From Pelomyxa schiedti (lineage: Eukaryota > Protista > Evosea): a DNA stretch of 43,288 nucleotides. Under the pieces are notes generated by a model that saw only the letters and a list, made by a program, of their open reading frames with translations, was not told the origin of the DNA and did no database searches. The stretch covers positions 1-43,288 of the forward strand of contig JAHLWZ010000932.1 of assembly GCA_020536535.1 (NCBI GenBank), read 5' to 3'. The position numbers were made by a program, and so were the translations under genes. Every line of letters begins with the position of its first letter. Within the stretch, counting starts at the first letter, position 1. Positions 1 to 43,288 of the stretch are shown one piece after another.

Positions 1-80
1 TGTGTGTGGATGCTTTTGTTTTGTTTCGTGTTTTGGTTTTTGCTTTTGTTTTCCTTCTTAACTGGTTTTCCACCCTACAG

Positions 81-2996
81 TTGATTGGAGAAAAAATAGG
101 CGATGGTGCTACTGCGGTGGTGTTTAAGGTACTACCTTACTCATGAGTTACCTTTTCCTTAAAAAAAAACCAAGGCACTCTCAGAAACTGGCCAATTTGT
201 GGCAATCAAGCGATTCTATACTCAAGGGCTCTCTGGCACAGAGTTGCAATCCATCATGGTTTCCTTATTATTTACTTTCTTTATATAACCTTTGTTAGAA
301 AGAAGCTAGTATCATGACAAAACTCAACCACGATAATATCATTAAAATTATTGGCTATCATGACGCTCCACCCTATTTTTATCTTTTCCTGGAGTACTTC
401 ATTTGCCAATTTTATTTGTTTTTCATTTATGACTAGGTATGCGGAAGGTGGATCCCTTATGCAACTTCTCAGGGAGTTCCAAGCACTCCCTGAGTTCATT
501 GTAGCTATGTACATGGAGCAGGTGAAAATCTATCACGCTTCTCCCCTCTCACCAGGTACAGGTTTTGGATGCTCTCAGACATCTTCACGCCGAAGAAGTT
601 TTGCATAGGTTAGTGTGCTACCGAGCAAAGATGTCATTAATTCCACCTACCAAACAGGGATATAAAGGCCTGCAACCTGATGCTCACAAATGTTTTGCCT
701 CTGGAAAATATTCAAATCTTACTTCTTGCAGAAAGGTCAGGTGAAGCTTATTGATTTCGGAATTAGTGTGTCTCTCGAAGGGAAGGAAAAAACATATACA
801 ACGGTCGGATCACCATATTGGAGTTAACTTCTCCTGTTTAATATTTGCTCTTACATTTCGTTATAGTGGCACCTGAAGTTATATGTGCAGAAAATGAAGG
901 CTACGGCTTTCCCTCAGATATATGGTACACTCCTTTTCACGGGGTTTCTCTTTACTCTCAAAAGGAGTGTAGCGTGTACAATTGTCGAGCTTCTGACAGG
1001 AAAACCACCGTTTTTTGAGTACTCCACCAAAAAACTACAAAGGATTAATTGATCTAGGCATAACTCCATTACCGCTGCATTTAAAATCATACAGACAGCC
1101 CAAATGCCAATACCTAACTTTGTTTCCCCTGTATCTCAAAATGATATCTTCCTTCAAATAATCAGGCCACAGGATTTGGCATCTCTTTTGAATCTATGTT
1201 TCCAAAAAAATCCTGAGATGAGGCCAACTGCAGCTGCCCTATTATCTCATCCTTGGTTCACATGTTACAAAAAGTCCTCTGTAAGTATTTCCCAGTCGTT
1301 GGGCTTTAAACCTGAATTCCACAAAAAGCCTTCGGGAGATGATCCCTCTTTTCTACGCCGAGCATTACAAAGCTCAGGGCCAAGACCAACCATCCGACGA
1401 CTTTCAGTTCACGTTGGGCCACAAACTGTGCCTCTGCGTGATCCTCAAAGTATTTGAACCATTTCCACTCCAAAAATGCTCACTTTTCTTTTTTAGCTGT
1501 TGTTCAACAGATGAACACTGCTTCTACTCCACCTTCTAAATCTGGAACAGTTCGTGGTGCCGTTCCCAGACCCCGTCCTGTAGTCCTCAACTTTTTAAAA
1601 TCCGTTTTCTAACTCGTGAAGGCATTGTCCATGGACTCTCCGCCTGTGAAAGCACCAAGCACCCCCACAACAGTTCCTTCAACACCCCCTAATTCTCAAG
1701 AGGATGAATCCCAGCGGGAAAAAACGCGACTGCGGAATCTTCTCTTGGAAATGGGCTCCCCTGATGTTCCAATCCAGCAATCACTCAAGGTAATTGGGCG
1801 TGCTTTCTCGTCTCTTTTTATTGTACCCCAGGCACTTTCCATGGACACACTTACTTGTCACGCACTTGATACGCCTCCAACTCTAAGAGTTTGGTCCATG
1901 ACTGCTGTAGGCTCTTTTGTGTGGGTGAGTGAAATGAACTATATTGGGTTAATAAACCAAAATCAATCACAAAAATAAAAAGATTGGAGGAAACGACGGT
2001 TCGGTCTTCCTTTGGCGGGGCAGTCGATGCGAATTTTTCCTTCGAGTACACAAGACCCGAGTTCTGGCATTGCTTCCATTAAAGAGGGCACTGTGGGTAT
2101 CCTCGGAGGAAGGTGAAATTTCGATTATCGATTTTAAGGTTCTTTTCCTGAAGGCCTTCGTACTACAAGGACTTACTTAAAATAGACACTGAAAACAAGT
2201 AGAATCGCAGCACATGATGATAACCACAGAGTTATCAAGTTCCTTTTACCGATAAAAAAGAATAGCAAAACCAAGCGAATATGGAGCTGTGCACCCGCCT
2301 CCGTCTCTACTCAGATATCCATAATTAACAAGGTAGAACCTTTTCTCTGCACTCTTCTAATGCTTCAACAGCATGGTGTCCCGAAAGGGTCCACCATCAT
2401 AAAGAACATGGTGCTTTCAATGGATCAGATCGGCACCAGTGTTTGGCTAGGCTGCTTTAGCCACCTTGAAAAACTTAATTACAAGACGGCAGATTGTGAG
2501 GTGCCTGATATTGCACTGGGGGACCCCAATTCAAGGGGTGTGAACGGCAGCCTAGCGGTTGGCGACCATCTTCTGCTAGCCACCGGAAACACTGTCAACG
2601 TTTTTGCGACGACAGAGGGGGGGCCGGTGTGCTACACTCTCACCCCACACTGTAACTAATGCCTACTACAGAAACAAATGGTAAATATAATTGCACACCT
2701 CCCACACAAATCACCTGTTACCGGCATGTGCCTAGCACAGAGCCACGTGATAACAGGTGACCGAGACGGAAAGCTTTACTGCTGGGACCCACTCAAGGAT
2801 TACGCTTTGATTCCCACCAACACAAGGTATGTACCACACCCACACCCACACATACCCACACCAAAATAGATTACCCGTCAATGGCACATTCCCAAAAATT
2901 ATCGTTTTCACACAAGGCCCACAAGGTACTACCCTGTGGGTATCTGACTCCCAAAACTGTGTACATGTATTCGTCAGCACACTACAAAATTCATAA
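81..2996 (+). CDS. STE-group (Cdc7/Cdc15/MAP3K-epsilon-like) Ser/Thr kinase with C-terminal WD40-like beta-propeller; multi-exon, 5' end lies upstream of the window
   Basis: The spliced translation gives IGDGATAVVFK, VAIK, LEYAEGGSL, HRDIKACN, KLIDFG, VGSPYWMAPE, SDIWS, ELLTGKPPF and CFQKNPEMRPTAAALLSHPWF. The C-terminal exons carry WD-like blades (VWIGGNDGSVFLW, HKSPVTGM...ITGDRDGKLYCWD). Stop TAA at 2994-2996. Confidence 0.9.
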
Positions 2997-3200
2997 CATC
3001 ACACCAGCTCTCCAGCTCTTTCTTCCTTTTTTTTCGTTTTGTTTGTCTTTTTTTGGAACTGTTTTTATTTTAGCAGAAAGCCAAAATCAAGAGATTTCCT
3101 TATTTTTTTTCGTGCCTTTCGGTGGAGGCAGGGAAGTGGTGCCGATCGGCTGCAGGAACAACAAACGCCAACAAGTGAGTTCGACGTGACACCTCGCCAC

Positions 3201-6200
3201 AATGAGCGATAGCGAAAATTGGTACCATCGGCGATTTTTTTCTACTTTCCCCGCCCTTCTCCCTTTTTTTTTCCCTTTGTCCTTGCGAGAATTACGCGTG
3301 TAATGTCGTTTCAGGGATGACGATTTCAATTTCGATGGGCCATTGGCAAAAACCACAGGCACCAAACCACCAACGACTTCAACCCCAGCACTACCACTAC
3401 CACCACCACAACCACAACAACAGCAACAACAAACAACAAACACGTGTACAACAGCGACAGGATCAGGCACCAGCGAACCCATAATGGAGGACAACCCTCC
3501 AAAAAGCAGTAACTCAACAACTATTTCGCAAAATACTAGTAATACTACTACCACATCCACTATGGCCGAACACCAACAAGAACCACACACCCCAGCTAAA
3601 TCTATTGACTTACTCAGAACCCCCATTACAGAATCGCCCATCACCCCGTCCACAACACCCTCGCATCACCATAGGTCGGTCCACCGCCATCGCCACGGTG
3701 ACAAGAGCACCTCGTCCACACATCACCGGCACCACCCAACCACACCCGCGCCTAGCAGCTCATCAAAACATAATCGCAAGACTCCGGGGACATCGGCCCC
3801 TTCTACACCTCTCTCACACACTCAACAGCCTTCACCTTCAATGAGCATGTCTTCTTTGCGAAGAAGACCGTCAATATCTGCCGCATCTTCTTTCACTTTG
3901 ATTGCAGCACACAATGCACATCAAATAGAGTCGCTGGAGCGTGATGCGGAAATGGGGCAGGAGGCCACAAGTACTGCTCCACCTCTCACCATAAAAATGA
4001 ATACACCAATGGAAGAGGCTGACTTTGGAGATTTCGAAGAAGACCTGGTGTTACCTGAAAACCTCGCTTCATCTTCATCCTGGGGCCACCATGCAAGAAG
4101 GTGCAGTGTTATAGCACTTCAGCCCCCTACAATCGCACAGACACTAACTGATGAAATCGAAGCAGCCAATGAAATCGCAAATTCTACCAGCACACATACC
4201 GCGTCTCATCTTTTACGTACAGAGAATACCACCCATAATGCTATTCATTCTACCAGCACCACTAACTCCAGTGCAAGCAAAGGAGCACCTCTTCCAAAGT
4301 TGGACCCCTCTCAAAAAGTACCGCCCACAAGACACACATCACCATCACCGACTCCTGTAGCCAAATTACCTGCATCTCTCTTTGTAACACCTTCACACGC
4401 CAGTGCACTTCGTATAGCCTCACAACCCGCACGCCCAAATATGGCTCAAACACCTGAGTCTCCTTCAACAAAAAGCATTCCCGATGATGATGAGCTATCG
4501 GGACTTTCTTTTGGTGATGATGACATTGGCAGTGGGCCAAAAATGATACGTGGAATTGCCGCCGACCCAACCAACATTGAGTGCGATTGGGAAAACGATT
4601 TCGATTTAGGCAATTTTGGTGGTGGAACTGCATCCTCTGGTATGCCTAGGTTTTGTGCATCTTAGATTCTGAGACAATAAAGGTGGGGCACCTAAACCAC
4701 TTGTACTTGCAAAGCAACACAAAGACCTTGCGGTTCCCACTGTAACACTGGACACAGAGCACCATTACCAGGAACTCAAACATTTGTTCTCCGCGATTTC
4801 ATGTTTTACCTACACAATCCTTTTCGTGTGATTCTAAATAAATACCAGCACTTGACATGGACATTGGGATCTGGAACAAAGTGCCTTTGCTTGATCCGAT
4901 GTTCGAAAGTATATTTCTTATCATAATCTTCTTGCCTGATTCCTATTTACAGCTGATGTGGAATTTTTCGATGAAGCACTTTCTGCCAAAGTAAAAGCAG
5001 CTCTTCTTCTGTTCTTTTTGTTTATGGACATAAGGCAAAAGAGATTTCGGAAGCTTTCAAGGCAGGCATTGAGAACTTGGACCAAGGTTCCCCTGCGGAT
5101 GCCATGTCATTTCTGAAGAAGTCGTTACAATTGTACCAAGAAATCACCTCAAGCTTTGGTGGTACGTTAGACTAACCAAAAGAAAATATTTATTTGCTAA
5201 TTGTTGAAGATCCTGATTTTGAGGCACAGCTCTTGATCTTCATGTCGCAGACAGCAAAATGCATGTCCGATATCTTCTTGCAGCAGGATTTGCTCACGAA
5301 AGCATCCAAGTTGCTCCCTGAAACACCAGCAAATCCGCGAGTATTTAATAAATTGTCCCATATGTACCCTAACACCATTTACTATAGCAAGTTCAGCTGC
5401 ACACCACAATCTGCTACGAAGTTGCCTTGATTGAAGCCTCAAGACATGCCCCGACAGCACTCCCACACATTATCACATACCTTCATTGGGTGTTATATTG
5501 CAAGCCATCCAAACCAACAAAAACAGCAAAAGCAGTAGATAACCTGAAGTGGCATGACTTAGCTCGAGCCTGTGCTACTGCTGGAAATACCCTACTAATA
5601 ATCAGTGGAAAAGCCGCGTCTGAGGGAGGTTTGAACAGCAAACAAGCTAGGCACCTAGCCAAAAAATATCTAAAGAAAGCAGGCAAAATTGCCTCTGTGG
5701 TCTGTTAATTACCATTAAAACCATAATTAAAATTCCCAACAGATTGGTGACACTGAACTAATCTCAATAGCTGAGAAACGAGATTTGGGTTCTACAACTA
5801 CAGTGGTCACAAGCAAACACTCTTCTGACAGTGTGAGTGAACTGTCGAGCAATAAGGATGACGAGACTGATTTGGACTGGGATACAGAAATGGGTATAAC
5901 AGATTCCAGAGTGAACCTAGCACAGACATTGGTTCCTTCTTTTTTTTTCCACAACCCTGAGTACTCACGAACTCCAGAGAGGATCTGTCACTGTTACTGC
6001 TCCTGATTACACCATACCTACCAGATGCAAACTCCTCGAAAATACTATTAACCAGAAATATGAAGAGATCAGGTAAATGACATATTATACTTAAGACAAA
6101 CTTAATTACGCCTAGGTACCCAGCACCACTGTGGCTTTACTCTCTCAAGACCGCCAAAGGTCATGAATTTTTCCATGAGGAGGTATGCTAAGTTTGTTGA

Positions 6201-9200
6201 ATAAATGATGGTTTAACAGTGCCCCAGGAGGTCGGCCAATGGCTAGGAACGCTAGTCAGTAAACATCTAAAAGTCAATATCGTCCCCGTCTTGCCAAAGG
6301 ATCAAATAGGACATGGAAAGCCAATTGCCAAAAATTATGATTTATTTGTTGCAAGCTTGGCCGGGCAAGAGGAAAAGGTTGCAGTTTTCTTGTATTTTAA
6401 ATTTTGTCCAATGTCATCCCAGTATTCTGCCAAGTGGACACAGCGTATATTGAGCTGGCTGTTCTTGTTGAAAGCTCAGCGGCACCTGGAAGAGATGTGG
6501 GAGGCTTCTCTAGCTTTCTTCAAGGACATTAAACAAGCAAAATCCTCTACCAATACCGCTCCAGTTGCAGCAGATACAAGTGTTGATACCAGCTCTGACG
6601 GTGAGGGTTCAACTGAGAGCTCTGATTCAGACGATAGAATAAAAGGTTTTCACTCTTTCCTTGTATTTTTCTCAAGACCCTAGATGAACAACCCAGTCCC
6701 TCGTTTTTCCTGGCTATTGAAGTACTTTATCTCAACGCCGCACTATGGAAAGTTGAAAGGCAACCACAATGGATGATCATGTTAGACGCCGCTCGATCTC
6801 TTCTGCCTCTGGCATCTTTATTTGTTGACATCATTGAGGTTACCTATCTTCAACTCTTTTCCTTTATTCTTAGAGTGAACATTCAGCAAGAAGCCTATGC
6901 TCATTTTATAATGAAGAATGGATTTGAAGTACAATACTGGGAAAAAGCCGGTTTTACACCTGCCCCAATTTCCAGCATATGTTCAATCTACAAGCAATTG
7001 TCTCCAAGAGCTGTACAAAAGAAGGTTAGAAAAACTCCAAGGAAATATTATTGTAACTACTCTTTAGAACCCCTTTTCACCATTAATTCTCGGGATGTGT
7101 GTGGCGGATATCGTCCTTTGCTCAAGCTTCCGCTCTCCACTCACAGCCAAGTTCATGGATAACAAAAACCAACAGCGACCACAGTGCTTACCTCCATTTG
7201 AATTTGGTGCTGATGGTGAACTTGAGGTGGACATTTGCTGTGGTTGCGTGGATTTATCCCAGCACCAAAAGAGAATCCAGCTACTAGAGGACTTTTACAA
7301 ACAATTATCCCTATCCTGGCACAAAGCGAAATTGTGTTTCACTTTGGCCTTAGAGAGTGACTCTATTGCAGAACGACTCTTATTTGAGACTTTATTTATT
7401 CTTGATACTGCTCCTCAACCTGTAATAGGTAGTTTAAGGGAAAGTTATTTAGTATTATTAAATAATGCTAGGGAATGCATTGATTATGTCCTCTTTCTCT
7501 TTATTGGTGCTAGAGCGCTTTGGAGATGTACTGATTCATAACTACAAGTACCAGGTATAATTGCCTGGAAACTCTTGTTTTATCTTAAACATGGTCACAG
7601 TACGGTATATTGTGCCATGAATCTGCTATTGTTATCACACGGTTACTCCACAAGAGTAGCTATGTCCATGTGAACACACATATGGCTGAAGTCGCGCAAA
7701 AACAAGATGATCCTGATAGAACAATCGGGGCTTATTCAAATATACTTGCCACTTATGACAATAAAAAGCCAAATGAAGTATGTTCACTGAAATAAAATGA
7801 AAACTTTAATGGCTTGCTAGGAAGTTTACGTTAGAAATATTCTTGCTGGGTTGTACCTTGAGTGTGGTAACTTTCCCCAAGCTGAGGAGTTTCTAGTCAG
7901 TGCCCTGGCGATAATTTCCAAGAAAAGGTATTCATGAAAACCACATTTTCCTAGATGACTTCTTACTAGTAAAAACATTATTGATCCCATGTTCTGGAAA
8001 CTAAAACAGAAGGTATAAATTTTGTTTATTCCTGAACTCTAAGAATACCGAAGTTGGCGCAAGTCTATCTGGAAAGTTACCATTTTGAGCGAGGAATTGA
8101 ATTACTTGAGGTTTACCCTTTGACTTAGTTATCTCTTTTAACTGTGCAAACAAAGAGATTGCAAGCTATGTCTATTCCAAAAGACGAGCGAACCTCAGTT
8201 GCCATGATGTTGGCGGAGGTTTTTTCCTGTTTTGTTTTGATTTTAATGCTTGCCGATATGTAATCAATTGGCTTAGGCATATGCCAAGAAAGGATGGGTA
8301 CAAGAACTCAACAATGCACTTACCTATATCGCCACCAGTGATGCTTCTCTAACAAGTGTTAACTCTTTTTTTTTACCCCCCAACTTATACAACACAGAAG
8401 CAACTGTAGGAGCTCAGCGCACCAAGCAAGTCCATACAATGAGCCTATGTGCAAGATGCTACCTTGCATCAGGACAGTACCAAGCAGCTCTATTTTGTAT
8501 CAATGCTTCGATTTCAACCTGGTAAGATGGTGTTCCCATCTCTATTTAACCAACTTCATCAGTCAGGAGACCCAACTTAGCCTTCTTGGCAAACTGTTCT
8601 ACCTGCGTGGGAAGATACTCAAAACAGCTTGTTTTGCTCACCAAACATTCCCGACACCGGTTGTTACAATTCCTCCGGAGTTTGCGAAGGTGTTTCCCGC
8701 GGGTCCCCCGCCCAGTCCTGAAATGACCTTCTCTTCTCCAGGGGATATCTTGCAAGCTTGCATTGAGAGGTACACGCCCAGCATGGAATGTTATCTAAAA
8801 TTTTCTTCAGTTTCAAAAAGGCCGAACAATTTTTCAGAGCAGTCGTTGATGACATCCGACGTGCAAAAACAATGGTATTCTTTTTTTCCCAAAGTGTTAT
8901 CAAACTCAACACACTAGAATAAAATGGCTGAATCGATGCTCGAATACTGCTTTCCCCCCGTTGCTTTGCTCCATATACCCCTTGATAGTGTTTGTCACAT
9001 GCCTTTGCTGAATGTATGACCTATGCTTTGTCCTCTCTAATTCCTCCAAGAGGAGAACAAGTACTGACGATTCCAGCCGAGAAGAATTCGTGATCAACAT
9101 AACAAAAGACATAGAAAGTCCAGCAACATCTGCACTTGATATATGTGCTGATACCTTTCATGTGTTGCTCATAATGTCATGGTATGAAGGCCGACAAAAC

Positions 9201-12200
9201 TCCACCTAATGTCTTTCAGCTACATGTCCCTGGTGGAATTGCGATACCTGCAGTCTGAAAAAGATGCTGCAATACTGTTCTGGAAAGAATGCAGAGACCT
9301 GTAATTTATCTTTATGATTCCAACAAACTCACTCATGTAGATTTTTCTGCTTGTTTTTTGATGGGCCACTTTGCATGGTTAAGGGTGGACCCCCCCATTT
9401 CCTTGGGAAATTATTTACACTACTAAAACGAATGGTCCGATTCCTATTTTGCCAGGAGAAAGATTTCATCAACAAAGTACAGCCAGTCTTTTCCCTTCAG
9501 GAGTCTAATTTTGACAAAAGAATCTAGCTGTTGTTGATGCATATATATTACTTCAAATTGATTTAGAGCAGGCACAAAAAAGAGCTGTCGAGGAGTCGCC
9601 TGACCCAGCACCCAATCCCACTTCAAACAGTGCAACACCACCAAGTTCCGATGAGAGTCGCGTGAACGGCACCAAGCACGCTCCAAGGGCTTCTATTGTT
9701 GGCATGTTTGATGGCTCTGAGCATCCTGAGAAGGCACCCGTGGAGCAGCCCCCCAGTACCCAACCTGAACCTCCAGTATGCAAAGAACCGGTGTCTGCAG
9801 CCTCCATTGTACGCTTTTTCGGTTATACTTTCTCTGAAAATGCATAGAAACCAAATCCAAGTCCCGGGCGTATGGCTAGCTCCTCCTCTTTTTCTGCGGC
9901 CGCTTTACTGGTATATTTGCCTCGTGCCAATATAACAGCAAGACTAATGGCTATAGGATGACACTATGTTCAATATTCATCACGAAGCTGCTGCTGAGCA
10001 GTCGTGGTGTTTAGTTACAAAACTCAAAACAAATTTCCACAAGTACTCTTCTGGAAAGGTGTGAGAAGTCATATTGAAATTTTTCTGACACACCCCAGAT
10101 TGCACAGCAAGAACTTGTTACTCGCAACAGAGATATTCTAAAAACGATTATCAAAGTGGTGAACGCAGCGAGATCTCAGTTCCGCCGTGTCAATCCTCAC
10201 TCAAGGGTTGTTGTTAATACTTGCTCTGCATGTGCCAGTCCGTCTTCGCCAAGTGCAATAGTGGCAACTGGTAGCGCCAGTGGAAGTGCGTCCCCCTTGA
10301 GGGCCTCGTTTTGTGTATCTCCAGGAATGGGGACCAGCATGTCAAGACTACAAACTCAAGACAAGGAAGCTGTAGATCTAGGATACAGGGTGGAGGATCT
10401 TGTGCTGCGACGTCCGCAAGAATTTCAGTCTTTAGCGATTTTATTACAAGTTGATTGATGTGTATCTCTCCTTTGTATTGACCAATTTGTAGCTAGATAG
10501 ATTCATCTTATATTACACGCCACACACCGGCAAAGTTCATATTGACCAACTTGGTGCCTGCGAACACGAGAAATCTAGTTTAGTGGCATCAGGACCTCTA
10601 CACATTAAAGTGTCATTGATGCTTACCAATCAGACGACCCCACAGTTTGCATTATTCACTGTATGTAGAGCTCTATCAAATCTTTTTTCACATTGGTTAG
10701 GTCCTGCCTGAGTCCACAATAAGCAGCTTACTTGAGATGTTGTGCAAACTATTTAATGAAGGGCAGTTCCAAGAAAGAAAGAAAAAAGGGGGTTTTTTTA
10801 CAACCTTGGGCAAAGCTACCATTCACTCTCCAAAGTATGAAAGTTAGGTCGTACGTCTGCTTATCTTTACGCAGATACACTGAATGTTCAGAGCAATTCC
10901 ACTCTGAACTTGCCAAGCTTCTCAATAATCTCTCCTCTGGAGTTACTGCCAAAAAGTAGTGAATTTATTGGCTTCCCATTTTTTAAATGAAAATAGGATA
11001 CTGACTCCCGGTTACTTATCTCTGGCTAAGGCCCTTTCTTCTGCTTCATCAATTTACACAACGAAGAAAATACAACCTATTCTACTTCCTCACACGTCTG
11101 CTATCCACAAGCTCTTCTCTACTCCAGAGCTCAGGGTTCGACATTGTTTTACCTTGTCCTTATGTAACAAAGTTCCAGTTCAATAGTGATTCTGAACCGC
11201 TTGAATTGTTCCTTTGTGGAAAGGCAACAGCTTTTGAAAATGCAGATACAACGACGGGGCATCTTATAAGCCTATCCCCGTCCCTAATGACCTATCTGCA
11301 AGATCTTGTTCTCTTCAACTCTATACCAAAGGTAAGCCCAACATCTCTGAAAGCTTACTAACACAGTTATAGGCGCAGGAAATTACACCTGAGGATACAA
11401 AACTTGGTCAGGAAGTGGCCACAGAGCTACATTCAGTATGCTTTATGGCTTCCATGTTTCGTAACATCATTCAGGTGTTCCAGTCTGTTGCCGCTAGTTC
11501 TGAACCTCTATCCTCCAGTTGCTCCATTGCTTCCACATCTACTACATTCACGGGCACTCTCACTTTGCTGATGTCTACAACGGGACTTTCCAACCCCCAG
11601 CCAGTTGCCAAGCAAAAAGGTTTCCCATCTTTTTTCAGCAAGAGTGAACCTACTGCATTCAGAAAAGTACCGGAATTCCCTGTGGTATTGCTGTTTTTTC
11701 TTTTCCTTTTTTGCCTGACAGTTCTTCAGGTATTAATATGCAGCAAGAGCCTGCAAATCATTCCCTGGGAATTGTTTGTTGGGAATGTAGTTGTGAGATA
11801 CTTTTCTGTTTATGACTTTGTACTTCGAATTCAAAATTCGGTAAGTAGTTAGCTGGACCGCTTTCCCTGACTTGAGATCAGGAATACCCCGTGCAACAAT
11901 TTGAACCATCCTATTTCTCGATGTTTAATCAACAACCCGACAAGCTTCTTATGCAAACAGAAGACGAAAGACGGGAGTTCCTGTTGAGACAAGTCTTTTT
12001 CCAATTGTTCTTTTCCCCGAAGGTACACAACAAACAAAATTCCAAGTAACTAACTATCTTAGATGGCCCCCTTGAGCCGAGTCCACTCTTCGTGTACACC
12101 TTTTCACAGCCCCTTAGTCGAGAACGGCAAACGCCTTGGTTCTATAAAAAAGCGATACAAGTTCTGCAGCTTCCTTGACGGGGCATCTATAAATACCAAA

Positions 12201-12916
12201 CCGAGAGACCTACTGCAGTTTGTTGACAAGCTGGTTGTTGGATGCAACACCTTCCCTGTTTTGATTATGAGTTGGAGCGACTTGCTTGGTTGCTCCACGT
12301 GCCTCATGCATTTATTGCGGTAAGTGCGAAAAAGACCAGAACGTCCTATCCCCCCACTGAAACATCCCCTTATAGGAGACGACCAATTTGCTCGGTGCTA
12401 TTTGTTCCCTGCACAAAGCAAAGATCAATTATGCTCCGTCTCACAAAAGCACATGACATTTACTTTAAAACAGCACTTTCATCACCCGGGCACCCACTGA
12501 GAGACAGGTTTTCTTTTAAACTGCGCACACAATCCTCCCACCCCCTTCCCTCCCTCAGTCCTTACTCACACCACCACCCCAGGTACCAATTTTTGCTTTC
12601 GCTGATCACACAGGTAACTGCGGAGACCAAAATACCAATTGCGATATTCAACCCCCCGCTCAGCCTCAGCCCAACACCCACAACGTCACTCCCGCCCCTG
12701 TCACCCCCTGGCAGCAAACCCAACAGCCTGCTGGCCACGGTGTCCACAACGGGGTCAAACAGCACAGCACCCACACCACCGCCGCAGATGTCAACACCCA
12801 GCCCATCCCCTGGCCTCGTTTCACCGACGCCATCACCGCGTAATGCTGCATCCGAGGCCCCTGTGCTTGCCACCGAGACAACCCTCACTGTTGACACAAC
12901 CGACCACAGGAACTAA
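3201..12916 (+). CDS. Very large multi-exon protein: disordered S/T/H/P-rich N-terminus, TPR-like helical region, C-terminal degenerate CHAT/separase-like segment
   Basis: ATG at 3201 (MSDSENW|DDDFNF) splices into ORF 3343..4665. Plus-strand exons separated by about 45-nt GT-AG introns continue to the stop at 12916, with no intergenic-like gap at the junctions checked. TPR-like helices include NILAGLYLECGNFPQAEEFLVSALAI and LAQVYLESYHFERGIELLE. The motif VLICSKSLQIIPWELF lies near 11730. A single gene is inferred, but not every junction was verified. Confidence 0.7.
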
Positions 12917-13052
12917 TTATTTGTATTTCACACAAAGCTTTGAACAAATTGTACATCAAAAAAGCGATTTTTTTATTTTTTTTATCAAGAAACAAGAAAA
13001 AAGAAGCTTTTTCTATGCATAAGGGGTTGTGGATGGTTTTGGTGACCATTAT

Positions 13053-13390
13053 CTAGTGCATCTTGTAGGGGTTTTTGTGAATCTTGCCGTGCTTGATCAT
13101 TTTGACCCTCCCCTTCTTGCTCCAGTAATATCCTGGTGGGACCATAATGCCAGGAGGTGGCATGGCGTACGCTATAGCAAAAGTAAGTGAAGAAAAAAAG
13201 CAAAAAGGGAAAATAGGGTAAACGCACTCATTGCCATCGGCATTGCGCCTGGCATCATCATCGGGGCGCCGGGCATCATGCCGGGCATCATACCCGGCAT
13301 CATACCGGGCATTGCGGAGCCCATCATCGGCATACCCATTGGTGGTGGGTAGCCGCCTGGGTAGCCCATTGGAGGTGGGTAGTAGGCCAT
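13053..13390 (-). CDS. Small (about 95 aa) Pro/Met/Gly-rich protein with basic His/Lys C-terminus; 2 exons
   Basis: MAYYPPPMGYPGGYPPPMG(MMPG)n, then one GT-AG intron, then YAMPPPGIMVPPGYYWSKKGRVKMIKHGKIHKNPYKMH*. Confidence 0.75.
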
Positions 13391-13733
13391 CTCTTTTGTT
13401 TGTTGTTGCGGTTGTTTCTTGTTTGTTTTTATTTGTTGTGTTATTTCTCTTTGCTTATAAGCGCCAACAATTATTAATTTGCCTTGATGTTTTCGTGGCC
13501 AACGGCGCTGCTTAGGCGAACAAGGGCAGGAACTGTTGTTTCAAAAAGCAATTGAGTGGTCGTCTACGTCCTAACTCTCACCCAAGCGGATCTGAGTCGG
13601 TGGGGTTATTGTGGTTGTCTTCATAGAGGACATGCCGTGGTGCTTGTTGTTGGCATTTTGATTTTTTTTTTGGTATTTTTTTTTGAAAAGCAAAGAAACT
13701 TTTTTAGAACAAAGTTCCGAAAAGATAAGAGCC

Positions 13734-14870
13734 TCAGTGAGCCTCGGTGGCAGGGTCTTTGGGTGGTTCGCCAATGACGGCGGGTTGTTTGACTGATACG
13801 AAGTTAGCAATTGGTCGAGAGAGAAACGCTGTTACATGGTTCAGACAGGGCAGGCTTGATTATTACGGTTCGGCCATCGACTTCTACCTTGGTAAGACCG
13901 CCGAGAGCATTGTGTTGGTCTTCTTCAGAGGCAAGTTCCACAAATCCGTATCCCTTGCTAGTACCGGAGGGGTGGCGGGAAACGCGGGCTTCCTAAATAC
14001 AATTAGTCTAAAATAGCACCAACAGGAGACGGGTTCACCTTGACGTTGTAGTCCTGGAATATTTCACGGAGATTGGCATCCTCAACAACGAATGGGAGAT
14101 TGCCAACAAACAAAGTGGTCTTAGAAGGAACCCTACCAGTGAATAAATAAAGGTGGTTTATGAAATGAGAAAGCACACCTAGCACCCACGGTGCGGCGGG
14201 TAGAATTCCTTTGCTGGGGTTGTCTCCACATCATTGGCATTCCGCCGTACATACCACCGAAACCGCCATACATCCCTCTCATTGGCATCATCATGGGCAT
14301 CATCATTTGTGGGTACTGTTGTTGCTGGAACTGTTGCTGTTGGAATTGTTGGAACTGTGGCTGCTGCTGTGTCTGTGGCTGTGTTTGCTGTGGTGGCATG
14401 GATTGCATCGGTTGCATTTGTTGAACTTGCTGGGGTTGCTGGTACATTTGGGGGTACATGGCATTGAAGAACCTGCGGCGGCCAGCACCCATGCGTGGTT
14501 GGCGAGGGACTCTGTGCCTAGTTAACAACTCAAAAGTAATTAAAGCCACTTACGTGGGTGCCATGGGATCGCGGAATCGGGCAAGTTCGACGTTAATTGG
14601 GCGTCCATCAATGACACGCTGGTTCATGATCGAAACTGCTTTCTTAGCGTCATCTTCGGTCTCGAATTCAACGAAACCGTACCCGAGAGACCTCGGGCCT
14701 CGGCTTATGATATTGACGGACACACTAAACGAGCGCGATTAGCGTGAGGGATCCAAACAGTGGCAAGAGTTGAAAACTCACACTCTGGCAACCACTGACT
14801 CAAATTCATGAGACAAGTCGGGCTCACGGGTACGGAACGAAAGGTTACCAACAAACACCTTGGTTGACAT
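13734..14870 (-). CDS. RNA-binding protein with two RRMs and a Q/M/G-rich linker
   Basis: RRM1: MSTKVFVGNLSF...SLGYGFVEF. RRM2: TLFVGNLPF...SKGYGFVEL...EVDGRTV. A Gln-rich linker lies in ORF 14133..14549. Confidence 0.9.
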
Positions 14871-15172
14871 TTCTGACGACGTTTAGTAAACGGCTGTGTC
14901 CAAAAAAAAAAAAAAAAGAGCAGTGGCATGTAGGTGATATATATGTCATCAACGAGGAGCAAAAGAAACCACCTGTGAGGCTACTGAGGCTAGCGCAATT
15001 ACGGACTGGTATCGCAACCAACGAGCTTTTCTGGGATTGATGAAAGAAAATGAAAAAAAGCAATTGCGATTTCCTTCGTTTTTACGGATTTGTATTAGAC
15101 GGATAGCTCCATTGAGATCTATCCGATTTGAAAAATATTTTTAAGTGATACAAACAGACAAACAGACAGTAT

Positions 15173-16900
15173 TTACACACGCCCATAGGAACAATATGGA
15201 TTATCTTCTGCAGCGTACACAAAGGTGTTGTGGGTTCTGGTAACCTCATCATCAACACCAAGTTGTATAAGGTTGTAGTTTGGGAATTGCTCCTTCAAAT
15301 ATGTGGCGATGGGAATGGAGTGACCCGCTTTGTCCACATTACGCCTAAGAGGAATTAGTTGTAATACAGGGACTCTAAATTGTACCTGTGTTCCATGGTG
15401 CGGTTTTTCTGATTCCAGGATGTGAAGGCAAGTTGTGTGGGCTTCTGCCTACTAAAGCGGACAAGAACAGTGTTAACTGTGGGGTGCTCTTTCCGCAATA
15501 TTTCTTCTGCTTTTATCATGTTTATCAGACCAAGGAAACCTTTTCCAAGCACGTACCTATGGAGAGGTAAATGAATTGGCAGAAGAAATGTATTGTACGT
15601 CTCAAAGTTCTTCGCGATGTTGTGAACAGGGCCAAATACAGAGACCAAAACATGGAAACGGTATATAGTAAGTAAGTTGTCTGTCGGGAAATTGAGGTAA
15701 TGGCACAGGTGACCCCGGAAACGCGCATTATCGGCAACCTAGTACAGCCTCAGCTAAAATATATTTACAGAGTAGTAAAGTACAGCAGGAAAAGTGGCTA
15801 AAATCAGTTTATCGTAGAATGTATCAAAGTGGCAATGGCATTCCTTTCCAATGTTCTCCTTCTATATCATAATTAGGGATGCCTAAAGGCTGTTTGTCGA
15901 TACCCAGAGAGCTCGAGAAATGGGATCGGTCAACACATCCAACCTCGGATCTTCCGCAAGTGTGGTACTATTGTTCTCAATACCATAGGTTGTGGAGACA
16001 ACTACTGATATTAAGGTTGAACACAAATAAATAGAAAAGACGTACTTCTTTCAACAGGAATAGGTACCATGACTCTAAGCTCCTCATAGTAGCGGCGAAG
16101 AGTAAGCTCAAAAATGTCGAAGTTAATAGTTATCTTAAACTTTCCACCTTCCAAAAGCTGCACCATCTTGAATACTTTGTGTTAATACTTTGAAGCGGTA
16201 TATAAGTAAGTTACTTCGTTTGTCTGATATAATTGTTTGCAGATACAGTGGAGGAGATGGCAAGAAAATTTCGTGTCGGGTTGGGTTGTCCAACTGCGCT
16301 TCCGTAGCTGCAATGCAAAGTACTTCTTCATAAGAGAAACTGTCGCGCTTAGTGAAAAGTTAGGAAATAAAAACATATCAGAGTAAGATACAGAAGGAAA
16401 TCGAGCCTCTCTGTTGTAGCAATTTGTGTATAGTGGGTCTTGAGAGGTGGAATTCGTGCCTCCAAGGATGATGCAATCTTGTAATTTTGGTTATATTGTG
16501 AAAAAGGAAACGTGGAGTATACCATATGGCAACTTGACACAACAAAATCACATTTGGGATCCCATAAAGAATCAGTTCGAGCAGCAATATCCCACCGCCG
16601 ACATACTATAGTAAAAGTTAGGGTCACAAAGCATGAAACCATGGAGGAACCTTGACTGGCCCTGCCAAGTGATACAGTGTCAAGATTTTTGAAGACTTCA
16701 ACCAACACATCAAGAGGTAGGGTTTGCACACAGTCCCGGTTTGCCCAGTACACAGTCTCCGTCGCAGTGCTCCACAACGTCATTATGGGGGAGGAACCAA
16801 ACACCTGGCCACTGGGGGCACATTCACATGAACATGCACCCCCGACGGCTCCCGCCTCCACCATGTCACGTGACGCACTTATGGGAAGAACTGAAAGCAT
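15173..16900 (-). CDS. F-box protein with unassigned C-terminal domain; start at 16900 or 16864
   Basis: F-box consensus LPLDVLVEVFKNLDTVSLGRASQ|VCRRWDIAARTDSLW. Minus-strand exons continue to ...CSYGRV* at 15173. Confidence 0.8.
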
Positions 16901-17203
16901 GTGGTTGGTTTGGTTTGGTACTGCTGTTGCCTTTGTTTCTTGTTCCCTACTCGTTACTGCACCCTCAAAGTTACTGGGCCGTTGTTTTTTTTTTGGTTTT
17001 TCGCTTTTTTTTTTTTTGGTTTTTTTTCGCCCTTAATTTCCGTCCTTCTTTCCGAAAAATGGAAAGGAAAGTTTCACCATTTCGTTTCATAGAACTGGTA
17101 ATTATACCAGTTCCGGTCTGAGTTGGAGGAAACCAACTCTCCACCAAGTCCTAAGCTACTACCAAGTTAGTATGACGCAAGTGAGCATGGTCCTCACTCG
17201 CTA

Positions 17204-18282
17204 TCAGGACTTGTGTGCTGCAGCAGTAGCTTCTTGTTGGTCCTGCTCGGAAACTCCAAAATTCATTGCTGCAATGGCTTTATAATCTCTTGGTTGCGGA
17301 ACTAGTTTCATTCCTGTGGAAGGGTTTTAGTGGCGTCGAAAAAGGGAACAATTACCAGTGACAGTCTTGAAGAAGGCCCGAATTTCCGGGATGACTTCAC
17401 AGGAGTTCATCCATTCTTCCATGGTGATGACCCCATCCCTGTTTGTGTCAGCAGCAAACATCTAACATTGTGAGCCGGCTTAACATCTAACAGATTGTCA
17501 ACCTTTTCAATCATGGTAGCTATGAGTGGGGCACTTTTTCCCACAAACTCGTTGGCGCTCTCCACTATTTAGCAATGAGGAAAAGCCGTGGGGGAAGAAA
17601 GAAATATACCAGCTTTTTGCTTCACAATGGAATAAGCATCAACACCAGGAGTACTAAAGAGGTGTCCATACTGTGCCTTAGCCAAAGCCATTGTCATGAG
17701 AATTTGACAGTGGTACATCGCCGTTCGGAGAGCGCGCTGCAATTCATCATTTGTCAACTTTCCGTCACCTGGTTAAAGTGGTGACTTCTAACAAAGGGAA
17801 AATGGCATTTACAGTTAGTATCAGCGAACTGGAAAGCAAGGCCAGCTTTTTCCCTCACATCTCCGCGGACAAGCAAAGCAAGCTATGTAAGACGGTTCGT
17901 TTTTTGGGAATAAGGGAAGAAATTTCTAACAAGGACATACCCCGCCAAACATTTCCCCATGTGTAATAAACCCGTTGTGGTCTACATCCAGAAGTTGGAA
18001 GAGCTGTTCAGCGAATTCCGGTTCTTGTAGAACTGTGAGGTTGGGGAAAACGGGTTGTGCGCTGGCAATAAAGGTAGAAAATTGAAGCAACGTAAACTGC
18101 AACAAAGTAAGTCTGTTGTTTAAGAGGGAAATAAAATAACACACGCGGGTCTCGCCAGTCGAGCGCCACATTTCCCCAAGCTGGGACAGCTGCGCCCTGT
18201 CTAACTTGTGGGATATTACCTCCATCTTGGCATCTTGTGGCGATTGGCCTGGCTTCAACCCCTTGCTACTGATGTGCCCCAT
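17204..18282 (-). CDS. N-myristoylated EF-hand calcium sensor (NCS/recoverin/calcineurin B-like)
   Basis: MGHISSK fits the MGxxxS myristoylation motif. EF loops: DVDHNGFITHGE, DTNCDGKLTNDE, DTNRDGVITMEE. Ends ...AAHKS-TGA. Confidence 0.85.
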
Positions 18283-18578
18283 CTTTTCTTATTGGAATTC
18301 TAGGAAGAGGTTGAAACATTGTCTTTAAGGGGGGGAGTTCCCACGAATCTCTGTGAGAAGCAGTGAGTTGCCAGGAGAAGTCTCGAGGGCTGAGTCTGCA
18401 GCTAGGTTGATTCTTCAGAAAGTAGCAGCACCAGTTGAACTTTCAATCGTCAACGCCGAAAACCCAAAGAAAATTAGCCCCCGCTCTTCAAAGCAGGCCA
18501 AACAAAAAGGCAGAAATATCAAATCAATTTCAAGTTCGTTTGAACAAGCACTACAGGGGCTTCGAACGATCCTCGGGA

Positions 18579-19653
18579 ATGTGTTTCGATCAGAAGACGT
18601 CGGCTTTGTTTGCTGGGATAGGTTCGTGTAGTTATCACTTTGGCGGCGCCAGTATTCGTTTTCGTTCAAGGTTAGTAAACGTCAACAGGTCTGGCGGTGA
18701 CGTATGTGGCCTATCGCAAGGAACGCAACTCGAAGAACGGATTTGGTGTCACTATTGGGTCAGCCTACTTCTTTGCGATGGAGTTCCTACAGGTCGTGGA
18801 CCCCTTTGTTCGCACACTCACTAACACGATTATGTACAGTTCATTCAATATTTCTGGATTGATGAGTGCGAGAATCATATTAACAAAGTTCTTACCGTCG
18901 TTGGATATATGCATATCTGCTTCCAGCCCTTTTTCGCTCATCTCATGACTTACTCACTTTCATACAACGAAAATACCCGAGCACAGATCAGAGCAGTCAT
19001 GGCGTAAGTACTTCATTCTTCCATAGTACATTTGAATAACCACTATTATGAAAGAATGTGTGTTGGTGGCGGGGTTATACTCTTTTCGCGGTACCTGATG
19101 TCCCCATGGGCGCATGTACTGCGTACGCATCTCCCCACCTAGGAATCCTACTTACTGATTTCTTTTTTTTTCTTACTACTTAGCAAGTGCCGACAGGCCA
19201 AGCACTGAATGGCTAGCTTCTGATGGATCTCTTTGTACCTACAGTGGAAACCGACATTTGGCTTGGGCAGTTCCACTTTACGAGGTAATGAAACACCGCA
19301 AAGTCTGGTAATTTACTTCTTTAGGCCACTTACTTCGTTCCTGGGACGGCCATCCATTCCTACATGATGTTTATGCCATACTTTGTTATCAGGCCACCCA
19401 AAATGTGGATTCTTGGCTTCTTTTTGCTAATGAGCGGCCCAGTTCTTGCCTCATGTACCGCTTGACAGAACATTTCCATCACTAATACACCCCTTTAGAT
19501 ATTACTGACAACCTTCAAGAGCAAGCCAGCATTTGGTGCTTCATGTCTGTTATACAGGTCGCGGTGATGGTTTTCCTGATCTCCAAGAACCAAATTGAAC
19601 GCAAGTCCCCCAAAGAGCAGAGCATTACTGACAAAAGCTACAAGTGCTCTTAA
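18579..19653 (+). CDS. Multi-pass membrane protein, DUF5765-like
   Basis: Starts MCFDQKTS. Motifs YFFAMEFLQFIQY, HICFQP, LCTYSGNRHLAW and EQASIWCF, with several hydrophobic segments. The family was recognised from memory of its motif pattern. Confidence 0.7.
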
Positions 19654-19964
19654 GCAGCAAGTACCCCAAGGTTCCTTTTTGAAAAAAAAAAAAAAACATC
19701 AACATAGGCAAACGAAATGAAACATCAAAACGGGAGGAACCTTCCGTGTCTCAAAAGAACATTACTTCTCGGAGAAGTCACCGGGATTTCATACCAAATT
19801 AATCGTTAAGAGACAACATCGCAAATAAGACTCGGTACCCGTCCAATTTTTAAAGGTCGTTTTTGTACAAATCAAAAAAAAAAAAAACCTCAACAACAAG
19901 GTTGTTGGTCCTTCCCCTCATCCGTTTTGAATTATAACCTAGTACACATCACCCAGATCTCCAC

Positions 19965-22570
19965 ATGGACACAGCAGCACAACGCATTTCACGCCTCTGC
20001 GGTCATTTGGGCATCTCCCCTGAACTCTGTGGTAGCAGCGTGGGTGATGACGTTGCGCTAATCCGCGGTCTGTGTGCCGATCCGTCGCACTGGGAAAAGC
20101 TGGCCGCTTTGCGCAACTCCCGCATTTTCAAGGTACTTTCAATCTCCACCTCCCTCGCTGCATTTCATGGTTTGTGATCACGCTTTGTTTTTCAGGTTGT
20201 AGCTTTATGCGTGAGGATGATGTGCCCTAAAGATATAGTTGTCGTTGATGACTCCAAGGTAATTTGTGCTTGAAATTGTTCTTACTTTTGTACTGAGTAA
20301 TTGTGTAGGCCGATGAAAGCATGGTAGCTCAGCAGTCCATACTGCGTCACGAGGAGGCAAATTTGGCTACTCCAGGGCACACTATTCATTACGATGGAAT
20401 TGAGGATCAAGGGAGGGATGTCGGAAGAACAGCTACTCTTCTTCCTTCTGGGCAAACGTTGTCCCAAGGCTTGAACGTTGCTGAGAGGGAATCGGGCCTG
20501 GCACGAGTGTGTTCATCGTTCCTCCTAACACCAACTAATCTCTGTCGTTAAAGATGTTTGAATTGATGCAAGGAGTAATGAGGGGAAAGACAATGATAGT
20601 GTGCTTCTTTGCTATGGGGCCACTCGCGTCGGAGTTCACTGTTTTCGCTCTTCAGATTACAGACTCATTCTACGTTGCACATTCAGAGCTCATTCTGGTA
20701 GAAATTAAAAAAAAAAAAGGAAACTGCCTTTCTAACTCTTAGATGTAGTACCGAAATGGATATGCCGACTTTAAGGCTCGCTGCCCAGATGACTTCATGT
20801 ACTTTGTACACTCCGCTGGTGAGCTCGACGAACGATTTACCAGTAAAAATGCGCACAAGAGACTCGTATACATTGATCCACTGGAAAACAGGTTTCCTTC
20901 TTGTAGTAACCAAGTATTAATTTGTGCAGAGTGTTCACTGTTAACAACCAATATGCTGGGAATAGCCTTGCTTGCAAGAAATTGGCCCTCCGACTTGCCA
21001 TCTACAAAGCAAATCACTCAGATTGGCTTGCTGAGGTAAATATCCCCTGTCCCAATTTTCATCACTAAGGTTCTCTAGCACATGTTCCTGAGTGGATATT
21101 CCCCTCTGAAAGGTGGAAGAATTACCTACTTCGCCGGTGCCTATCCAAGCGCTTGTGGAAAAACGGCAACAGCCATGTTACCGGGATCTTCTATTGTTGG
21201 AGATGATATCCTTTACGCACGAAAGGGACCACAGGTAAATAATCTGCAGTTACCAGTCCCTTAACAGAGGTTTCCTTTTTCAGGGTGAAATGCGAGCGGT
21301 TAACATTGAGAAGGGAATATTTGGCATTATCAGAGACGTCAACACAAACGATGACCCTCTTATTTACCAAGCACTTGTGACACCCCGGGAAGTTATTTTC
21401 AGCAATGTGTTAGTAGGGGACGATGGCAAGACTTACTGGGAAGGATGCGGGCACCCTACGCCAACTGTATGAAACAGTTTTATTGTCCTCTTTGACACTT
21501 CAAAAGGAAGGATTCAACCACGTGGGACGATGGAAGAAAGGCATGAAAGATGACAAGGGGAAGCCAATCCCCATATCACACCCCAACTCTCGTTTCACTC
21601 TTGGCCTGGACGCCCTCTCTAATGTGGATCCTCATCTTCACGACCCAAAGGTGGGTTTCGCTTTTTGGCAGAAAACTAAATAGTTTTAGGGTGTAGAGAT
21701 TCAAGCAATCCTTTATGGTGGCAGAGATAGCAATGACACAGTTCCTGTAGCTGAAGCGTTCAGCTGGAACCATGGTATGCGGCACTGTCCCTCCCTCCCA
21801 GGCTTACATTTTGTTCAGGAGTAGTGATTGGTGCTACTATAGAGTCAGAAACAACAGCAGCGACAATTGGCAAAGTAGGTGTCCGCACACCATCCCCGTT
21901 CTCTAACATGGACTTCATGATTGGTTGTTCCCCTTCTCAAAGAAAAACCGAAAGTCTGACATTTTATTCAGTTCCTCTTTCTATGTACATCAAGAACCAC
22001 TTCAAGTTTGGCAAATCTCTTGCTCGCCTACCAAGAGTATGTAATTTCCATGGTGACTACCCCTGACAGTATATAGATTTTCTCCACCAATTACTTCCTG
22101 AGATCCCCAACTACCGGTAAATTCCTCAATGGGAAACTGGATAAGAGGGTACGTTTTTCACCATTCCTTTTGAGACTAAAGTTGGGGACAGGTCTGGGTA
22201 CTGTGGGCAGAGGGCCGCGTCCACAATGAATATGGTGGCCTACGGACACCCGTTGGTGTTATACCCCTTTATGAGGACCTCGTTGCGCTCTTTGCTGGAG
22301 TTTTCCCAACACGCGCTCCATACACCCGTGCCGAGTATGACGAGCAGTTTAGTATCCGCGTGGACAATCTCCTTGCCAAGTATGACCGGATGGCTGTGAT
22401 GTATTCTAGGGTCAGTAGCCAGTACTCACAAAGTCCCAACTGACAATTCCCAGGAGAGTGACATGCCCCCAGTATTCTTTGAAATCATGGGCGCTATCGT
22501 GGCCGAGCTCAAAGCACTTCGCGTGAAGACCGGCGCCGCTGTTCTTCCTCCTTCTGCCTTCCAGTCCTAA
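19965..22570 (+). CDS. pckG: Phosphoenolpyruvate carboxykinase (GTP), archaeal/Giardia-type, with N-terminal PTS2
   Basis: Motifs [31 protein letters not shown], kinase-1a [15 protein letters not shown], kinase-2 [30 protein letters not shown] and ESETTAA. Many short introns; stop at 22568-22570. Confidence 0.95.
19983..20009 (+). other. Peroxisomal targeting signal type 2 nonapeptide RISRLCGHL in PEPCK
   Basis: Residues 7-15 match R-[LIVQ]-x5-[HQ]-[LA] with a hydrophobic position 5, within an N-terminal extension ahead of the catalytic domain. Confidence 0.75.
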
Positions 22571-22637
22571 AGGGGTTCCCTTTGTTTGTTCAAGAAAAAA
22601 GCAAGCTTTTGTTTTGAATCCACTTGTTTGTCGGGTC

Positions 22638-23952
22638 TCAGAAGAAGCAAATGACTTGCCTTGTGGCCTTTCCTTCCCTGAGCCTGTCCAGAGCCACGTT
22701 GATGTCAGACAGTTGGATTTTGTGGGACAGCAGCTTGTTTACAGGGAGTCTGCCCTGCTTGTACAATTGGACATACCTCGGGATATCGCGGGAAGGCACG
22801 CAGGACCCGATGTAGCTCCCTTTGAGGGTCCTTTCCTCCCCGACCAGTTGTGCAATTGGTATGGCAAGAGTGGAGGACGGTGGGGGAAGGCCTCCTGTGA
22901 TTGTGGTGCCACCACGGCGTGTGACCTTATAGGCTATTTCCAAGGCGGCAGGAGAACCAGCCATTTCTAGGGCAAAGTCCACACCTCCGGAGGTGGCTGC
23001 GCGGACATCGGCTACGCACGTTGGAGACGTGGCATTAAATGTGTCTGTAGCGCCTAATTCACGTGCTCTTTGGAGCTTTGATAAAGTAAGACAGAGGAAA
23101 AAGTAGGGTGAAATTAACCTTCTCTTCAGAAATATCTATTGCAACGACTCTAGAGGCTCCGGCGGAAACGGCAGCAATCAGCGAAGCCTGGCCGACGCCT
23201 CCAATCCCTACAATCGCCACAGTTTGTCCCAAGCGAACTGCCGCTGTATTTACGACAGCTCCAACTCCAGTCAAGACAGCACATCCAAATAACGCAGCAT
23301 CCACAAGTGGAACAGCGGGATCAATTTTAACGACGGACTTCCGGGACATAACGGCATACCTTGGAGAAGTAGAGAAGTCAGTGACATATTTTCCAGGAAC
23401 AGTATAACTTACTGTGCAAAAGCAGACACCCCAATATGGTGGTTAATATCGGATCCATCTGCCGCATGGAGCCTTTTTTCGCCACAGAGCAGCGTGCCAG
23501 AAACGTTAGCGGAAGCGCCAGGTTCACACAAAGCCGGTCTTCCCTCGGAGCAAGGCCCGCAGCACCCACAGCTAGGAACAAAGACAGTGACAACGTGGTC
23601 GCCAGGAACCAAGTCGGTGACACCCTCGCCCACCTGTTCCACGATTCCAGCTGATTCATGCCCCAACAACATTGGCGGTGGTCTGGGCCTGTCTCCCTAA
23701 AAAAAAAAAATTGTCGGCCACGGTTTAAAAAAAGTTTACCAAAACCGTGAAGGAAAACAGGCGTACGTTAACGACGGATAAGTCGGAGTGGCAGAGGCCG
23801 GCGGCAGCCACTTTGACCAGGACCTCGCCCCTCTTTGGGGGATCGATGGTAACGGTTTCAATTGTCAGGGGTAGTGACTCGGCGTAGGGCGTGGTGCATC
23901 CCTGCCTTCGGTACACCGCACCAAGGCACTTGATTGCGGAAGACGCCATCAT
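22638..23952 (-). CDS. adh: Zinc-dependent alcohol dehydrogenase (MDR family), probably NAD-dependent, bacterial-like; 4 exons
   Basis: GLCHSD, GHE, structural Zn motif [22 protein letters not shown], Rossmann GIGGVG with acidic AID, and GSYIGS. Confidence 0.95.
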
Positions 23953-24718
23953 TCAATGAACGTTCAATGTTATTTCCGGAAAGGGTTTTTATTATTATCG
24001 TGCTGCAGGCAACAACTGGGACAGGCCTTTAGGGTGACACTGCTTGTTATTTGGGGGCAGCCGCTGGGAATGAAGTTGCAAGAGAATGGTTGTCTGACCA
24101 TCCAGGTTGACAAGTTGATCGAGAACTCGATAGAAGTTGGAATTCCAGGGTGGTCTTTTCAAGGCCTTGAAAACAAAATGTCAGCAGGGCGGTGAACTGA
24201 ATTTTCCATCTTTGGTTTTTTTTCCATTAGGCGCCGAACATTGTCACCAGTGATGAAAGTGACTGCCAGATCGAAAACTGCAGTTCTGTTCTTCGCTGTG
24301 AACATGGTCCAGTTGGTCCTTATCCCGAATCAGGAAGTCCCCACATCTAAATTAATCCTAGTCCAACGATCAAGAATGTCTCCAGCACCGAAACTTCCCT
24401 GTAGATCGGCGCTCCTTCCCTCAAAAGAAACGAGCCACCGCATGATATCAGTTCGAAAAGCCTTTCGCGGCAGCCGATAGATTTTGTCCTAACCGATTTC
24501 CCAAAAGTGATCTTTATCCCAGCGATACGTTAGCGGTTATTCAACCATATTCCATAATCTCCACATTAAAGTGGATAAAACGCGGAAACGCGAACTTTTT
24601 TCCTAATGTATTTGGTAACTTTTCCAGCGAAAAAAGAACAAACTTATAAAAAAAAAACAACAATTAAAAGATAAAAGTACAACCAGTCAACACGGACAAA
24701 ACGACAACACCAAACCAC

Positions 24719-26170
24719 ATGGAGCCACAACAACCCACAGCTACCCCGAAGTCCTCAAGGGAGCTAACAACATTTACGCACCACTTGTTCCTCAATTTGA
24801 AGTACGCACTTTTATTATTTTTTTTTTCCCCCCCTTCTCGACCCTTACGTTTATCGAAGGTCATTCCCACGAGACCAACGTGGGGACTATATATGCGTTT
24901 TCCGCGGGTGCATGACGCCGATACTAAGAACACAAGACGACTCTGTGTTGGTCAAACACACAATCGCCCACGCCAAGGCGCACGACACCATCTTGCCCTC
25001 TATGCTGGACAGTCCTGACCCTCGCTTGTTTCACTCTCTAACCGCCTTGATCGAAAGCGAATCAAACGCAACAGCCTCTGAAGTGAAAAGCGATCTCAAG
25101 GCTATTGCAGAAAAGGACTCATTCAAGTCCAACGAAGACAGTGCGATAATGTACCTCGCAAACGCTAACTCCACTCTGGCAACTTTTGCTGCAATTGCCG
25201 CTAGTGCAAACATGCTTCCAGCACCAAGCTCCAACCATTGCCAGCACTATTCCGGCGATTCTAGTCAGGTAAATTTACTCGCTTAACACTTGTTTTTTAC
25301 ACTGTGGCAGATGCCATCTAGTGGGATTGGAAGTTCTTTTGGTTCTAATAGTAGCTTCAGCGTGCCTTCCCCAACAGCTATGTGCAATGCTGCCAATTCC
25401 CTGTCCGAATTGGCATCTGACGGCTCGTGGTTTACAAAGCCGTCGCCACGTGCTCATCAACTGAACGAACAAATGGCCAAGTACGGCACCCATCTCTTCC
25501 ACAAGGATAGAACCGGGAAGTTTGTCTGCTTTTTCCAGGATTGTAAGAGAAGAATGTCCAACAACTTCAGCCGGCACATTCGAAAGGTAGTGCTCGACTT
25601 CCTTTCTTACATTCCACTAATAAACAACAGCATGAAAAGATGGGAGATTTGGTAGACAGCAAGTACCGGGGCACAATGAACTCCATCTCTCCAGTGACGC
25701 ATTACCTTGCGCAACCCGGTTCCCAGCCGATGCACCCAACCTCCCCAACAAAAACTGCATTAACCCAAGTGGGAACTCCATCACCTCCGGCACCTCCATC
25801 ACCTTCGCCTCCCCTTTCCTATGTTACATCTCCTCTTGCCCTCCTTGCTCTCTCATCCACACTTGTCCAACAACAACAGCAACAATCCAAACAGCTCCAA
25901 TCACACAGCCCATTCCTTCACCAAGTTCCCGGACCCTCACCCCCACATTCCCCCCAAGTGCTGCTATCCCCGCAGCAAGAAACCACACCACCCACCACAT
26001 CACCCTCCCTCTGTCACAGACCTCCACCACCTCTGCTTCCAGCAACCCCACCACAACGGTTCCCGTCACCCTCTCCCTCGGAACTTGTTCCGGTTGCCTC
26101 ACTTCTTGAAGCAGCAGCCTCGGCCACAAAATCACTCCGCTACTCACCCTATGAATCTGCCATGTGGTGA
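24719..26170 (+). CDS. Putative transcription factor with a single C2H2-like zinc finger and a P/S/Q-rich tail
   Basis: The spliced sequence reads FVCFFQDCKRRMSNNFSRHIRK|HEK, and the C-terminal exon (25640..26170) is low-complexity. Confidence 0.65.
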
Positions 26171-26326
26171 TTGCATGGTTGAACCCCCTCCACACCCATT
26201 TCTGTCTGTCATTTTTGTCTATCACAATCACCACTTTTTTTTTTTTTTGGAAATGCTCTTTTTATTCTTTCTATTGTTCTTCCGATAGAACACAACAATT
26301 CGTCAACAAAAAGAATTTGACCCGAG

Positions 26327-27283
26327 ATGACGCGTCTAGTGTGCGTGGGTTTGTTGGTGCTGGGTGTTGTATGGTGCGTTAGTGCCGTAGACGACGCGGC
26401 GGGCAATGTAATTGTGCTGGATAGATCCAACATCTCAACCATCACCACTGGTACCTGGATGCTGAAGCTGTACGTTGTTTCTACCCACCGCTACTCCCGC
26501 AACGTCATTCAACTAAGGGCCTCCTTAGCTACGCGCCCTGGTGTGGGCATTGTGTTAGACTAGCACCGATTTGGAAGGAGTTCGCAAAGAAGGCATCAGC
26601 AGAGGGCCTTCCTCTGTCGGTCGGAGAGGTGTGCTATCGTTGTTTCGTTTGTTGGTAGTTTTACATTTTGACTCTTTGTTACTTTTTCTTTGTTTTTCTT
26701 TGTTGAATACAGGTTGATGTTTCCAAAGACAACAGCCTGCAGGCAATGTTTTTAATATCTTCTTTCCCCTCCATTGTCCACATCACCGACGGGAAGACCC
26801 GCGATTACAAAGGAGAGCGCACCGTCGAGGCATTTATGAAATTCGCCCGGGAGGGTTATCTCCAGGTAATAAGTCCCATTGAGTACTTTCTTGTCTCTAA
26901 CCAGTATGCTCTAGGAACCGGTCAAGTGGTTCGGACCTGCCTCCATCCCAATGCGTGCACTTGCAATCTGGGTCACTATTGTCATCCAAGGGCGTGATTT
27001 CATACTCAATCTCGTGGAAATCGTGCAAAGTGCAGTACCCCCCAAGTACGTACACGTGATTGAGCAATACAAACTACCCATTGTGGCGGGTGTTGCACTG
27101 GCAGTTCCTGTTCTCCTCATTATTCTCGGCTGTCTCCTTGTTTGTTGCTACCGCTGTGTTTGCTGCTGGCGCAAGCCGAAAAAAGAAAAAAGACAAGAAA
27201 AGAAAGTCAATGAAGCCAAGGAAGCAGACAGTACAACGAGACCCACAAGCGGCAAGAAACACACAAAACCAAAGAAAGACTAA
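26327..27283 (+). CDS. Thioredoxin-related transmembrane protein (TMX-like PDI family)
   Basis: Signal peptide MTRLVCVGLLVLGVVWCVSA, active site YAPWCGHC, SFPSI and YKGERT motifs, a C-terminal TM helix with a Cys cluster, and a KxKxx ER-retrieval end (KPKKD). Confidence 0.88.
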
Positions 27284-27315
27284 ATAAAAAGAATCATTTT
27301 TCTTTACTTATCTCC

Positions 27316-28984
27316 TTATGATTTGTTTGGGGGTTGGGTTGGCATTTGCGGGGGTGGTTGCATGTTGGGGGGTTGTGGGTATGCACCATAGGGCATCCCA
27401 TAGGCTGCATAAGGATTGAATTGCATCATGGGCATTCCAGGCATCATGTAACCATACATGGCATATGGGTTGGGAAGCATTCCAGTGCCTGGTGGAAGTC
27501 CAGTGGCACCGGGGTTTGTGGATGGTGAAGGTGTTGTAGGTGGGGGTGGTGGCTGTGAAGGAGGAGTTGTCATTGTGGTTGTGGGTGTAGTTGTGGTAGC
27601 AGTTGCCTCCTTTCCCCAGCTGCACTTAATTGGCTTGGACCCGATGTAGCGCCCATGCATGCCAACAATAGCTCTGGCTGCCATATCGTGGGACTGCACA
27701 GGGTTTAGGAAAGAAGGGCGGCATGGAAAGTTACCTGGAATCGGACAAAAGCAAAACCTTTATCCTTTTGCATTCGAATTTCTTCAATAGAACCAAATTC
27801 ACTGGGAACAAGTTAAGGGGAAATACAGCTCCAACACATGTTGAAATGGGCACTTTCACAATTTACAATTAGACATTTTTACTTAAACACCTGAAATGAG
27901 TGCGCAAAACCTGCTCACTAGACTCAGCGGAAACATTACCCACATAAACAGTAGTGTTAGACGGGTGGGCTTGATTTAGAACGGATTCCAGATCCGATGC
28001 TCCCTCCAAGTTGGCCTAAGAAAGGTCATTGCAGCAATATAGAGGGAAAGCTTGCCCGTTGATTTGCCCAATTGACTCTGACTTGCCTGGAGCCAAGGCG
28101 CTCACCATTCATAGTAGCAAGTGCTTGTTCGGCATCTTCCCGCTTTCGGTAAGCCACAAAGCCATATCCGCGGGATCGACCCGAGGACTGAGGATAATTA
28201 TGTGTTGAAGTGTAAGAAATAAAAATAGATACCTGGTCCCACATGACACGGGCGTCACTTAGCGAACCAAACTTGATGAATGAATTGTACAACCCCTTAA
28301 GAACGTTTAGCAAGAAAAATGAACTTCGGTTCCTAACTTGATCGTCAATATCAGATGCTAAGCCACCCACAAAAAGTTTGAAGTGGGTTGATGTGTCTTC
28401 GCGTTGACCTCCAGCGTAAGTCCTGAACATGTACATTAGTTGCACTCAAAACTATTTATAATGGAAATTCAGGGATGCTTACCAGTTAACTTTGATTTCC
28501 TCCCCGTATATGACCCTACAGTTTAGCACCTGCATAGCAAGAGCAGCGCTCTGAGGGTCGAAATAATCAACGAAGCCATATCCAGCACTTTGTCCTGTTA
28601 TCTTATCTTTAATCACTTTGCAGGTTTCAATTGGACCAATGGTTGCAAATATCTGGTCGACAGAATTTGTAAAGGGCGAAAAAAGGTTAGTAGGTGAATA
28701 GTGCTTATTGGGTATTGTGAGGAAGGGTTTTTTTGGGGATGAGCGAAAAGGGGCAATATTTTGTTGTCTAGAAAAACCTCATACAGTAAGTCTTCTGTTA
28801 TCTTGGGACTCAAGCCTCCTAGAAAGCGTAAGTATTCCAGAAAAGATATTGTAATGAAATTACCGACGTAAAGACTTCTGCTACAAATAGGCATGACACC
28901 GCCCTGAGACAACATAGCAGCGTGCATGGCCTGCGGTGGTGGTTGTTGCCCCGGTATCATCTGCATTGCCGCCATTTGTTGCAT
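27316..28984 (-). CDS. TIA-1/Pub1/UBP1-like RNA-binding protein (3 RRMs plus a prion-like P/M/Y/Q tail)
   Basis: SLYVG...AGYGFVDY...EIKVNW; EDTSTHFKLFVGGL...DARVMWDQSSGRSRGYGFVAY...VRVNWANQ; NTTVYVGN...DKGFAFV...PIKCSWGKE. Confidence 0.92.
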
Positions 28985-29256
28985 CTTGCTTATGCTATTG
29001 TGTCGCTATCGGTGTCGCTTTTACGGTACTGTGTTGTGAGTAACAGAGAAAAAGAAAACAATGCAGATCGCAATTGCTTCTTTTGTGGTCCCAGTCTCCC
29101 ACCCAATATCTACATCGCAAGTTTTCTGTATTCTGCGGGTGTGAGTGGTTACGAGCGGCACAAGATTCGAAGTCACGGGGCCCCAGAACCCCGTCAGACT
29201 TACAGATCGTGGCATCTGGAATTTCCGTTCAACTTTTCGACGCCGAGTTGAAGAAA

Positions 29257-32200
29257 ATGAAAAGTCTTGACGAAATGAAACAAATGGCGCACCGCAACGC
29301 CGGCGTTGTGCTGATCTCGCCACGAGATCTTACGTTGTTGTGCTTTATAGTCGGTGTGTGTTCCGTTGTGGTAGGCTCTGTATTGATCATTGTCGCTGTT
29401 GGCGGTGCTGCCGGACTTTTCGCCGATGCACCGGCAGTAAACGTGCATGTGCATTTAGAGGACCCTCAGAAGTTTGACATGGTGCGTGCTAAGGAGAGGT
29501 TGTCTTCATCTATCTTGACGGGGATCGCGAAGGATCCGTTTTGCACTCTGTACTCGAAGAAGCGCAGCAATTTGGGTGCGGGAAGGGTGTGGGATGCTCG
29601 CGGGGATGTGAACAGAGAATCACCGAGGACAGCCATCCACGCTCGGGGCGAAAGTGTCAGAGTATCTGACAGGACATACCATTGTACGACTGAAGAACAG
29701 ATTGCCGCGCTTTGTGCAATAAAGGCACTCAATAACCCGGCAAACTGGCCTGAAGTCGACCCTTGTCAGTTTACAGCAAGCCCTTGTGAAGAGTTCTTGG
29801 ATGGGGTGGCATGTTGTACTGATCCCACAACAAATAACTCCTATGTGACAGCCCTGTGTGATACCCATCCTACATATATTCCAGCTGTACTCACTCCCAT
29901 AGGGACTTGCATGCAACCCAGTTACGTGGGTCCATACCAGAGGAGATAGCCAGTTTGTGTGCTCTCGAGTACCTGTTGTCTTCTTCTCTTTTAGATCAAT
30001 ACGTAACATCCATGTAGAGATTTCAGTGATAACACCCTGGAAGACGAAATGCCGATGGAAGTCTTTGAGCTTATTCATCTAACTTACATGTTTCCCCATT
30101 CCTCTTTTATTGTCTTCCACATCCAACACAAAGTAGCGATATTCACGAAAACCGGTTGGAGGGTGATATACCGCCCTTTGCCCGATTATCTCATCTTACA
30201 TTTTTGTAACTCGAAATTGTTTGCTATTATTACTGACATGTTAAGGGATGTGCATGACAATAAGTTAGCTGGACAAATACCAGACGACTTTTACACACTC
30301 CCGTCTCTAAATTACTTGTAAGTGGCCCATCTATTTTTCTCTTACACACATAAGGGATCTCTCTTTCAATGACTTGAATTCGACTATTCCCGCTTCTTTT
30401 GCTTCGCTGGATTCTCTTCAGTACTTGTACTTCTGCTCTTCAAACATAGTGGCGGTTCAAACTCTTCCAGGGACATGTCATCAGCTACTTTGACTGGAAC
30501 CATTCCGTTCTCCTTGGGAAACGATTTAGACTTAATATATTTGTATGTACGGAATTCTGATATGCCAGCTAATATGGGAGAAAGATTTCTCACCTCTAAT
30601 CGACTTACTGGCCAAATTCCTGAATCTTTTGGCAACATGCCATCACTTCAATACTTGTAAATTTGATGCCCACTCCATTTTACTCTATTCAGTCTCTCAC
30701 CCAGACGTCTGAACAACAACTTTTTGACTGGCGCTATTCCTCAGTCTATTCCGGCAATGTCTTCGCTTCTTTCCTTGTATTCTTTCTTCAAATTGTTCGC
30801 TTCATCTTATTACATTAAAAGGGACCTCTCTAGAAATTGGATGGATGGCACAATACCCGAGTTTAGGAACACCGAAAAAATTTTCTACATGTCAACTCCT
30901 TTTTCGTAAGTACAGGCAAACTTAATTACTACAGAGATCTTTCGAGCAATGGGTTTAGTGGAGAAATTCCGAGATCAATTGCCAACTTATCTTCCCTTTA
31001 CTTATTGTAAATTCGTTCTTAGCCATTTCTTTTACTGAGGCTTTTAGGGATTTGTCTGATAACATTCTGGACGGTCAAGTATCTTCTCCGCTATCAGACT
31101 ATCTCCAGATTCTTCCACAATGGTTCTTTTTTTTAACTCTTCACCTCTAAATCCGTACAGTGACGTCTCTGGCAACTGCCTTTTATGTGAAACACCCTTC
31201 CCTTGTGCTTGCAATGAGTCTTGGTCTGAGGATGGATGTGACTGTATGAATATTGGTGGATGTTTTATTTCTTCAATTTGCTACAATGCCGGGGAGGAGA
31301 ATTCAGAGTCTCCCTGCCACCAGGCAGTAATATTAGTATCTAGTTTTTCCTCATTTTTTGCAGGTCTGCAATCCCAATGTTAGTACTCTTCTCTGGACCC
31401 CACTTAATTGTCCCGACATAAGTGAAGGTTCTGCCACATCCCTTTGTACCTTTGCCAAAGTAACTTCACGTAGGCAGTACATCTAATGGTTTGTCAGCCA
31501 AGAACTGAGGGGAAAACCATTAATCCGATAAAAAGATGACGATGTTGTCTGGATTATTCTTATTCTATGTGTTCTCTCTGTGTTAATATTGGTGTCATTG
31601 GCTTCTTTTGCTTTGCTTTACCTCCGGTATGCCTTACCTTGACGTTATTGCCTTCACCCTTAGTAGAAAGCAAAAAAACGAAAATCAAATTGCTGAAGAT
31701 ACTCGCTTATTGCAGTCCTGCTCTGTAAATGGCCCAACATTTCCAGTACACCGACGAAACTCACAGCCTGACATATTTTCTAGGTTTTACTTCATTTTTT
31801 TTAGTTCTTAGCATTCTAAACACTGGAAGAACCCCTGGTGATAGGAGAACTTCTATGGCACTTTTTCCCTTGGAGGTTTTTTTTTTTTTTTTTTTGCCTC
31901 CTCTCTTTTACCCTTTTTAGGTGATTCCCAAGGGAAACCTAACGTTTGGCTGTGGTGGGATTCAGGTTTCCCAGTTATTCTTTAGGGACCTAACCTCTTT
32001 GAAGGCACCAGTAGGAAAAGAGATCACCCAATCAATAACTTTATGCAACAACGGGAAGTGGGGAGTGCGATTTGCTGTTCTTGCCCCACCCCATGATCAA
32101 AACAAATTTCAGACATTCTTTTCCAGACAGTCCGGCTTCCTTCGACCGGTTTCTTTCCCCCTCCTTCCACCCAAGTCACTCTACATAGAAAACCCATGTT

Positions 32201-33883
32201 GTTATCGATGTAAAAATGACAATATTTTGTACTACCGTTGTGGATGTTCAGATTCAGATTATTGCGCAACGAGGTTTCACCTTCCTATCTCTATCTCTTC
32301 TCTGGTCCCTCCTCACTTCCCCCTTTTTTTCTTTTCGTCAATTTTGCCATTTATACTACAGATCAGTCGATCCGACAGGTTTTCACTCCACTTTGACTGT
32401 AAATCTCATTTTCATGGTTTTCAGGAAAGATTGTTCCTTCCGGTTCTTGTGGAAACTAAACTTTCTACTGTTCTTGATTATGATGAATTGACGGTAAGTG
32501 ACAAATTATACCCTGCTATTTTTAATTTCCGTAAGATTGGCACTGAGATTGGCGAAGGCACCTATGGAGTTGTTTTTGTCGGTTTTTGGTACCTATGATT
32601 TTGCTCCTTTGAGTGATTCAGTTTGTTCCAGGAGAGGACAGGAAGTGGCCATCAAAATACTGAAGGTTGGTGAATTCATTTCGTTCATCCTTTTACAAGA
32701 GCCAGGAACAAGTTGGAACAAAGACGGCGGATATGTTTTCCAAAGAAGTTAGCGTTCTCGAGACAATTCGTTGTCCCCAGGTACGTAATTAATTCTGCCA
32801 TTCTCTAAAACTTCTCTTCCTTAAGATTGTAAATTTTCTCGGCGCAGTGCACACACCTGGAAAACTTTGCATGGTTTTCGTATGTCCAGACCTCCTGAAT
32901 TACTTTTGACCACACTACAAGGAATATCTGAAGCTCGGGAGTGTAAGAGAATGTATGAAATCGCATCCATTCTCACTAGGACTTAAATTGAAATGCCTTT
33001 TGGATTGCAGCAGAGGTCGGGCAGTTAAACTACTCGTGCACTCACCCAAAAAAACAGGAATGAATTTTCTTCATCAGTCCAACTTAACCCATCGAGATAT
33101 TAAGCCTGACAACTTACTTGTATTCCCCCACACCCAAATTTGTGTTTCTAATGCTACCAGATGTTCTCGTTGGATATTACGGCCTCCGTCAACTGTAAAA
33201 TTACAGGCAGATGCGCTGCCAAAAATTTTCAACTTACTCAAAGTAGATTTTGGTTCCACAAGAGCAATCAACTTGGACAGATCTACCCAACAATACACCA
33301 CGGTTGGTTTTCAGCTTTCTGCAAAATTCTCACTCCGGTATACAGAAAATTGGAACTCCTGTGTACATGGCTCCGGTGCGTTAGTGCCTGCCTAAACATT
33401 CATGTAATAACCAAAAAACAGGAATTGCTCCAACAAGGCAAGTACAAACAAAGTGCTGATGTCTACAGGTTCCTCTCTACTCCATGTTCTTCAATTGTAT
33501 GACCGGTATCAGTTATGGCATCCTTTCCTGGGAAATTATCACAGAGTCTAGCGCGTTCTCGGACCTCCCGACTGTTTGGCGTAATAAAGACTCTCTACAA
33601 ATTCATTTGTAACAATACAACAGGAATAACAAAGCATGTTGTTGCTGGGAATGTAAGTTTCCTTTACTGTATAGTGGCAAAACTTTAAAACCACACCGCA
33701 GAGACCCCCGACGGACAACCTTCAACCAGACATAGCGGAATTCCTCTCCCACTGTTGGGCACAGAACCCATCCGATCGTCCTAGTAACTGTCCATCAACA
33801 ACCAATGCACACTAACAGCTGTAGGATTTCACCACCTCATAACTACCCTGGAAGCTTTGTGTCCCAAATACTCCAATGTGTAA
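29257..33883 (+). CDS. LRR transmembrane receptor kinase (TKL), Entamoeba TMK-like intracellular region; start uncertain
   Basis: Order of elements: N-terminal hydrophobic segment, 11 LRRs, Cys-rich stalk, TM (VVWIILILCVLSVLILVSLASFALLYLR), juxtamembrane beta domain ending ETKLSTVLDYDEL, then a kinase with IGEGTYGVV, VAIK, HRDIKPDN, KITDFG, GTPVYMAPE and SADVYSYG. Confidence 0.9.
29903..31122 (+). repeat. Array of 11 LRR-encoding mini-exons (69-75 nt, mostly 72 nt) separated by phase-2 introns
   Basis: Examples: 29903-29974 DLHATQLRGSIPEEIASLCALEYL; from 30246 DVHDNKLAGQIPDDFYTLPSLNYL; from 30585 FLTSNRLTGQIPESFGNMPSLQYL; from 30935 DLSSNGFSGEIPRSIANLSSLYLL. Confidence 0.88.
33207..33246 (+). 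other. GC-AG intron splitting the kinase DFG motif
   Basis: Splicing aaa att aca g|GCAGAT...AAGTAG|at ttt ggt gives KITDFG. The nearest GT donor would give YFG instead. Confidence 0.65.
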
Positions 33884-34186
33884 TTATTTAAATGCTATGT
33901 TGTTACAATAGACCAACAACTTCTTTCCAAGAGGTTGTTTTTTTCACAGTCTTGTGTCCGTAAGACTTAGATTAGAACGACAACGCTTCAATTCCCAAAC
34001 TGATCTCCTACTGGCCGAAAAACCCACAGAATCAAAATGACGTTCTGCGAGGCTATTTCCACCAATAGGAGGTCAGTTATCAAAAAGCGCGCTAAGCCAA
34101 GCTTTCGAAAAAACGATTGCCAAAAGATCTTCACTTTTTTAAAAAACCAACTCTGCAAACGATACAACACGCAAACCACAAAAGAG

Positions 34187-35856
34187 ATGTCGTCGAAAAC
34201 GAAGGAGCCAGCAACATCATCAACTACGTCGACAACGTCGACAACCTCGACGACTAAACCCACAAAACCAACGGACAAGGCTCCGGCCGACAAGCCCAAA
34301 GCGGCGGAGAAGGGTGACAAAGGTGATAAGGGTGACAAGGGCGCCGCGGCGGAGGACAAGACCAAGGCGGATAAGAAGGGTGCTTCTGAAAAGCCAGCGG
34401 ACTCACCAAAGGATGCTGAGGGGGAGGGTGGGGAGAAGCCGGTGAAGAAGAGGCGCAAACCCGCCCGCCATGGCCGACCACGCCCCAAGAAGAAGGTCGA
34501 TCCGAATGCACCCCCAGCTGAGAAGAAGCCTCGCCCACCAAAGAAGCCAAAGGAGAAGGGAGAGAAGAAAAAACCACCGCGTGAACTCAAGCAACTCCTC
34601 CTGTGTGTTCTCATTCTTACGGCCTTTCTGTTGTGGGGTTCACTTCTAACTGTATCTCTAGGGGCCGACCAAAGGGATGGGAGCAAGAATTGCCAACAAT
34701 AAAGAAAGGATCACTTGCTCAAGCCCCCGAGCGCAACAAGATACAAACCCGAAGATTCTCCTTCAGCACTGTTGACGTTGCATCAAAACCGATCGTCGTG
34801 GAGAGGGGTGAGGGTGAGAAGCTGAAAAATCTGGAATATGGTTTGTTTTTCTTCTGTATGCTGTCTTTGACCATCTTGCAGTTGCTACCGAGATCAACAG
34901 AAGATCTGGGAGAGATCAGGTACTATCCATTCTTCACAGAGTTCTCTTTGGGCACCTCCCAGTAAGGTAAGAGACCCTCGTGCTAAAGTAAACAATTAAT
35001 ACCTTCGCAGTGGCACCCTTTGCAAGGAAACTCTTCTCAAGTTCAGCGGCATACCCGTCCCTGAGGAGAGTGACACCAAGGAGGGAAGAAGGAAGATTGT
35101 CAAGAAGTACAGGAGCCGTATCGAGGATATGCGAATGTCAATTTTGCGTGATATGTGCCGCGTTTGCAACATCGATCAACAAGGCGAGCGCGAAGAAGTT
35201 GTGAAGAGGCTGGTCCAATTCCTTATCAAGCCCAAGGAGAGTGGCTTGGTTCCTGCTGCTCGGGAGGAGAAGAAGTCAAAAGCCAAGACCCCCAAGAAGT
35301 CCAAGGCCACAAAGCACAGCGTCACCGCAAAGGAAGCCGGCGTAAAGAGACCTACCACAGGCTTTTTCTTCTACACAGCTGAGGCCAGGTAGTATTTTCT
35401 TTCATTTTTCCACACTAACTCCTATGTAGGCCCGGTGTGGCTAAAAAGCACCCCAAGGAAACCGCTACTCAAATAGCCAAAAGGCTTGGCAAAAAATGGA
35501 GAAAGATGTCCGACCAGGAGAAGAAGCCGTACAAAAAGAAGGCTGAAGAAGACAAGGCGCGCTACGAGAAAGAAATGGCGGCGTACGAGGCCAAACACGA
35601 AAAACGCCACAAGCACAAGAAACACCACAAGTCTTCATCCAGCAGCTCATCAGAGAGTGGCTCCGAGTCAGACTCCAAGAAAGACAAGTCCAAGAAAGAC
35701 AAGAGCAAGAAGGGCAAGGAATCGGACGAAGAGAAGGAGACTGACGACAAGGCCAAGGAAGACGCCAAGAGGGAAGACGCCAAGAAGGACGAGAAGCCCA
35801 CTGAACCCGACAGCAAGAAGAGAAGGGGCGAGAAGGAGGTGGCTTCCAAGGACTGA
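34187..35856 (+). CDS. DEK-like chromatin protein (pseudo-SAP/SAP region) fused to a C-terminal HMG box
   Basis: DEK-like GEGEKLKNLEYV...LSILHRVLFG...LLKFSG, SAP-like LRDMCRVCNIDQQGEREEVVKRLVQFLIKP, and HMG box KRPTTGFFFY...IAKRLGKKWRKMSDQEKKPYKKKAEEDKARYEKEMAAY, with charged tails. Confidence 0.8.
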
Positions 35857-36184
35857 GGACTAGTGTTGTGCTGCTTGCCGTTCGCTTTTCCCCCCAATTG
35901 TGTTCTTATTCACATGTGTGTTTCCACACAACCCCTTGTGAGATATAATAAACATAAAAACAATCTCAGACACGAATCTTTCTTCAAAACTCGGTACACG
36001 GTGCTTGGTATTTTTTCTTTTGAAGCCCGAGGGGGTCTTTGAACGCGTTTCGTGAAACCGGAAAACAAAATAAAAAGGAGAAAGCTGTAAAAAAAACAAA
36101 AATAGCAACCAATAGCACCGCCCGATAACCAGAAACAAAAACTTATTTACTTTTGAAAAATATAAACAACACGCAGCCGGGGAA

Positions 36185-37045
36185 ATGCAACAGTGTAAAT
36201 GTGTCGTGGTGCGTTGTCGCTCGTTCATCCATTTGGCCTCTTATTAAACGCACACAGGTTGGCGACGGTGCTGTTGGTAAAACGTGTCTGTTGATAGCAT
36301 GGAGCTCCGGCGCCTTCCCCACGTATGTAGTTATGGGTTGGGTCTTTTACATCACCAACACATGATAGGGGAGAGTACGTACCCACGGTGTTCAACAACT
36401 ACGCCAAGAACACCTCAGTCGATGGCTCCCCTGTCAATGTAACACTGTGGGATACTGCCGGTCAAGAAGATGTACGCCTCCCCCTTTCCCTTTCCTTTTG
36501 TCTTTATTGACTGGTTTGTTTGTTTGCTTGCTTGCTTGTTGTGTGCAGTATGACCGCATCAGGCCATGTTCATACATGGGAACTGATATTTTCTTAATCT
36601 GCTATTCCGTTGTCAACCCCGTCACATTTTCAAACGTTAAAACCAAATGGTACCTTTGGCCTTGCAACCTTTATCAACCAATTTACTTGCTTTGCAGGGT
36701 GCCGGAAGTTACACACCACTGCCCCAACGCTCCATTCCTACTTGTTGGTACCAAGATCGATCTTCGCAATGACGACCCTACCCTCAAGCGTCTTATGGCG
36801 AAGAGCAAAAGAGGCCCTCTCACAGCTGAGGAGGGCAATGCAGAAGCTCACAGCTTGGGAGCGGTCAAGTACATGGAATGCTCTGCACTTACAGCCGAGG
36901 TTCAAACTTAACTTCCGTTCATTTTTTTTTCTCATTTCCCGTACAGAATGTCAACAACGTTTTTGAAGAAGGTGTCCGGGCCATCAATGCCCACAAGAGG
37001 AAAGGAACCAAGAAGCCATCCAAAGGTGGTTGTTCTGTCATGTAA
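36185..37045 (+). CDS. rac: Rho-family small GTPase (Rac-like)
   Basis: [53 protein letters not shown], and CAAX CSVM. Confidence 0.95.
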
Positions 37046-37201
37046 ACACTCAACTCCCTGGTTCCTTCCTCCACCTCCCACGTCATAACAACTTCACCCT
37101 GTGCAATAATACCAAAAACAAAGAAAAAAACATGTTGGTTTTTTTTGTTTTGTCTTGTTATGAGAAGGTACTACCACACAGCTCACAAACACACATTTCA
37201 A

Positions 37202-39234
37202 TCAAGAATCATGGGGGTGCTCTCCGTGGTAAGACTCGAACAGCTTCACCACCGCCACATTCACTTGCCGTGCTGACTTTTGTGAATAGAAAAGTAGCTT
37301 CTCGGCGGCCTTGGCGGATTCATCAGGTGGTGGTAATTCTGGTGAGTGTTTTGCATGTTCTTCTTGGTCGGGTGTCTCTTCAGTGATGTGAATTGGCTCC
37401 GCTTGCGGTTGTTGTTGAACTTGTTGTGTGGGTGTTGTTGTTGTGGGCGATGTTATTGTGGCCGAGCGGTTCAGCCGGAACTCTCTGAGCCACAGGGTGA
37501 AGTACATACACACTGAGAAGGTGACATTCACGGCACTGAAGAGAAATCCATACTTGTAGCACTAGAGAAGGTAAGAAAAGTTTAAGTAGAGGAATCAGGA
37601 GGTTTTACTCACGTTATTCCCGATACAATCGAGTGTTGTGGGGTCTGCATACTTGTCGTACATGAGACCGTATTCCATGCTTACGATAAAGGCCCAAGTG
37701 CACGAAGCCAGCCCTTGAACACCAGTTATGAGGCCAAAGTTCGCTAACCCAAATGCTTCAGAGAGGAAGGTCCCAGACATAATGCTATTTCCACCATAAC
37801 AGAAATTTATCAGTAGACAGGCGGGCCAGACCACTGCAGCCTGATTATCCAGGCTAAAAAGAAGCCACAATAGAATCCAGCAAGTGACACTTATGATGAA
37901 AGAAAAGGCCATCCGGTTGAAAATCCTCTTTGTTTGTGGTCTTGATCTCAGAAAATCAGATAGAAACCCTACACTCAGTCTTCCAAGAAAACTCATAATG
38001 AGAGACAGAATAACGATCGCTTGTCCTTCAGCTTGTATCCATGAGTGAGTTGCGATTGCTTTAGAAACACTTACATTGAGACATCCCATTCGAGTGTGCA
38101 ATGAGAGCGGCATTTCCTACTATAGCTTGTGTGGATCCGGAGAAGAGAGTAGTTGCTATCCAAGGGAGAAATATCCATCCAGCCTTTAGGGTATCCTTAA
38201 TTGATTCTTTCGCTTGTGCTCTCTGAAATCTAATTAAAAAAGAGGTAATTATGTAGTAGTACTCACTTGTATCCTTCTCACTCGTCGAAGAAAGACAGCA
38301 CCCAGGACAGCACCAAGCACCATTAATATTCCTCTTTTTGAAGTTAGACGATCACTTTGCATGTATGCTTACGCCATGAGAAGGAACCCTGCGACCTTGC
38401 TCTCTGTGTAACTTTCTGCGCTGCTGGAACTTTGTGAAGAGAGCAGCAAGTCAGAAGTACTAGTAATAGAAGGCTCACTGCCAATGAAAAAGATGGCGTA
38501 GAGTATGCTAAAGAAGGCTCCACTAAGATTGAACAAAGCGGTGAGTAATCCGAGCAACCCTCCACGCCACTTTGGAGGTGCAATTTGTACTGTTGTTTGA
38601 ATAGAAGCTTGAGATAAAGCTGTGCCGAATCAGTACCGGAAGATGATGGGAAAAGATAACTGACCTATTGTGCACTGCCCTTTGAATAAAGACAAAAAAG
38701 CAAAGAGCCCAGGACTTGATAGGCCGCCCTCAACTTGAGCAAACTGAGAAAAATACGCGATTGCAGATGTTATCCCAGAGTACACACACACTATCACTGG
38801 ACCAAGTTTATCATACATAATTCCTGTTTGTTTTTAGTGGGATACAGGGGCATATTATACAATGCAATACCAGGGATGATTCCGAGACCTATTCCCATAA
38901 TTCCCATAGCGAGGACGGCGTTTGTGGCAGCGTTTGTCCACCCCAAGTCGTACTTGAGGGAGGGCAAGTAGGCCGGGGTGGCAAAGTACACGCCAGCCAA
39001 GAAGCTATTGAAGAAACACACCACCATCATGCACACCACCCTGCTCCGCGTAATGCCCACCCCAAGACCCGTCACTCCCCCTGCCCCACTACCACCGCTA
39101 CTGGGCGCCGTGCTGGTGGTGCTGGTTGTAGTTGTGCCACTGGACGACGTGCTGTCTGCGGACCCTCCTCCGTGTAGCAGCAGTGAGCTGGTTTCATCCG
39201 CCTTGGTGGGCGCGGTGCTTGTGCTTCCTGACAT
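37202..39234 (-). CDS. MFS transporter (nodulin-like/OFA-type)
   Basis: Multiple TM helices, with GIIPG..YDKLGP, FLGRLSVGFLSD, FCYGG...SEAFGLANFGLITG and GLMYD. A dileucine-like DETSSLL occurs near the N-terminus. Confidence 0.85.
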
Positions 39235-39323
39235 TCGGCTGGCAGATCGGGAAAATATTATTATTATGATATGGAAGATAGATCTATTTCTGCGTAGGAA
39301 ACGAAGCAGAAATCGTCGGGCTC

Positions 39324-40655
39324 ATGAGTCGGAATGCTCTTGAAGTGAGGGGGGAGGTTGTGGCTGTTGAGGGATGGGGAACTGATGGCGGAGGTGAATT
39401 GTATTGTCAGTGGTGTACCGGCGATGCTGCCTGTGACGTCGTTTACTTCCCTGTACGTGTGCTGTGTGTGTGTTGGTCTCTCGTGCCATAAGTTACGATA
39501 GTGTGATGTAGGGGGATATACAAACAATGCGCGATGAAATGAACGAGTGGTAGCTATACTTTCACTCTGACGGTTCTCACAAGAAAATATAAGGCCAGAG
39601 TGGCAAACGTACAATGAATTTTGCTTTGAGATTGTAGCGGCGTTGTTATCTCGGCGGTTCTGCCCCTGCAATGTATTTATTGTCAGGTTCGTCCTTATTT
39701 CCACTTGAACCCAATTGACCTTTGTCACAGGCCAAAACGCTATGATGATGGGTTTTCCTTCTTTGATGAATTAATATCACCTGGAATCGCTCTTCTGAAC
39801 CTTCAGTCAATGATCCGTAATGCTAAGATCAATTTCTCCAGCACGTCACGTATGAGTATCTCTGAAACTTCATGTTATTGATAGAAAGATCAGGGAAGTC
39901 ACCGCAGTTTGAGATGGAAACGAAACTTGTAGCTTTCAGCAGAGGTACAACATGTAGCCCTAATTAGACACTGTTTTCTGACCATTCATAGGCGGTTTAT
40001 TCATGAACCTTCTCCTTTCCGAGTTGTCAACAGCAGTTACAAATCGTAGTGTATATCAATTTATTTCATACTAACGAATACCTTACCCAAGATACTGGTG
40101 GTTACATCTTGGACTGGGAAGTAGAGGACAAGAGGGGCCTTTGGGAGGTACCCCTATGTGGTAATCTTCCTCCTTCACATTTTTCCTCTCATTTCCTTTC
40201 AGAGGATCCGTTACGAATTCAAAGTGCTCACATACCTAATACTGAACTGTTGCGGCACAGTACACAAGTACTCAGTTTCTTTTCTCGGGTATCGGAGATC
40301 CACTGGGTTGATTGTCATCGGTATCCAACGAATCCAAGTGTTGTAGACATCTTTGTTGGTTTCCTACAGCGCCCCAGACAGCACACTGTATCTCTGTTTG
40401 TCCATACTTCGCCATACATGACGAAGGTATTCACCGAGAGTAATTACATTGTCACTTCCTTCCACTGACTCTACTCAGAGCGAAACAGACCCGTACATCC
40501 CAGTTGAGCATGAAACTTTCCGAGCTCTGTTGCAACACCACTTCCCACACTCAAATGCTACTCTTACCATCAGACAATACCTTCAAGAAGAAGACTGCAC
40601 ACTAAACACACATTTCCAAACTCTCCAGCTTTTTTTAATGTCTAACACTGAATAA
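39324..40655 (+). CDS. C2orf69/UPF0565-family protein (alpha/beta-hydrolase-like)
   Basis: Spliced motifs GDIQ...EIVAALLSRRF...VFIVRPKRY..GFSFFDEL, LVAFSRG, FFSRVSEIHWVD, VHTSPY, IPVEHETF and TLNTHFQTL are colinear with recalled C2orf69 motifs (GDVQ, LAHRF, FSCYDNF, LIGFSKG, YWLD, HVTPY, IGKEHKKF, SIENHF). Confidence 0.7.
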
Positions 40656-40720
40656 GAAGATATTTACCAATGTACAGTGTGATTTTTTTCCGACCATCTT
40701 TACATTTACAGGATCAGTTG

Positions 40721-41512
40721 CTAAATCATATTGCAGCCTCCTTTCCTCCCCTTTCTAACAGTTTTTGGCCTTGTTTTTCGGATTTCACGTACAAGCTCAT
40801 AGAAGCAATTCTCTACGTTTGTGCGTGTCCTGGCAGATGTTTCCCTATGGAGAATTAAAAGAAGAGTGGCGTGTGTATAGTTACATGAAAGGGCATCCCC
40901 AAGACTTGGCAAGTTCCGAGCCTTCATCATTAGTCACTTTCCTCTCCAGCTCTAAATCGCACTTGTTACCACATAGGACCATTGGCACCTTATCTTTGTC
41001 CTGTGACCGAAGGATTTGGTCCCTAGAAAGATCCGTGGGTAGGTATTTAGGATACAGGAATATATACTTGAAAGTGTTGATTTCGTCAAAGGAAAGCCTA
41101 GAAGTAATGGAATAGATACAGAGGAATCCTTCTCCAGTGCGCATATACTGGTCCCTCATCGCACTGTATTCCTCTTGACCAGCTTAAAGAGAGTGAGTTG
41201 AGATGAGAGTTGCATAAACAGTAGATGATAAGTTATGAAGGCGAAGATACCAGTGTCCAGAATATCTAGGATGCAAGTGGGTTCCGAGTCAATTGCAGCC
41301 GGTTTTCTGTATGAGTCTTCAATGGTAGGGTCATACTCTATTCACAGTAAGTTGTGGAGAGAAAAAAAAGGTGATCAGTGTATGACTAGCAAGTACTGTC
41401 TACCTTCGATGAAGTTATTCTGCATAAACTGAATGGTGAGTGCGGACTTGCCAACGCCACCACCCCCAACTACAACCAGCTTGTACTCCAACTGCGACGA
41501 TGTTTTGCTCAT
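40721..41512 (-). CDS. ras: Ras small GTPase
   Basis: [67 protein letters not shown], and CAAX CNMI. Confidence 0.97.
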
Positions 41513-41850
41513 CCTATGCACCTCCAAACCAACGTTGTTGTCTTGTATTGTGTTTTGATTTTGACACGAACGTTTCGTCCCTCATAATCAGGTTGGAACG
41601 AATTCAAAATCAGGCTTTTCAAAGTATGAAATAGTGCGGAAACGGACTGAGTGAATTTCAAAGTACCCAGCACGATGCCGGCAATCATGTTTTGGGAATC
41701 TGAAGTCTCACATCAACAGGTTTGACACAAACTGGCAACCAACACCGGGTTAAAAAACCGTCAAGTTGCACAAGGTGTGCTTGCGAAGGAAAACATTTAA
41801 ATGACTTGCTTTTTAAACACTTTGAAAAAAAGGACATGTCAAAGGGAGAC

Positions 41851-42559
41851 TTATGGGACGTGGCTGTTGAGCCAAATGAGGCCATCAGAGAGACCCTCAC
41901 CAGTTAGGGCACAGCATGCTTGCACCTGCCAATTGCGTTCCCTTAGCTTCTCCAGTCCAAGTCGCTCCTTCACCTCGTCCGCATCCATGGCCTTGGGCAG
42001 GTCACTCTTGTTGGCAAATACTACAGGGAGGGTTAGTGAGAGGCTGAGAGAGGGAAGGATGCAAACCGAGAAGGATAGCTTGCGCCATTTCGCGATCAGA
42101 AATGATGCGCATAAGTTCTACCCTGGCCTCCTCAATTCTGTCGCGGTCAGAGGAGTCGATAACAAATATTAAAGCTTGCGTTCCGGCGAACTGGATTTTG
42201 TTAAATTTTGTGATATATGGGAAAAGGTTGCATACATAATGCCTCCACAAGGGCCTGATCTTATCTTGGCCACCGACATCCCAAACTACAGTGGAAGTTA
42301 GGCCACTGGAGGAAAATACTCTCGCACACCGTTGAAACGAACTTTCTTGTATGTTACAGTCTCTACGTTGAATCCAACTGTCGGAATTGTACTTACACTT
42401 GACCCAAGCTTTAGTTTGTACAAGATAGCTATCGGTGTGGTTATTAAGACGTACGCGCGGGCGGAAAAAAAAGGACAGACTTGTTTTTCCAGCAGCATCG
42501 AGTCCAAGCATTAGGACCCTCATTTCCTTGTTTCCGATAATCTTGGCTAATATACCCAT
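41851..42559 (-). CDS. arf6: ADP-ribosylation factor, Arf6-like
   Basis: [83 protein letters not shown], and [16 protein letters not shown]. Confidence 0.9.
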
Positions 42560-42945
42560 CTTGCTAACAACGACAACTACCGCAATGCCTCTTTGTTTGC
42601 TTTTTATTTATTTTTTGATTTGTATTTTATGTTGTTTAACATTCTTTGAACCGGGGTTATTTCTTGTGATTTTGTGCAAGAATAGATCTGAAAACATTTC
42701 TGGATGTGGTGCCCACGTTGCAGTTTCGGTTGGTGATACACATGTACCGTATTTCTGATTCGTTTTTGGGCACCGTGTACCTCAAGGGGATACCGAGATC
42801 AGTAGTAGGCAAGTTTCCCGTTCTTGCAGCCTCCGAGTACGGCTATTTGGTTGCCTCTCTATGAGTAGAAGGAAAGGGACCCGCCTACTACGGCAATGTA
42901 AGGTAGGTGAAAAAAAGGTTCAATCGAATTCCACGACGAAACCAA

Positions 42946-43288
42946 ATGTCAGTGGTACCAGCGACAGCGGTCACGCCATCAGTGACTGGCACTGGATCGT
43001 TAGGCAATGCTGTTGACTGCAACACCCCACCCTCTATGTCAACCCCATTGGCCCCGCCAACAACATCCACAGCCACGACCACCGGCCCCGCCACATCTTC
43101 CCCCCAACAACAAACACAACAACAGTCGTCGTCCTCTGTTGGGCGTGTTCGGGGGGCTACGATGATTCTGCACACACAGCAGCAGCTGCAGTACCACCAA
43201 CAGATGCAACAGCCCCACAGCAAGCAACACCAGCTGCAGCTCCAGGCCGCAGCCGCCGAGTTCGCGTCGTGGTCCGCCGCCATCAGGG
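42946..43288 (+). CDS. 5' part of a gene with a T/S/Q-rich low-complexity N-terminus; truncated by the window end
   Basis: ATG at 42946 in an A-rich context, open to the window end (MSVVPATAVTPS...QQQTQQQ...QAAAAEFASWSAAIR). The composition resembles the N-termini of other genes in this window. Confidence 0.6.
   Translation, partial: MSVVPATAVTPSVTGTGSLGNAVDCNTPPSMSTPLAPPTTSTATTTGPATSSPQQQTQQQSSSSVGRVRGATMILHTQQQLQYHQQMQQPHSKQHQLQLQAAAAEFASWSAAIR

Follow-up and report, generated by a model that had tools for sequence, protein, structure and literature searches.

A GTP-type phosphoenolpyruvate carboxykinase of Pelomyxa schiedti with a PTS2-like N-terminal extension, a candidate cargo of anaerobic peroxisomes

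Anaerobic peroxisomes are a recent discovery, and what they do is for the most part obscure. The archamoeba Pelomyxa schiedti possesses such organelles, together with 13 peroxins that include Pex7 (Zahonova et al. 2022, PMC8887013). Two phosphoenolpyruvate (PEP) carboxykinase genes are present in its genome, and the product of one carries at its front an extension with a PTS2-like nonapeptide. This gene lies on contig JAHLWZ010000932.1 of assembly GCA_020536535.1, positions 1 to 43,288 of which form the window analyzed here. A preliminary description, made from the letters of the window alone, took the product for a GTP-type PEP carboxykinase (GTP-PEPCK) and proposed that a PEP/oxaloacetate node may be imported into peroxisomes through PEX7, as an independent parallel to glycosomes; its premise that anaerobic peroxisomes occur in Archamoebae is borne out by those published for this species. 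The locus raises the question of whether this N terminus is genuine and whether it is likely to direct the enzyme into the organelle. If PEPCK is imported by PEX7, anaerobic peroxisomes would acquire a defined reaction generating GTP and oxaloacetate and would be linked to the main fermentative carbon flow. We know of no peroxisomal PEPCK outside the Euglenozoa, and the present enzyme would be the first, from a family different from that of the glycosomal enzyme.

Results

The gene extends on the forward strand from the start codon at 19965 to the stop codon ending at 22570 and has 15 coding exons that specify a protein of 655 amino acids (Table 1). All 14 coding introns have GT-AG boundaries, and each is removed in single-cell RNA contigs from the same organism; P0166, an ORF called independently in a 2380-nt RNA contig, shows no differences from the 655-residue translation of the genome and served as the query in full-length searches. 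The RNA also reveals two further introns in the 5'-UTR (19662-19707 and 19856-19956) and a poly(A) site near 22618, after which 12 A's follow. After splicing, the ATG at 19965 is preceded by a TAA 18 codons upstream in the same frame; no ATG intervenes, and the one at 19965 is the first in frame past this stop. The following ATG in this frame is at codon 64; initiation there would result in the loss of the near-invariant N-terminal core positions K45 and N51. Upstream exons that might prolong the ORF were considered and rejected because the in-frame stop precedes the ATG in the spliced mRNA. The description of the gene and its N terminus made from sequence alone is thus confirmed by the RNA-supported introns and the identity with P0166, and the start codon, for which RNA was the suggested arbiter, is supported by the splice joint 19855/19957 seen in RNA, the upstream TAA, and the start of P0166.

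It should be noted that the leader is long (352 nt in the RNA contig), is spliced, and includes three uORFs, that the 19466 limit of its first exon is merely the point where the contig begins, and that the transcription start cannot be fixed from the RNA contigs. These features leave some room for an annotation or assembly artefact with a true start elsewhere, but the independent ORF call, the stop that precedes the ORF in frame once the mRNA is spliced, the deletion of conserved core residues that use of the next ATG would entail, and the occurrence of the same start architecture in the orthologue L008 make such an artefact extremely unlikely.

Table 1. Features of the PEPCK locus (positions within the window)
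Feature	Position	Strand	Basis
5'-UTR exon	19466..19661	+	196 nt of RNA contig before 19708; consensus matches ~19632-19661; GT donor 19662
5'-UTR exon, with 30-codon uORF and in-frame TAA 5' of main ATG	19708..19855	+	RNA, sequence
Coding exon 1, start codon 19965-19967	19957..20132	+	Splice joint 19855/19957 in RNA; P0166 start
N-terminal extension, ~32-33 residues	19965..20063	+	Alignment; AlphaFold pLDDT; composition
PTS2-like nonapeptide RISRLCGHL, residues 7-15	19983..20009	+	Direct reading; regex; orthologue L008
Cys22, possible PTS2-processing site	20028..20030	+	Aligned with conserved Cys in orthologue, seven residues past nonapeptide
Coding exon 2	20196..20258	+	GT-AG introns, RNA
Coding exon 3, PEPCK_N	20309..20506	+	Pfam, GT-AG introns, RNA
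Coding exon 4, PEPCK_N	20554..20697	+	Pfam, GT-AG introns, RNA
Coding exon 5	20749..20891	+	GT-AG introns, RNA
Coding exon 6, PEPCK_N end	20930..21035	+	Pfam, GT-AG introns, RNA
Coding exon 7, PEPCK_GTP start; P-loop Cys-Gly-Lys-Thr 21154-21165	21079..21234	+	Pfam, RNA, alignments
Coding exon 8	21284..21466	+	Pfam, GT-AG introns, RNA
Coding exon 9	21507..21650	+	Pfam, GT-AG introns, RNA
Coding exon 10	21690..21774	+	Pfam, GT-AG introns, RNA
Coding exon 11	21819..21923	+	GT-AG introns, RNA
Coding exon 12	21972..22036	+	GT-AG introns, RNA
Coding exon 13	22077..22148	+	GT-AG introns, RNA
Coding exon 14	22192..22410	+	Pfam, GT-AG introns, RNA
Coding exon 15 and 3' UTR; stop codon 22568-22570	22454..22618	+	GT-AG introns, RNA

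Analyzed exon by exon, the protein contains the Pfam domains PEPCK_N and PEPCK_GTP in that order (PF17297 and PF00821 in P0166), and every one of its best PDB matches is a GTP-PEPCK, with E values down to 3e-71, so that the family membership proposed earlier holds. The P-loop CGKT and the motifs GDD, HPNSRF, and GGR align with those of chicken mitochondrial PEPCK (2faf), and the catalytic motifs occupy near-invariant columns in an alignment of 40 homologues. One stretch of the subfamily to which the enzyme belongs differs from the canonical enzymes in the PDB alignment; we take this stretch to be guanine-binding in the latter. Dependence on GTP is predicted from the family. Asgard/Chloroflexi-type GTP-PEPCKs are 55-62% identical with the protein over the whole core, and the eukaryotic copies of this type form one clade (98% SH-aLRT). 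The enzymes of Lokiarchaeota, an Anaerolineae MAG, and Anaeramoeba share both Pfam domains and the motifs, but in the alignment the Asgard, Chloroflexi, and Anaeramoeba homologues start ~32 residues later and have neither the extension nor a PTS2.

The protein begins with MDTAAQ, followed by RISRLCGHL. In the AlphaFold model (mean pLDDT 92.7), the mean pLDDT is 54 for residues 1-10, 53 for residues 11-20, and 78 for residues 21-30 but >94 from residue 31 on, and residues 4-14 are predicted to be helical; together with the alignment, this agrees with the earlier placement of the nonapeptide on an extension that precedes the core of the enzyme. The nonapeptide fits at all five helix-face positions and matches the loose motif R[LIV]x5HL. 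It does not match the strict PTS2 consensus, R/K-[LVIQ]-x-x-[LVIHQ]-[LSGAK]-x-[HQ]-[LAF] within approximately the first 30 residues, because the Cys at its position 6 is outside the commonest [LSGAK] set. The close PTS2 match originally described is R-I-x5-H-L at residues 7-15, with this Cys as its departure from the strict form. From composition, the loose motif would be expected by chance within the first ~32 residues of ~9 of 19,876 proteins, so that alone it is not significant; the weight for the PTS2 reading comes from conservation and context. The C terminus, FQS, excludes a PTS1.

With regard to conservation, the motif, loose or strict, is absent from the entire length of all 148 full-length homologues, and the regex match is unique among 149 proteins of the family. 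In L008, the initiator Met and four residues precede RVNNLAGHL (residues 6-14), which by inspection conforms to the strict consensus and retains the R, I/V, L, H, and L helix-face positions as well as Gly7. Conservation of the nonapeptide, put forward at the outset as a check, is thus found at the same place in the one orthologue with a known N terminus, a small sample. Core exons are 70-97% identical between the two genes, and because exon 1 outside the nonapeptide is conserved as well (~38%), retention of the nonapeptide is, as a rough estimate from these sequences, only ~30-fold better than drift. Conservation rests on two sequences because L008 provides the only recoverable orthologue N terminus: P0224 from Mastigella eilhardi begins at an internal Met with its 5' end missing, and L009 and L010, likewise 5'-truncated, provide none. 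A metagenome scan with a 59-residue query gave matches of 61-75% identity, which are taken to be prokaryotic relatives, and no pelomyxid; a word search with residues 1-143 gave no match and hence no third N terminus. Between the window and L008, there is no synteny outside the PEPCK gene itself.

The PEX7 gene (Pelo_8985 in the published assembly, PMC8887013) was relocated with all its exons at G000:C702. Of natural proteins in the PDB, the yeast PTS2 receptor (3w15_A) matches its product best, so that the receptor on which the proposed import depends is present in the genome. The gene was located with degenerate peptide patterns, one of four of which matched, an intron splitting the peptide in two of the other three. 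The organelle has no catalase and no β-oxidation. Its predicted matrix proteome comprises 67 candidates, with 5 PTS2 entries selected by R[LI]x5HL, and according to its authors the list lacks a clear biochemical context (PMC8887013). The five PTS2 entries are ankyrin, kinase, and GAP proteins (PMC8887013) and look like chance matches. Although organism, assembly, and PEX set are the same as here, the 67 candidates do not include PEPCK, nor do the 5 PTS2 entries (PMC8887013). The sequence RISRLCGHL itself conforms to R[LI]x5HL. Presumably, the PEPCK gene as published was modelled with another 5' end. Yeast reporters, as mCherry fusions, were used by the same authors to assay PTS1 cargoes (PMC8887013). 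PEPCK is not mentioned in the Entamoeba paper or its supplements.

The second PEPCK of P. schiedti, encoded on contig C53, is canonical and has a long N terminus in which Ala, Val, Ser, and Arg abound and acidic residues are absent; to judge by this composition, this N terminus is a mitochondrial-type presequence. The basic, hydroxylated, acid-free pattern of presequences for mitochondria or the mitochondrion-related organelle (MRO) is fitted by this paralogue but not by the window enzyme, whose first 36 residues contain 3 Lys plus Arg versus 4 Asp plus Glu (net charge -1), including Asp2. A cryptic MRO signal in the extension, with the enzyme feeding oxaloacetate into the MDH-fumarase-complex II branch, would suit the predicted conversion of oxaloacetate to succinate in the MRO of P. 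schiedti, which needs an oxaloacetate source, and Archamoebae MRO signals can be short and atypical. The oxaloacetate partners MDH and AAT of P. schiedti, moreover, have been published as MRO-targeted, a point against a peroxisomal PEPCK. However, the excess of acidic over basic residues, the N terminus of L008, which is not basic either, and the textbook presequence of the C53 enzyme, which makes the latter the better MRO candidate, render an MRO location of the window enzyme highly unlikely.

Since the C53 paralogue carries a presequence, no cytosolic PEPCK is otherwise evident in P. schiedti. This would favor a cytosolic location of the window enzyme, in which the nonapeptide is fortuitous or unused and the extension serves regulation, oligomerisation, stability, or some other role, as would the expected number of chance matches, the Cys at position 6, the fortuitous appearance of the five published PTS2 entries, and the ~38% conservation of the extension as a whole, beyond the motif. 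Nevertheless, the helix-face positions and Gly7 are kept in L008, where the strict consensus holds, the motif is missing from the 148 homologues, its spacing from the Met is classic, the helix that carries it is exposed and of low model confidence, and PEX7 has been kept in the genome. A cytosolic enzyme with an idle signal is accordingly an unlikely, if serious, alternative.

Among other enzymes of carbon metabolism, a class II aldolase paralogue (G000:C769) begins with an extension, absent from its sister paralogue, in which residues 7-15 read RVEAVERHL, and PTS1-like ends have been published for GPI and MPI of P. schiedti. No targeting extension is present on the single TPI gene, whose product ends in AKH, or on the sole GAPDH N-domain match, and the sole MDH has only a near-PTS2, RVSVVSSHV. 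The PTS search on partner enzymes, which had been put forward as a check on the locus, is therefore positive for the aldolase and negative for TPI and GAPDH, with MDH short of a match. Several consecutive glycolytic or branch enzymes with PTS signals, as in a glycosome-like organelle, were not found. The aldolase is in keeping with the glycosome-like PEP/oxaloacetate node initially advanced, but with TPI and GAPDH free of signals and MDH published as an MRO protein, this proposal exceeds the data. Given the PTS2-like extension of the aldolase paralogue, a partial peroxisomal set of carbon-metabolism enzymes may exist.

Discussion

The best explanation of these results, and on balance a probable one when enzyme assignment and import scheme are taken together, is that the gene encodes an expressed and predicted active GTP-type PEPCK of the Asgard/Chloroflexi-like subfamily that is imported through a PTS2. 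The pelomyxid lineage would have gained the ~32-residue extension, of which residues 7-15 would constitute the signal; PEX7 would bind the exposed N-terminal helix in the cytosol, and the folded enzyme would enter the catalase-free anaerobic peroxisome by way of the PEX13/PEX14 docking machinery, perhaps to be trimmed afterwards close to Cys22, which is conserved. Once there, the enzyme would make oxaloacetate and GTP from PEP, CO2, and GDP, providing the organelle with a source of nucleotide triphosphate and a pool of oxaloacetate. That PEX7 binds the protein, that it is imported and processed, which way the reaction runs, and what it does in metabolism are all inferred here. The enzyme is, we think probably rightly, a credible new and previously unlisted PTS2 cargo candidate of P. 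schiedti peroxisomes, and the absence of both PEPCK and the aldolase paralogue from the published list points to under-annotation of PTS2 cargo in this organism.

A broader proposal is that pelomyxid peroxisomes import by PEX7 a small carbon module composed of the Asgard/Chloroflexi-like GTP-PEPCK, the class II aldolase, and possibly a dual-targeted MDH. Such a module, made up in part of prokaryote-type enzymes, would give the organelle its own substrate-level source of GTP and an oxaloacetate/malate redox sink, and it would parallel in part the PEPCK branch of glycosomes, having evolved independently. The PTS2 cargo of P. schiedti would then have been under-counted owing to mis-annotated first exons. 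Taken as a whole, this proposal is tentative and rather unlikely to hold in all its parts.

Like the kinetoplastid glycosomal enzyme, the window PEPCK would be a PEP/oxaloacetate enzyme of a peroxisome-derived organelle, able to replenish nucleotide triphosphate there and to furnish oxaloacetate with which NADH can be reoxidised, both likenesses being proposed rather than observed for P. schiedti. The glycosomal enzyme differs in belonging to an unrelated, ATP-dependent family and in being accompanied by a full imported set of glycolytic enzymes, whereas the P. schiedti protein is of the GTP family with a putative N-terminal PTS2, and the TPI and GAPDH of this organism are without signals. Mitochondrial GTP-PEPCK (PEPCK-M) is of the same enzyme family, and the canonical C53 copy is of this kind, with a presequence-like N terminus; the window enzyme differs from PEPCK-M in its divergent subfamily and its acidic N terminus with the PTS2-like sequence.

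The comparison with classical PTS2 cargoes is closer in form. Thiolase, plant glyoxysomal MDH and citrate synthase, PhyH, and AGPS share with the window protein R-[LIV]-x2-[LIV]-x2-H-L within the first ~20 residues and a cleavable-looking extension, and the GHL ending of its nonapeptide resembles mammalian PTS2 signals. Differences are that PEPCK would be a new cargo for this route and that the organelle is without catalase and β-oxidation. A further likeness is the Cys downstream of the nonapeptide, since a Cys has been described at P2 where PTS2 presequences are cleaved in plants and mammals (PMC3830196). Cys22 may accordingly be a processing site, and the proteins listed for P. schiedti include a peroxisomal processing peptidase (Pelo_9536).

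Gene Structure and N Terminus of the Carboxykinase

The gene for the GTP-type phosphoenolpyruvate carboxykinase (PEPCK) has 15 exons, and all 14 coding introns (38–63 nt) have GT-AG ends. An exon-by-exon Pfam scan gave PEPCK_N followed by PEPCK_GTP, in the correct order; exons were searched one by one, later full-length searches used the matching database protein P0166 (655 aa), and the joined translation served for local comparison only. Every predicted splice joint is reproduced in single-cell RNA-seq contigs from the same organism, which also reveal two additional upstream introns, the second of which places the start of the ATG exon at 19957. After splicing, the start codon at 19965 is preceded by an in-frame TAA 18 codons upstream, and no other ATG intervenes between the two. 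An independent ORF call on an RNA contig of 2380 nt yielded P0166, which is identical to the genome-derived translation. Not until codon 64 does another in-frame Met occur, and initiation there would delete nearly invariant positions of the core. The upstream TAA, the identity of P0166, and this loss therefore indicate that, within the limits of sequence data, the protein does begin with MDTAAQ and then RISRLCGHL. The start codon given in the preliminary description, and its observation of a GTP-PEPCK with a PTS2-like N terminus, are thus borne out by gene, RNA, and P0166 alike.

The leader is at least 352 nt long, with two introns and three upstream ORFs of 36, 28, and 30 codons; the RNA contigs cannot fix the transcription start. 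Another, deeper RNA contig covers the upstream part of the leader alone and may represent a separate transcript. At position 22266, all four RNA runs have T and the genome has C, a synonymous difference in the third position of a Pro codon that is probably allelic or an assembly difference. ORF fragments of a convergent gene resemble Zn-dependent alcohol dehydrogenase, by appearance only; its last ORF ends at 22638, leaving ~20 nt between it and the poly(A) site of PEPCK, and the two 3' UTRs appear to overlap, judging from an RNA contig that starts at 22611. The C terminus of this protein is CFF, and hence without a PTS1.

Coordinates of the carboxykinase gene, its transcript features, and related loci
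Feature	Sequence	Positions	Strand	Basis or locus
PEPCK gene, 15 exons	window	19965-22570	+	
PEPCK leader with upstream ORFs	window	19466-19964	+	
Additional upstream intron 1	window	19662-19707	+	RNA contigs
Additional upstream intron 2	window	19856-19956	+	RNA contigs
Poly(A) run, end of PEPCK RNA contigs	window	near 22618	+	RNA contigs
Convergent intron-containing gene	window	22611-23672	-	
Metagenome orthologue of PEPCK	L008	3928-6318		
Canonical GTP-PEPCK paralogue	G000:C53	64078-66430		L001, L002, L095
Class II aldolase with extension	G000:C769	32693-35911	-	L104
Sister class II aldolase	G000:C171	171213-174782		L102
Malate dehydrogenase (MDH)	G000:C124	14937-18134	-	L099

The PTS2-like Motif and Its Context

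From amino acid composition, ~9 of 19,876 proteins are expected to carry R[LIV]x5HL within the first ~32 residues by chance. The five published P. schiedti PTS2 candidates are ankyrin, kinase, and GAP proteins (PMC8887013), and they look like chance noise. RISRLCGHL alone is thus no more than chance would supply, and the case is built on context. Homologues from Lokiarchaeota, Anaerolineae, and Anaeramoeba begin ~32 residues later than the Pelomyxa enzyme, so that residues 1–33 constitute a lineage-specific extension. An AlphaFold model from a 40-sequence alignment has a confident core (mean pLDDT 92.7), with pLDDT of 53–54 in residues 1–20 and a helix predicted at 4–14, spanning the nonapeptide. 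The later start of the homologues and the low values in residues 1–20 agree with the earlier placement of the motif in an extension ahead of the enzyme core. Neither the loose nor the strict motif occurs anywhere in 148 full-length homologues.

A close orthologue lies on L008, a 350-kb eukaryotic contig from an ENA metagenome. Its N terminus consists of Met, four residues, and RVNNLAGHL, which satisfies the strict consensus at every position and supports conservation of the nonapeptide in the one orthologue with a known N terminus; further sequence searches gave no third. Exon 1 outside the motif is ~38% identical between the two, and by a rough estimate all five helix-face positions would be kept at the flank drift rate in ~3% of cases, making the conservation meaningful, though the sample is two sequences. 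Both proteins also have a Cys seven residues past the nonapeptide. Plant and mammalian PTS2 processing sites are marked by a Cys in position P2 (PMC3830196), and a peroxisomal processing peptidase is listed among P. schiedti proteins; we give the conserved Cys little weight as a sign of processing.

The extension might instead be a signal for the mitochondrion-related organelle (MRO), but it contains four acidic and three basic residues, with Asp at position 2, which argues against this. A canonical GTP-PEPCK paralogue with few introns, on contig C53, has an N terminus of ~40 residues that is rich in Ala, Val, Ser, and Arg, contains no acidic residues, and looks like a mitochondrial/MRO-type presequence; the protein is absent from the searchable text of the published MRO list. 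The pair fits a genome having two PEPCKs with putatively different addresses.

Proposed Peroxisomal Import and Carbon Metabolism

P. schiedti has 13 peroxins, among them the PTS2 receptor Pex7 (Pelo_8985) (PMC8887013). A short degenerate pattern from Pex7 matched contig C702, where all PEX7 exons are visible in a six-frame reading; among natural proteins in the PDB, the encoded receptor is closest to the yeast PTS2 receptor (3w15_A), and the proposed import through PEX7 therefore does not founder on a missing receptor. The published matrix prediction applied the same PTS2 motif (PMC8887013), yet PEPCK is not in it, and "carboxykinase" appears nowhere in its supplement. Nor is PEPCK mentioned in a later Pelomyxa metabolism paper, an MRO comparison, or an Entamoeba peroxisome paper, supplements included. 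The published gene model presumably differs at its 5' end. The enzyme is a credible, previously unlisted candidate for PTS2 cargo, and we consider real PEX7-dependent targeting somewhat probable.

PEX7 would bind the exposed N-terminal helix and deliver the enzyme, already folded, to the interior of the catalase-free peroxisome, where PEP, CO2, and GDP could be converted to oxaloacetate and GTP. The sole D-LDH, together with a myo-inositol dehydrogenase, is already presumed to reside in that peroxisome, and the supply of redox equivalents and nucleotides there is thus a question on which PEPCK, if imported by this mechanism, could bear. Whereas glycosomal PEPCK is ATP-type, the present enzyme belongs to the GTP family and has a candidate PTS2 address.

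Among other carbon enzymes, the C769 paralogue of class II fructose-bisphosphate aldolase has an extension of ~35 residues with RVEAVERHL at residues 7–15, the same position as the PEPCK motif, followed by a Thr-rich linker. Its sister on C171 has the catalytic domain from its very start, and neither is on the published PTS2 list. The single TPI gene, whose product ends in AKH, and the only GAPDH N-domain match have no N-terminal extension. The genome's one MDH (Pelo_1515) is assigned to the MRO in the published prediction; its presequence contains RVSVVSSHV at residues 6–14, then Cys-Cys, a near-PTS2 with Val rather than Leu in the last position, and MDH may be dually targeted. Because TPI and GAPDH lack extensions and MDH is MRO-targeted with a near-PTS2, compartmentalized glycolysis in P. 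schiedti peroxisomes is not supported. The interpretation in the preliminary description thus stands in part: motif context, PEX7, and the orthologue motif favor import of PEPCK, and with the C769 extension a small imported carbon module may exist, but the glycolytic component is not supported.

Origin of the Carboxykinase

The subfamily is Asgard/Chloroflexi-like, with 55–62% identity to Lokiarchaeota, Promethearchaeota, and Anaerolineae proteins. In a quick maximum likelihood tree of eukaryotic members (P0166, P0224, P0139, P0222, P0105, and P0007) against Asgard and Chloroflexi proteins, Pelomyxa, Mastigella, two Anaeramoeba species, and a Logan/JGI pair form one clade (98% SH-aLRT) inside the Asgard/Chloroflexi assemblage. 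The eukaryotic copies could derive from gene transfer among anaerobes or from an older event. P0224, from Mastigella eilhardi, shares 74% identity with the Pelomyxa enzyme and is truncated at its 5' end. Core exons of the L008 orthologue are 70–97% identical, and intron positions are partly shared: four introns (7/8, 9/10, 13/14, and 14/15) are absent, and one extra intron lies within exon 7. Synteny between the window and L008 does not extend beyond the PEPCK gene. A presumably prokaryotic protein of 1073 aa from a JGI metagenome (P0002) joins ~460 aminotransferase-like N-terminal residues to an entire PEPCK from the same subfamily and is 58% identical to the Pelomyxa enzyme across exon 14.
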